Source: Pelomyxa schiedti (lineage: Eukaryota > Protista > Evosea). From it: a stretch of 64,000 nt of DNA. Under the pieces are notes generated by a model. The model worked only from the letters and a program-made list of their open reading frames with translations. It had not been told where the DNA came from and ran no database searches. Positions within the stretch are counted from its first letter, which is position 1. The number at the start of each line of letters is the position of its first letter. The stretch spans positions 1 to 64,000 of the forward strand of contig JAHLWZ010000579.1 in the NCBI GenBank assembly GCA_020536535.1, read 5' to 3'. Made by a program: the position numbers and the translations under genes. Of the stretch, positions 1 through 64,000 are shown in pieces.

Positions 1-812
1 GACAGTCAAGTCGTCGCCAGTTCCTTGTATGAAACGAAGGAATGCCGTGAAAGGGCACCTGGAGCTCCCCTCTCGCGTCCACTCCCCAACCAGTACAAGC
101 TTCTAAAGAACAAATACCCATTGTAATGACAGTTACGACGAAATGCTAATTGTGGGTAAAGAGAAAACTACCTCGTCAACAGCCGGCAAACCGTCCCCTC
201 GCCTCAACATCTTTTTAGACCAAGTCTACTCAAGGAAACGATCGTTTCCTTCATGTGAAATCCTCCCTTTCACATGTGCCAAAGGTTGTTGTGGCAAGCA
301 ATCTGGAGTTTGACAAGATGACCGGGGTCTGTCATTGGAATTGAAAAATCAAGCGGGGATTCATGTCCACAAAGTTCAAGGGATCTTTCATTCCGAACAT
401 TTATCGGCCCAAGGAAAATGACGTCGTCCGCGCCCAAGTGTGCCCTTGACGCTGTGTTTGTACGCACTACCGCACAGCCGACTCCCACGCCGGGATCTCA
501 GCCATCTTCTAATGCCGCTGCGGCAACCTCTTCCGCTACTACAACACCCTCTTCTCCAGCCACTGGATCTGTCAGTGGTGCCGCAGAACGCGAGACTCCG
601 GCGACGTCCGCGTCTTCGGCGGAGACTTCAGCGGCGGCCCCGATACCGTCGTGCATTTCGCTGACTACTGTTCACGGTATGGGCGTTGGCGGCCCAACCG
701 TTAGGGGCTACGNNNNNNNNNNNNNNNNNNNNNNNNNNNNNNNNNNNNNNNNNNNNNNNNNNNNNNNNNNNNNNNNNNNNNNNNNNNNNNNNNNNNNNNN
801 NNNNNNNNNNNN

Positions 813-843
<31 letters not shown>

Positions 844-1250
844 AGGCTCCAATTCCTCATCCACCATCAACGTCAGCCTCAGGATCTCCATCCACAATGA
901 CCACACCAGTTGTGATGACCCCAAGTAGTGCCAACAGAAACTCTTAGGGAGGACTCCTTAAAATCAGTACCTTAGGATCCAGCACCAGAAAGGCACCTTC
1001 TATTAGAGGTCCTAATGTCATACTGCCTTCAACTTTCCCAAAGTCACCCACTGCTGCACTTATGACGCCCCCAACAAGTGCTGCGGTCCCCGAACAACAA
1101 AGACCCTCAACCAGGTTGATGACATCGACACCACAAACAACAGCAATAGAAACAACAACTGCAGCACCGCGACCGGTTGGCACACCACAGAAACCACAAA
1201 CCCAGTTAGCAATCATTCGCCGTACTCCTCCTCGAACGAGGCCTGATTGA
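1..1250 (+). CDS. Partial hypothetical protein with a long Ser/Thr/Pro/Ala-rich C-terminal region; 5' end outside the window, interrupted by the assembly gap
   Basis: Open segments LEFDKMTG and FMSTKFKGSFIPNIYRPKENDVVRAQ are followed by an intron-like gtgtgc...cgcacag, then low-complexity PTPTPGSQPSS...; the frame resumes after the gap and ends at TGA 1248-1250. Exon structure is uncertain. Confidence 0.4.
713..843. other. Assembly gap (100 N, 713-812) followed by a 31-nt poly-C run
   Basis: Seen directly. Frame and distance across the gap are unknown. Confidence 0.95.
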
Positions 1251-1341
1251 GCCCACTACGACAGCGTCTGTTACTCCTACTCGGCCAACGCCCCTAAGCC
1301 TTTTAGATGGATAAGATATTCACCAGCAGAGGCATTTGCAC

Positions 1342-1601
1342 GGTAAACACATTTTCATCCTTCATTTCTCTTACACTAACATATTTTCATGGTTGAGTTG
1401 TGGTCACATGCCTTACTCTTCTTGTACCTTGTGCTTTCTTGGTGACCTTCCTTCTGATCGTCGGTACGGGATACGTCGTGTATCTCGCGGCATTGGAGCT
1501 TGCGGATATGTACCACCTTGGACGAGGCTTTGTTGATCAGTTTGTTATCCCGAAAATATGTTAGTGCAACAAGAAGTGAAAGGAGATGAAAAGGCATTAC
1601 C
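1342..1601. repeat. Imperfect ~50-bp inverted repeat flanking a 163-bp core (MITE-like or hairpin element)
   Basis: Left arm 1342-1388 ggtaaacacattttcatccttcatttctcttacactaacatattttc; reverse complement of right arm 1552-1601 ggtaatgccttttcatctcctttcacttcttgttgcactaacatattttc. The inner 15 bp are perfectly complementary. No target-site duplication seen. Confidence 0.7.
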
Positions 1602-1712
1602 ATTTTTTGAACTTGTTGTACTACCTGTGGAACTGTACTTTCCCAAGGCCTTGAGGATTCTTCTTGTTGAGGCTAGGAAACCCGTTTCCATTGAGGAGGT
1701 TAGAGTAAGCTT

Positions 1713-1815
1713 CTGCCGGCGCACTAGTGGCGGAGTTGTGTTGAGCGTTTGTTCCATGACCCACAGGGTGCGAGATCAAATCCGGGGCCTACGGCCCCAC
1801 CGACAGTTCTTTTTG
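1713..1815 (+). ncRNA. Putative Pol III type-2 small RNA, tRNA-iMet-like, copy 1
   Basis: A-box-like TGGCGGAGTTG at 1728-1738, B-box-like GAGATCAAATCC at 1772-1783, GGGGC/GCCCC hairpin, 5'/3' terminal stem CTGCCGG/CCGACAG and an oligo-T terminator. Duplicated 162 bp downstream. Confidence 0.55.
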
Positions 1816-1874
1816 TTTTTTTTTTTTTTTTTCTGGTGCTTGAGGGAGGAAGGAACAAGGAGGAGGTGGCAATT

Positions 1875-1977
1875 CTGCCGGCGCACTAGTGGCGGAGTTG
1901 TGTTGAGCGTTCGCTCCATGACCCACAGGGTGCGAGATCGAATCCGGGGCTTACGGCCCCACCGACAGTTCTTTTTG
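1875..1977 (+). ncRNA. Putative Pol III type-2 small RNA, tRNA-iMet-like, copy 2
   Basis: A box 1890-1900, B box GAGATCGAATCC 1934-1945, same stems and oligo-T tail. Four substitutions versus copy 1 over the 94-nt core. Confidence 0.55.
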
Positions 1978-2174
1978 TTTTTTTTTGGGGAGGGGGGTGC
2001 TTGGGACTGTTGTATATAACTTCTTCGCACAAATGGATGTTGAATGCCTTTGAGCCCACAACACTTGTCTCAAAGGAAAACCTGCCCGTCGACATCACAC
2101 ATAAAAAACTTTTTTTTTTTTTTGTCACAGATCGTAACAGAGCGGTGTGTGTTTAGGCGTGTGGTGTGGTAGGC

Positions 2175-4189
2175 ATGTCGTCTAGACGTCGTGTTGTGAT
2201 GGTGGAATCTGTCACAGTCAGTTGCGGGTGTTCGTTGCCTGGCGCGGTCATTCGCAGGCGAGACAGTGCCCCGAGATCTTTGTCGTATCACCGCATCGTT
2301 CCACAACAGCAACAACCGGTGCCTTCCGTTCAAACTACCCTCAATTTCCCTCGCGAAAAGCGCTCGGAACCGCCCGACCCCGACACACTCGTCCCGGCGC
2401 GCGTTGGCGCCCATCAAAGCGCCACCACTACGGCGGTTTCCAAGTCACCCGATTCTAGTTCTGCTTCTGCAAGAAATGAAAACGCTGTTGGCGATCCTGC
2501 TGCCTCAAAAAGTTGTGTTGATTCCGCTGCGGCAGTTTCTGCAGATGTGACTGCTGCGCCTATGATTGCCCCTTGTGGAATTGTGGCCCCGCCGGGCGTT
2601 CTTATGGTGTCACATGTGGCCGTGCCGTTTGTGCCCAAGCCCGCGTTGCACAGGAACAGAGCCCAATTGTCTCATGTCGATATTCCTGAAGTGCCAGAAT
2701 TTGCCTGTGTGGCGAGGGCATGGGGAAATACTCGGGATGAGCTTGTGACCCCATCTAAAAGACATTTGTGCCAACGGCAGCGCTCTGGTGCACACTCTGA
2801 CGTTCTTACTTCAGGAAAACTCCCTCAATGTTCCGTGTTATCTAGAAGTGATATTTCTGAGGAAAGCCTTTCTCATTCGAACCTCTCCGAGTGTGAGCAT
2901 GACTGTGGCTCCAAGAGGAGGAGAGTTGCTAGTGCTATAAGGTTTCCCTTTATTTCCTTGTGGCACAAGTTCTAACAGGCAACAAGTTCGCAGACGTGCC
3001 ATGATGCTTCTGCCCACCAACTACCGTCGGATATCGGCACTGTATGTTTTCCTTTGTGTTTATTCGCCCAGTAACTGGCTTGTTACAATAGAAACCAACC
3101 TGTGAACCTATCCCGCCAATTCGTAGTTCACAACCAAGCAGAGAAAACGACGTTGTGGATGCACCTCAAAAAAAGAATACCTCTTATGCAGTCCCAATTA
3201 CAGAGGCAGACGAGGCTCGCCTCAAGCCAGAGCAGTTACTGAATGACAGTTTGATCGAATTTTATCTTCTGTACTGGCAGAGCAGCCCTCAGTATAGAGA
3301 CATCCACTTCTTCAATACCTTTTTCTTTAAAAAACTCCAACTCCGCAATGATACCGACAAATCTCTTCGGAAATGGACGAAGCACGTGCAGCTTTACGAA
3401 AAGAAATTTCTCATCATCCCCGTCAATCACACAAATCACTGGTGCGTTACTATTGCATGCATGCCTAATTCTGGTTTTGAGGAATCACCGTGCCTTGTTC
3501 TACTTGACTCTTGTAGAGACCTGTACGAACCCTATCACAACAACATCGGCCGACTTATTACGGGGTATCTGGAGAATGACTGGAAAGTGAGCCACCCAGA
3601 GGCTACGCCACCTAAGTTCTCCTTATATGTTCCACACGTGCCACAGCAAAACAATGGAAGTGACTGCGGCGTCTACATGCTACTCTTCCTGGACCATTTT
3701 TTGCGTGAAGCTCCGCTAAGCGTACGAGCATTTGACCTCTGGGACTTTCCACTTCAAGCTGCCGAAACCTGCCGAACGAAGCTCGGAGAACTTGTGAAGC
3801 AACACAAGGATGCCGCAGAGCAAGATAAAAAGCCAGCAATGTCAAACCAGGAAGAACCAGGGAGTGATGTTGAAGCTCAGTGCGAAATTGTAGATGTTAA
3901 GCATCCATCAATTCCACTCGACTGCGATTCACTGGTACCAGATGACTGTTGCTTTGTCAAGGAGGTTCACTATGACCGCACTGCATATGAGGCAACAACA
4001 GCCCCCGGAGATGTAATAACTCTTGATTCTGAAGGTGAGGGTAACCAAAGTGAAGCTGAAACCAACTACGACAGCATTGATGACAGTGCAGAAGACTCAT
4101 CCTCCCCCAAGAGTGACGAATCCAGCACAGAAGAAGCGCCAACCAAAGCAACAATTTTCACCCAAGAATGTGATAAAGACTTATTGTAA
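2175..4189 (+). CDS. SUMO/Ulp1-family cysteine protease (Peptidase C48, SENP6/7-like), multi-exon
   Basis: Motifs LNDSLIEFYL, IHFFNTFFFKKL, IIPVNHTNHW (catalytic His), LLDS (Asp) and VPQQNNGSDCGVY (oxyanion Gln, Cys) in ORF 3155-4189. The upstream ORF (ATG 2175) is joined via GT-AG introns at ~2942-3110. Confidence 0.9.
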
Positions 4190-4309
4190 ACAGTACTAGT
4201 AACAAACAAACTAAAGCAAACTTTGTTCCTCTTTCACTGACGATCAAAAAAAACCATTTCTTTCTCTTTTTTTTTTGGAAACGACACGAGGGTCTTTCAA
4301 AACGCCCAT

Positions 4310-7300
4310 TCAGTACGCCTCTACGCTGATGCGTTTTTCGCGTAGCATGTCTTCGATGAGGCGATCGGCTTGTTGCTCAGTCCACCCCCCGGTGGCCCTC
4401 AGGCAGTCCTTGACGGCCTGGAGCACCTGCTGGGGCACGCCCATCGCCGGGCCGCAGTAGTAGACGCGGCACCCCTGCCGCGCGACCAAGTCGGCCAGCG
4501 CCAGCCTGGTGGCCTCGGGCGCGGCGCCGCGGATCCGGTCCTGCACGAACACGAAGTGGGCCTGGTCGTGAGAGAACGCGGCGTCGACACCCATAAGCGC
4601 CCCGCTGGCTTTGTAGCCCGACAGCTCGTCGCGGAAGAAGTAGTCGCTGTCGCGGTGGCGGCAGCCAAAGAACAGGAGGGCCGGGCCCAGCAGGGGACTG
4701 GCGCCACCGCCGCTGTAATTGCCTTGCGAAGGGCGGGGCGCAAGAGACTCATGGGATTGGGGAGCAGTGGTGGTACTGGATGTGGGTTCTGGTGCTGTTG
4801 GTTCTGGTGATGGTGCGTGAGACTGGGACTGTGATTGAGAGCTCTGAGCGGAGGATAGGAGGAACTCGCGCTCTTGGAGGAATCCACGAAACGGGGCTAT
4901 TCCCGTCCCGAGCCCAATCATCACAATCGGCACTGCAGGGTTCTGTGGAGGAAGGAGGATTCCACGTCTCACACGGAGTGCTACGAGGCTAGAATCATCA
5001 AGAGCTGTGACGGGCTCTGCCTGCGGCGTGCTACTGGTCGTTTCTGCGGTCTGGGCTCTATTTTTCAGAGAGAACAGGTAGGAGGTGCAAAGGCCTTCTT
5101 TGGCTTGCCCGCTTGCTGTGCGGTACTTGTAGAGCACAACTGCCAATTGCATTACACTCCCGCGCGGCTGGAATGCATTGGGGCTGGAAGCGATGGAATA
5201 TGCTCTCGGCCTTATTAGTGGTACCATGGATATCAAATTCGCGAGAGGGGGCACTGCTGAAGGAAATCTAATGAGTGAATCTGCGAAACTGTGACTGGCA
5301 ACGAATTCAGCAGATCTCACTTGAGCCTCTTCCATGGCTTGGTTACTACTTGGATCCTCTCCAATTTTTCTTGGTACAGTCAATTGCATAAGCATATTTC
5401 TCTCTGAGGGGTCCGCGGCAAATTTCACCAATTCACTCAGAAATTTCTTAGTGACAGGAGCAAATATGTCGAGATATTGGCAGAATAATTCCCCAATATT
5501 CAACTGTGAGGGAAACTGCTCTGCTGCTCGAATATCACCACTACTGCTCGAAGCAGGAGTCAGGTTTATCATAGTTGCAGCACTCAAACCCAAAAAATCG
5601 AGTAGTGGCAACACACTAGATTCCGCATTACGAGGAAGAAGATAGGCGTGATCACCAACATTGTAACTGACACCAGAATTTCTCAAATCAAAGTCAAATA
5701 GCTTAGCAGGCCTATCATATCCCTCGGCAGTGATGTAACTGGAATTCATGAAGCGTATAAAATGAAACCCTGGAGGGCATGGCTTCTTGTACTTTCTGCC
5801 AACTGCAACTCCAAGTGACACGATCAATTTTGGCACTGGTGGGTCATTTAGTGCTTCCCCCGCACCGCCAAAGGCTTCCACGCACTGTTTTACCCAGTCA
5901 TAGTATGACTCCATCCCATTTCCAATCGTTTTTTCGTCTACAAGTGCAGTTTCAACAACCCGCTCCGCTCCATGAGCCTCGAGTAACGAGTCAATCATCT
6001 TCCCTGCCTCACAAAATTTGGGATATGCTGTTGACCCAAATCCGCATACTGAATAATGAAGGCCACTCAGAATGCCCTTGTCGCATTTGTTAAGTTCCTC
6101 ATAGAACTTCTTGGCATTGTCAGGAAGTTCCCCCTCGGCAAACGTTGAACACAACACCATAACCGTTGGTTCACCACTGAGAGCAGATACATTGTAGGAA
6201 TTCAAAGTTTGACACCTAGCACTGGTGAATCCTGCCTTCTCCACTTCACCCACCAGGTCTCGCGCTACTGCTGCGGTTGCTCCGCCTTGTGAGCCATATA
6301 ATATCAATAAACCTGCACCGGCAGCGCTCTGCACTTTGTGGCCTTTGTCAATTGATGGCCTTGCCCCCCTGTTCGTGTAGGATGTGTGCAACAATTTGTG
6401 GGCAACATGAGATCCAGGCGCCTTGAGGAAATGCTCATATAAATTCTGAATGGCAGGGTTCTCATGTGATTTTCGGAGGTTTTTCATTTCATCAATAGAG
6501 TAGATTCCTTTTGCCCTTTTTTGGAGTACTAGCTCATCTTCACTTTGCGGCTGTCCACCACCTCCAATGCAACCACCCGTGCAGCACATTATTTCGACGA
6601 AGTGATACTTCTTATTTCCGGTATCGAGCTTATCAAGAAACGATCTAACATTCGCCGCACCATGCAAGACGGCGATATTGAGCCTAAGTCCACTCAGATT
6701 GACTGTTGCTTCCTTCAAACCTTCAAACCCTCGCACTTCAGTGAAATCTACCTATTGTTGCTAAGGCAAATATCAGTACTAACAAAAGCTCACATCAAGA
6801 AGTGGTTTTCCCGTGTACAGTTCATATGCTGTACGAAGTGCCGCCTCCATCACCCCTCCCGTGGCACCAAATATTTGGGCTGCTCCGGAGCTCTGCCCAA
6901 GAGGGTCGTCATATTCAGAAGGTATCACCATTTTCCAATCTAGAAACGTTTTTAACTACTAGCAATATTGCGAATACAAATACCAATTCCTTTCTTTGCA
7001 AGCAAACGAGCGAACTCCCTTGTGGTTAATACAACATCTACATCTTTTTGACCTTCTCTTAGTAGTTGCGGTCTTCTTATCTCCTCCTTTTTTGCTGTGC
7101 AAGGCATCAGTGCTACCTGGTTATGGAATATTAACCCTAAAACTATATTGTGAAGGAAACTTGGTATATTTTCCGCGGATCTAAATGAGCCATTTGTGCA
7201 AAGTACGTCTTGACAATTGGTGCAAGCATCATCATCGGTGATTTGCAGGATGACAATAGAGACAACAGCTTAGGATACTTCTTTTCAATCAGGTTGATCC

Positions 7301-8529
7301 ATGCAGGGCAGCAGGATGTGAACATCGGGAAGGGTCCACCTTTGGCAAGTTATTCTTCAAGAAATTATCTGTATATCACCTTGCTGAATCCTGTGAAGTA
7401 GTTCTGTCCCCTCCTCGACAATAGTGAGGTCGGCACCAAAGTTGGTATCAAAAACATATTTGAATCCAATTTGCTTGGCGGCACCTATTATCCGTGATGT
7501 TTCAATGGACCCTGGAATTCCCCCAAAGCACTCTGAAATAGCAACCCTAGGCTATTCACAATCAAAAAAAAGGAAGGTGTGCCATATTTTGAACATACTG
7601 AAGGTGCTGTCTGCAGCACCGGAATCAGCTTTGGATCCTCCAGGGCTTTAATAACCTCCGCAGTTTCATCCCTTTCAGTGATGGCACCTACTGGGCAGAA
7701 TGTACTGCATTGACCACATGAAATGCAATCCGACTCTGCCAGAACGCCCCCTTCAACAGTCACCTGCCCTTTAAGGGAATGAATTTCCTATCACGAACTC
7801 TTCATTAGTACAACCTGTGTCTCCCGCTTGAAGAATCCCCATTCCTTGCAATGAAGAACAAGCTCTCAAGCAACGACTGCAAGCTATACACTTGCTTTGA
7901 TCAATGGTAATTGCTGCCGAACTTTCGTCCTTTAGCCCTTCCTACATTCTTAGTGACAACCAAACCCCAGCTTAAACCACATACATCAGCAATATCCTTC
8001 AAATGTGAAATCATAGGGCTATCTCCAGAGGATCTAACCATATACCCTGGTGCCAATGACATCATTTTTCTTATTGCAGCCGAGGACCTAGCCTTAACAC
8101 CTGTAGCGGACCAAAACCCACAAGTAAGTTTTCCCTCCCCACACCTCCTAGATACGGCGAACCGAACCACAGACCTTGAGTATCAGTCCTGATCGACATT
8201 CCCGGAGATACTTTCGTGGAGCAAGCCAACTTGTACGCCGCTGCACCAGTTTCGTTCTGAGTCTCAGTCTCAGCCCCAGGCCTATTCTCAGCGGCGCGGT
8301 CGGGCGTCGAGGACTCCGCGATCTCGACGACGCAGACTCCGCATTTTCCACTGGGAGGGAGCCTGGGGTGGTGGCAGAGGGTGGGGACTGTGACCCCGGC
8401 ACGTGCGCAGGCGTCGAGGACGCTGATGCCCTCCGGGACCACGAGGGGCCGGCCGTTGATGCTGACGCGGACGTCGTGCGTAGGTTCTGGTTGGTTGCTT
8501 TTGTTGTCACTGCCGGTTGTGGCGGACAT
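4310..8529 (-). CDS. hydA: [FeFe]-hydrogenase fused to C-terminal flavodoxin, FAD-binding and NAD(P)H-binding domains (CPR/CysJ-like); roughly 8-9 short introns
   Basis: [2Fe-2S] domain (PTLCHHP...GKCGVCVVE...LACST); two [4Fe-4S] motifs (CIACSRCLRAC, CISCGQCSTFCP); H-cluster motifs TSCCPAW, MPCTAKKEE and EIMCCTGGCIGGGGQP; flavodoxin (ILYGSQGG, CSTFAEGE, FGSTAYPKFC); FNR module (RAYSIASSP, GLCTSYL, GLGTGIAPFRGF, LFFGCR, YYCGP); ends ISVEAY. Confidence 0.95.
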
Positions 8530-9635
8530 TGTTGCCTGAGCCTGTTGTCTGTTTTAGTGTCACCTAATAAAAAAAGCTTAGTCAATGTGCTAATTTTTTT
8601 TTTTTTGAAAATGCAACTGCGCTTCTGAGGCGCTCAGGACACTGCCACAGTGTTTGTCCCAGTCGTAATGTCTGGAAAGCGTGTGGACAGCAACCAGTCG
8701 AAAAGCCCAAAACGGTGTTTAGGAGAAGCAGGAGAAATGGTTTCGTCGTGGTTGGAGGGTTATGGGTTGTGCGCGGTGGTGTACTGTTGCCTTGGGGCTC
8801 AGGTGATAATCGGCGGAGCATTGGAGCCTCCTCCTGGGCAGTCTATGCAGTCATTCTTGGTGCTATTCAGGCATGGTAACATTTGCTGCCGCACTATTGG
8901 CTTTGTTGTTGTTGTGGTTGTGGTTTTTGTAGTTGTTTGAAGCGTTGCCAATGTTATTTATTGTTGGGTTGTTAAAGTCACATTTTCTTTGTTGGGGCTC
9001 ATGACAAGTCTGGAGGGCCTGTCGATGTGCGCGCTGTTGGTGGCGTTGTACTTGATTGTGGCGCGGACATTTCTATTCAGTGCTGGATTATTTGGGGAGG
9101 TGGTTAGGAAGTTCAAATCATTCCTTGGAATCACTGCCATAAACTTTGTGTTTACTCTTGCCGTACGCTTTTACAGAGTGGTAATTACTGTTCCGGTCTT
9201 GTTGGCATTGTTCCTAATAAAAGTGTAAAATAGGTGCTAGTTATAGATATGGTTCCTCCTGTAGCAATTTGGGACTGGCCTGGTTACTTTCCGTTGTATA
9301 TAATACAAAAAATAGGTACTTCCTAGTTCACATTTGTTTTTCCTTTTAAACTAAAACCTACCAACAGTTCAACATGTATATTTTATGTGGGTACTGGTAA
9401 CACTGTACAGACTGAAGGAGCCAACATGGTACCAAGCAGATACCTCAGCCATATCTCGACTCTTCCACTCGTGATTCTTTCTCTGTGTGTAAAGAAGACC
9501 TCACCATCAAGTGTTCAAAAAAACACAAAGGTGAGCCGTATGCCACATAAAAAAAGAAAACCAACTTCGTATTTGTTTTTATCAACGACACCTTTCCAAG
9601 CCTTCGCGTTTATTTAAACAAAAAAAAAGAGAAAA

Positions 9636-12600
9636 ATGGCGGGCCAAATGGTGCGACGACTCTTCGGGTTGCGGATGAGATCTGCGTCTGCGGCACAAGC
9701 GCACGTCACATACTGCAGTATCATTGACGCGATATTGCCGAGGCTGAGAACAAACCCAACGTGGCGGCCTGCGGTCGACAACGATTATGGGCTGGCCGCG
9801 GCAATTGCCCTGGAAGAATTTGGCGAGCACGTGAGAAGGAGCGCGGAGACCGCCATTTTTAACAACCACGATATTATGTTATGGGCTATGATTCAGAGTA
9901 CATCGTCGTGCATTGCGAGCCTAGGACGAATATCTGACAGGGCTCCTTTACATAACTTTCCTCTTTTCCTCTACCTGTGCCTGACATTACTCAGGCATGT
10001 ATGAGGTTGAAGACAAACAAAAACCAACTTACAAACCTTTAGGCAGTGTGGCATAAGTTGCGCACCTTCTACCTCACGAATGGTAACTGTGTCCTTGCAG
10101 GACATCTGTGAGTGCACATTTATCCTTGGAAGTGACAGACAAAAACCATTTGACAGAGATGCTGAAATTGTTGAGGTATGTCTTCTATATAAGCTTCTTT
10201 CGTTAATCATTGATAGGCCCTCAGCAATGTGCAATTTTCCAGTCCAAGTTTATTTGATCTTCTTTGTAACTCTGTTCAACACCATCTTGATTATTCAGCA
10301 CTGTCTCCTTTAGCGCCTGTTGGAAATTGATACTTGAGTTACTCTAACTTCATCTTTAAGATGCATCAAATTTTTTTGCAACTATTGTTAGTTACTATTT
10401 ACAAGATTAAAACAAATTCAATACAACAGGTTTTAAGAACCTTTCAATTTGATTTGGCTCTAACCCACTTAGTCACTAGAGGGCTGGAAAGTCTATTGTG
10501 CACAGACTTTACCACAGCATCCATTTCAATGCGTTAACGAGTTTTTATGTTGGTATCTTCCCCAATCTTAGCTCCTTTCCTTATGAAAATTAAGTCCTCC
10601 AGTTCTTTGTACATCAGTTTCACATTCAAGTCCTGAGGCATCTTTATACTTTCTTCATGGTATTGTTTCTCTGGTTCAAAGACAAAGGGAAGCACTTTCA
10701 CAAGCTCATCTAAATCTTGTGCCTGAGGTGACATACTGGGCCTGTCCTGGGTCATTTTTGTTGCCCTATGGGGATATGACAGCTATCCAAGTTTTACTCC
10801 CATTTACCAATTTAGTATGCTGACCTCTTTAGGAATTAGCGAAGTGCTATTCAGGTCTCACTCTACTTCTGTGTTGTAGTGCTCAATCCCCTCTTCCTTA
10901 GATTTACTTGAGTTAACTTGTCCTGACCAACAAACTGAATTTACTAACCGACTTGCTCTCTGGTGGTATTGGGTGTTCTATGCAGTTGACAAACTTAATT
11001 TGCACTCGTGAGCTTTTTCACTTTTCAATACTTTCCTCTTGACTTTTTACCTTCAGGCATATGAAGATTATGATGACAAAGTTTTTTTCCAAGGTTTTTC
11101 TTTCCACTTGCCACCATCTTACCAACTACTTTTCCAAAGAAAACAATTACTTATGGTGCAGCGGCAGTTTTACATCAAGTTGATCCAGCATGTCCTAAAC
11201 ACTGGGTTATTGGTTGCATTAAAACTTACTGTGAAGGTGCTCCATCCCCACTTGCTGATATCTTCAAGTACAGTATAGTTCCATTACATTTCTTTTACAA
11301 ATAAAAGGATATCAACACCTTTTCTTGATGCGGATGTAATGAACTTTGTCATTGAAAAGAATTCTGGAAGGGAGACACTCATTCTCGCTCCACTATTTGA
11401 TCATTTTTGCACAGTCTTACTTGGAAGAAAAAAAAATAAGCCAGCCAGCTTTTCAGTGGAAACTCTTACTCTCCCTTTGGTGTCTGTCTTCAAGTCGTAC
11501 AGGGCATCTAACAGGTGATGATGTGCCAGGGAGAAAAAAAAATGACCTTTGTAGAATTGCTGAGTTCTTGGTAATACCATTACACTGTCCGAAATACTCT
11601 TCTTTGTTCTCAACTGACAATGTGGAACACAAGAAAGCCATCCTTACTATTCTATCAAATGTTAAAATACCACATGTTTCTTTCAATTAAAATCGGTTAG
11701 GTGGATGTTGTTACATTAGAGAAACAATTCACCTCCTTTATCACCCAGTTTACATCTCTTGAGGCACAAGTTCCTTATGCGAATTCACCATTATTTTGTA
11801 TTTTCTGTGCAACTATGGGTATTTCATTTCCTCTATACTTTGAGAGTTCTAACTTACTGATAGCCTCACTATTTATTCGGTTTTTTCTGCTTTTACTGAC
11901 ATCATCTAATTGCTTGTTTCCACAGGAATGTGATATCCCCTCAGTATAACAAAATAGTAGCACAACTGGTGCATCTTGGAGTGTGGATTGGCTCACTACT
12001 TCATGACCTCCCTCGAGCTCATAAAAACAGCACACTGGTGCGTGCACTACTTGTGGAGTGCTTGTCTTCCCGCCGTTCACTGAAAGTTGAGGAGATTCAG
12101 TTACTAAGAAAAAACTTTCTGGCTTTGTTCACATTACATGGTCAGTTTTCTTGCCAAGAACAAACCCTTCCTTTTGTCTCTGATTATGAAAGCTGTTGTG
12201 AGGAGGTAGAGTTTGATTGAAGTCTTTTCTATTTTGCACTCATTTCCCCAGCTCAAAAAAAGAATCAAAGAATACATAGAAAGTGTACATGAAAACATGG
12301 TAACAGAGAAACAAGTGGAATATCTTTGCCAATCTGACAAGTTGTTTTCAACAAACTTTCTTGCTTTCTTTTTCTAACTCCATACAGTACACAATATGAA
12401 CACCTTAAATGTATTGAGGAATCTCTTTTTCACTCAGCCACCCTCCCACCAATAACAACTTTCCGGAGTGAGTTTGCAAGGTTGAAGGATGAGCTTGTGT
12501 CACTCAGTATTACCCATAGCTGGCTAAAAGATAATCATGTGCAAGTTCCCTCTTTGTCTTTTACTGTAGAGGTATATCCTGATTTTTTTGCTCATTTTGT

Positions 12601-15600
12601 TGATAACAATAGGTTGATAAAGCTTCACTTCATGACCTGATTGTCTATGTTGAGGAACAAAAACAAGCTATTCATCTTCCTGACAGCTTGCGGAACTCTG
12701 TACTTTCACCTTTTCTAAAAATCTTACTTATTTTTCCTTGAAGTTGATCCATTTCGTTGTCAATCACAGTTCCTTTTTTAAAGCCATATTTCTTAAAAAA
12801 ACAGAATCACAGGTTTTTTGTTTAGAAACAACCTAGGACTCTAACCACCATAGGATATTACATGTGATAAACTACCAAGAATCATATCTTCAACATTAGA
12901 CAATCTTCAAAACCTTTTAACAGGAAAGATACCACTGCAGGAGGTTTATTTCCAAAGCTGTTTTGCGCATTTAATGTAAACTGAACTTATAGATTAAACC
13001 TCTCCGTCAATTTGCTGGCAAAGACTGGGCTAAGGAAATTCAACTACTGTATGGATAGACTCACCCTCTTCTTCCTGTTTTAATATAGGAAGGTCAAAAT
13101 TCTGGGAAAATACAGGGAACCCTCCTACATCAATACCGAACTTGCATTCTTCTTTTCTGCTGCTTGATTATATTCAACAACTGCCTTCTGTCTATGAGTG
13201 TTGTGAAAAATATAATGTTTGCAGTATTTCAGCATCTAAGTTGATGACTTTTACATCCAAATTGAACACAGAGCTGGTTTCCTTCCCGCCACTATCCTGC
13301 TTGTTTAAAATATTTCTAGCTTGCAGTAGATGAATTGGAGAAGATAGTGTCTACAATAAAAGAAGCAGTATGGAACCTAAACTCATAATGGAACTTATTA
13401 CCCAAGGTGTCTGGAATGAAACCTGCACACCTCTCAATTTTTGGAGCTATTTTCAATGCTGAAGATGCTCTTAACTGGTATAAGGTCTGCTTCTCGTAAT
13501 TTTTAATATACACTAATTCTATCCTCAGCAATTCACACAAAGAGAATTTGATGAAAAAGATGCTTTAGTCAGGGCCTCTACCCAAGGGTTTTATTCCCCT
13601 AATTCCCTGTTTCTTACATTTTTATTAGATGGTCATTTGGCCAAAAATTACATGTACTCTGCCACTTCTTTCTAATGTTTGTTTATTTCACACTAGTTGT
13701 GTGTTGTTAACGCTCAAAAACCACTCATGATTTTCCAATCTGTCTGTCAGCAAGAGAATTCCCAAAATCTGGAGTTATCAATATTGTGCCAGCAGCTTCT
13801 AAAAATTACTGGTGGCGACAATGCAGATATAGAACTTATTATACACAATATTTCCATAGTGTCAGAAAATATAGCTCAAGTGAAGCTGATGTTTTCTCAA
13901 CAAAGTGCTCTAAGTCTTGATTCCCTTCTTCCATGTAGGTATTTAGCCTCAATTGCAATTAATAGCCATTAGGTATAAAAAAGCTAAGGCAAGATGGCCA
14001 ATACTGTAGCAGGCTTTCTCTTCATCCTCATGGAGAAGCCCTTTTCTTAGTTTTAAAGCCAGAAAATAGGATCGAAACTCATGCCTACCTTGTTGATCGT
14101 ATCAAAGCTTGGAAAATTTTCATAGACAGTATTTTTGTTATCTCCTCAGCTTATTTGTGACCACACGTACTAGAAAACGATGTGAACACATCTGAGGTGA
14201 AGCAGTTTGCGAAAATATTTTCACGTGCAGAGGTTCTTTTTTCTCTCCAACAGCAATTAATAACTGTCTCTTGAAGAAAATTCACAAAATGCGCCTGCAT
14301 TTGGAAGCACTTGGGTACCCAGAGATTTTTGGCTATCCTCATCTGCCAAACCAAAAACAAACCTTTGAAACAATACTCAATAGTCCACATGCCCTAATGG
14401 AACCTGAAGCTCTTAAAACTTTAAAGAACCAGGTTTGTGAAGAATATTTTGGCAATGGCTAAATCAGCCAACTCAGTTAGAAGAAATTCTAAGGAACTGG
14501 AAGAACACACTTGACGAAGTGTGCATGCATCAAAACCGCCTTTATTTCTTGAGTCCCCAGCAGATCACCATGTTTTCAGTCAAACTTGCACTATTCCATG
14601 ACCCTCCCAAATCCAACAAAGCCTCAAGTGAATCCATATATCCTTATTTATGGGCATGCTTCCCTGAAAAGGAGATAGTGGCACCTCAGATTATTCCCAT
14701 TTGCTTCAAACAATCTTTGCCTATTGTCACACACAAACTTGGGCATACCCTTAAACAGCCATTCTCACAATTGCCCGTATATGATCTCCTCCAGATCATG
14801 TCAGGCTTTGTCACATGTTGTGAAGAGTACTTGAAACCAAGCCCAAAAAGCAACATAGAGACCCCAGAGCAAGAAACCTCAGCACATCAACAGGAAAAGA
14901 TCCGAGTTTTACTTGCTGAGAACTTTGCGCCCAATGAGCAGCTGCATCTCCTTTTTTACTGCTTTAATTTTCAACCCCCCCACCCATCGTGCATCATGTA
15001 TGGAAAAACCACAACAAAACTGCAGATCCACCACTTCATGTGCTGTGTAAAAAGGTTCCCGCACCTAATTTTCGCCATTGTTGGTGTTAATGAGATGGTT
15101 GAGGAACTAAGAAACTCTCTTTTCGAATGGTGCAATGAAAAACTTTCCAAGGAAGAACCTATGGCTATACTATTTCTGATTTTCACATCTTCCAGTAGCA
15201 TTGATCACTTTACTTCTTTTGAGAGGAAGGATAAAAGTATGTTACTTGATGCATCCACAAAATTGACCAACCCACTGCAACTGGAAAATATCTCGGTGAG
15301 AGGAAGATTTATTGTGAAGATCTATGCAGGAGATGCCAGGAGTGGAAAAACGACGGAGATCAGGCAGAAGATGCGTCTTTGCAGACAAGGCATCAACTCT
15401 TGTGTTATCAGCATCACTGAAGGCTTTACCATTCAAAGTGCTCGGAAACAATTGAAAACACTACTACGTCAAGTACCAGATACACGAAATCAGGACTTCA
15501 CTATTAATATTCATATTGATATAAGTGCATACGCTGACTTCTTTCTTGTTGGGAAGCTCATGTATAACTTGGTCATGTGGAAAGTTATTTTTGATGACAA

Positions 15601-18600
15601 AACCGGGAAGGTCCTAGCATTGAATATCAGACCTAATGTAAAATGGAACATGTTCGTGGAATTGGCCGCCTCACCTGAAGGGGAGGGACAAGGCTTTCCA
15701 TCCCCAGAGGCCGTTATCCAAAATATTGCCATCTTGTGGCATTTGAGGAATTTTGACCTCAGCTCTGCCCTTGTGGTGCGTCATTGCACATGTGAGTTTA
15801 TTGTTGATGAAGACAGTTCTCTTGTAGCGAAGTTCATTGAAGGAAAAGGCATGATGAGGGATATTCAAAGATTTGTCACATATTTAAACCAAAACCTACT
15901 CAATCAACCAACAGCAACAATTCTAAGTAAATTTTTTGCACAATTACATGTTCATGATGTGAATATGCAGCTGCGATACCAGCAGAAGCATTTTGTTTCT
16001 TTAATGGCTGATAGGTGCAAATGGCTTCAAAAACATTCTGAGGAGAGACTCAAATTATTGAGTAATGTTGAATTCGCAGAAAATGCAGAGCAAATGCTCT
16101 CTGTTTCCAAACTATTTGATTTATTTGTAGATGAATCTATTTCATTGTGCAAGCTGTCCCTTGATATGGATACTCAATTTTTCATTGCGCGGGAGCATCT
16201 CCAAACTGTTCACGAGGAGAGTATGATCCCTCCCTTACCTACAGCTCTGGCCTTCATGCGGACTCTGCCATATTCCGCTCTGAGCAGTATGCATATTCTC
16301 ACACTCGAACAGGCTCAAGATGAAACCCAATTGAGGCGGGAGTTATCACTAGCATTTGGTGTCTCTAATTTACGCAGTATAATTGAGCAGCAACAATATA
16401 TTTTGACTCCTGATTTCGCACTCAAGCTGCTCATCCTGTATGATCACATGAAAGCTGGCCACAACCTTACACTATGTGGAGGAACTGGAACAGGGAAGAC
16501 TGAGTTGCTAAATATCTTCAGTGTTATTATAAATGCCAATACCAAACTTGTTCCTGACTTACTCTGGAAGCTTCACAAGTTTGTCTTCACCAAATTGGTT
16601 AACAGACTTCCCATTTCCCCACGGGATAGAGAAGAATATTCCCAATTGAAATTTCCACTGGACCCCACAACTTTTGGCAAGTCCGTAATGCATTTGTGCT
16701 CCCTTTCCCCGATGACATCCTCTGTTGTCTCTAAAAGAAGCACAGTGAACATTGGACCTGTTCATTCCACAGAGATGCCTCTGCCAGACCAAAATACATC
16801 AATTTTTCCTTATGTTGCCCATCATTGCATCCAATTCATACGAAAGTATCTGGAGAAAAACCCTCACATCATAAGGAGTGTACTTCTGGGAAGAGTATTT
16901 GAGCCTTCTCTCACTCAGCCAATCACCTTACAGGGAAAAGGGTATGTTGCTGATACTGCTGAAGACCTTATTCAGATTTTGCTTGAATTCATGCAAGCCA
17001 AGTTTAGTTCCTTTTTTTACAGGATAAGGATGCACCAAAAAATCACTGCTGATGAATTCAGAGGCCGAATCGAGGAAATAAAAATTAGAGCCCAAAATAT
17101 CCCCTCAGAAGGCAAGATTGTTTGCTTTATTGATGAATGCACTTCAACAAATATTCTCGGCATGATAAAAGAAGTTATTTGTGATTGTCAGATTGATGGG
17201 AATCCCCTGCCAAAGAATATTTTTTTCACTGCTGCATTGAACAAAAATATAAGTACAGATAAGTCAAGGACACTTCTACCTATTTCCCTCAATAGCGACC
17301 CCCTTCACTTTGACTTTGTGGGATTACATTCTGAACTAGCCAATAAAGCCTTTGCCGTTCGTGCACCTCCACTCTCCCTGGAAACCCTCATGTTTGACTT
17401 TGGAAAATTCTCAGCACAGCAAGAAAAAAGCTTCACAGAGAGATTAATATCGGCTCGAGTATTGTATTCAGAGCAACACGGAAGAGAAATAGCCCAGACG
17501 ATACTACTGGGACAGGAATTCTTGCGGAAAGCGAATATTCACCGTGTCACAGCTAGTATTCGTGACATTGTTAGGGCTGTCGATTTGTACATATATTTTA
17601 TGAGGCACCCCCAGTTCATGCATGGACTTCCTCCTGAACCAGACACTGACTCTCCAGAATGGAAGAGATTTTTGTGTGCCATGCATTGGCAGGCACTGGT
17701 TTATACCCTCTTTCTACACTCTCCTTGTTAAATTCGTACAGGGTTTATCCATTGCCATGAACTACTTCTTTCGTCTCCCATCTCCAGAAATCTTAGAACA
17801 ACAAGGAACAGAAAACTTAAATGTTCAAAAGAATTCAAAATTCACACGAGTGAAATTTCAAGAAGAACTTGAGACATTCTTAACATCTGGAGGAGTGTTA
17901 AATGTTCCACCCTGCTTGCTTATGTTTCAAGATTTCATCCATGCAGTACTAAGGCAGGTTTGTCTGTCAACTGAGTTACCTCTTGGGATAGCCAAGACCA
18001 ATGCATTCATGGAAAATTTATTTTGCACAGTGGTGTGCTTGGATGCCAAGATCCCACTAATTATAGTGGGTCCACCGTATGCTTGGGAATTACTCTTTTT
18101 TTTTTCTAATTTATACATAGGGGGTGTTCCAAAACACTCAGTTTTAAGATTGCTGCTGATAATATGAAAGGGAGAACATCAAAGTCTGCATTCTACCGAA
18201 AGCTTCATCATATTATCCCCTTTAGGTAATTGAATCTATTTTGTTCTGGTTCATTCACAGTATTAAAGATACCAGTGTAGTGAGCAGTCGACAGATATTG
18301 AAATAAAAGCTGTCTATAAAGCTGCCATCCAGCGGGAGAATACATTTGGATCCCAATCAGAGGAGTTATGTGCAGTCATGCTTGATGAAGTTGGATTGCC
18401 TAATGAAGTAGAATCCCCTTTGAAGGTATTAATTCATTTACCAGAAGGCCAGTCTCACCACCTCCAGATTCTCCATTTTAAACTAGATCACCCCAAAGTG
18501 AGCTCAGTTCTCCTCTCTAATCGAATCCTGGACGAAGCCAAGACAAACAGATGCTTAATGCTGCTGCAGAGCGAACCTCCTTGTGATGACCTTCAAACTC

Positions 18601-21600
18601 TTGCCGAAGGTTGCTTGTATGGGGATGATACAACTATCCCGCGGAGTACCAAGGACATCCTGGCAGGACTGTGCACTGCTTATCTTGAGGAAGTAGTGAA
18701 AAATTATGGGCCGCCCTACCCCTCTCGGTTTTTCCATCTTAGGGACTTCGTTTATTTTTTGCGCTACTTGCATAAGTATTCTGAGTTGAATTGCAACACT
18801 TTTGACATTACTCCCTCACAAGTCTATTCTGGTTTGAGACGTAATTTTGGGGGTATTGATCAAAATGCCTTTGATTCTCTTGCAACCACCTTTTTTTCCC
18901 ACGTGAACACTGCACTTGCTCGGAATGCGTGTGCTCTGTGGACTTCCCCATCAAAGGAAAGAAGAACAGAAATTGATGTTTTGCAAGAGAGCCTTGCAGA
19001 GAAGTTGTCCAGTGAAGACGACCCTAATACTTCTGCTTTTAGATATATAATGCTTGTAATTCCCATTCAGTGTTCTTCTTGATGCTCACCTCATCAAGCT
19101 TGACCCTACAGACAATGAAGTTGCCGTGCAGCTTCTTTTTGATCTCACACTCTGTGATAAAGAACACACAACAGTGTGCCACGTTAGTGACTTCCGCGAT
19201 GATAGCGATCAAGTATGACAATCCATAGAGTACCTTAAGTCAAATAAATTTAGAGAGTCAAAGCAACTGTAGTGGAGCAAGTGAAAACTGCGATGGAAAC
19301 TGGTCAAGAACTCCTTAACTTCCCGTTTTAACATCTTGTAGGGGGGACGATTATCTTGGTTAACTCAACAACTATCCACAGGTACATATTTACCAACCGA
19401 TCATCACTCAATTTCCCCAGTTCATTCTACGATGTTTTCAACCGGCATTATACTGTAATGTTCAACAGTGAAGACGAAAGGAATAAGGATCCTCTGAAAC
19501 GGAAAAGAATATGCTATGCCAATCTGGCAGCTGGTTCATTTACACAACCTTGCATAGTGCACGATGATTTTCGAGTGATTGTACATGTCCCAAAGAATGC
19601 ACTGCAAAAAATACCTACTCCCCTCCTGAACCGTTTTGAGAAATATTCTCTTAGCATCGATGATGCCTTATTTTATCAAAGTTCCTGTCTCAACCTTAAA
19701 CATATCAATTCTCCATTTGGATACGCTCCGCCATTTGAGGTCTTGAAACGTGGTGTTGATCGTATGGTCCAAGAATTGCACATTAAGGTTTCCAACTCTC
19801 GCCTTCTCTGTGGTGCAAATCTCTCTGAAACAGTCTGCTCACTGATTCTTTTAATTCTTGAGCGGACCAAAAATAATGCTGCTACTGCATATGGTGTAAC
19901 GAATTTTGATAATGTGGCTCCAATTTTTCCTCCTCACCTTGGGGATTCGTCACACCCCATCAAACTTGAAATTGACAATACACACTGGCTTGATAACATA
20001 CGGGATTACCTAGCTGAAGCAAACTTACACATCCTTCAGCTTGCAAAGCCAGAGTCGATATACTTTTGTAAGGCGCTTCCCAAGAAGTACCTGGAGAATT
20101 ATCTGCTCAAACAGGAGCACTTTTCCCTCTTTCGATTTCTTGGGTTGGTACTGAAAGACCGTTCTTCTTGCTCCGATTTTACTTCCAAATGGTGCATCTT
20201 CATGAGAACAAGCCCAGAACTTGCTCATCTTTCCACAAATAAGCAACTGAGACAAAGGCTATTGGAATTGATGAACAAGACCGCCATACTTGAAGATGGT
20301 GTTACAGGGATGGATATTTTTTCCCTTTCAGATTTTGGATCTAGTCAGCACTGTGTTGAATATGTCCACCAATTTGGCCAATCAAAGACAAAAAAGCTAT
20401 TACTTTGCACAGTGGATACTGCACGCTGCAGTACAAGCCAGATCAACTTCTTGAGAAATGAAATCAATGAAACTTGGAAAGGGGCAGTGGAAACTGAAAG
20501 ACGTGTTGCTGTGGTTGTTTTGCATTTCCCTCCTGAAATCGGAAGCGTGACTGGTGCATATCAAGCCATTTTCCAAAGGGGGTGGGATTTCAGTTACATT
20601 GACTCGCTTGGGATACTGCCCTCTTCACATCACCTAATTGAAGATGACTCAAGGCAAACACTTGAAGAAGTCAACCCACGTGCCTGGTTAACAAGGGCGT
20701 TTGGTATTAGCAATGAGACGAATTTGAAACAATCAACTGAACTTGGCGTAGTTGCCTTCAAAGATTCCTTCTTTGACTTGTTGCAGGAATTTTGTATGAA
20801 TATGACTGGAAGTGGCCTGGCTGCTTGTCCTACTTTAACAGTAGCAGAAGCAAGAGAGTTCTATGGCCTATCAACACCAAGCCAGCGTTATGACATACTG
20901 AGAAAAATGTTTGAGGGCAATCCACCACTTTTCCAGGGTATCCTAGAACAATTTAGTAGATCCTGGAGTATGGACTTTCTGTATAAGCTCGTCCATAATG
21001 TGAGTGAAGAGATATGCAATGGCACATGTGACAAAAGCTTTGTTGGTGTAATTTCATCTTCCTTGCATATTTTTATGGTTCCACTCATGAAACGCATGCT
21101 TGGGATGATGCTTTCATCATACGGTCTCAATCCTATCCTGAACATTTTCAATGAAAATGAGAGACATGCCGAAATAATGATGGAACTAGTACATTATGTG
21201 TATTGCACAATTCCAATACCCCAATTGAGCCAGGCCGAATTTATCAGGTACAGGGATGTGTTCCCTGCTGTGCCAATTTTACGAATGCACCCATTCCCAA
21301 GTGAATTGCCCTTCTATGACCCAATTTCCCAATTAGTCCTTCACCACATCAAGTTGGCAGAGCGGGAGCTTAGGCACACAAACCCGACACCTCACGACCT
21401 GTACAAAAAAACGGATGCGTCGATAAAAGATGACGCAAACTTATCATCGATGCTTGAGCACATTAGTAGCCATCCAGCTCTCTTGAAGCCCTTTGAGCAG
21501 GATTATTTAATGCGCTCTCTTAAAATATACAGCCTGCATCCCTTGCAGTTCAAGCAACTCTCTGAATCAGATGTTGAGCTCAATAGGCAAAGTTGGGAGG

Positions 21601-24600
21601 AGTTTTTAGAGATAATTCTAGGCCTGGTTCGTTCTTACCGTATATCGTTATTGAATGATATTCCCAATCTGTTTGTCATCAAACGTTTTCATGAGCACGA
21701 CATAAGCTACTTCAGAACCCTTATGACACCCCTGCAAATTCTCGATCCGCCGCCAAGCAAAGAGCAGATTCAAAGTATCAAACAGGTGCCGCAACTCCAT
21801 ACCCTCACTGAAATGGAGCAATGGGTGACCAGGAATATGTCAGATCTGTTATGGCGTCGCTTAGTGGAGGAAATACTACCCAACCCCAAAAGTGGCACAC
21901 TACTTGTTAACTGGGGGAAAGCATATCGTCGTTTTTTCTGCACACTCAAACCAAGGAACTCGCTAGAAATCGTTCTCTCTACATATCCAAAAACTCTTCT
22001 TCAACTCGATTGCTTAAGAGTAGTTTTCCTTCTTCTTTTTGATACTATGAAAATCACGACTCTGGATCCTACATTCCCTTTACTATCCAGTACAAGATTT
22101 GTGGAAATCCTCTTCACATTTACTAATCAGTACTACAATGCTGCCGACCGTCTTAAGAACGGGCTCATCCTCGTATCGGAGCTCTTGCTCCCAGATCAGA
22201 TCTGTTGTTGTTCTGAGGCAGCGCATCATATCTTCGAGTATTTCCTCATGGAATTCGGGAAGAGTTCGCAAGGGATGTCCAATAATTGTAAAAGCAACTT
22301 ATGGGTCTTTTTAAAGGTTTGTACCTCCTGTACTTATCTCCACGGCTTAGATCTTAGTTATGTAACCAAACACTGGCGGAATCAGAAAGCAATGCCTTTC
22401 TAAAGCAGGTGAGTGGGGATTTATCTGCGGATTTTGGCTGGACAGCAAACTTCTTGCATTCCTGGATAGAAACCAAGTCTCAGCCTTGGGTTGACGAAAT
22501 TTACTCACTCATAGCAGAGGTTTTTAAAAGTTTTTTTTCATTTCATTAAAAGGCCCATAGGTTATTGCCGAAGATATTCACTCCTTCAATGCAACAAAAT
22601 ACATTTGTAGGCCAGATCTTTTTTCTCCAGAACGTCCAGGATTACTCTACCCATTAGAATATTTGCTTTTCCAATGTAAAGTGAGTTCACTCCAAAGTTC
22701 TCAAGATGAAACATCCCCGTCATCATCTGCAAGTCTTAAAGAAATAATTGCTGCATATAAAACGCCAGGGAACTGGAACACAGGCAAAATCATTGGCCCA
22801 CTTAACTACTTACCTTGTTTTAGCTGGTGAATGTGTACTGTATCAGATCACGAAAGCTGCGTATGGGGTGCATGTTGTCCAAAAATGTGCTTCTATGCTT
22901 AACAGTGGTGTCACTCTTGCAGAATTGCGGAAAAGTGGTTTGATGGACCCTCTCAGCCAAGTTGTTTTGTTCAGATATTCTCTCCTCTTATTCCTACTAG
23001 ATACTAGCGTCACCCACTGCTCCAATAAACATTAAGAAATTCTTCCTCAAATGCATCTCCAAGGAACAACTTGTTAGTTCCTTAGTTCAAGACCAGAATT
23101 CTCTTAACCTCCTTGGGATACCTGAAATGTTTCCTCACTGCATTACAAATTTGAGAAATTGACAAGGTGAAATAGGTACTATAAGCGAGGTTCCAAATCA
23201 AAGAGATTTCGTGCTCTCCGAGATAGTCCCTCATCCTTCTGCATTGTTAGCTGGCGCCTGTTGACTCAGTTATCTTCTAAACTCCCCACTGACTGTCTAT
23301 TGCGCGATTTTTTACATATGAAGTCACAACTACACGCAATAACACATCTTCCTGCACTTGTTACCTTTTACAAGCATATCAATGATGTATTTGCGCCTTT
23401 ACTCACTGGTGAGGCTACATTGTACATGAACTATCTAAAAATGTGCTGTAGAGAAGCAGCTCCACCTATCCATTGGAGAATGTGTCCAGATTATTGTTGA
23501 TACCAATCCAGAAGTGCAAGAAGTAATTTCTAGAAGTTTTACAAACTTTCTGGCAGCATGGAGGGACTCCAGAATTTCATTCCGGTTTCTTCCTAAAGCA
23601 TCTTCCTCCCACCTTACAAAATCAGACAAGCAGAATTTCCTGAAATAACTGAAAGGACTCCCTTCTTGGCTCTTGTACACTTGCCTCAAACGGGGGGAAG
23701 CGATATCATTTTTCGCATGGTCACTGCCATTATTGACACACAGAACAAATTAATCAATTTACGCAATGGCAACGACAACGGTATTGTATCTCCCTTTGCC
23801 GGGCTTTTGTCTAAGAATTCAGATGAAATAAACCCCTATGGCTTCCTCTTCGAGAAATATACTCTCACTTACTATGTTGAGTTTCTCCCTGACTCCCCTG
23901 AACTTCGTACAAGAGCTATCACTTGTTTTATAGAATGACACTATGCAGATCTCTTAGTGCCAGGAGAGGACCCTGACTCTATTGCACAAAACATATTTCC
24001 GTATATAACTTTTTCTGATTCAAACCACTTGAATATTGCAGAGAATTCTAAAACACTCCGCAAACAGGTTTAAGAAAATCTTGAATTACCTTCAGTTTCT
24101 TACCATTAAAGATAATTGGAAAATATCTTGCTGGAAAAGTTTTCCTATCAGCATCCACCTTTCACACAGTTTTCCCTTTGGAGACGCTAAGTGACCTGGT
24201 TTCCTGCAAAACTGTACTGAGCCCCTTCTTCAAGTCCAGTCGTACCTTATTCCCAGTAGGTGACAGAACCGAAAGTACCTCTGAAAACTCCCTCAATGAT
24301 TGCGGCCTTTCAACAGGAAGTTGACAAGTAGCAAATACTGTACATTATTATGAGCTTACTCTTTTGAAGACTGCCAAAGGAATTTCATGCCGAAATGAGC
24401 CTCACATTGCAACACCGTTTGGAAGCATGTTTGCATGGTATCGCAAGCCAGCAGTAATAATAAACTTACATCTGACTCAGGGAAAAATGAAGACTCACTC
24501 AGAAGCTTGATTGTTCAACTTTCTCAGATCGCTAAGGCTTTACATCGTCGGTGGAGAATAAACAAAGATCTACACAATGATCTGCTATGCCATTTATGGG

Positions 24601-26711
24601 GAAAGCTTATTGTCAAACCTTTCCCATTTGAGTTCGAATGCCTCAAGACTCAGAAATCTTCAATCCTAAAGGCAACTGCAGTTCTTCTTACACAGAAATA
24701 TAAGGCCAAAGATTGGCTTTTTGCCAACTTACCTGATAAATTTAATGCAAAACCATCATCTGCAATGGTCGAAATGCTACAACGCTTCTGTGATGAAGTA
24801 TTCCCCAACCAAACAAGGTTGATTCGAAATCCTTGACAAGCAAAAAGGTGAAACAAAGCAATGTAGAACAGAGAAGGCACATTCTCAACGTCATAGAGCT
24901 GATTTGTCACTTTCTCATACCAGAAAAATTATCCACACAAGGTAGGGCTATTGCTGCAGAATGGAATATTTCTACACTCTTTGGAGATTTTTCTTTGATA
25001 GTATTGCCTTTTGTGGACTTTCCTCTTGTAACAGTTTCGCAGACTTCTGCAAAGGTTAGCAAAGAAGATGTCCTGCAAATTACTGGCTCATTCCTTGTAA
25101 AACATTATTGTTATCTTATGCGGCAGCTTCACACACTCTCTGGGGACCTTTTCATCTCAATTTCAGATGTATCTCTTTCAATTTGGATATTCTTCTTAAA
25201 GCCCCTAGGAAGAGGAAGTATCTCAAAACAAAAGCGCAATAGAGGTTTTCCTTCCTTTCTACCTTCTTGGGTTCAACCCCTTCAGTACAAGGAACTTCCT
25301 TCGGATTCGGCCCAGAGTACTACTCCCCCAACCGACTTAGTGGCCAGTAATCCCCAAGCTACTAGACCAGGCTCGCTTCTCGACTCACTTTTCGAGCAGG
25401 ATTACGAAGGTTTGAACTTGCAGTGGAAGGCGTTCCCAACTTACATTTGCAGATCAAGCGGTCACCATTGATAATGGGCCGAAACGTGTAAATATAAACT
25501 CTCTTATTCGAGCGTCCGAGAAGGTTTCTGAACAACTTCTCGAGATTCAAGGTGTCTCTCGGGATAATGAGACCAAGATTGTTGATGACATGGAACAAAT
25601 CACATTGGCCTTACAAAAAATTGACCTGCATGCAAACAACCCCAAATTCAGTCAATTAGCAATTGAAGCTCATATTAAAGAAAAGCAGGCAAACGTACTC
25701 CATGAGCAGTTTAAAAAACACCGCGAAGCTTTTACTGGTCACATCAATGCCATTAATGTACAATTAGCCAATTGCCAAGCTTCAATTCAAGTCGACGCTT
25801 CCAAGGCTCTTGTTTTACTTAGGGGTGCTCAGAAGATCTTGCTGGATGCTTCCGAATTAGCAGAAAAAACAATGCTGGATGTTGAGAATCAGGTCAATGA
25901 CCTTGCCTTAGATATTTTGGGGGCATGCCCAGATCCTGAAGAACTAACCAGAGTCAATCCCCAACTGTGCACCAGCACTTCCCCTTCGCCAACGCCATTG
26001 TCCAGTAGCCAGAGCAGCCAGCCGACCTGTTTTACGCCACTCCAACAGCTTTCCGGGAATCCTCATGCACCCATACAACCCTCACACTCCTTCAACAACC
26101 AACCAACCACAAGCCGGGCACCACCACCTCAGTATATTGTACCACCTTTACATTACCCACAACAACCACCAACTACACTCATTCGTCAACAGGCACTACC
26201 ACCAGGGCACCCTCTCACGCTGCAGCCAGCACCACCACCCTCCGTATTGCCACAACAAAAGCAACCCCTTACCGGGCCACTCCCGCCGCCTGCTTTATCC
26301 CATCACATACCACCTCACTACCAGGCACAGCCACAGCCGCCAAGACAACCGGCTTACCCTCCCCCGCATCCATCACCAGTGCCACCCGTGGCAACTCGAC
26401 CAGCACTTCCACCCTCTGCATTTGTACCTCAACAACGCACCACTGTAAGTTATATGCCGCCACAGCCCTATGTATACATACCTCATCAACCCACTTCACC
26501 CAATGCAGCAGCGCTTCCAGCATATCCACCTCCTGGGCGTTATATCTTTCCGCCCAATCCACAACAACCAGCAGCAGTGTACCCCGTTTTGTGCAGCAAC
26601 CCACCACCCAATTCCCAACTCCATCCACCACCCACACAGCCGATCCCACCCCAAATGACTAGTAGTCTTCCACTCACCGGTTCCATTCTCGGAACACCAA
26701 AACGGTTTTGA
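9636..26711 (+). CDS. Giant RNF213/mysterin-like dynein-type AAA+ protein (~5000 aa, many introns) ending in a coiled coil and Pro/Gln-rich tail
   Basis: RNF213-like motifs GDARSGKTT, CGGTGTGKTELL, FIDECTSTNILGMIKEVICD, ASIRDIVR, KIPLIIVGPP|GCSKTL, YQCSEQST, MLDEVGL, SNRILDEAKTNR, FFHLRDF, LRRNFGG, KTAMETG and PTPLLNRFEK. The last intron (gtttga...ttgcag) joins FEQDYE to DQAVT and on into ORF 25590-26711. Assignment of the 5' exons (9636-14500) is less certain. Confidence 0.85.
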
Positions 26712-26827
26712 AAGAACAAGCATTTTAGCCTGTATTTTTTTTTCCCCCTTAGTTTCTATGTTCTTTGTGGAGTAGCCAGCAAGGCGACCCTATGCACTCT
26801 AAGTATATCTTTACAGTACAAAAGACT

Positions 26828-28796
26828 CTACAAGTAGTTGTCAGCAATTGTTATGTTACTAGATATTGAGGTTTCTATACCAAGGAAGGCTTTCACAGCT
26901 TCTATGTGGTCCCTGCTGTGGTGAACCTTGATGTAAGCTGGTGCCCAATCCCGTACTTCCTCTGGGGGGATTTTGAACTTTCTCATGAGGTATTGAGCTT
27001 TGAAAATTGCTTTTTGTGTATCTACAGGTACATTGGCCTCAGGGAACAGAGTCCAACCGGCAACATTAGCACCATTGTGCCAATGCTCTTCATTAATGTG
27101 CAGTACACTAGCAAATGTTTCAATGAAGTCCACATCGGCTGTGCCCAGAATTACATCCAGGTCACCGGCATCAAAACAACCCCATGAGTCCCGCCATTTT
27201 TCAATAAACCACGCAAAAATTGCTGCTCTCTCTGGATTGGGAAGTAGCGCTAGTGTGACCTCTTTCCTGTAACAATCTAATTAAAAGAGAATGGGTAGTT
27301 GTTAGTAACCAGGAATAGACTTTAGGGAGGTACTTGTTGCTAAGTTGAAGTGCTCATTTACCCAGACAACATCTTTGAGTGAACCTCTGGCTAAAAAAGA
27401 AAAGAGCTGTTCTTTTCGCACAGGCACTGGTTTCTTGTGCTTTAGTTCAGCCAGTTCAATGACTTCTCGTGAGCCTGTGCAGAAGATAGCTTGTAGACTT
27501 GTTGATGCCATCCCCTCGCAGTGATTGAGTAGCCACAGAACAGCATTGGTATTTCCATCCTCACATAATTTCTGAAAGCTACCACAGACTTGTGTTGAAG
27601 ATAGGTTGTACCTCAGCAATAGGATCTAACGAAGTTAAGAGATAAACTTGGAAATAGCAGTGACATGTACCTTGCATAGCTGAAAGTTTCCGCGCATATC
27701 AGATGAGGATAAGTGCTTCCCAAATGATTCATTGAACTGGTCACCAAGCACAAAGCGAGTAGCTTTCCCAAAAACAGAGTCATAGTTAGCTACATGCTCC
27801 AGTCGGAGCAGTGCCTTCTCCAATTCTGCTTCATTTGGCCACGACACAAGATTGGCCAACCAAGATTGTGGGTCTGGCCTTAATTCAATCGGAGGAAGTG
27901 GGAATGAACCCAACAGCCAGTCGATGACCTGGTTCTGACATGTTGAAAATGCGGCGGAAATGGGCGACTTCTCTTTGCTGTTGAAGAAAAGAAGATACTC
28001 TTCACAGGGTCTTTCTTTGCTGTGAATATTATTTGTAAACAATGAAAGGTTTCTTTACCTCGAAGATTTGTTTTTCCCATAGTTGTGGCAGTTCATCAGA
28101 ATCCATTTTGCAGCAACTAAATTTCCTCCTTGGCATGCGGTTATTAGCGATTTCCATCCAGGATCAATTTGCTGATTGTGCAACCGAGATGGCAGAGGGG
28201 CATTTCTTGGACTCACTCCCCGACATGTAATCACAGCAGGCTTGCAGACCTATAGTACTAGATCAAATGAACGGCCGTTCGTCATCAGACTGTACCGGCA
28301 TTAAAATATCCCCGTGTGCGCGGAACAAGGCAACGGACAGTCTCACAGCGTTCTTGTGAAGCAGAGTCGATATGAAGAGCTGTCTCAATCCCTCCTCGTA
28401 CTCTGGCATCGAAGTAGCTGGTGCCAGCCCGGAACCGGTCCCACAGTCGCCGGCCAGCACGGCGGCCTGCTGCGCGCGGGCCAGGGCGAGCACCGCGGGC
28501 TGCTCCACGGCGGCCCACAGGGGGCCGTGGCGGCACAGGGCCTCGCACAGCGCCACGGCGCATGCCCCCCACCACCCACAGGGGGCCGCGGCTGCGTCCA
28601 CCCTCGAGAGCACCAGCGGCAGCACCCTGCACAGCAGGGAGGACCAGGCTGCGGCTGCCGAAGGAGGGGCTGGCGCGGCAGGCGGCGACGCCGGCAGGGG
28701 GGAGTCGGACGAGGACGAGGACGAGCTGGAACAAGACGAGCACGACGAGCAGGAAGACGACGACGAGGAGGAGGAGGAGGAGGACCAGGACGCCAT
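26828..28796 (-). CDS. Hypothetical protein with degenerate ankyrin-like repeats and an N-terminal poly-Ser tract
   Basis: Repeating ACxxGNLxxAKWL-type units across several exons: TACQGGNLVAAKWIL, LCEDGNTNAVLWLL, ARGSLKDVVWV, TCQNQVIDWLL. Confidence 0.6.
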
Positions 28797-28989
28797 TTTT
28801 CGTCTTGGATTGGTGTCGGCGAAATTCGCGTGTCAACTGAAAGGCGAAACGGCAAGGTCACATTATTTTGTGGCTGCAACAACCTGTTGATGAAATTACG
28901 AGGCCTGGATTCTTCGATTATGCAAGGCAGAAAATAGATGGAGAAGTCCCTCGTGTGAAGGATGCTTTTAATAACTTTACCACTTTTTG

Positions 28990-30485
28990 TTTTTTTTTTT
29001 GGAATACAGGGGTGAGGGAACGGGGTTTGCCACATTAATTATTGCACCCTGGCTGAGGGTGATAGCTCGTATGCACACCAATATAAGGCACTTCAGGCGC
29101 GAGGTAGTAGTATTGCTGAGGGGCATATACAAACTTGAAAGGGTCTGTGGGTAACAAGTGAGATAATACAGTTCATCAACCAAAATAGTCACTTACCAGT
29201 GGCAATCCCATCTATGTCCTCAAGGAGTTCGCTGTATGAAAGTAGGATTAGAAGAGTAAGCAACACGTGGAGACGGGGATAAAAAATCAACCTTAGTGTC
29301 ATGTTCCAGGAGAGTTGCCAGAATGTGTAGAAGTCAATAATTTCTGCATGTGTGGTGGGATCATTATAATCTGCAAGTTGCGGCTGACCACTATCCTCAT
29401 TATTATAAGCAAACGAAACTCCTAAGGAGGAACCTGTAAACCACAGCATCAGTGGAGTCGAGTTCTTGTCCACAGTAGAAGGTAGCGCCCTCCGCTAGAA
29501 AAGTTTGTAAATTAGGCGAGGATATTGCTTTCTTTGCAAACCGTAGAGTTGGTCCAGCAACCAAAGTGCAAATGTTTGGCAAGTGTAAGAATCCAGGTAT
29601 ATTTCACTTGTCTTGCGGTCCATCACCAACCTAGCCAGAGTGAGCATAGAAAAGAGTAGTGAAGAGAAGAACCATAAATTGTAGTATGGTGCCTGATATG
29701 AGTATATGAGATCATTAATCTTATTGAATGCAGCCCCTCTTGTGAGTTGGTGAACATTTCTTTATTTCGACATTTGTAGTGCAAACCCAATTTTCCCAAT
29801 CAGCCAGATATTTGCAGAAGGCCACTGTGTATGGTTGAAGTACCACTGGTCGATATCATTTTCTGTACATAATGCTCCACTATCGCACCAAAGACTGCAC
29901 AAAATGGAATACATTAAGGAAAAGTTGAAGGATGAAAATCATCTCACAGGTCTTGTGATCCATCAGGCTCAGTCATCAAGTGAGGAATAGAAGTGTTGAA
30001 GAATCCATACTCTCCGACATACTCGATTCTTAATATTATATTATTTAGAAATGTATTTCAAAACATAAAGGACATACGTGTAATTACGGCCAAGCTTGTC
30101 GCTGTGTATCCCAATAGCGGCATGTTTCATCCCCAAAGCACCTAAAAGGTTTCCAAATATATACTCCATCAAAGGAGCCTCGAGCCAATAAATGCTGATG
30201 CTGTCATCTGTTGTGCACGGGTATTAATGAAGTGGGAAAGTAAGAATGGAAAGTAATAAAGCTGGAAGCTGAGCTTAAAGATGAAGCCCCATTCATTTCA
30301 TGTAACCAAAACACACCAGAATCAAAAAGTGGAATAGTTGCAGGTTCATCACCACAAGGAGGATCTGTCCATGAGCACCCTGGGATAGTGCCTTCGCATC
30401 CCACAATTTCAAAGGCAGTGGCGCTCAGCACCGCCGCCAAACACACCACAAATTCGTTCCACTTGGTTTGTCGTGCTCTTGCCAT
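28990..30485 (-). CDS. Hypothetical membrane protein with a signal peptide, Cys-containing ectodomain and about 3 TM segments; 3' end uncertain
   Basis: N-terminus MARARQTKWNEFVVCLAAVLSATAF; hydrophobic exons MVLLFTTLFYAHTLARL, LMLWFTGSSLGVSFA and LHVLLTLLILLSY; multiple GT-AG introns. Confidence 0.5.
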
Positions 30486-30734
30486 TGAGACCCAGGCAGA
30501 TTGTGATTATGGCTCCCACAGGGCAGTTTGTTGTTGTTTTGAATTTCGCATGGATTTTCTCGTTGTTGGTTTTTCCCTCAACGAAAGTTGCTGAATTTAT
30601 CGATTCGTCGCTTTCGTACATCAAAGAAGGGGACACGAGAAAAAGACAGGATAAAGACAAAGACGAGTCTTTGTGTGCTTTGATTTGGTTTTCGTTCGTG
30701 TACATGGATTGTCCTCTGTTAAGGGGGTAACCTG

Positions 30735-31860
30735 TTAGAAGAGTTTGTGCTCTTTCTTCAGCTGTGTTTGCTTCCAGCCGGGAAGTTTGGCAAACTGCGG
30801 TTTGTTCACCTTGAATATCTTCATGAATTCATCATCGGAAAGATACAACTAAACCAGAGAGTTAGAACACTCACGCCAGAGTTAATGGGAAAGGCATACC
30901 TCTAAATGTGAATTGTCAAGGCCCTTGGGCTTTGCATGCAACTCCTCCAGTGTGTGAACAGGGTACTGTGATGATGGGGTTGCTGCTGGGGCTGTGGCGG
31001 CCGGAGTTGGAGTGGAAGGAGTTGCAGGTTTTGCGGGTGTAGTTGCTGCTGGCTTTGTAGGAGTGGCAGCTGGGGTTGAAGTGGTAGTTGGCTTAGCGGG
31101 AGTTGTGGCAGCGGGCTTGGCTGGCTCGGGCTTAGCTGGCTCCGGCTTGGGTGGAATTGAGGCAGTGACAGCGGGCTTGGCTGGCTCCGATTTGGCTGGA
31201 GTTGCGGTAGTTGTAGCTGGTTTTGCAGGTTCGGTCTTGGCTGGGGTTTGGGTAGCTGGCTTTGTTGGAGTCGCCGCTGTAGCTGGTTTTGCGGGTTCAA
31301 CTTTGGCTGGGGTTGGAGTTGTGGTGGGTGTTGGTTTCGCAGGTGTTGTAGATACTGGTTTAACTGGTTCTGCCTTGGGGGTTGGGGTAGGTTCTACCTT
31401 GGCAGGTGCAGGTTCTGGCTTGGGGGCCGGCTTAGTTTCTGGCTTGGGGGCTGGCTTCGTTTCTGGCTTGGGAGCGGGTGTGGGTTCAACCTTTGGAGCA
31501 GGTGTTGGCTCTGTTTTTGGTGCAGAAGCAGGTGGCGCTATGTTTGATGAGTACGTTAAACAACTTTGAGATAGTAATATTATGAACTTAGTAAAAGAAT
31601 AAACAAGAGAAAAAAAAAAAAAAAAGCAACAAAAACTTGAAACATACCTTGCTTCAGAGACACAGCGGCGGCCCTGATTGCCTCTAGCTCGGCCCTGATA
31701 GAAATAACCTCCGCGACCAAGACGGCACGCGCTCGGATGTACTCCACCTCCTAATAACACCACCATCTTTGAGACCCACAAACAAAAGAAACGAAACACG
31801 ACCACACGAAAGAATCGGGTATTGTCGCACTTTACGAAGAGCCGCAACCTCAGCTTGCAT
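30735..31860 (-). CDS. Small coiled-coil + Pro/Ala/Lys/Thr-rich linker + villin headpiece (VHP) protein, 4 exons
   Basis: Spliced product MQAEVAALRK|EVEYIRARAVLVAEVISIRAELEAIRAAAVSLKQ|APPASAPK...(PAKP/PEPAK repeats)...YPVHTLEELHAKPKGLDNSHLE|LYLSDDEFMKIFKVNKPQFAKLPGWKQTQLKKEHKLF*, which ends in a canonical headpiece. Confidence 0.9.
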
Positions 31861-32137
31861 CTTAGATTATTTTTGTTTTTTTTTTAGTGTCGTTTCCACA
31901 GCTTGTCGGCGTTTTTTTTTTTTTTCATTTTTTACCGTTGGGAGTGTGAGCGTGCAAGCTTCCAAACGAAAGGATTCAAGGGTGTGGGTCAAGTATTTTG
32001 TGGCTATCGTTCCCTCAATCCCAAATTAGCAACAAATTTCTCTTTCCTTTTCAAGTCTGAACAAGGGTAAATGGCGCACCTCTACAGTACCACAAACTTA
32101 AGGGTGAGGTAATAGCTAGTTTTTTTAAGAGTGGGTT

Positions 32138-35100
32138 TTAGGGTGTTACGAATTTGGTGATAGGGATATGAAGCCGTGGTAACCAGTTGGAATTCTGCAG
32201 TAATGCAACTATACACGGTATAAACAGGCAACACTGGACAAAAGTGAATTCAAGCACGCCTTTGTTAAGTGAGAACAGTTGGAGATAATGAAGTTTGCTT
32301 ACCAGCAGTGAGGAAAAATCCCATCTGTAAGACCACGTCAATAAGGGAGAACAAAAGAGCACCAAAGGCAACAGCCATTATAATTCCAGCAAAAATGACG
32401 ATTGGACCAGACATTTGAAGCCCCAGTGCTACGGCTTGTTTGGGAGCATACCTTCATGGAGAGTAAGGAGTGTAGTTTTTTTGTTGTTAGGACATACCCA
32501 GCCAGTCGGAGTTCATTTATTCTAGAGAAGAGAAAGACGTCGTAATCTAAAGCAAGTCCCAGAAGTAGTACAAAAGCAATTATGGGAGAAAACCAATAAA
32601 TACCGTCGGGTAATGGCTAAGGTTTAAATGATAAGCAAATAACAACAGGGATTGAAAATACAAACTTCTATCAGTGGTGAGAAGTATCCTTTGATGAACA
32701 CCATAACAACGAGGCCAAAAACAAATCCCATAGATAGGAAGACTGTAAGAAGTGTTCTAAGAGGCACCACCAATGACTTGAAAGCCTTTTTTCCCGTGGG
32801 TTGGGTGTTAAAGTAAAACAAAAAAAATAAATGGGCAGTACCACTGCGAGTAAAAGTAGCACAAGAAAACCTGCAACTCCAGTGATAAAAGGAAACATTT
32901 CCAGCACTCGATCCACTGCATCGTTTTCATCACAATACTGTGACTTCTAGGGAGGTGTATGAGAGATCACCGTAAAGACATATTTTTACCAGGTAAAATT
33001 CAAAACCATCCTTGGAATACGCGTCAGTATAGACACGCATAGCAGTCACGAAGCCGCTAATATTTGAACTTGGATCAAAATTTGTAATTACTGTAACCAA
33101 GGTTGCATTTTCTGTGGTACTGACCATCTGTTGCCTTTTAAATTTCTTTTTCAGCTCATAGGATACACACAGCTCCACAAAGGTCTCTGTAAGGCGAGTC
33201 CACAAGTAGGAGAACCATCGCTTCGGGCCAAGATATAGTTCTGCCCATAATATTGCTAATGGAAGTAACACTATCAATGGTTATTCCTAATGAATATTTA
33301 GCATAAGACTCCGCAAGGTTGTTGGAACCTCCAACGTTTGCTGCTATATCCTGTGCAAAGGCGTCAAGGGTTTGATATGTAGCAGGTGTGTATATGCTTC
33401 TATTAGACACAACCAATACAGTATAAGGTGAAATTATTCCGGCTGGCCACCCCTCCTGTAGGTGTACAAGGCAATCCATAGAGGCTGACTCAGAGGGGAG
33501 GACTTGGGTATCATTGTAACTTGTCGTATAGAATCGGAAATAGTAGATCACGGGTACAAAGCAAATCACAACTGCTATTGCTATACACAAACTGGCTCTC
33601 CAGTCTTGCGTGAGAATGGCAGAGTACTTCTTCCAGAATTTTAAAGTATATTCTGAACATTTGCCAGTGGGTTGTATTTCTGCTGAAGAAGGAGAGGTCG
33701 ATCTGGCTACGCCATAATCCGATTCGCTAGGTTTATCTCCACTGTTGGTTTTTGCATTTAGTTTGCTTGGCTTGTAAGAACGACGACATCGCTTCAGACA
33801 AGGAAACGGACTGGAAAAGAACCCACTGAAAAGTAACAGCAAAGAGGGCGTCAAAGAGGTATTTATTAAAAGTGTGCACCCCTTTACATAAATGGCAGCA
33901 GATGATTAGAAAGAGCATCAACAAGGAATAAATTATACCAAAGTTATCGCAGTGCTTATTCCAAAGGATGATATAAAGGAAAGTGGGAAGAGGCATAAAC
34001 TCAAGAAACAGAACAGTAAAATTCCACCACTTGTCACAATAATCGAACCAGAATGCTATGTTGATATTCAGTGGTGAGTAATAAGGAATTCAATGAAAAA
34101 CCTTAAGCATAGCATACACAGCAGCTGAGTGTGGTTTCATTGCACGCAATTCCTCTTGGTATCTTGTGAGTAGAAAGAGGCAGTAGTCGATATTGAGAGC
34201 AACTGTTATTGACTGATAGGAAGTGAGATTGGCGTACTTCTCAGTGAACCTACCATCATGACAGGCGGGCAATAAGAAGCAACATCCAAAACAAGAGCAA
34301 TGGGGTACATCAGCCCAAATGATACAATGTTACAGATAATAACATTGAGAATTGGGATAATAATAAGAGTCGAACTCCGTAAAACTAGACCAATGATAAC
34401 CATTGCTAGTGGGAATGATATCTTTTTCCCCCCGCATTAGGGAGAGAAGAAAGAAAAAGAAAATACCAAGTCCATTTTCAGCAAATCTAATTCGACAGCT
34501 ATATTCATGTCCAAGAACAGAGGTTCTTGCCCAGTGACCTCACATAAGTAGCTATTGTTTGACAGATTCAGTGTATCCAAAACGTCCCTGACAAACTCCA
34601 CTATGCCAAAGCCGGCGGTGCTTATTGAGTAACTCAAGGATATAATTGTCATCTTTTGATCGGGTGTCACAAGTAAACCAGTGTAGTTACTTGTTGTATT
34701 AAGGGTGTAATGGCCAACTATTGAGTACATTCTGCTTGCATACTGCAGAGAGTGAGCAGGAACAAAGTGAAGAGGAAAGTTGGTCACGGACCTCTGATTC
34801 CATGAGACTAGTCACAATGTAGTCAGTGGCATTCTTCACCCAAGGAGATAAGACAGTTGTGGTATTGGGTGCATCTTCAGTCACAGATATCAGAACGAGC
34901 ATTGGAAGAGACCCTCCTGAGTCGGGAAAGTACTGCTTATACTGATCATTAGCCAGTTCTGCAGCAGATCCCCGGGGAGGTTTGAAATTGACTGTATTGT
35001 GTTGGATTTTTAGTTGGAAAGAAATGAAGCAAGAAACATACGATTTGTAGCGTTAACAAACTTCATTGGGAAGTAGATTGTAGCTCCAATAATGGCAATC

Positions 35101-35561
35101 CAGGTTAAAACTACTATCAAGGAGCCACATGGAAAGGTACTGCAGTCATGCCACCCATCGTCCAGCTTGTCCTCGTGCTCCAGTAAATAAGTTGTGGGTG
35201 TGAGGCCGTTTGTGCTGTTTGTGTCAGCCATGTACCCATCCTTTCCCCGTGACTTCAAGCACTTTGCCGGGCTGTTCAGCAGCCTGAACCAAAAGGTCCA
35301 CATCGTGCTCTTGTCAACATGATCAAGGTTTTTCTCCTCCTCGCTCTTTTTGTGCTTGGCGCCGCTTTTGCAACAACAGAGGCACTTGCTCTTCGTGTGG
35401 CGATGGCGGTGCTTTTTGTGGTGGTGATGGTGGCGTTGCATATCGCTTGGTTGTTCTTCGTCGGCGCGATCCGAAGAGGAAACACTGCTGCTGTCATCTT
35501 CGCTCACTACGGCAGCCGGTTCACCAGTAATAACACCGGCCTCTGTCTCCCTATCACCCAT
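32138..35561 (-). CDS. MMPL/RND-family (YdfJ/MmpL-like) membrane transporter, multi-exon
   Basis: Two homologous membrane halves with signature motifs ALNIDYCLFLLTRYQEEL and LGLALDYDVFLFSRINELR...SGPIVIFAGIIMAVAFGAL; periplasm-like loop with TQVLPSES. Confidence 0.85.
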
Positions 35562-36268
35562 ACGTAATTAATTAAGCTGTTTGTTTATTGGGCGGATTGA
35601 TCATGCCCTTGTTCCTTCACTTCACTGGCTTTCCACAGTAAACGCCAAGATCTTGGCTCTTTCGCCAAAAAGGGACTGTTACGTTCGTTTAATAACAGTG
35701 TGACTCACGCAGAGGACGTCACTCGTATTTATTTGTACCAGGCAGTAATCCCCGGTTCACTTGTTCGATTCCCAGTGCATTCTCAATCAACAGCAGTGAA
35801 CAAAAGGCACAATTCAGTGCCAACCTCTAAAAGACAAACAAGGCCCCAAAGAAGGAAGGTGATCCACAACCCAGGGACAAAAAAAAACGGGTTGGCTGGC
35901 GTGGTTGCGTGCTTCACAGATTTGAGTACTCCCAAGATGTTGTACCCTTGCGGGTACTTCAACTTGGAAGCAGGAGGGTTTGGTGAGGGCTACAACCCAC
36001 CTTGCATTGGGTCAGAGCTCTAGGATGAATTCTGAAGGAATGTCATCTCGATGAATCTCTCTGGAAGATACGCATTCTATTTAACTAAAACAAAAGGTGT
36101 TTCGAGGAAGTAAAGTCACTTTAGACACAATACCCAGCCAATAAAACAGCCCAACGGGCTCCCCGATTCTGGTGCAAAGGTTTCAGTACGTATAATTGTG
36201 GGAGGGTTTCCACCCTTTGTTTTTGAAAACAACAAGCCCCAACAGGTGTATTTTTACATTGGTTCCAA

Positions 36269-39200
36269 TCACTGTGTGAATCCCACTAGCACTCCTTGTT
36301 TGTTTCTTATGCTTCCTGTCACAGTGATAAAGCCACTGCTCCAGCCATCCATGAAGGTCAGTGCAGCAATTATTTTATCAGTTCCATAAAAGTAATGCTC
36401 AATGCACTTCTTCTCGGCGGGGGACTTGCCTTGCATACCATGCCCCCATGTTGCACACTCCATACCATTGACTAGAAGAACGTGAGAGGAATCAAGAACC
36501 AGATTGTAAACTATTCCGCTTGGGTTTGCTACCTCTTTGGCACCTGTGATATCCCTTGCTGGGTGCCACATACCTTTCACCCTAATCGGGTGTTTCCCAG
36601 TGATTTGTAGACCACTTGGTAGTTCATATAGAGGCTTGGAATGTGAACTGATTTTAATAACACACATGACAGAGGCAATTCCGCCAGCAACTAGCACCTT
36701 GTCACCTCTTTTTAAGGTGTCAATGGTTGTAGTAGAGAAACTGGATTCCGGGCTTGCGGCAATGTTTACTCTGCAACCTGGAGCAAAGCAACCACCACTA
36801 GAGCCTGCATAGTAATTATCCATGCTGTTATCAGGTGGAGGTGATGGTTCCCTGTAAATAGGAGGTGGAGATGGCGTTCGGAAACTAGGTGGTGGTGCTT
36901 GAGCTGCCCTCTGTGCTTGAATACGTTGCTCTTCCTCGAATTGTAACTGCTGAAGTTGTTGAATCTGACGAAGTTGCCACTGTTGAATCTGGGGAGAAGG
37001 TGTCTGTGGAGTTGAAGGCTTTGTGGGTGCTACGGTTGGAGCCGGCTTGGGTTCTGGAGGAATCCTTTTTGGCTTCTCAAGATTTTTGAATATTTTGCCA
37101 CCCCTGCTTCTCTCCTCTACAAAAAGCTTCCCGCAATATACTTGTAAACTGGAATCCATGAAATTAGTGCAAATCTGAATCTGGTGCGCTCTGACAAGTG
37201 CTCTCACATAATGTCTTCCCCACCTCATGAATCGTTCTTTTGTGGATAACGCCTTAGTAACTCGGCCCTGCACATCGGCGGAGAGTGTGCGGATACGAAT
37301 ATCACAATCTGCACCTTGGGAAGTTTCAATTTGCGCTATTTTCGTTTTCATCTCTGCAAGCTGACGGTTCGCAGTCATTCCTTGCCTATTTGAAGCAAGT
37401 TTCACGACTTGATTTAAGCAGTCAACAACATTGCATCGCACGAGTGCGGCCATAGAATCCATAGATGGTGTTTTGGCGTTACCAGATATCACTTCTCTTA
37501 TTTCAGAACCCTCCGGGCTGCATATTGCATTACATTAAACCGGTTTTTTACGGGGGCATTGTTACCTTGTGTAGACCAAAACAACCTCAAGATACTCCTC
37601 ACTAGAAAAAGTCATGTGCATAGGTACAACAATATCTCGCATCTGACCACACTGTAAAGGTCCAAGGGATACCATTCTCCCCCATTCGGTATTTGATGTA
37701 GGCAACCCGCCAAGGACATCTCCTGCAAAACGGGCGCCATTCTGGGGGATAAGGTGCAGCGTCGATGTCTGCACCATTCCACTGACAGCATTGGAAACAC
37801 TGTCAACAAAACATGTGCCAACAATTTTGGCATCCGGTATGAAAGCAAAAGTGCCTCCAGCCATGGTTGCCAGTTCAGTTAGCAAATCGCTATCAACACC
37901 ATAACTTGGAATTGTTTAGATAGATAATTACATTTGAAGGCGTAAATATACCCAAAGCCAAAGGTATTGATCTGAAACGTAAAACCTGGGTATTTTTCAA
38001 CATATTTCCGCAATTCGGCAGTATGCCCATGAGGTGGTACAATGGTAGGTAGGCCATCTGTCAAAAGTAGAACAAATTTTTTTCTGGGACCAGTCTTTGA
38101 AGTGTCTCGGAGTGCTTCCAGCCCTGCAAGAAGCCCAGACCAGATGTTTGTGGATCCAGCAGGTTGCATTCGGTTTAGTGCTTGGTTTGCTGTGTTCATA
38201 CCAGAGGGGGTCATTTCAGAGAGTGGGAAGTGAGTTGTGGCATAGTCATCAAAAGCAACCAAAGCCACACGGTCTTCTGGAGTAAGCATGTGCATAACAG
38301 TTTTGACAGAGTGTTTCACTAAATCCAGAATGGTTATACCATCATCGTGTAGAACACTGTTATCATGCTCGTCTTGATATTTCGCAGTCTCCGCCATAGA
38401 TCCACTTATATCAATTACGCAGCAGATGTCCACAGGAAGTCTCTTTGTGAGATCAGGTACTTTAATTCCTATGCTAACATTCACAGGAGCAGTTGAACCT
38501 AGAACTACAGGTTCACAAGGTGTCACGCTCACTTGAATAAGACCAGGGGTGAACTTATGCCCCTGATCCATTTCTTCTTCCTCCCAACCATCAGAGGTCT
38601 GTGACGTTGCCGAACTACTTGCAGTGGGTGTGGTAGTGGGCTTAGTGGGGGTCGCAGTTGCCGTGGAAGAGAATTCCTCTTGAGCATGCGTTGGCGTTGT
38701 TGTTTGTGCCGATATATTGAATGCAGATAAGGGGGCATATACTGAACGCTCAGAGGTTGGAGAAGCACTTACAGGAGTGCTAACATCTACGTCAGCACTC
38801 AAGCCGAGTAGTTGAGCCAAAGTCGGGGAAGCGGGTACGTTGTTAGGGGGTGTATTTGTAACAGGAATTTCACTGTCGATTTCTTCCAGCTTCAGAACTC
38901 CGGTGTTCTCAGTATCTGGCTCAAGAATTCCGCAGGAATACACCCGAACGAGCCCGCTAATAGCACCCCTGCAAATCGGGCACTCATTAGTGGTCCTCTG
39001 AATTGCAACCAAGCACCCACTGCACCCACACTGGTGCCCACATGGAACAACAAGGTGATCAGCCACCAAATCCAAGCAAATAGCGCACTTTGCCTGCTGC
39101 TTCGAACTCTGGTTCTGAGCCTGATTCTGGCTCGCGTTCGCGGCACTCTGAGTCTGTTTTTGCGGAGCCGGGGTGGCACTCACACACTTGACCATCAGGG

Positions 39201-39923
39201 CGTGGACCTGGTCGACCGGGAGCTCGGCGTCGATTACGTGGATGCGGCCGCCAAAGTGGGGCAGGACCAGGCCCAGCTGGGCGTAGTAGGCGCGCAGCCG
39301 CGCCCGCACGACGCGCTCGTCGAGGTCGTGGGCGCGGCGGACGAGGCGGGACGCGGGGACGTCGGGCGGCGGCGGGGACAGGGCGTCGTGGTACAGGGCG
39401 CCGGTGTCGCGGTCGACGAGGCGGCCCAGCACGCGGCGGACGCAGACGTCGTCCGAGGCCTGCAGGACCAGGACGCGCTCGACGGCGACGGCGGCGGCGA
39501 GGGCGCGGGCCTGGTTGGCGGTGCGCGGGAAGCCGTCCAGGAGCACCGCGGGCGCCGAGGCGACGTCGGAGTAGAGGTCGCGGCGGGACAGGCGGTCGTG
39601 GATGAGCGCGATGACGAGGTCGTCGGGGACGAAGCCGCCGCGCGCGATGTAGGGCTCGACGCGGCGCCCAAGGGGGGTGCCGCGCAGCACGGCTTCGCGG
39701 AATATGTCGCCGGTGGATACATGCAACATTCTGCGGGGAGAGGTGAGGGAAAGAAAGTAAGCTCGTGGGTTGGGTACAGAACCCCCCCCTTTGAAGGCAC
39801 AAAGGGGGAAAAAAAACGCAGGGGAATGCGACGGCCATACCCAAGTTTGGCAGCGAGTAACTTAGACTGGGTTCCTTTGCCTGAGCCGGGCGGACCAGCT
39901 ACCAGGATTACCCGCGACGACAT
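36269..39923 (-). CDS. Fusion protein: adenylate kinase - C3HC4 RING - VWA - Vwaint - Hint/Vint domain (4 exons)
   Basis: ADK (GPPGSGKGTQ|GMLHVSTGDIFR, VPDD, LLDGFPRT, LID GRLVDRDTG); RING CAICLD...PCGHQCGCSGC...CPICRG; VWA with intact MIDAS (DISGS, GSTN, LLTDG); Hint starts G/CFAPG (Cys codon 36788-36790), with ITGKHP, VYNLVLD and ECATWGHG. Confidence 0.9.
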
Positions 39924-40201
39924 AACCGACACTCTTTTGGTTTTTCTTGAGTTTTTCCTTGAACTGATGAAACCACTGTGCATCTGTCGCCCAAACCAAA
40001 CTCGACGTGCCCCATGTTAATAACTATGAATTGCACGTGGAATTTGGACACCTCTGGTAGTGGAAAGTCTGACAACTACGGAAAAAACTCCCCAAGTTGG
40101 AGAGTACCCACGAACTTTTTTTAGAAACTTGTTGTTACGCAGCCAAATACCAAACCAACAAAACACACAAAAAAAACACAAAAGCAACACACACCGCGGG
40201 G
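39924..40201. promoter_or_regulatory. Putative bidirectional promoter between two head-to-head E3-ligase genes
   Basis: Only 278 bp separate the two ATGs; the interval contains a CACGTG (E/G-box) core and A-rich tracts. Function is inferred. Confidence 0.4.
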
Positions 40202-43200
40202 ATGCAGAATTGGCAAAACAGAGCCAACACCCCCGGCAACCTACAGAGTAGCCAGACCGCACCGCCGCAGTCCTACTACGGCTACCAGTCACCGCAGCAG
40301 ACGCCCATGGGAGGCAGCGGGGGAGGCTGGCCAGGTGGTGGTGGTGGCGGTGGCGGTGGCGGCGGCGGCGGCGGCGGGGGTCCTCCTGCCATGTACCCGC
40401 CGTACAACCCCCTCACAAACAGCGGTGGCTTCAACAACAACCCCAACAACATGCAACCGCAGCAGCAGCAGCAGCCGTACCAGAGCAACTACGTGGCGCA
40501 CCCCGCCGCTGCGGCCACCGGCTCCCCCAGAACTCCGCACCAGCCCCCGGGGACCCCCGCCGCGTTCAAGCCGCCAACGTACTCCCCCCAGCCCCCGTCC
40601 GCGTATACGCAGCAGCAGCCACAGGCACATACTAACTATCAGGCCAACCCACCATACACGTACACCTACAACCAAAACCCTCCGCCGCCGCAGCAGCAGC
40701 CGCAATACGGCGGCCCCACGGGCTACACGGGCTACAACCACACCAACACCTACAATCAGCCCCCGCAGACGCAACAACAGCAGCAACAGCAGCAGCAGCA
40801 GCAGGCGTGGACCCCGCCGCCAGTGAGCATGCCGACACCCTTCACGCCGCCGCAGGCACGCCAGCCGGCGGTCGTCGGCCCTGTCATGCCAAACACCTCG
40901 CCCACTCCTGCGCGCTCCCCGGGAGGTACTGGCGCGGCCAACGCCAGCCCGCAGGTGCTGCGCCAGTCTGGGCATGGTGCCTCCTACACTGCTATGCCGC
41001 CGCCCACGCCGATGCCCATTCCTACGCCGATAAGGGTCCCTGGGCCGCCGGCGGCGGTGGCGCAACAACAGAACCAGCAGCACCGGTCGCCGCAGCCGGC
41101 GCACCCAAGTCAGCCTACGACGGCGCCTAACCAAAGAACTAACAACCCCAATACTCAATGGCAAAATCCAGGCCAAGTGCAGTCCTCGTTCATCCAGAAT
41201 CAGTATCACGAGAACGGCATGCAGAACATGTCTCAGCAAGGTCCTGTGGCACAACAGCCACTCACTTGCGGTATAGGAGGCATGAATCTAGGGAGTCCCA
41301 GTTCTGGTATCTATAGTGGCGCATATAGTGTTCTTGGCGCTCTGAACAATCAAAGTCCTGGCGCCACACCCACACCTCTCAGGTCTTCTGGTATTGAAGA
41401 GGCGCCAAGTCCATGTTCCTCCGCGAATGCAAAACCTAGAACACTCCAACCCCATTCCACAGCATCGAACGACTCCCAAGTGCCCACCAACAATCTTTGT
41501 TGTACCCCAAACAAGCCGATGCCTTCTCCACAAGAGAACAGGTTTACTGCTAACAATCCCGGCCCGACAACACTGCAACCATCAACTCCCATACCGTCAT
41601 ATCCTTCCCAGCCAATCCGCACACCTTCACCACCAACACAGGTAACCGATTCATCAGCCAGGCAACTTTGTGCAAATCGCGTGGAGCCAGTACAACCAAT
41701 ACAACCCGCACTCCCTGAACCTTCTCAATCAAGCCGGGTACTTACAACTCAGCCGGTCGCCACACCTGTCTCTACTTCCTCACAGCCAGTCACCTCTGTG
41801 CCCCCACCCTCTACACATCCAGCACCCACATCCCCTCAGCCGACCCCCATTGCATCTCGACCAGCAGAGCCGCTCCCAGTGGCGCCGCCAGCAGCTTCAC
41901 GATCAGCGCCTTCCCCACCACCGGTAACAAACGGACCACCCGCCCTACGTATTGTCACCCAGCCAGTGGCAAATCCCATGGAAGGTTCAACAATCCGCGC
42001 CAGCAACAATGTGAGGGCAGCAATTGAGGGCGAGGCTGATATTGAGAGGTATAATGCTGCAAGTAAAGAAGGTTTCTTCACGATATGCTGCTGGTGTGAG
42101 GACCGACCAGTTGTGTCTTGTGCTCGAGTGAGACCTCGTTGCACTGGTTGTGGATGTGATGCTGTTACACTTAAGAGCCAACCTAAAAATTGGCAAGAGA
42201 TGTGCTTTGACGGTGTTGAAGCTGAATGTTATGCGTGTGCTGCCCCAAATGCCCGGGCTGTACATTTCGCGCGGTGTGGGAATCAAATTAGCCCTGCTGT
42301 CAAAGAATCTCACCCAGGGCGATACAAGAGAGAGCAAACTATATGCAATAACTCTGATGTAGTATTCTCCCAGCTTCTCTTTGGCAACGCTGGAAAAAAA
42401 GGGCAATGTGCTATTTGCCTGTCACCAGAACCAGTAAGCACCATTCAATTTCAGCTTGCACCTGAAAAGACTTTTCTTGTAGGTTCTCGTCTTTTTCCCG
42501 AAGCCATGTCTACATTTTATTTGTCCCTCTTGTTTTGCGTCGGCGTGGACTGAGAGAATTCAACAAAGAAGATTGCCATGGAATGTAGAAAAGCAGTGTG
42601 TTGGAATAACCTGCCCTGGTTAGTATTAGATATTTTCAACAAATTAAGATAACACACAAATAATAAAAGCTGGCTGCCAAGTTTTTGTCAATGATATCCA
42701 CATTCTTAAACTTCTGGGAGATAAGTACTATAATATCTTCAAAGATATGAGCGCCTCCAAAACTGCTTTAGCTGTAAGCCTTTCCTCCATTTCACAACCT
42801 CTGACCCACAAGTAGAATATGGGCCTCTGTGGTGTATACTGTGCTGTTCCAAAATGCTCTGAAGTACCCTTTATCCCCATTGCTTTAGATCGCAATTTTG
42901 CTCAATGTCCTACTTGCAAGGTACGCAATAACCAATTCCACTGATTTCCAGTACGCTCACTGTGGTAATAAAAGAAATACACATGCGTAGTTTGCCAGGA
43001 ACAAGCTGGTAATTGTATTTGCACTGGTGTTGATCCAAGTGCACTTGCAAAGTATAGAGTTACTGTTGAAGGTCTTTTGCATGTGACTGAATACACACAT
43101 AACTTAATTGTTTTTAGGTCACTTCTGTCAAACTGTTACCATACCAGATCGGTTCCGATCTCACCCACTCAGTATCAGAGGCCCCCGAAACATGACTATA

Positions 43201-43998
43201 AACGTATTTTTTTGTCCCCCGATTTCTCTTGCCACATGTACTTTTTCCGTAGATACATGTCGATGACACTCCCAGAATACTGAAATGCTTGATCGAGAAA
43301 CAGATCAACCTTCCATGTTTCAAGCAAAAACTGATTTTTGCTGGGACACAAATTTCCGATGACGAACCTCTTTCGAATTATGGCTTGGCTGCCAATACAT
43401 GTGTACATTTGATTCCTCTTGCCGATTCGGCTCCCTCAGCCGCCCGGAGCGACCCGTAATCTTTCTTCCATTAACAAGGCGAGTGTTCTCACTAAATAAT
43501 ACACTTTTCAGCGCTTCAACAAGACCAGTGGCTACACAGACAACGACCCCCACGACTCCATCTACAAGAGCGTCACCAGCGACTGTTCCGACGAATGCAC
43601 AAACTACACCAGTACAAGTGTCAAGTGCTGCAGTACCAGATCCGCCTTTCATAGGAAAGAGGTGTCCTTCCTGTAACACCCCAATTGTGCACTTCAAGTA
43701 TGAGGAGCCCTCCCTTTGCTTTTTTTTCTAACATACAAAAGATACCATGGATGTCATCACATCAGACCTGGTGGTGGTTGCCCCTCCTGTGGCTTCCATT
43801 TCTGGTAAATACAAAACAACAAACCAACAAACAAACTAATGCAACCGCAGCTTCAATTGCCTAGGCCGGCACCCGTGCCCCACTTGCCCTCTGTGGTGCA
43901 ACAAATCATGCACTTGCCCACCTTGTGATGAATGCAAGCCCCATAAACCTTGCAAATTCTGTGATGGGTGCAACGTATGTGAACCCACAGACTACTAA
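40202..43998 (+). CDS. Parkin-like RBR E3 ligase with permuted architecture: Q/P/G-rich N-terminus - RING0 - RING1 - IBR - Ubl - RING2 - Cys-rich tail
   Basis: RING0 FFTICCWC...RVRPRCTGC...QPKNW...ECYAC...HFARCG (~42068-42283); RING1 CAICLSPEP|VLVFFPKPCLHFICPSCF...TCP|AGC...IHILKLLG; IBR CAVPKC...CPTCK|KYTCVVC; Ubl KQKLIFAGTQI...NTCVHLI; RING2 KRCPSC...HGCHHI...CPSCGFHFC|FNC. All introns are GT-AG. Confidence 0.9.
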
Positions 43999-44103
43999 AC
44001 CACCTCATCAGCATAATGTTTATCTGGCAGTAATTTAAATGTTTTTTCCTCTTTTTTTGCAACGAAAATCTTGGCTTACGTGGCAATTTATCTCGTATCT
44101 ACT

Positions 44104-45521
44104 ATGGTTGGCGTTCGTACGATCACGGCCCTCGTCGCCCTCGTGCCCCTCGGTCTGTGCGTGTACTCTGTGCTCACGATCTACCCCGTCGTGCGCTTGG
44201 CCTCGCTGCTCCTCGAGGACCCTCCCAGCACCGCCGCGTTCTGGGCCGCGTGCGCGTGCCCCTCCCTCGCCGTCCTGGCCTCGCGGCTGGCGGCGGATTT
44301 CGTGTGGCCCCGCAGCCTCGCGGCGCGGGGGGCCGGGCGGGCGGGCATGCTCGTGTTCGGCTGCGTGTTCCTGGCCCTGTGGCCGTGCCTGGCCTACGAC
44401 GCTGCGGCGGGGTCGCTGCGCCTGCTGCTGCCCGGCGCGGGGGCGTGGCTGGGCGCCCGCGAGCGCGCGGCGGGGGTCGCCATCGCAGCGTGCGCGGGGG
44501 CGGCGGCCTGCGCGGGGGTGGTGAAGGCGCAGCTTGTGTGCGTGAGGAGGTTCGTCGTGCCTTCGAAGAAGGTGTCGAGGCCGTTCACAATTGCCCATGT
44601 TTCAGGTGTGGGTGGGAATTCTAGGATATCTGTAATTATGTAATTTCGTATTCCTGTATTGTATCGTGTATGTAGGCATGCATGTCCGCCACTCTGGATT
44701 TGAAGTTACTCTTTCAAATTGAACACTCGTTTATGTATCTACCTCAGCAATTCGTTTTTTCCCCTTTCTCTTTATTTGTTGGTGGTAGCTTTACCTTCTT
44801 CTTTTGTCACACTCTTGATAGACATTCATGTGGGTTCCCGTTCTTATTCCTGGCTATCTCGAGTTGTGGACAAAGTTAGTTCCCTTGCGCCAGATTACGT
44901 TGTAATCACCGGAGACCTCACGGATACAAGAGGATTGGAACCAAGAGACTTACTTCCTTTGGAAAGGCTCACCTCTCGAATCTTTGTGACACTTGGGAAT
45001 CACGATTTTTGGAGCGGGGAAGAACGCGTAGTGAACGCTCTTTCCAAGTTGAGAGCCAAAGTGACTGTTTTGCGAAATTCTCTATCCTGGAAGGGTCCTG
45101 TGCAGTTCATGGGCATTGATGATGTTGAATACACCGCGGACTTTAATAGAATTTTTGATGCACTAGCGGGATTGCGGCAATTTGACTCCTCCAAATTCAC
45201 AGTAGTACTGCACCACAGGCCTCACAATGGCGGAATACAGCATGTTTCTGATTCTCATTCTGTTGATATGTTTCTTGCTGGTCACACCCACGGCGGTATT
45301 TCTCCTCTTTTTTGGAATCAACAAAAAGCTTATTTTTTCGTGTAGGTCAGCTCTATCCCCTCAAGTTTTTCATCAAACTTGCGTTCTGGCATATCAGCGG
45401 TCTTCTTCACACAGATTCCTTTTTTGCTTACACATCCCCTGGGACTGGGACTTGGGGTCCACCCCTCAGATTATGTGATCAAAACACAATAGCCCTATTT
45501 ACAGTGACCCCCGTTGAATAG
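44104..45521 (+). CDS. Membrane-anchored calcineurin-like metallophosphoesterase (YkuE/TMPPE family); start uncertain
   Basis: N-terminal TM helices followed by DIHVG, ITGDLTD, LGNHD, LHHRP, AGHTHGG|Q and the family tail SPGTGTWGPPLR. Confidence 0.9.
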
Positions 45522-45552
45522 GAAAAAAATAAGATTTATTCAACTTCCAATT

Positions 45553-47188
45553 CTAGTCATCAACAAGATGGGCGATTTGGTGGTGGCCTTCAATCATGAC
45601 TCTGCCCAATGTGCCTGGTTTTGGGAGATGTGTCAGGAATGTGGATAAAGAAAGGGAATAACCTATTTGTAAGGATTGATTGTATTCTCCGGGTACTGTG
45701 TGCTCTGTGTAAAGGTCAGTGAGCTGCTGCGCAAACACTTTCCCAGATGCAGGTCTTTTGCTCATATCAGAAGACAGGCACCTTTGGGAATGGGTCAGTT
45801 GTCTGCAAATAAAATTTATTAAGTGTTTCACACCGTTCCAAAAATGATCGCCATGCAGCACAAGCCTCTGTGGACATTGACGTTGTAGTAAGGTTGATCA
45901 AGACACCAGGGTTATGGAATACTGACACTTTGGAGTTCCCAGAATTGGTTGGAATAATGTATTTCCTCTGTTCGCCATATATGGTAGCTACACAAATTTA
46001 GAATTGAATTTCCAATTCCTTGTGTCACCCAAACCTCCAAGAACTTTGGCTAGCAGAAGGCCCATAGGATAGACGTCACTGCAAGGTTGTACCGGTTCAT
46101 GGAGAAGCTTACAGGGTTAGATAAGCAGTCATACAAGGGTGAGTATACCTGCTCATTCGGGCACCAGCCAGGAGTTCCCGCTTGTGCAATTGTCCCACAA
46201 GGAATAGACAGAGGATCCAGCGGTATTACTTCGGTCTTTCCTATGAGAAGGTTGCTTGGATTGATGTCACCGTGGATAATGCCATTATCGTGAAACCTAG
46301 ACCAGGGTTTGCTTCACGGTATTCAGTGATTACTCGCTCACTTTTGCAAGGCCATTCCAAGTTGCGCTATGCGCTTGATAATAGACTGCTTGGGGACGGA
46401 ATACGTGCAACTTGGGGATGCAAGACGATCAAGGGCGGCAATCAGCTGAGGAAAGCCTGTTGCCAAGGAACCTTTTATCTCGGGGTCCAGAATTCTTTCT
46501 CCCAAGTCATTGGCTGCCTATTGGGGTCATCTTTAAGTAACAGTTTCTCAATACACACTGGAACTGAGTAAGAAACGTTTTCAAAACCCAGAAGAGATTC
46601 CCAGACTATGCCACGGGAGGGTTGAACTTTGTCACAAGATTTTCGGAAGTTAACGGGTGGGGTTCCATCTAGGGGTATAGCGAGATAGTTATCACAAGCC
46701 ACTTTTTGCATTGCCGACTAGAATATGGAAGAAAAGAAAAAAAATGGGAGATGAAGCATACAGAAATGGACTCCTTGCTGGAAAATGTACTGGAAAAGCA
46801 AGCTGATGTATTGATACGCTGAAAAGAGTTTAGATAGTTTAAGGAAATATAATAGCACACCGAACGTGAGGAGCTTTTCTGTTTGCTGGCAGTGGGGCTT
46901 GTAGGCCCAAGCATTTGAACCATGAGAGTCCTTCCTATCAATTCGTAAAGACATCTAGTACTTTGGTAGACTTGTTTCTACAGGAAGAACATCTCCGTTA
47001 TACGACAGTTTCAAATGGTTGCAAGTAGAACCTCTGTCCCAGGGAGGGTAACGATCTTCAAAGAGGAAGCGGCTGCCTTGACTGTTTTGTCCAGAGTAGT
47101 AAGAGCTTCGCTAATAGGCGGAGGTAGAGTATCCTTTGGTGTATTCCTGTAGTACATTAAAACCCAATGAACCAGCTAATACTTAGTA

Positions 47189-47227
<39 letters not shown>

Positions 47228-47558
47228 ACCCTAAGCATAGGCCGGCTCTCAACACAGACATCAACGGCTGCACTATTTCCACGCCCCTGCGTATCCTCAC
47301 GAACAGCGGCAGGCCGTCGACGTAGTCGCCGACGCGCACGACGGCGTCGGGCTCCGCGGCCAGGCACGACGCGGGGCTCACCACCGCCGCGTTGACCGTG
47401 CGCGCGCGCTGCAGGGCGCTCCACTCGGGGTGCGTGCTGATGGCCGTCACGTCCCCCCCCATGGCGCTGAGGCGCATGCCCCCGAGCCCCAGCTGAGACT
47501 CGCGGCTGATCTCCAACATCCGTTGCAGCGGCGGCGACGAGCAACGCCCACAGTACAT
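45553..47558 (-). CDS. Divergent protein kinase-like protein (possible pseudokinase), multi-exon
   Basis: Spliced C-lobe reads ALQK|FHDNGIIHGDINPSNLLIG...LDPL...AGTPGWCPNEQ|LLHEPVQPCSDVYPMGLLL. No recognisable Gly-rich loop or VAIK. Confidence 0.7.
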
Positions 47559-47814
47559 TCCGTCTTTTTACTTTTTAACCGTTGGAAAGTCGCCCCTGCT
47601 GAGGTAGTTTGGAGAGATTCTCTTCCTTCGATCAAAGGTCTGTTCCACCGGACCAGTCCCTTTCATCTACTAGTCCCAAAGTAATTGCTTACGTGCCCAC
47701 TGGATGTGGTCTTGGGAAGCTGAACGGGAGATCTTCACACTACTTATATCTGTCCACCGAAGAAGATTTGCGCCGCGAACAAACAAAAAAAATAAAAAAT
47801 ACGCGACATTAATA

Positions 47815-50800
47815 ATGGGGGACCGCAATCGTGATCGTGAGCGGGAGGGAGACCGCGACCGTGGGGTTCGAGCCAAGCCAATCTTGAAGAAGCGCCCGCA
47901 GCCGCCACCCCCACCGCCGCAGCAACCCCAGCCCAACGCGTCGCCGTCGCCCTCGCCCTCGCCCTCGCCGTCGCCGCGCCAATCTCCCTCGTCGTCGCCC
48001 ACCAGGTCCCCGTTTCCTCTGTCCCTGCCCTTGTCCGCCCCGCCGGCCCCGTCGTCCACGTACGCGACGGCCACACCAACAACCGGCGGCGCGGCAACGT
48101 CGTCCAGCCGCTCCGTCAAAATCAACAGCAGAGACGGAAGCGCAAGCGGCGCGCGTGGGAATGGGAATGGGAATGGACCCGCGGGCGAGGCTGCTGGTTT
48201 CGGTGAAGACTTGATGAACGATTCAGGGCCTTGTTCTCGCCGCAATACTGCCACTGATGCTTCTTTTTGCATGGAGAGAGGTTTTCGATTTATATATATA
48301 AATATTGTGGCAATGGCAGATCGATTAAGCCCCCGCTTCTTTTTTTTTTTTTTTTCTTTTGTTCTTTTGCTTTTTAAGTGTATATTTTGCGTTGTTGACA
48401 GCCTCGAACAGGCATTGAATTGCAGAAACTGGTGTTACTTTTCCTCAGAAGCAGTGGCTATATGCAAACGGCACATATGTAGTTGAGTACGTTTTCTTGT
48501 CACCTACCAACTACTTCCTGAGGTTTGAAGTTGAGTCTCAATTGCATTGCGATGTTGATTATGTTATGAGCTTACTTCGGTCCAATGAGATTGATACAGC
48601 TGACAAGTATTTGAGTCATTTCATTTGGTATCCCCCTCTTAACTCTCTGAAGGGAGCATTAAGTCTTTTACACTAGTGCAGAATCAAATACGAAGGCAGC
48701 AGCTGTGTACTTCATTATCCGGAGAGAGAAATTCTTCCGCGCCCTAACTTCCTGGTACACTGGAAACAAACAGCACTATCAACTAACAAAACTTAGCCTT
48801 GTAAATCCAAGAGACCCAACTATTGTTCCATTTAAATCCACTGAGCCCCTTGCCCCTGCCTGTCCCCCACCACAAGAAAATTCTTTGCATCCCCCAGGAA
48901 TTCACCCCTTCATTGACTTACAAGGGGTCCAGGGGTCTCCAGTTTTTAATATTATGGAAAGTGCAGAAAGTAACAGACTTCTCCTTCCTTCAGTTGCTGC
49001 TGCGCAATCAAAAGCGATTCAAATCTTCAACTATGAGTTGTGGCCACTAACCGGCATGAGGGAACAGGTCAAGTCCCTCATTTGGAGGCTGACTCTGGAT
49101 TATGCTGGGTCGACTTCATCCCCCTACAATTTCACTCATCATTTTCCAGGTTGCAAGAGTTACATCAAAACCAGGAACAAAATCAAAAAACCATCTGGGA
49201 TACGTTGGAGCAGGATTTGAGGGAGCTCTTGCCTGATACACTTCCACGAGGACTAGACAACAGATTAAAGCAACTCTGCACTGCCAGGTAGTGGCCCACC
49301 TTGAGAACTTATTTTTCCATAACCATGGCTCAGTGTTTACTTGAAGCATCTTGTTTCCTGTAAAAACAAACCCCTCTTCTCAGAAGTCAACTGGTCATTC
49401 CTCACTGACCACCAATGCCCAATGACTAGAAACTCAAGTGGGTATACAGCCTCTATTCATACATTCACTAAAGGTTCTAGAACACCTCCTCATTTCAGAA
49501 AAACGCAAAGGTACGGAGCAGTCACAATTCCTATCCAAAAAACCAAGGGTAGTTGAAAAACAGTTTTGTTCCAAGCCTGAGACTCCACATCAACAACAAC
49601 CACCAATCCCTCAACCACACACTTTCGAGTCTGCACTTCATTCATCTTCAATGGAGACTGAAGAAATTCAGTTTCTGAAAAAAACCGTGGAAACCCCACC
49701 AGAGCATGCTATTACCCAAGTACCCCCTCAGTCACAAAGCAAAATATCATCATCTAGTGTGCACCCACCCCAACTTGAACCACAAGAATCACAATCACCA
49801 GTACCCTGTTATACAGAATTTCACCCCACCCTTTCAAACATCCTTGCTTGTATGCCCTCGTTTTACTGAACTTTGTTCATACCATCCACTTTAGGTTCAT
49901 ATCCTTCAGGGGAGGTAAAAATTGCCACCATCCCAGACAATAAAACTCTTGCCGTCATTGATTCAGGACCTCTTCGCCGGTCTGCCACAAAGCTACATTG
50001 GCACCAATCAGGCCTTATATTAGGTGAGAATCCCTGTCATAGTGTTGTCTGTAATTTTCATCTAGGTGTGGTGCAGTCTTCTGGACCTGTTTGTCTTTAC
50101 ACTGTAAAGTACAGTGGCTCTGTGTACTCCCACACACTATTATGTCCTCTAGCGAGTCCCACTGAAGTAACTTCCTTTAGAAAGCTCTCTTTAACCATGA
50201 TATCAGACAAGTGATTTTATCTTCGACCCTGAGTCAGAGTACATTGCTTATTGCTTTATCCTTCCTCGATACTTACTTGTAAAAGTACTGTCGTGGTATT
50301 TTGTTGTGATGCAAACATGAGGATTTATCATTACACAAAGCAACCTAACTCGGGAGGCGAACTGGAGCCAACAAAAACAATATCGGTACTTGAAACATAA
50401 TACCATTGTATTTTGTGCCCTTGTCATCGCTTTATTAATTATTGCCAGACAGAAGAAGTGGATGTTATCAATACAGCGTATCTCACATTAGAAACTAATG
50501 GTGAAAATGCACTCTATTGTAAGCTCTTGGGAGGGTTCTCTAAGAGTGGGAAGCTGTGCGCCTATGATGGTGGGGATATTTCAGCAATGAAATGTAATTT
50601 GAGAAATTATCCAACAGAAAGGTATGCAGTGCTTTAAAAAAAAGGTGTTAATTTTCCTTCAGTCTCAATGGGCTACTTGTTTGGGATAAGTGCACTTCCA
50701 TCATTCTTTCAAAACCACATCCTGTTCAGTATAACTGGGTATGTTTCTGTTCTTAAAGTATCACATATCGTAATCTATGGCTTAACAAAAAAAGATCGAT

Positions 50801-52519
50801 GATATCGTAACAGTAGCCTACGAACATAAGTCTGAGTTCCAGCCACAGTCCCCCCACATGGCAGGAACTGTGTTGGGGAACCGGTACCTTGTTACCGGAG
50901 TAGGTTCTACAGTTACATTCTGGGATTTACTTGCGTCACCCACTTCCAAGAGCTCAGCTGACAAAAACGCAGTTGATGTTGTTGAGGTGTGTCAATGGCA
51001 CTGTTGTTGCCCTAATTCTTCACAGCCGATATGTTCCAAGGTTTTACCAATACCGCAAGGAGATCACATAACGCGCCTAGAAGCAAATAATTCTTCGACT
51101 CACATTCACGTGTTGACAAAGATAGGGTACAGTATGTCTTGGAAACATAGTTTAATTTAATGTGCCCAGAACTTCCATGATGCCTGTAGATCCTGCCATG
51201 ATGTCGTTGATCAGGTACTTTCCCTGTTACAATGGCTTTCCTCAACTGAGACTATGTCAGATGCCCATTTAGGGCGCAGTCTTTCTTTGCGCATGCTGTC
51301 CCAAAACCATTAGCTTTGTTTGACAGTCCTGTTGCTGCCCTTACTTTCAGCAGGCAAGGTATTTTTCACCGACAAATATCAGATATTTACTCTGCAAGGA
51401 AACCTTCTTGTGGCCTTGCTGGAGAATGGTAATGTGGTCAAACAATGTTGCGAACAGAATTCCCTGGCATCGGCACCTTGTATTTTTTCTGTTGCCACTG
51501 GGAGGAGCACACCCCTTCATTGGGCCCTCCATCAGCCTGCTGTATGCAATTTATTGGCTCTTCTCATCTAAAACATTTTTAGACTGAACCCGAGGCAATG
51601 ATTGTAGGAATTGGACCATCCTTCTGTGTTTTGAGAGAGGACTTGAAAAATCTTTTTTCTGTGTCTGATACGAAGATAACAGCTTCATGCATCTGGCGAA
51701 ATGACATCTTTTTTGCTGCCAATGTGTGTCTGTGTCACACTTTTTTTTTTCACCCCTTCAAAGGAGACAATTTATTACACAAGTTCAAGCTCTTTCTCCA
51801 TACACAAAAAAGTTTTACAACTCCCGACCAAAGTAACGGCACTGTACCATCATGTGGCAGATGAAACAGGGTTTTTAGTTGCTGGAGATGACACAGGGTT
51901 AGCCTTCCTTTAGTTCAATGCGTTCAATGTCACACTTAAAACGAATACTAGACACCTTCGGATTATACAATTGTCTCCTGGACCAGCTAAATTAGTAGCC
52001 AGCCTGAAAGATCCAAGTGCTGGACCTGAAAATGGCTCGCCTGTGCTAAGTATTCAAGCTCACGCCCCAGATGATTTGTTGGTCGTGGGAAGTCGGAAAT
52101 TATGTATGCACGCTAGTCTGTGAATTAGTAAAGTAACGGAGGTAAGCCTTGATGCGATCCACACAAACATTGCTCTCGCTGCAACACTTGAAATCCCTTG
52201 ACACACCTGAACTTGCCGGTGCTGCGTTTTCTGTATGTCTTCACTCGAAGGAGTAGGGTGATTAAACCCCCACCCCAGGTTGATCGCCAATACATATACT
52301 GCCTTCTCAAACTTCGGTACTATGAACAGTCCGGCACCATATGGGTGGTTGATGCCAACGTGTGTCTCCCCCTCTCTCAAAAGATAAACCAACAAACCAA
52401 ACAAACACCAAGCGCACCCCCAAAACAAATCTAACACAAGATACCAAACCACCCCACCCCCCAAAACCAACACACCAACCAACTAACTAACAATTCCAAT
52501 TATCCCACTCATCCCCCCC

Positions 52520-52556
<37 letters not shown>

Positions 52557-52776
52557 GACGCTGACCCTGCATCACCAAGTGCTTATCAACAAGAACCTGA
52601 CGCCCGGGGGCCACTGGACGTGCATCGCGGTGAACCCAGTCACTGGGAAGGTGGCGCTCGGCCGCGACGGCTCCACCCTGCTGCTCGTCGACATGCCGCC
52701 AACGCCGTCGGCGCCAGGCACGTCGCTCTGCGCCACTGTGAATTTGACGCCTGGGGGGCCCACCCCGGGCTTTTAA
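47815..52776 (+). CDS. TOPLESS/WDR26-like LisH-CTLH-(CRA)-WD40 protein with an N-terminal Pro/Ser-rich region
   Basis: LisH LQKLVLLFLRSSGYMQTAHM|FEVES; CTLH ADKYLSHF...YFIIRREKFFRAL (cf. TPL YLSGF...FEIRKQKYLEAL); CRA-like NRLKQL; C-terminal WD-like blades (VTGVGSTVTFWDL, WTCIAVNPVTGKVALGRDGSTLLLVD). Confidence 0.7.
52519..52554 (+). repeat. (CAA)12 microsatellite immediately before a probable intron acceptor (cag)
   Basis: Seen directly. Confidence 0.9.
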
Positions 52777-52955
52777 TTTCGTCGTCGTTGCTCAAATGTC
52801 CATTATGGCGAAGTCGCTTTTTCTTGTGAAACGCCGGGACACCACGGAGATGAAAGGGGGGAAAAAAAATAACCAACGCATAAACACAAAATTAAAAAAA
52901 AAAAAACAAAAAGCACAGCAACAAGCAAGCGTGAGATCCAGTTTCGTTGGTAGCG

Positions 52956-55700
52956 ATGGCTTCACTTGATCCAGAGGAAATACAAGATATGCTGCCAAGC
53001 ATATTGGTGTTGCAGACGGTCCTTCGCGGCTACATGCAGCGTCAGGAGTACGCCACAATGTGGAGATCGTACAAAGCTGGTTCGTTGGTGAAGTTACCGC
53101 CTCCAGCCTCTATGGTAAGTTTTATTACCTCCTTGTAATGTACGTGTACTAATCACCCAAGGCTGGTACGTCGCCGATTGCCACAACACCTACGAGTGAT
53201 GCTGTGAGTGTCTCAACTACTACTTCGCCGTCACCCGTAGACGTGAAACCAGCTGAAATTCCTGTCACTGTACCGGTATCATTATTTTATCTTTTGTGTT
53301 TTATCTAACAAGGATAGGTCGAAGTGGAAAAGCCAGCACCCACACCCGAACCTGAACCTGAACCTGAAGAGCCTGTGAATAGCCGTGACAAAAAATTGAG
53401 CCGTATTGAAGAGATGCGCAGAAAACGTGAGGAAGACAAACGAAAAGAAGAAGAGCGCAAGAAACAAGAGGAGGAGCAGAAGAAACAGCGTGAGTTGGAA
53501 CGAAAGAAGAGGTTGGAAGACGAAGAAAGGATTGAGAGAGAAAAGAAGGAAGAGCGTAAGCGAAAAGAGGCTGAAAGAATAGCAGAAGAAGAAAGGCTTG
53601 CCGAGGAGAGAAGAAAGAAGAGGGAGGCTATGCTCTCTGCTAAATTTGACGAAGATGTAAGTCCCACAATTTCTCCCAAACAACGACAAAAAATCTCACT
53701 TTTCCCAAGTCGGATCCAGAGGAAGAAACCCCTCCACCCAAGAAACAACCTGAACCTGAGCCTGAGCCTGAGCCCGAGCCTGAAATTGCTCCCACAAAAG
53801 AGCCCGAGTTGGAGACTGAGACTGAGCCTGATCCTGTACCAGCACCAATCCCTGTTATTCCTATACCCAAAATGCCGTCACCTGCCATCTCTGATACGAT
53901 GGAGGCAGAAGAGAAATCCGTTAAATTGTCTGTATCACCTTCCATACGATCCTCTGGTGATGACAAGTCCAGCCAATCACCTTCACCTGCAATTCGTTCT
54001 TCAGATGATGACACAAAGCCAGCAAAGCCCGCCTCCCCATCAGTACTGGTAGAGGTAACAAGAAATTCAATTTGTCTATAAAGATTCAACTTGTACATTA
54101 GGCAAAGCCTGAAGATGACGGAGAGCCAAAGAAGCCTCTCAGCAGAATAGAAGAAATGCGAAGAAGACGGGAGGAAGAAAGAAAGCGAGAAGCCGAAGAA
54201 ACTCGCAGGCGTGAGGAAGAGCGAAAACAGAGGGAGCAGGCAAGGCGACAGAAACTTGCTGAAGATGCTCGCTTGGATGAAGAAAGACGAGAAAAGGAGA
54301 GACAAAGGAAAGATGAAATGGCACGCCAATTGGCTGAAGAGGATACTGCGCGCCAAAAGAGGAAGTTGGCTTTGACCAATCTGAGATATAACAAGGAAGA
54401 AGGAGAAGAAGCTGCTGATTCTACTCCGAAGGGAGCAACACCCAAAGGAGCAAGAGTTTCAGAAGCTGCAGATACTACCCGGACCAGTGCTCGCTCTAGC
54501 ACTGGAGGTCGATCAGCGTCTCCATCCCCCTCTCCTTCACCATCACCTGCTGCTGCTCCGTCTCCACCTGTTTCCACGACTCCCACTCCGTCACCCAGTT
54601 CTCCTGCTACAACAGTGAAAGATGTTAAACCCCCATCTACAGAAAAAGAGAAAATTGCTCAGGAATCCCAAGAGCTGCAAGAAAAGTTTACCAAAATGAA
54701 GGAACAAGAGGAAAAGGACTGTGCTGCTAGAAAGAAAGAACTTCAGGACAAACTCGATGAATGTGAACAGTTCCTGGTATGCACCTTACAATATTTCTGC
54801 CAACTAACTTCGAGGTAAAAGGCTACTATGGAAATTTCTCCAAATCTCAGTGCTGAAGAAGACTTAGAACGCAGAAAACGACAAAGGAGTATTCGCAATT
54901 TAAGACTGGAACTGAACAGGAAGCTTATGGATGAAGATACAAGGCTACGCGAACGCAAAAACCAGCTTGATAGATTAAAGCGGGAGGCTGAACGTGACTT
55001 GTGGAAGGTAAGTGAGATTAACGAAAGGCTATCACCCAACAATTATATTTCAGAGACAAATGGACGCCGAACGCCGTGATGCACTTCGAACGGAGGAATT
55101 GCTTCGATCGGAAAGGGAAAAAATGAAAGCAAAGGACGCTGAACTAGCCAACGCAAGGATGGCTCGCCGGTTAGTTCCGAAGCCTAACTATCTCTTTCTG
55201 ACATTAGAAGAATTGAGGCCACAAAAATCGCCACAACTGCTGTGGGTGGGGATGATGAAGAGGCTGAACAACTCAAGGAGTACACTCGTTCACTGGATGA
55301 AATGCGCGCCGCTCGTGAGAGGTACGAAAAACCTCACTTGTCACGTTGGACTGATTTCATACACTTAGGGAAGAGAAAAAGAGAAGGGAGGAGAGAGAAG
55401 CAAGACAAAAGGCACGGGAGGAACAAATGAGACTGGAGGTACCCTTCCTCACTCATTCCGCCCTTTTAACTTTTTTCGCTTCAGCTGGAACGCCAAAAGA
55501 AGGAGGAAGAAGAGAAGCAAAAGAGGTTGCTTGAGATGAAACAGCGTGTCAATGACGTACGTCCAAATCGATTAATTCTTCAAGAAATCCACCAACATAA
55601 ATTCACACAGTTGCGCAACGCAAGCAAAGAGGAGAGAAGTGACAGGCTCGTTTACGACAGTCTCAACTACCGTTCCTACCGTAGCACCAGTAAATATTAA
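52956..55700 (+). CDS. IQ-motif protein with Glu/Arg/Lys-rich single-alpha-helix/coiled-coil segments and PE/SP-rich linkers
   Basis: IQ-like ILVLQTVLRGYMQRQEY; two LSRIEEMRR-initiated ER/K tracts; (PE)n and (SP)n linkers; several GT-AG introns; stop TAA 55698-55700. Confidence 0.7.
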
Positions 55701-55785
55701 ACAACATACCACAACGCCGTCCCACAAAGTAAGAAATAAGAACTTTATTTCTTTTGAACTCAAATGTAAGGAAGCGTTTCAAAAA

Positions 55786-56725
55786 ATGTACGATTATGAT
55801 TGCCGTTGGCCGTACTGTAACGGATCCCACAACGGAGAAACGAGGGAAGTAACAGCCTCAGGTTACAATTACACAGACGAAGGGGATTGGTGGGATCCTA
55901 CAGTAATGGGAGGGGACCTGTGGGTCCGCGTCTTCGATGCAGGCGCTTTGAGCCCAAGGGAGTACTTGTCTGTGCGCCTCACGTGCAAAGCGTGGAACGA
56001 TGCACTGTGGGTGATGGGATAGTGATGTGCTGTGTCTAGTGATGGCCCGCTTGTACTATTTGGTTCTGACTGAATTGACTTGTCGACCATATGTGTATGA
56101 CGAATGTTTGCTTAATAAAACCCAACAAACCAGAAAAAGCTGCGGTGTTGCACTAAGGAAAATTACCGAGGGGAATAGAACAGCTCCTTGGGAAGTTTAT
56201 GAGCAGGAATACGTTGGATACACACCAGCGCTTGCAAAGGTTGACTGGGTACCTGTTACAAAGTTCACCATTGGAAACGCCCGACTTTGGAAGGCAGAAA
56301 CAAAGCGGCTCAAAGAATTCAGCAGTAAGTACAACAGGGAGCTTCGCACCTTCAGAAAAACCATCTGGATAATCGGGCCAAACCACCCGAAATCAGCGCC
56401 ACTTGTATTGGAGAGCTATTCCGGCACCTGTGAGAGTTACACACTAACGCTCGGTGGCATTCAAACCGCAGATACCACTTCACCAACACCAACGAAGAAC
56501 GCCCCAAAGGCACTTCTCCAGAGCGCCTTGCATGTGGGAATCAGCAGCCATAACACCGTTTTCCCCTCAGCCACACCAGAAGAGTCAGCAGTAACAGCAA
56601 GGCACTTGCTCAGCTGCCTTGGGCTTCCCCAAACACCACAAATGTGGGCCATGTTTGTCAACAAGTTTGACTTCCAGCCACTCCATCACCTGTTTCCAAC
56701 CCGCCGAAAAAGCAACGGTGATTGA
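55786..56725 (+). CDS. F-box-like protein (2 exons)
   Basis: F-box-like GDLWVRVFDAGALSPREYLSVRLTCKAWNDAL, then an intron into ORF 56027-56725. Confidence 0.6.
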
Positions 56726-56899
56726 CACTACTTCTTCTTACGGCATCATAAAAAACTGCCTGTTGTTTCAAGGGCATCTCACTCTTGAGAGAAAAATGAG
56801 TGGATGGTGGTGTTTTTTTTTATTCCTTTCGTCATACTGGGGGCAATAGAACGTTTCTTTTTAAAAACAATCCTACTCACATGAGGAGAAGGCACCACT

Positions 56900-57295
56900 C
56901 TAGTTGTACTGTGAAAGAGAATGAGACCACAAGAAATGCATGATATGTAATTATTATGCGACACAATCGGAAAGGGGTGTTACCTTGATCCACCCAAGTG
57001 CTGTGGACTTATCGCGGAAACATCTTCTGCAGAGGTAGAGCCCGTATTTGCGAATTATAGCGTGATGGTTACCACAGCAACGGCTGAAGAGGGTTACTTC
57101 GGTTGCAAACAAAAAACGGCGACAAAACCCAAGCGATGAATGTCCAAGGACTTACGCAACGATAAACGCAACAAACAAAACCGACCGAGGGAAAAAAAAA
57201 AGAAAAAAAAGAAAAAAAAAAAAAAACGCAAACCATGTTCGTGAGCCACGTCCGAAATTGCGAGGGTGAGAATGCCACAAGTCGTCGAACCCCAT
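56900..57295 (-). CDS. RPS29: 40S ribosomal protein S29 (uS14), 3 exons: 57295-57234, 57083-56984, 56908-56900
   Basis: Spliced product MGFDDLWHSHPRNFGRGSRTCRCCGNHHAIIRKYGLYLCRRCFRDKSTALGWIKYN* (56 aa) matches the eukaryotic S29 consensus SHPRxFGxGSRxC..C...IRKYGLxxCRxCFR. Not in the ORF track. Confidence 0.97.
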
Positions 57296-57487
57296 ATTTT
57301 AAAAAAGCACCACTACAATGTGTAGCACAACGCGGTCACGGGAGCACCTTCTGGCGGAAAGTTTAATTTGAAGAAAATCACTTACGAAAAGAAATACTGC
57401 TTTCCTCGCAGTTGCGCAGATCTGCGCAACTGCACCCTTCTAAACCCCTTATTTCTATTCTAACACCTCTTTCGAAATTGTTCGTTG

Positions 57488-58502
57488 ATGGCACTTAATA
57501 CCAGCACCAGATGCAGAACTTGCAGCCCCGCTCGTGTTCTCCCTCTCGCTCTCTTCGTGTGTCGCCTCTGCGGCAGCATCAATTATGGTTCCTCCTCCCT
57601 GCTCGGAGTTTGTACTGTTTTTGCAGGGTGGCTGCTCGGCCTGGTTGGCGATATCTCGCATTGTGAAGTGGGTGACTCCTTGGCTGTACCAAACTGGTTA
57701 TTCGATGTTGCGGTGTGGGACAGAAGAGGAAACGGGGGAGAGCGAGGAGAAGCTTACGGTGGTATTAAGTGCTTTGCTTCGGCAACCAACGGCAAGTGGT
57801 TTGTAATGTGTGGGAGCGTGATGTCGAGATGGGCTAGATTCAGGATTCTGGAATCTGTCCGTCACAAAGATACAACAGCAATCGGTTTTGGTACCACACA
57901 GGCCTCTTCTCCCAGGGGGGGCCTTTGAAATTGTGACAGTAGATCACACGGGAGAGAGTGAAAGCTGTTTTTGTTACTGGCAGCTATCGCTCAATAACAC
58001 AGTTCAAGATGAAGCACTTTCATTAAATCAGCCGCATCTGGTTTAAATTGATCGATATCGAACGCACCTTTCAATCCAAGAATACTCTTGCAGTGCGGAG
58101 CTCTACATATTCGACATGGACACACAATTTCAGCCACACTGAGCCGGTCCTTATAATGAGGAGGAAGAATGGTGTAGTTGTAAAGCCCAGTCAGAGTGTT
58201 GCTTTGGAGGTGGCGTCCACAACTGGCACTATCAAGCAGCTCACAAGCAAGTGGTCTCTGCCTTCTGCATTGGCTTTTCCACTTAGTATCAAGGGACTGT
58301 AACAACACTGACAGCCCACTGAGGGAAACGCAAACTGGCAACCTTCACTAGGACCAGGTTGTTGGTGGAAGTGGGTTCCTTTGTAGACAGCAGGCATATT
58401 CTCGTGGTGATTGATGCAGAGTCTGGTTTTGTTGTTGTGACCTTGGGAATTGACAACAGACTCTACCATAACCTGCAGGGCTCTCTGCTTCTGGTTCTGT
58501 AA
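57488..58502 (+). CDS. Hypothetical protein, probably a lineage-specific family
   Basis: Open exons MALNTSTRCRTCSPARVLPLAL..., IDIERTFQSKNTLAV... and TRLLVEVGSFVDSRHILVVIDAESGFVV...*. Exon joins are tentative. Confidence 0.45.
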
Positions 58503-58588
58503 CAGTTCCAACTACAGAATCTAATATTTCTTCTCGTAAATCATTGATTCACATACGAATAATTGGCATTATTTTCCCCGTTTGAACG

Positions 58589-59491
58589 ATGGGGTCACAC
58601 GAGGAGGACCCCACCCCACTGTACGTGCTTCTTTTCCCTATCGTTACAGAAGGAACCCACGAAAGTTCGGTCGTGCAACTACATGAAGAACTTGTGTGCA
58701 AGTGAGTGGAAAACACCACACCACAGCTAGTGACAAGGCCAGAAAGAGGAAAAAACGTACAAGAGCAAGAAAGGCCGCGTACGAATCTGGAGACGGGACT
58801 GGCATTTTTGCCCCGTGCAACGGTTCAAGGGACGTGCGCGTTGGAGGCAGTATGTTGATTGTGTGTTGTTTTCTATACATAGAGTAGTTTTCACATCGTT
58901 TTGTGCTATTATGGGTGCCCTTTCTCCCTTTTATTGCCATTGCTTATGCTCCCATAAGCCGATATCAAAGTGCCACTTGCATCACTACCCCCAGCGGCGA
59001 GGGATGTTTGCCACGAGCAGAAGTACAGGCTCGCGAGACTGAGCCGTGAGGCCAAATCTACTGGAGCCAGTACGCAGCTATTTGAAAATGGAGGTGACTA
59101 CAACCCTGATGTTGATGACCACGACGAAGACGACGATGAAGAAGAGGAAGACGAGGAGGCTGCCGATGATACTGGTGGTTGTGCCAAACCAAAAAAAGGG
59201 GGCAGTGCACATCTGCCTACAAGACTCACCATCGCCGATTCTGTTTCCGTATCTGTGCCAAAGCCATTCAACTGTGCTGAGAAGGTCGCACAGGCACAGA
59301 GCCTCTGTGAGCTGATCTCGTCTTTGCCAAATGATGCAGAGAGTAGTCTCAGGGTGGAGCTGTGTGCACAGGCAAAATCATTGGCAAACCAATTAAGGTC
59401 GGCAATAGAAACTTGCTCCGCTCTATCAGAACAAGAAATGCAAGACCTCCTCCTCCAGCTGCAGTGCCTTAACTCCGTTCTGGAATCCTAA
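58589..59491 (+). CDS. Hypothetical protein with an acidic tract and a C-terminal GAT-like helical bundle; 5' exons uncertain
   Basis: ORF 58970-59491 has DDHDEDDDEEEEDEE, then amphipathic helices KVAQAQSLCELISSL...ELCAQAKSLANQLRSAIE...MQDLLLQLQCLNSVLES. Confidence 0.5.
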
Positions 59492-59585
59492 ATTTTAATT
59501 AATTTTTTTTAAAAGAACAAGAGTGCTTTCTGTTGAAGAAAGAAGCTTCTTAATTTTAACAACAATATGGTTGTATTGTTCCTAT

Positions 59586-62500
59586 CTAGCTCTTGAAGGC
59601 CTTCAGTTTGTCCTTGGGCTTGTCGGCAAATCGGCAGTCGAGATATCTGGCATCCCAAACACAGACACTCTCAACAGCCATTGACCACACGTCCCATGCT
59701 GTAGGTCTCGTTACACCCAGTGCCTTCTCTTTGGTGTCGAATTTTGTTGGAATTGGTATAAGTGCCAGAATTGGCTCGCGGTGGTAGCCTCTGATCGCTC
59801 CTATTTTCCTACAGTTTCAAATAAACAAAAATAAAAGTTGCCATCTTTGGTGTTTGTGTTTACTTACTTGCTAGTGCGAGCTTCAAGTATCGTGGTCACG
59901 TTACTTTTCGTGGAGGCCCATACTTGCTGATGTACTATTAGAAGGAAAAGCGTTACATGAGAAAATTTGAACCTTCCTAAGAGCAGCCAAGCAATGGATG
60001 GAGCCTTGTCCGAGGTCCTGCCGGTATTTGTAAGGTAATGAAGTTGTATAAGAGAAGTGTTACAAGTTTTTCTTTCCGCCTTTGTGAGGAGACATCCCAT
60101 ACAGAAATAATTCCTGCAGGAAACATTATAATATATAAAAAAAGGGGGAAAAAACCTTCATCACAACAACTCCACACAGTTGCCCCTTCCACACAGCAAA
60201 TACTGTTAATTTTCCTAGAGTGGGCAGCAAAATGGCATTCTTGAGCATAGATGGAGCAATCCAGAATGTGTATCTTTATAAGGCTTTAGATTGAAGAGAA
60301 ATTACTTCGTTAAAAACACACATCCTGTGTGGGAGACGTTGCTTGGTGTGTGGAACACCATATAGACAGTCCAACTTTTGTTAGGTTCCTAACTTCACCA
60401 TCACCAACGTTGATCGTTTTAATCTGCCTTACGGTAAATGCTGGAAGATTTGGAAACCTCAAACCATGGAAAACGAAGTTGAGTCATACACGGTTACACA
60501 TCCCTGCCCACCAACCCATACTTCGGACCCAGTTGACACGACGCCATAACATGCTTGGTCATCCTAGGATTCGTTAGCTCAATTATACTTTCCTGAGGGT
60601 TACAACCTGGAAGACAACTAGTAGCGTATCAGTAGCAATCACTCTGAGTCCCAGTGGTGTTGCGATCCAGACATTTGGCCCACTTGCACACAAACTGACC
60701 ACGTTCTTCACTCCAACAACTTGTGTCCGTGACCCAAATGTGCATTGGTTTGAATCCACTGATATAATATATCCCTCAGTGTCCACTATCCATATCTGAT
60801 TCCTTGCCGGAATATGTGCAAGATTGTGTAGAGTGGTCTTTGGAAAGGCAGATATCTTGCGTTTAAATCTTACAAAATCGACATCGTTATCCAATGAAGG
60901 CGAATCGGGCGATTCTGCAGTATGTCGTTAATAAAGAAAAAAATTGCTCTCGAGGGAAGAAGCCTTACCAAAGAGGACTGGATAATTGGCTATCATTGCT
61001 GCAGTAACAATGGTTGCCTTGGGCGTAAAGGGTATTTGGGCCACAGGATTTGATCCAGCTGTAACTACTTAGAGAAAGTCCACAAGAAAGATGAATACGT
61101 GGAAGTCTGAAAATATTTGGTGCCATGACAATCGCAACGTTCTCTGGGGTCATTTGATTCAGATGGCTATTGAGAGAAACAATGTAGAGGCACTGCAGCA
61201 CACAGCGTAGAAGTGGGAGGTGGTGAGTAAAGGGAGGAAGTTCGCGAAGGTTCATCATGAGTGCAGATGCTTGTAGGTGTTTTGGTAGAGAACTTATGGA
61301 TAGGAACATGTCTCCTCTAAATTGGAGCAGCATTAGAAATTTGGTAATTGTATTGAGTATTTCGTCTTACAAGGAGTATGGAATCAGTGGTTCAGGTAAT
61401 TCTAGCTCCGATTAGTATTGCAGGGAAGGGAGGGAAGTGGCTCACCTCTCAAAAATTGCTTTAAAATAGTGGATACATTGTGGATATACATTCCAATGAA
61501 ACTGAAGTCTGTGATCTAATGCAGAAAATGAGTCTAATGGGGGAGGAGAACAGAAGGACCTTGGAATTATCTATCTTTAACTTTATTTCCTCAACACCTT
61601 CCTTATCACCAGCAAGGCGGAGTATCTTGTGGCTACATTAGAGCACAAGGAATGAAATGGAAACGTACTCCTTCTTCAGCCAAACCGTAAGAAAGCACAT
61701 GATGAACAAGACGGGACACGAGAATCGGGAGGTTGCAACCAGGGTGATGGATTCTGTCCCGGGTAATGAGGGTGTCAAGAGGTACACCGAAGTTGGATTT
61801 GGGGGCTGTAGTCTTCTTGGATTTCTTTTTAGTGTTGGCAGGCTTATTCTTTTTTAGCTTTGCTGACTTCTCAGTTGGAATTGAGGACTAGGACCATTAG
61901 ACCCCTGAATCAAAAGGACGAAATACCACTTTAATGTAAGCAAAGGATGTAGCACTAGCAAATGCAAAAAGCCAATCTTGTTTCTCTTCAGCACGGCTGG
62001 CCACAAAAGTAACTGGTCCCTTTCGGAATTAGCATTATTAATCATCCCTATTGGCAGGACAAACCATAACTGCTGAGATGTAATCAGAAGGTGGTTCCTG
62101 CTGCGTGATTTTGGATTTCTCTAAACTCCACACCCGGTGGTGTGGATTGAGCACCACGGTTTCGATCCAGCCAGTTGGTAAAGTCTAGTTCAGGGTAAGT
62201 GCGTTAAATAATGAGAGTTATGGTTCACTTTGATAATATCAATAGTGAACGTCAATGCTTTAGTGGTTGCTTCTGTGTCGCACACTATGAGTGAGGGGGT
62301 GGGATAAAGCGAGTGTAGCTGGAAGCAGTGGGAATGTTCTGATGACTGTTTTGTGCAAATGGCAAGGCAGTCACTGAAAAGAAGAAGTACAACTGGAATT
62401 GTAACGCTCAAACCAACCTGCCAACATAGTTATTTTCACATTAGCTGTGACAGGGAAAAAACATCATGGTTTTGCATTAGAAGCATCTCTCCTTGTTTAA

Positions 62501-64000
62501 ACATTCGACGGGCAGGATTATTGGGAATTGATTCGTGTCTGTTGCGGGTGGATATAGATTGAACAAACAGCATGGCAGAATAAAATTCCTCTGCGCGTTG
62601 GGCATCCACAACAAGTCCAGCAAGGCTGTCGAGCGCTTGCTTTCCCTAAAACCGTTGTAAAGAGGAAGGAACGGTTACTTTCATTTTACCTGTCGGCAGC
62701 TATCAGGGAAGACTTGCCCAGGAGAAGGTAGAAGGTACCTCTAACTTGAACTTAGTTTTTAAGGGGAAAGAATGGCATACTTTTTTGTATAGTTTTCCGT
62801 AGTCGATGGAAGCACATCGCCCAATATCGGAGGCAACAAGTAATTCAAATTGGGCTGTTAAAACATCGATGAGCTGCGGAAGTCTCCGGACACTTATTCC
62901 AAGCATGTCCCATATCTGATCCTGATAAGAGATTTTACGTAGTAACCAAACTATTACCGTAAGTTTATTGGCTTGAGGGTCTTCAGTTTTAGAATCAACA
63001 AGAGCAGCTATTTTTAGGTTGTTCTGCATAAGAGTGGAAAGCTTCATGATAAAGATCATCTGTCCTCCTATGTACTTCTTGTATGCAACAAAAAGATTTG
63101 GAAATAGTGCATAGTTCTAGGGAAGAGGTCACAGGCTGAAGAAAGTAATAAAAACAAACAGCTGCAAGTGGTTGAGCTAACAATCTTCTATCACGCAAGT
63201 GAACCACAAATTGTGACTGTGCGTCAATTAGCTGTTTCAAATCAGCGAGAGCATCAGGGAACAGACTACTAGGGGGTGACGCAGGTGTAGTATTTGGCGT
63301 AGTGGGAGACGATTCAAGTGAAATCAGGGAAAGTAAAGGCTGTAGATACACGTCTCTAAGTTGATCTATTTTTAAATGAACATTATATCTACTTCAGGCT
63401 GGCTTTACTAAGAATTTTGAGAAAGGTTTCCTCTCCTTCAATTATAGATTCCTCAAGATTTTCCAGAGTACTTCGATACGCCTGAGAGTGGTGTGAAGCT
63501 CCACAGAAAATAGTATTGAAGAGTACATATTGGTGTCGCCTTGGTGATGTCATAGAGATTTCTTTGGCTCGTGTACTGACTGCTGCAGTATCGCAGAATT
63601 CTGACTTATCAGCGCGAGAATCTCTTCGATGCCTGCATTACAATCACTTACTTTCAGGCGCATGAGAGAAACATGCCTATGAGGCAATTCGGGAGGTATT
63701 TCAGTTTTGTCACCATGGGAGTCTCGGCGGTGTTTTGTTGGAAGGTTTCCTGTTGGACGCCTTGTGTGATGAGGCAATTTAGTTTCACCGATATTTGACT
63801 GAGCTTCAGAGGGTAAGGACTGTGCCGTGTCCTCAGTGGAATTATGAGGCACGTGATCAGGTGAAACACGAGGTGATGGCTCTTCTATTAGGTGAGGTGA
63901 GGGGCTTGTGGATGACGATCGTTGGAGACAAGATGCAGAAATGGCTACATTGCAGCGGGAGAGGAGAGAAGAATCTGAATAGGAAGCAATTATGTGTGCA
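59586..64000 (-). CDS. 5'-truncated multidomain Rho regulator: DH-like region - PH - RhoGAP - C-terminal beta-propeller-like region
   Basis: RhoGAP FGVPLDTL...LPILVSRLVHHVLSYGLAEEG|ILRLAG (Arg finger), LKQFLRE and NQMTPENVAIVMAPNIFR; PH-like RRMFKQGEM...LLLFSDCLAIC; propeller-like NQIWIVDTEG and SGPNVWIATPLG. The DH assignment is tentative. Confidence 0.8.

Follow-up and report, generated by a model that had tools for sequence, protein, structure and literature searches.

The question raised by this locus is whether an anaerobic amoeba encodes a Parkin-like RBR ligase in which the ubiquitin-like domain (Ubl) lies not at the N-terminus but between the IBR and RING2 domains. Few ubiquitin ligases have been studied as intensively as Parkin, owing to its part in Parkinson's disease; an older survey called it an animal-specific RBR subfamily (PMC2904391), and according to another report both PINK1 and Parkin are missing from Entamoeba histolytica, a relative of this amoeba (PMC9796589). 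An earlier note on the window, a stretch of 64,000 nucleotides of Pelomyxa schiedti DNA, had proposed from sequence alone that positions 40202-43998 form a single spliced gene for a Parkin with a relocated Ubl, in a host whose mitochondria are probably reduced.

The reading of the locus as one gene held. The in-frame splice model comprises ten exons with a CDS of 3360 nt, contains no in-frame stop and gives a protein of 1119 aa. All nine introns are of the GT..AG type with lengths of 42-56 nt, and each is present as a joint in the RNA contigs of three single-cell RNA runs (X1-X3).

40202..43998, + strand: whole coding region, 10 exons, 1119 codons plus stop, 9/9 introns seen as RNA joints
40202-42433, 42483-42618, 42670-42773, 42816-42920 and 42975-43071, + strand: exons 1-5, from the in-frame splice model and RNA joints
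43118-43203, 43253-43455, 43512-43697, 43742-43804 and 43851-43998, + strand: exons 6-10, from the in-frame splice model and RNA joints

The joint between exons 1 and 2 is found in an RNA contig of X1 (record 1), and a single RNA contig of X2 (record 6, 1228 nt) joins exons 2-10 through the stop codon; the Ubl and RING2 are therefore not a separate gene but lie on the same mRNA as RING1 and IBR, so that one of the findings that would have refuted the original proposal was not made. Only the start of exon 5 had to be corrected from a first guess, to 42975, where the RNA contigs place the end of intron 4 (42921-42974) and where the C-x2-C of the IBR is restored. An in-frame acceptor at 42998 and a 13-nt mini-exon at 42952-42964 had been considered and were ruled out by this RNA-defined intron, which also does not correspond to a third candidate, the out-of-frame acceptor at 42990. 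The three differences between RNA and DNA within the CDS are all synonymous, and three cells contain correctly spliced transcripts of the gene. The RNA covers the gene only from around 41270 on, which leaves the 5' third of the ORF, ~350 codons, supported by nothing beyond an uninterrupted frame and its first ATG; downstream of this point the gene model, its transcription and the domain order are shown. The motifs quoted in the earlier note are also present in the spliced sequence, with SPEP/VLVF across the exon 1/2 junction, CP/AGC across the exon 2/3 junction and GCHH, with its Cys codon at 43752-43754, in RING2.

The protein consists of about 600 aa of P/Q-rich low-complexity sequence followed by RING0, RING1, IBR, Ubl, a 59-aa linker of mainly T, P, A and S, and RING2, with the following limits.

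40202..42019, + strand: N-terminal low-complexity region, aa 1-606, P/Q/S/T/G-rich, from Pfam and composition, with RNA only from ~41270
42071..42349, + strand: RING0, a unique-Parkin-domain homolog, aa 624-716, from HMMER profile alignment to human Parkin 8ikm_A and a structure search
42407..42773, + strand: RING1, aa 736-824, across introns 1 and 2, from Parkin-only profile matches and residue alignment
42816..43022, + strand: IBR, aa 825-875, across intron 4, from the RNA-defined exon 5 start and alignment to the Parkin IBR
43023..43152, + strand: post-IBR segment, aa 876-903, across intron 5, conserved with Pelo_2487 in a three-way alignment
43153..43420, + strand: Ubl, aa 904-976, across intron 6, from Pfam ubiquitin and a profile against ubiquitin
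43421..43653, + strand: flexible Ubl-RING2 linker, aa 977-1035, across intron 7, T 20%, A 18%, P 18% and S 13%
43654..43998, + strand: RING2 (Rcat), Cys-rich C-terminal extension and stop, aa 1036-1119, across introns 8 and 9

A phmmer search of 1.84e9 representatives with the RING0 piece found only two relatives, Pelo_2487 (KAH3765652.1, 740 aa, E 6.7e-16) and Pelo_3794 (KAH3764327.1, 460 aa, E 3.2e-10), each a Pelomyxa schiedti "hypothetical protein". Since both homologs come from this species the host is an archamoeba, and the reduced mitochondria supposed for it are borne out by the hydrogenosome-like mitochondrion-related organelles of Pelomyxa schiedti (PMC8887013). Three other entries from the same search (P0002, P0003 and P0005) were repeat proteins matching the short string HFARC and are not relatives, and two metagenome loci matching the RING0 piece were sugar-kinase-like genes that share the octapeptide HFARCGNQ, a spurious likeness. 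Word-index homolog searches with the exon 1 region, the family alignment and region 100-372 of Pelo_3794 returned nothing or only the query, low-complexity words having swamped the candidates. Single-sequence phmmer lacks the sensitivity to recover even the Parkins of animals, and that it returned Pelomyxa alone does not show that other lineages lack such proteins.

The full window model matches Pelo_2487 with an E of 9e-85 across RING1-IBR-Ubl-RING2 and Pelo_3794 with an E of 5e-58; the window protein is 34-38% identical to the two, and intron positions, including that of the intron within the Ubl, are common to all three genes. Pelo_2487, which is encoded on a different contig, has the same RING0-RING1-IBR-Ubl-RING2 order as the window protein, but differs in a short N-terminus and in an additional ~210 aa of zinc-finger-like repeats that separate RING0 from RING1. 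Pelo_3794 has the same RING0-RING1-IBR-Ubl order, but ends right after the Ubl without a catalytic RING2 and lacks both the Thr and the His at the equivalents of Ser65 and His302. There is an archamoebal family of at least three genes sharing the RING0-RING1-IBR-Ubl order. In the literature searched on Parkin in protists or Archamoebae, neither paralog is named or described, and no description of the window protein or its relatives was found.

The closeness of RING0 and RING1 to Parkin, as originally claimed, was upheld by profiles, paralogs and structure search. By itself, the window RING0 piece reaches no more than 11.9 bits against Pfam zf-RING_12, and in a phmmer search of the PDB it did not match Parkin, giving only a chance metacaspase match; the Parkin link is therefore transitive, via profiles and paralogs. 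The RING0-RING1-IBR family profile, which includes the window piece, matched 24 Parkin chains in the PDB over one continuous stretch (E 9e-18 to 5e-10), the next match being noise (E 0.06) with no other RBR at E<=1. The RING1-IBR profile with the window exons matched Parkin only (E 3e-11), as did the single sequence of Pelo_3794 (22 chains). Pelo_3794 reaches 30.4 bits on zf-RING_12 (cut-off 25) and 34 bits on zf-RING_14 (cut-off 26.6), and Pelo_2487 reaches 35.8 bits on zf-RING_14 (cut-off 26.6); these zf-RING_14 scores come from the paralogs, the window RING1 being split over three exons and not scanned directly. When the window RING0 model was compared structurally with 48,161 chains, Parkin RING0 took the top five places (Z 5.7-3.6). 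This model and that of Pelo_2487 served only to rank folds and to set the limits of the Ubl: with a three-sequence alignment, the mean pLDDT reached by AlphaFold2 was 46.5 on the window RING0 piece and 45.0 on Pelo_2487, too poor for inter-domain inference. The best PDB match of RING2 is Parkin (E 3e-4), with ARIH1/2 weaker, and the RING2 of Pelo_2487 best matches the Parkin RING2 chains 9c5e and 2lwr, with Cys and His aligned and its Cys-His-His aligned to the Cys-Met-His of Parkin. Where the sequences align, ~20-26% of residues are identical to Parkin, and ESM Atlas look-alike searches gave no discrimination among RBR subfamilies. There are other RBR ligases with a Ubl, for example HOIL-1L/RBCK1, which combine an RBR module with an N-terminal Ubl serving regulation or recruitment and have no RING0; such proteins were not among the PDB matches of the RING0-RING1-IBR and RING1-IBR profiles at E<=1. 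Each of the zinc domains RING0, RING1, IBR and RING2 is thus Parkin-specifically similar, in part through profiles and paralogs.

At the residue level, RING0 Cys 629, 632, 647, 650, 676, 679 and 692 align with Parkin zinc ligands in the family profile against 8ikm_A, matching seven Cys positions of the eight ligands (C150, C154, C212, H215; C166, C169, C196, C201). The H215 column holds Gln695 in the window protein, Asp in Pelo_3794 and Tyr in Pelo_2487; an extra RING0 Cys, Cys715, is invariant across the three-protein family and might replace the missing ligand, a possibility that is only inferred. In Parkin, K161/R163/K211 form the RING0 patch that receives the phospho-Ubl and K151/H302/R305 form the phospho-ubiquitin pocket, and the roles of REP and C431 are known from the same work (PMC11368401). 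The columns of K161, R163 and K211 are all Arg in the window protein (R642, R644 and R691; profile alignment), and H800, K803 and Y810 in RING1 align with H302, R305 and Y312 of the phospho-ubiquitin pocket, whereas the K151 column holds Cys630 in the window protein and Thr in both paralogs, and the H302 column holds Ser in Pelo_3794. The last zinc site of the IBR is C-x2-C-x6-C-x-C, with Cys873 at the position of Parkin H373. By sequence and alignments, the zinc ligands of RING1, IBR and RING2 and the catalytic Cys and His are all intact.

The position of the Ubl between IBR and RING2 was also upheld, although its first strand, at ~43153 in exon 6, shows that the span of 43192-43414 first given for it began too late. 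Exon 7 alone scores 36.4 bits on Pfam ubiquitin (cut-off 25.4), I948 and H972 are the equivalents of Ile44 and His68, and Thr969 (codon 43397-43399) occupies the Ser65 position, which is Thr632 in Pelo_2487 and Ala in Pelo_3794. The Ubl equivalent of Pelo_2487 was modelled by AlphaFold2 at a pLDDT of 68-91. The best match of the Ubl profile is ubiquitin itself (~40 bits per domain), and Parkin Ubl is absent from the 60 best PDB matches, a list so crowded by ubiquitin variants that this rank is uninformative. That the Ubl was relocated is not shown; with its best likeness to ubiquitin itself, an independent insertion is possible. The N-terminus of ~600 aa of low complexity held as described: aa 1-606 (P 20%, Q 13%) match no family in a Pfam scan, hence contain no recognisable domain and no Ubl, and Pfam scans found no trace of an N-terminal Ubl in the window protein, Pelo_2487 or Pelo_3794. 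In the explanation we prefer, a disordered region of ~600 aa takes up the N-terminus, with the reservation that RNA cover lacks the 5' third.

The Ubl lies where animal Parkin has its REP, as had been noted, but the homology of the intervening segment is undecided. No similarity to Parkin REP is detectable in the post-IBR segment, the Parkin alignments extending no further than the IBR; the corresponding stretch of Pelo_2487 is modelled as a helix with a pLDDT below 50. The segment is perhaps a helix, on this low-confidence model, and a REP homolog has been neither detected nor excluded. The earlier suggestion that the Ubl is tethered directly to RING2 failed on the word directly, as a flexible linker of 59 aa lies between them; it is 30 aa in Pelo_2487, its length not being conserved. 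In RING2, Cys1054 (codon 43752-43754) and His1056 form a Cys-His-His motif in the same columns as in Pelo_2487. At the sequence level they are the catalytic pair, placed by alignment, and enzymatic activity itself is inferred, without assay data.

An RBR ligase is expected to have RING1, IBR and RING2 in order and the RING2 Cys in the catalytic column, which is the case here. Of the features expected of the Parkin family, a RING0 immediately before RING1 is present (profile, paralog Pfam score and structure search), a Parkin-type RING1 is supported by the paralog zf-RING_14 scores and the Parkin-only RING1-IBR profile, and the phospho-Ubl receptor patch is met at the residue level by R642, R644 and R691. 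An N-terminal Ubl is not, the sole Ubl being located after the IBR, and the protein is therefore classed as a Parkin-family homolog with non-canonical architecture and not as a canonical Parkin. Placement of RING0 outside the Parkin family would have refuted the proposal; profile and structure searches gave Parkin only, but no RBR tree stands behind this result. The window protein is likely a Parkin-homologous RBR; whether it is an ortholog of animal Parkin or belongs to a sister lineage of RING0-bearing RBRs is unresolved without such a tree.

Compared with animal Parkin (PRKN; the set included human, rat, Bactrocera and Pediculus structures 4K95, 5C1Z, 6GLC, 6DJW and 5CAW), the window protein has RING0, RING1, IBR and RING2 with the RING2 Cys and His, keeps K161/R163/K211 as R/R/R and H302/R305/Y312 as H/K/Y, and has a Ubl that carries an Ile44-type patch and, at position 65, a residue of phosphorylatable type. 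In contrast, its Ubl lies between IBR and RING2 whereas that of Parkin is N-terminal, it has no recognisable REP helix or ACT element, and it begins with ~600 aa of low complexity. Further differences are Thr instead of Ser65, unconserved H215 and K151 equivalents, the extra Cys715, Cys for the last IBR His, a Cys-rich extension after RING2 and a host that is an anaerobic amoebozoan with mitochondrion-related organelles.

The strongest rival explanation is that a RING0-RBR ancestor without a Ubl captured a ubiquitin-derived domain in its IBR-RING2 linker while animals added an N-terminal Ubl separately, so that the two are analogous and nothing was relocated. The closeness of the Ubl profile to ubiquitin (~40 bits), with no Parkin Ubl in its 60 best PDB matches, and the untraceable N-terminal Ubl in all three proteins support this. 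Against it, the crowding by ubiquitin variants makes the Parkin Ubl rank uninformative, a phosphorylatable Thr stands at the Ser65 position in the two proteins that keep His at H302, and the RING0 basic patch for the phospho-Ubl is conserved, in keeping with a Parkin-like switch however the Ubl arose. On balance we lean slightly away from independent capture, under which the Ubl could possibly instead bind proteasome or ubiquitin receptors or act as a donor or acceptor mimic. The alternative that pocket residues are coincidental, in a constitutive RBR without phospho-regulation or a degenerating inactive copy, draws on the unconserved H215 and K151 equivalents, on Ser65 being replaced by Thr and on Pelo_3794, which has lost RING2 and the counterparts of Ser65 and His302, evidence that loss of function is tolerated in this family. 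This is unlikely in view of a transcript correctly spliced in three cells with only synonymous RNA/DNA differences, intact RING1, IBR and RING2 zinc ligands, an intact catalytic Cys and His and the Arg/Arg/Arg patch.

Horizontal transfer of a Parkin gene from an animal or other holozoan, followed by rearrangement and duplication in the Pelomyxa lineage, would mean that this gene says nothing about an ancient PINK1/Parkin system. The description of Parkin as animal-specific (PMC2904391), its reported absence from Entamoeba histolytica (PMC9796589) and the finding of only Pelomyxa proteins in the representative library point in this direction; however, identity to Parkin is only ~20-26% in aligned stretches, the single-sequence search missed even animal Parkins, so that a restriction to Pelomyxa is no evidence of absence, and nine short host-type introns at positions common to three paralogs that have diverged to 36-38% identity indicate long residence, making transfer very improbable. 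A gene-model artefact, with two adjacent genes (RING0-RING1-IBR and Ubl-RING2) or an assembly chimera, finds some support in Pelo_3794, which ends right after the Ubl, so that a shorter product is possible in the family. It is practically ruled out by the one RNA contig that runs from exon 2 to the stop through all its junctions without an in-frame stop, and by the repetition of order and introns in Pelo_2487 on a different contig.

The preferred reading is that the locus encodes an expressed, Parkin-homologous RBR ligase with an internal Ubl, its activity being inferred. Following the general RBR mechanism, E2~Ub would bind RING1 and ubiquitin would pass to Cys1054 of RING2 and then to the substrate, with RING0 presumably holding RING2 inactive. 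More tentatively, the internal Ubl would be the switch. The unphosphorylated Ubl may bind RING1, a docking that is conjectural as the models are poor; phosphorylation of Thr969 by a PINK1-type kinase may then allow the Ubl to bind the RING0 basic patch, neither the presence of PINK1 nor the acceptance of Thr being established. On that patch it may compete RING2 off RING0, as we propose, because it is chained to RING2 by the flexible 59-aa linker. The probable targets would be the mitochondrion-related organelles of the amoeba or intracellular prokaryotes, for which there are no target data.

A bolder reading, which is possible but no more, is that PINK1/Parkin-type phospho-ubiquitin signalling is older than animals and has persisted in an anaerobic amoeba that lacks classical mitochondria, where a re-ordered Parkin, its Ubl chained to RING2, would be switched on by PINK1-like kinases and would mark hydrogenosome-like organelles or the many prokaryotic endosymbionts for autophagy. 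There is continuing debate on whether Parkin Ubl activation is a cis or a trans event (PMC12954527, PMC11368401), and if this reading were true the permuted order would be a natural experiment in which the Ubl drives RING2 release in cis from the opposite side.

In conclusion, a RING0-bearing Parkin relative is now placed in Amoebozoa, a lineage where Parkin was thought absent. Its Ubl lies on the RING2 side while the basic patch of RING0 and the greater part of the phospho-ubiquitin pocket are kept, a combination that offers a natural test of which switch geometry is essential, and the three paralogs, one complete, one with extra zinc fingers and one without RING2 and the switch residues, resemble a small natural mutant series. 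In a host that harbours many endosymbionts and, in place of mitochondria, has nothing but anaerobic mitochondrion-related organelles (PMC8887013, PMC10579272), the finding raises the question of what the targets of such a ligase may be.

The window gene (40202-43998, + strand) encodes a Parkin-family RBR ligase homolog in which, as the earlier note had claimed, the ubiquitin-like domain (Ubl) lies between the IBR and RING2 and not at the N-terminus. Pfam was run on pieces of the window protein and not on the full spliced product; exon 7 by itself matched Pfam ubiquitin with 36.4 bits (cut-off 25.4), and no N-terminal Ubl was found by Pfam in residues 1-606. The domains of the window protein, in residue numbers, are as follows.

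1-606: P/Q/S/T/G-rich region without a Pfam domain
624-716: RING0-like (unique-Parkin) domain, Cys-rich
736-824: RING1
825-875: IBR
876-903: short conserved segment after the IBR
904-976: Ubl
977-1035: T/A/P/S-rich linker
1036-1119: RING2 carrying Cys1054-His-His1056, followed by a Cys-rich tail

The catalytic Cys codon named in that note (43752-43754) is correct; the Ubl is not tethered directly to RING2, as the note had it, but joined to it by a 59-residue flexible linker. No match resembling REP, the Parkin autoinhibitory element between IBR and RING2, was found in the Parkin alignments of a RING1-IBR profile, because these alignments stop at the IBR; in the conserved post-IBR segment a helix is predicted by AlphaFold with low confidence only.

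The gene model was built from window 39800-44400 and its three forward frames, and comprises ten exons on the + strand, with the first ATG of the long open frame at 40202, a TAA stop at 43996-43998 and a final coding sequence of 3360 nt (1119 residues). Contigs of three single-cell RNA-seq runs labelled protist metagenome (X1-X3) were aligned to window 39900-44300, and all nine introns were seen in them as GT..AG joints; no intron joint was present among the contigs of one further run of the same study, of unrecorded library type, compared over the same interval. A single 1228 nt RNA contig (X2 record 6) extends from exon 2 through all later junctions to slightly beyond the stop codon, and the exon 1-exon 2 junction is covered by X1 record 1, so that the exon joins passed the RNA-seq check proposed for them. 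The RNA places intron 4 at 42921-42974, revising the sequence-only junction, and exon 5 therefore starts at 42975, by which eight residues are gained and the C-x2-C of the IBR is restored. The three mismatches between the single-cell RNA contigs and the window inside the coding sequence, at 43560 (A>C), 43641 (T>C) and 43772 (T>C), are all synonymous and at third-codon positions; so far as the data show, they reflect allelic or between-cell variation in the population and not editing. Since RNA cover begins only at ~41270, the first ~350 codons are supported by the open frame alone.

The upstream neighbour (36269-39923, - strand; ORF 37879-39729), head-to-head toward the 5' end of the window gene, has an adenylate-kinase-like N-terminus to which a RING finger and a region resembling von Willebrand A are fused. 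Downstream, a GC-rich ORF (44071-44643, + strand), hydrophobic and probably encoding a multi-pass membrane protein, starts ~70 bp past the stop; it is a separate transcript, because the RNA contigs of the window gene terminate at 44009-44015.

In an exhaustive phmmer search of 1.84 billion representatives with the window RING0 piece, only two true relatives were retrieved, the Pelomyxa schiedti paralogs Pelo_2487 (P0001; 740 residues, E 6.7e-16) and Pelo_3794 (P0004; 460 residues, E 3.2e-10), both annotated as 'hypothetical proteins'; three other matches were repeat proteins with a short common string and not relatives. Likewise rejected were L003:956-1045 and L004:4001-4090 on metagenome contigs, pfkB-type sugar-kinase-like proteins that have the chance octapeptide HFARCGNQ in common with the window RING0 in a pattern scan. 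The full window model matched Pelo_2487 over RING1-IBR-Ubl-RING2 (E 9e-85, 38% identity) and Pelo_3794 over RING0-RING1-IBR (E 5e-58). The Ubl follows the IBR in both paralogs, and their intron positions, from exons mapped at the fetched loci, match those of the window gene, including a phase-1 intron in 'CP|xGC', an intron at 'CK|KxTC' and a Ubl-internal intron common to all three genes (MTIN|IHVD, YTIN|YHLD, LTVT|VSRE). This marks the internal Ubl as inherited within the gene family and excludes an assembly or annotation accident. Similar GC content and short introns, like the two paralogs themselves and the origin of the sequencing runs in one study, tie the window gene by inference to P. 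schiedti or a very close relative.

Pelo_3794 (L002:5001-6711, contig JAHLWZ010000291.1) encodes RING0-RING1-IBR-Ubl with a stop directly after the Ubl; no RING2 exons lie downstream of it, a SIR2 gene beginning ~150 bp on, and the protein possibly serves as a regulator or decoy without catalytic activity. Pelo_2487 (L001:77-3622, contig JAHLWZ010000194.1) has ~210 extra residues between RING0 and RING1, forming three zinc-finger-like repeats ('GYKC..C' units), and part of its model may be uncertain because two 100-N scaffold gaps (1244-1343 and 2144-2243 of L001) fall in this repeat region.

The link to Parkin is weak from the window piece alone, which scored 11.9 bits with Pfam zf-RING_12 and, as a RING0 query, did not retrieve Parkin by phmmer against the PDB; from the family it is strong and specific. 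Pelo_3794 scored 30.4 bits with zf-RING_12 (Parkin RING0; cut-off 25) and 34 bits with zf-RING_14 (Parkin RING1; cut-off 26.6), Pelo_2487 scored 35.8 bits with zf-RING_14, and all 22 PDB chains retrieved by phmmer with Pelo_3794 were Parkin (best E 5e-10). A RING0-RING1-IBR profile made from the two paralogs and the window exons retrieved 24 chains, all of Parkin, at E values between 9e-18 and 5e-10, with noise next at E 0.06, and the RING1-IBR profile retrieved Parkin only (E 3e-11); with neither did other RBR ligases present in the PDB (ARIH1, HOIP, HOIL-1, RNF216 etc.) appear at E 1 or better. The RING2 of Pelo_2487 matched Parkin RING2 best (9c5e, 2lwr; E 3e-4), with the catalytic Cys and His aligned and ARIH1/2 next and weaker. 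The AlphaFold models were poor (mean pLDDT 45-46). In an unbiased structural search of 48,161 chains with the window RING0 model, ranks 1-5 were Parkin RING0 (chain residues ~141-224; Z 5.7-3.6), followed by unrelated folds (Z <=2.6); Parkin-type entries made up most of the top ten in an AlphaFold-DB cluster search, and Foldseek with the Pelo_2487 model gave Parkin at the top and ubiquitin next. The Parkin-family reading is thus supported by the RING0-RING1-IBR profile, by Pfam on the paralogs and by the structure searches, with no RBR tree behind the placement.

At rank 10 of the AlphaFold DB search stood A0A5A8BZX2, a 334-residue 'Ubiquitin-like domain-containing protein' whose residues 212-282 match the window RING0 model; if its host is a protist, proteins with RING0 and a Ubl occur beyond animals and Archamoebae.

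Residue equivalents were taken from family alignments and from human Parkin (8ikm_A, numbered as chain index + 140) aligned by HMMER. The RING0 zinc ligands C629, C632 and C692 correspond to Parkin C150, C154 and C212, and C647, C650, C676 and C679 to C166, C169, C196 and C201; the H215 column holds Gln695, for which the family-invariant extra Cys715 might, by inference, stand in. The Parkin basic patch K161/R163/K211, the receptor of the phosphorylated Ubl (PMC11368401), is R642/R644/R691 in the window protein, and H302, R305 and Y312 of the phospho-ubiquitin pocket are H800, K803 and Y810, whereas K151 of this pocket is not conserved. In the Ubl, I948 and H972 align with Ile44 and His68 of ubiquitin and Thr969 with Ser65. 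The window protein differs from animal Parkin in Thr for Ser65 and in the equivalents of H215 and K151. Pelo_2487 retains Thr at the Ser65 position and His at the His302 position, and the RING2-less Pelo_3794 has Ala and Ser there, a co-variation with RING2 loss that, in three sequences, is merely suggestive.

The window protein has the full catalytic apparatus of an RBR ligase together with a Parkin-type RING0, as judged from sequence; its ligase activity is inferred. By inference from Parkin, RING0 would mask Cys1054 and the Ile44-type patch of the Ubl would bind RING1. The Ubl would move to the patch formed by Arg642, Arg644 and Arg691 once Thr969 is phosphorylated, once phospho-ubiquitin occupies H800/K803/Y810, or both. 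As the flexible linker ties the Ubl to RING2, Ubl binding to RING0 would compete directly with RING2, releasing the catalytic Cys.

The earlier note had called the Ubl relocated, and the choice between a moved and a newly captured domain is undecided, the best match of the Ubl profile being ubiquitin itself. The parkin subfamily was called animal-specific in an RBR survey (PMC2904391), and Entamoeba histolytica is reported to lack PINK1 and Parkin (PMC9796589). No description of window-family proteins, or of any RBR whose Ubl separates IBR from RING2, was found in the literature searched, the coverage of which was incomplete, so novelty is unproven; the P. schiedti genome paper mentions neither parkin, PINK1, mitophagy nor ubiquitin. 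The observation in the earlier note is confirmed and its interpretation supported, with caveats on REP, Ubl origin and the RBR tree. Pending such a tree, the window gene most likely represents a known family with a new domain arrangement in an unexpected lineage. The mitochondrion-related organelles of P. schiedti are hydrogenosome-like (PMC8887013), and its cells harbour prokaryotic endosymbionts (PMC10579272); with no target identified, organelle quality control and endosymbiont control are possible roles for the protein.

Follow-up and report, generated by a model that had tools for sequence, protein, structure and literature searches.

Parkin (PRKN/PARK2), compared here through the human, rat, Bactrocera dorsalis and Pediculus humanus proteins, is an RBR ubiquitin ligase that carries a Ubl at its N-terminus, followed by RING0, RING1, IBR and RING2. 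RING0 is otherwise unique to Parkin. The RBR ligases HOIL-1/RBCK1, ARIH1/2 and HOIP share with Parkin and with the protein described here an RBR core, and their autoinhibition is relieved by an allosteric ubiquitin-fold ligand, as may also hold for the protein described here, but they lack RING0. According to the titles of PDB entries 7us1, 8wzo and 8ikm, the RING0 site of Parkin accepts phospho-Ubl (pUbl), phospho-ubiquitin (pUb) and phospho-NEDD8 (pNEDD8). Parkin has been regarded as an RBR subfamily confined to animals (Marin, 2010; PMC2904391), and both PINK1 and Parkin have been reported absent from Entamoeba (PMC9796589). An archamoebal ligase of the Parkin lineage that has the phospho-Ser65-binding residues would therefore shift the origin of the phosphorylation switch to before animals.

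The window, by which we mean the whole 64,000-nucleotide stretch of Pelomyxa schiedti DNA that was analysed, contains a gene for an RBR ubiquitin ligase that belongs, as a divergent member, to the Parkin lineage. The gene is expressed as an intact, spliced open reading frame: nine GT..AG joints of 42-56 nt are present in RNA contigs from three single-cell RNA runs (X1-X3), the joined exons translate without an internal stop, and each of the four coding variants that the RNA contigs show alters a third codon position without changing the amino acid. The ATG at 40202 is a predicted start, because RNA contigs are absent upstream of 41270. The product has the order P/Q-rich tail, RING0, RING1, IBR, internal Ubl, T/P-rich linker, RING2 and Cys-rich tail, with the following features:

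40202..43998, + strand: complete coding sequence of the Parkin-like RBR ligase, 1119 aa in 10 exons, stop codon TAA at 43996-43998
40202-42433, 42483-42618, 42670-42773, 42816-42920 and 42975-43071, + strand: exons 1-5
43118-43203, 43253-43455, 43512-43697, 43742-43804 and 43851-43998, + strand: exons 6-10
40202..42070, + strand: N-terminal low-complexity region rich in P, Q, T and G, ~620 aa (translation; RNA contigs cover 41270 onward)
42071..42283, + strand: RING0-like domain, aa 624-694 (family profile A1 against the PDB)
42407..42773, + strand: RING1 of Parkin type, aa 736 to ~824, exons 1-3 (profile A2 against the PDB)
42816..43022, + strand: IBR, aa ~825-875, exons 4-5 (alignment to the Parkin IBR; Cys pattern)
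43165..43420, + strand: internal Ubl, aa 908-976, exons 6-7 (Pfam ubiquitin; gapless phmmer alignment)
43421..43662, + strand: T/P/S-rich linker between Ubl and RING2, ~60 aa (translation of the spliced model)
43663..43860, + strand: RING2, aa 1039-1074, exons 8-10 (mapped through alignment with a homologue, P0001)
43870..43995, + strand: C-terminal Cys-rich tail, ~42 aa (translation and alignment with P0001)

An exhaustive phmmer search recovered two true homologues, both annotated as hypothetical proteins of P. schiedti, namely P0001 (Pelo_2487, KAH3765652) and P0003 (Pelo_3794, KAH3764327). By sequence comparison, these archamoebid proteins are the nearest homologues of the Parkin-like ligase. 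Word-indexed searches matched only the query itself, and four further candidates (P0002 and P0004-P0006) were rejected because their scores were sums of weak matches to long repeat proteins. Both homologues resemble the ligase in RING0, RING1, IBR and internal Ubl, with 35-38% identity and common exon boundaries. P0001 also has RING2 and the Cys-rich tail, which occupies the place of Parkin's short C-terminus, and differs in a Cys-rich insert of ~215 aa between RING0 and RING1 and in a P/T-rich linker shorter than that of the ligase. P0003 differs more strongly, with no RING2 (none was found downstream of it in its sequence, L002), a degenerate Ubl (Ala65, Leu68, Tyr44) and Ser in place of H302.

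Using profiles built from the ligase and these two homologues, we found that Parkin chains were the only PDB matches both for RING0 (A1; E 8e-9 to 6e-3) and for RING1-IBR (A2; E 2e-11 to 1e-9), and that the other RBRs (HOIL-1/RBCK1, ARIH1/2, HOIP) were absent from the A2 search at E<0.1. The best PDB match of the P0001 RING2 was likewise a Parkin RING2 (9c5e, E 1.5e-4; also 2lwr and 5caw). Among the Pfam domains, zf-RING_12 (PF17976) scored 30.4 bits in P0003 (cutoff 25) and zf-RING_14 (PF17978) scored 34-36 bits in P0001 and P0003 (cutoff 26.6). The RING0 piece of the ligase by itself reached 12 bits on zf-RING_12, below the cutoff of 25, and gave no phmmer match in the PDB, so that the three-sequence profile was needed. 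A Foldseek search with a low-confidence model placed 32 Parkin chains first (E 3.5e-10 to 1.2e-6), followed by ARIH2 as the next RBR (E 1.6e-2), which sets RBRs other than Parkin at E of at least 1.6e-2 against 1e-10 for Parkin; the TM-scores from this model were low (0.32-0.35), and the ranking served as a family pointer only.

Sequence identity to Parkin is only ~20%. The equivalents of C150, C154, C166, C169 and C212 are kept in RING0, where W183 aligns to W664, and RING1 includes G806 (G308) and Y810 (Y312). In RING2, the predicted catalytic residues Cys1054 and His1056 align to C431 and H433. The ligase also differs from Parkin: zinc-ligand spacing is altered in RING0, RING1 and RING2, the E444 equivalent is His1069, and the ~620-aa N-terminal low-complexity region and the Cys-rich C-terminal tail are additions relative to Parkin. 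Furthermore, the Ubl is inserted after the IBR and before RING2, in the place of Parkin's repressor element (REP), rather than at the N-terminus. It is the sole Ubl of the protein; the translation contains no N-terminal Ubl, and neither do P0001 and P0003. In Parkin, the REP is a helix whose Trp403 blocks the E2 site on RING1. The HMMER alignments end with the IBR, and the 30 residues after it contain no Trp. A KYRV motif that follows the IBR may resemble the start of the REP. Because the Cys-rich tail replaces the C-terminal anchor of Parkin on RING0 and the REP Trp is not evident, autoinhibition may differ between the two enzymes.

The original prediction, made by hand alignment, held that both phosphate pockets of Parkin and a Ser65-equivalent Thr are conserved in this protein. 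Its motifs were found in the DNA (RVRPRC, codons 42125-42142; HFARCG, with R at 42272-42274; DIHILKLLG, with H at 42699-42701 and K at 42708-42710), and the splice joints from the three RNA runs place all of them, together with the Thr codon, in one reading frame. The residue assignments were reproduced when profile HMMs were aligned to Parkin chains of known structure, with K161, R163 and K211 of RING0 aligning to R642, R644 and R691, and H302 and R305 of RING1 to H800 and K803. However, K151, the third residue of the pUb pocket, aligns to Cys630, so that the RING1 pocket (K151/H302/R305) is only two-thirds intact. The claim of two conserved pockets thus holds for the RING0 triad and for H302/R305 but overstated the RING1 pocket. 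Of the six residues that contact phosphate, five are retained (RING0 3/3, RING1 2/3). AlphaFold confidence was low for the RING0 piece of the ligase (pLDDT 45) and for RING0-RING1-IBR of P0003 (pLDDT 52), too low in both cases to align residues by structure, and the pocket geometry is therefore putative.

The remaining part of the original prediction, concerning the Ubl, was borne out when phmmer aligned the Ubl exon without gaps to residues 20-70 of ubiquitin; this alignment identifies I948 (I44), G951 (G47), H972 (H68) and, aligned to Ser65 of ubiquitin, the putatively phosphorylatable Thr969 (ACA codon 43397-43399). Pfam ubiquitin matches the domain with E 4.6e-9 and 36.4 bits (cutoff 25.4), and the N-terminal half of the Ubl is encoded by a separate 86-nt exon, 43118-43203. 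In animal Parkin, too, the Ubl has I44, G47 and H68, and its residue 65 bears a hydroxyl group. Because His68 and a Ser or Thr at position 65 are common to ubiquitin in general, these two features carry little information on a kinase; Ile44 is an ordinary ubiquitin feature as well.

Based on these residues, the amoeba enzyme might be switched on by a phosphorylated ubiquitin-fold ligand that binds the retained pockets, a reading that we hold tentatively, at somewhat less than even odds. The alignments make it plausible that such a switch exists outside animals. Under this proposal, the ligase would be autoinhibited like other RBRs, and binding of the ligand to the RING0 and RING1 pockets would turn it on. 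The most economical ligand in cis would be its own Ubl, phosphorylated at Thr969. Since the Ubl is tethered to RING2 by the ~60-residue linker, a Ubl docked on RING0 would drag RING2 away from that domain, and this release would expose Cys1054. Phospho-ubiquitin supplied in trans could occupy either pocket. The original prediction also took the pockets to imply a PINK1-like or analogous kinase; no kinase motif was found within the 64-kb window.

An equally credible reading is that the protein is a ligase of the Parkin family that has no phospho-switch, in which the basic residues persist from an ancestor or make non-phosphate contacts and the internal Ubl serves constitutively for autoinhibition or as an adaptor, in place of the REP. 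The position of the Ubl at the site of the repressor element fits this reading, as does the loss of K151, which is Thr in both homologues. Each homologue lacks one or two pocket residues, and pocket and Ubl acceptor do not covary across them: P0001 has H/R/T in the RING0 triad (K161 to H, K211 to T) together with T65 in its Ubl, and P0003 keeps K/R/R although it has neither the acceptor nor RING2. The occurrence of Ser/Thr at position 65 in ubiquitin itself and the reported absence of PINK1 and Parkin from the related genus Entamoeba (PMC9796589) also favor a ligase that has no switch. Against these observations stands the pattern of retention. The RING0 and RING1 stretches that were aligned contain 19 basic residues of human Parkin, zinc ligands not counted. 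Basic character was kept at 7 of these, comprising five of the six pocket residues but only 2 of the 13 others, which suggests that retention is concentrated on the pockets (hypergeometric p = 0.0095, from a post hoc, alignment-dependent test). In addition, R163 is unchanged in each of the three amoeba proteins, and a basic residue is retained at the positions of K161 and R305. To our knowledge, phosphate binding is the sole role of K161/R163/K211 and H302/R305 in animal Parkin. Non-phosphate contacts could, for example, be salt bridges with acidic side chains in RING2, in the linker or in the internal Ubl.

It is less probable, and in our judgment rather unlikely, that the pockets receive a different phosphorylated ligand, such as phospho-NEDD8, another Ubl or the T/P-rich linker of the ligase itself once it has undergone proline-directed phosphorylation, which would make the switch independent of a PINK1-type kinase. 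Several TP/SP sites in the ~60-residue linker beside RING2, the P/T-rich character of the shorter linker in P0001 and the promiscuity of the Parkin RING0 site evident from PDB titles are consistent with such a ligand, but the linker sequence is not conserved and this reading is purely inferential. That the gene belongs to an RBR family unrelated to Parkin, with the likeness of the pocket residues an alignment artefact, is highly improbable, because RING0, RING1-IBR and RING2 independently rank Parkin first, two profile searches return Parkin only and both Parkin-specific Pfam domains exceed their cutoffs among the homologues, which outweighs the weak scores of the isolated RING0 piece (no PDB match, 12 bits on zf-RING_12) and the low Foldseek TM-scores (0.32-0.35).

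Returning to the proposed switch, its fullest form, a working pUb/pUbl switch outside animals on a domain-permuted Parkin with a cis Ubl beside RING2, would operate in an anaerobic amoeba with reduced mitochondria, and we regard it as unlikely. If it is true, the phosphate pockets of Parkin and a ubiquitin kinase would predate animals, and loss of respiratory membrane potential would not have been what the switch originally reported. This raises the question of which target such a system would monitor in a cell that has no respiring mitochondria. The protein also offers, as a natural "permuted" Parkin, material for relating the position of the Ubl to the release of RING2. At the other end of the gene, the N-terminal low-complexity region (40202..42070) shows strong AT skew and strong GC skew.

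In the raw six-frame translation, Cys/His motifs of the RBR type were spread across three frames, together with a ubiquitin-like segment. Contigs of three single-cell RNA runs labelled 'protist metagenome' were placed on 39900-45300, and these contain nine GT..AG joints of 42-56 nt each, which delimit the exons of the Parkin-like gene as follows.

Exons of the Parkin-like gene, from RNA joints
40202-42433, + strand, exon 1
42483-42618, + strand, exon 2
42670-42773, + strand, exon 3
42816-42920, + strand, exon 4
42975-43071, + strand, exon 5
43118-43203, + strand, exon 6
43253-43455, + strand, exon 7
43512-43697, + strand, exon 8
43742-43804, + strand, exon 9
43851-43998, + strand, exon 10

The spliced exons give a stop-free translation of 1119 aa. 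The RNA contigs start at 41270 and leave 40202-41270 uncovered, so how far the protein reaches at its N-terminus is a prediction, and we infer the start ATG at 40202. An upstream Ubl exon has no room, because a neighbouring gene on the opposite strand ends near 39923. The RNA contigs (2023 sample) carry four coding-exon variants (43560, 43641, 43772 and 43959), all synonymous and at third positions, and the DNA run of 2021 matches the window at each. These variants fit purifying selection, in a small sample, and the RNA/window differences look like strain polymorphism under such selection, not editing. Just 3' of the stop codon, one contig of the DNA run X4 lacks 83 bases with GC..TT ends (44026-44110); an indel polymorphism or a variant of the assembly in this 3' region probably accounts for the gap. 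The GC content of the window (0.457) is similar to that of the two P. schiedti homologue loci (0.448 and 0.486).

Domains of the predicted protein (all + strand)
aa 1 to ~620, P/Q/T/G-rich low-complexity region (from the translation)
aa 624-694, RING0-like domain
aa 736 to ~824, RING1
aa ~825-875, IBR
aa 908-976, ubiquitin-like domain (Pfam ubiquitin, E 4.6e-9, above cutoff)
~60 aa between Ubl and RING2, T/P-rich linker
aa 1039-1074, RING2, catalytic Cys and His present
43870-43995, Cys-rich tail of ~42 aa after RING2, common to the homologue P0001

The low-complexity region includes one run of Gly and one of Gln (40328-40390 and 40768-40813). In the window protein and P0001 the tail follows the pattern C-x-LWC-x3-C-x-CP-x-C and is probably an additional zinc module; it takes the position of Parkin's short C-terminus, which in Parkin packs on RING0. 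Directly after the IBR lies A-K-Y-R-V-T-V-E (43044-43070; A-R-Y-K-K-E-V in P0001), resembling A-Y-R-V-D-E at the start of the Parkin REP, and this may be a repressor-element remnant or coincidence.

The window protein itself is absent from protein collections, including the 1.84 billion representative proteins that we searched exhaustively with phmmer. This search returned two true homologues at 35-38% identity, P0001 (740 aa) and P0003 (460 aa), both annotated as 'hypothetical proteins' of Pelomyxa schiedti; four further matches were rejected as weak scores summed over long repeat proteins. Exon boundaries are common to the window gene and the P. schiedti genes: an intron separates the first CxxC of RING1 from the 'VLVFF/MLFF' strand at the same place in the window (42433/42483) and the P0003 gene (L002:3720/3857), the exon that follows encodes 45 aa in both, and a 35-aa IBR exon is common to the window gene and P0001. 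Between RING0 and RING1, P0001 carries a ~215-aa insert of repeated Cys-rich (CxxC...CxxC) modules (residues ~205-415) that is missing in the window protein and P0003.

By its sequence, the window RING0 taken singly is too divergent to match Parkin, as the piece alone found no Parkin match in PDB and scored only 12 bits on Pfam zf-RING_12. The two Parkin-specific Pfam domains were recognized in the homologues, with zf-RING_14 at 34-36 bits in P0001 and P0003 (curated cutoff 26.6) and zf-RING_12 at 30.4 bits in P0003 (curated cutoff 25). Against PDB, profile A1, built on all three RING0 regions, matched 23 distinct sequences at E < 0.01, all Parkin (8e-9 to 6e-3), and a profile of the three RING1-IBR regions (A2) matched 24, again all Parkin (2e-11 to 1e-9), with no other RBR below E 0.1. 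For the P0001 RING2, the best PDB match was Parkin RING2 (1.5e-4), ahead of ARIH1/2. In a Foldseek search, which serves as a family pointer only given a low-confidence P0003 model and TM-scores of 0.32-0.35, 32 Parkin chains (E 3.5e-10 to 1.2e-6) ranked before ARIH2 (1.6e-2), the first other RBR, and a protein-language-model look-alike search ranked a Parkin cluster first with a weak score. Judged by these matches, the window gene is a Parkin-lineage member with a non-canonical domain order. Parkin has been regarded as animal-specific (PMC2904391), and what appears new here is a Parkin lineage outside animals with a permuted Ubl.

The original prediction held that both phosphate pockets of Parkin and a Thr at ubiquitin position 65 are conserved. 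In the A1 HMMER alignment, human Parkin VQPGKLRVQC pairs with VSCARVRPRC and AEFFFKCG with AVHFARCG, which places K161, R163 and K211 at R642, R644 and R691, as predicted, along with C166 at C647 and W183 at a retained W664. In the A2 alignment, a 24-letter Parkin segment pairs with CPAGCQVFVNDIHILKLLGDKYY, which likewise bears out H302 and R305 at H800 and K803 and aligns G308 with G806 and Y312 with Y810. Human Parkin numbering was set from its well-known zinc ligands (among them C150, C154, C166, C169, C196, C201, C212 and C238) and agrees with the alignments. The predicted Ubl residues were also recovered, with gapless alignment of the Ubl exon to ubiquitin 20-70 pairing I44, G47, Ser65 and H68 with I948, G951, T969 (codon 43397-43399) and H972. 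The pUb phosphate pocket of Parkin, however, comprises K151, a residue left out of the original prediction, together with H302 and R305, and K151 is Cys630 here (Thr in P0001 and P0003; A1 alignment). Thus the RING0 triad is complete and the RING1 pocket is kept to two-thirds.

Pocket and Ubl positions in the three proteins
Window protein: K161/R163/K211 as R/R/R; H302/R305 as H/K; T65, H68; Ile at 44; RING2 present
P0001: H/R/T; H/R; T65, H68; Val at 44; RING2 present
P0003: K/R/R; S/K; Ala65, Leu68; Tyr at 44; RING2 exon not found in the ~900 bp downstream

The predicted switch is partly supported: the gene is spliced and expressed and encodes an RBR ligase of the Parkin lineage with both catalytic residues (Cys and His), a full RING0 basic triad and two-thirds of the RING1 pocket; K151 is lost and the homologues are not uniform. 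That a phospho-switch operates in this protein is a tentative reading. The only role known for the pocket residues in animal Parkin is to bind the pSer65 phosphate. According to the titles of PDB 8ikm, 7us1 and 8wzo, pUbl, pUb and pNEDD8 can all occupy the RING0 site of Parkin. Given this known role and this range of ligands, the simplest interpretation is that the retained pockets would still bind some phosphorylated ubiquitin-fold ligand. A flexible linker joins the internal Ubl to RING2, and docking of phospho-Thr969 on RING0 could displace RING2 and free Cys1054, resembling pUbl action in Parkin. Since it sits in place of Parkin's repressor element, the Ubl may also be part of autoinhibition.

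It is about as likely instead that the pocket residues are inherited or serve non-phospho contacts, with a ubiquitin kinase having no action here, as the divergence of P0001 and P0003 at pocket and Ubl acceptor positions would allow. Human Parkin, however, has 19 basic residues other than zinc ligands in the aligned RING0 and RING1 stretches, and 7 of these stay basic (K, R or H) in the protein of the window, five of the 7 being among the six residues that make up the pockets (hypergeometric p = 0.0095, post hoc and alignment-dependent), which argues that retention concentrates on the pockets. Among the three sequences, no covariation of the RING0 pocket with the Ubl acceptor was seen. Ser or Thr at 65, along with His68 and Ile44, is typical of ubiquitin in general, so Thr969 alone says little about a kinase. 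No kinase motif was found within the 64-kb window. Entamoeba histolytica is reported to lack PINK1 and Parkin (PMC9796589), and the oxymonad Monocercomonoides to lack PINK1 and PARK2 (PMC6759080); the latter report states that mitophagy-specific machinery had no deep survey across eukaryotes. It is unlikely that a different phospho-ligand, such as the TP/SP-rich linker, fills the pockets. A gene unrelated to Parkin is nearly excluded, as both profiles matched Parkin exclusively.

P0003 (L002:3001-5600, contig JAHLWZ010000291.1) ends directly after a degenerate Ubl. With no RING2-like Cys pattern found in the ~900 bp downstream, P0003 may represent a Parkin-like paralogue that lacks RING2 and is catalytically dead, or else a copy in decay; a SIR2 gene comes next. 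Downstream of the window gene, the next gene (44071-45345) seems to code for an N-terminal part that is GC-rich and hydrophobic, like a membrane segment, and after it a metallophosphoesterase motif of the calcineurin-like type (GNHDF, GHTH); RNA contigs extend across 44745-45297.
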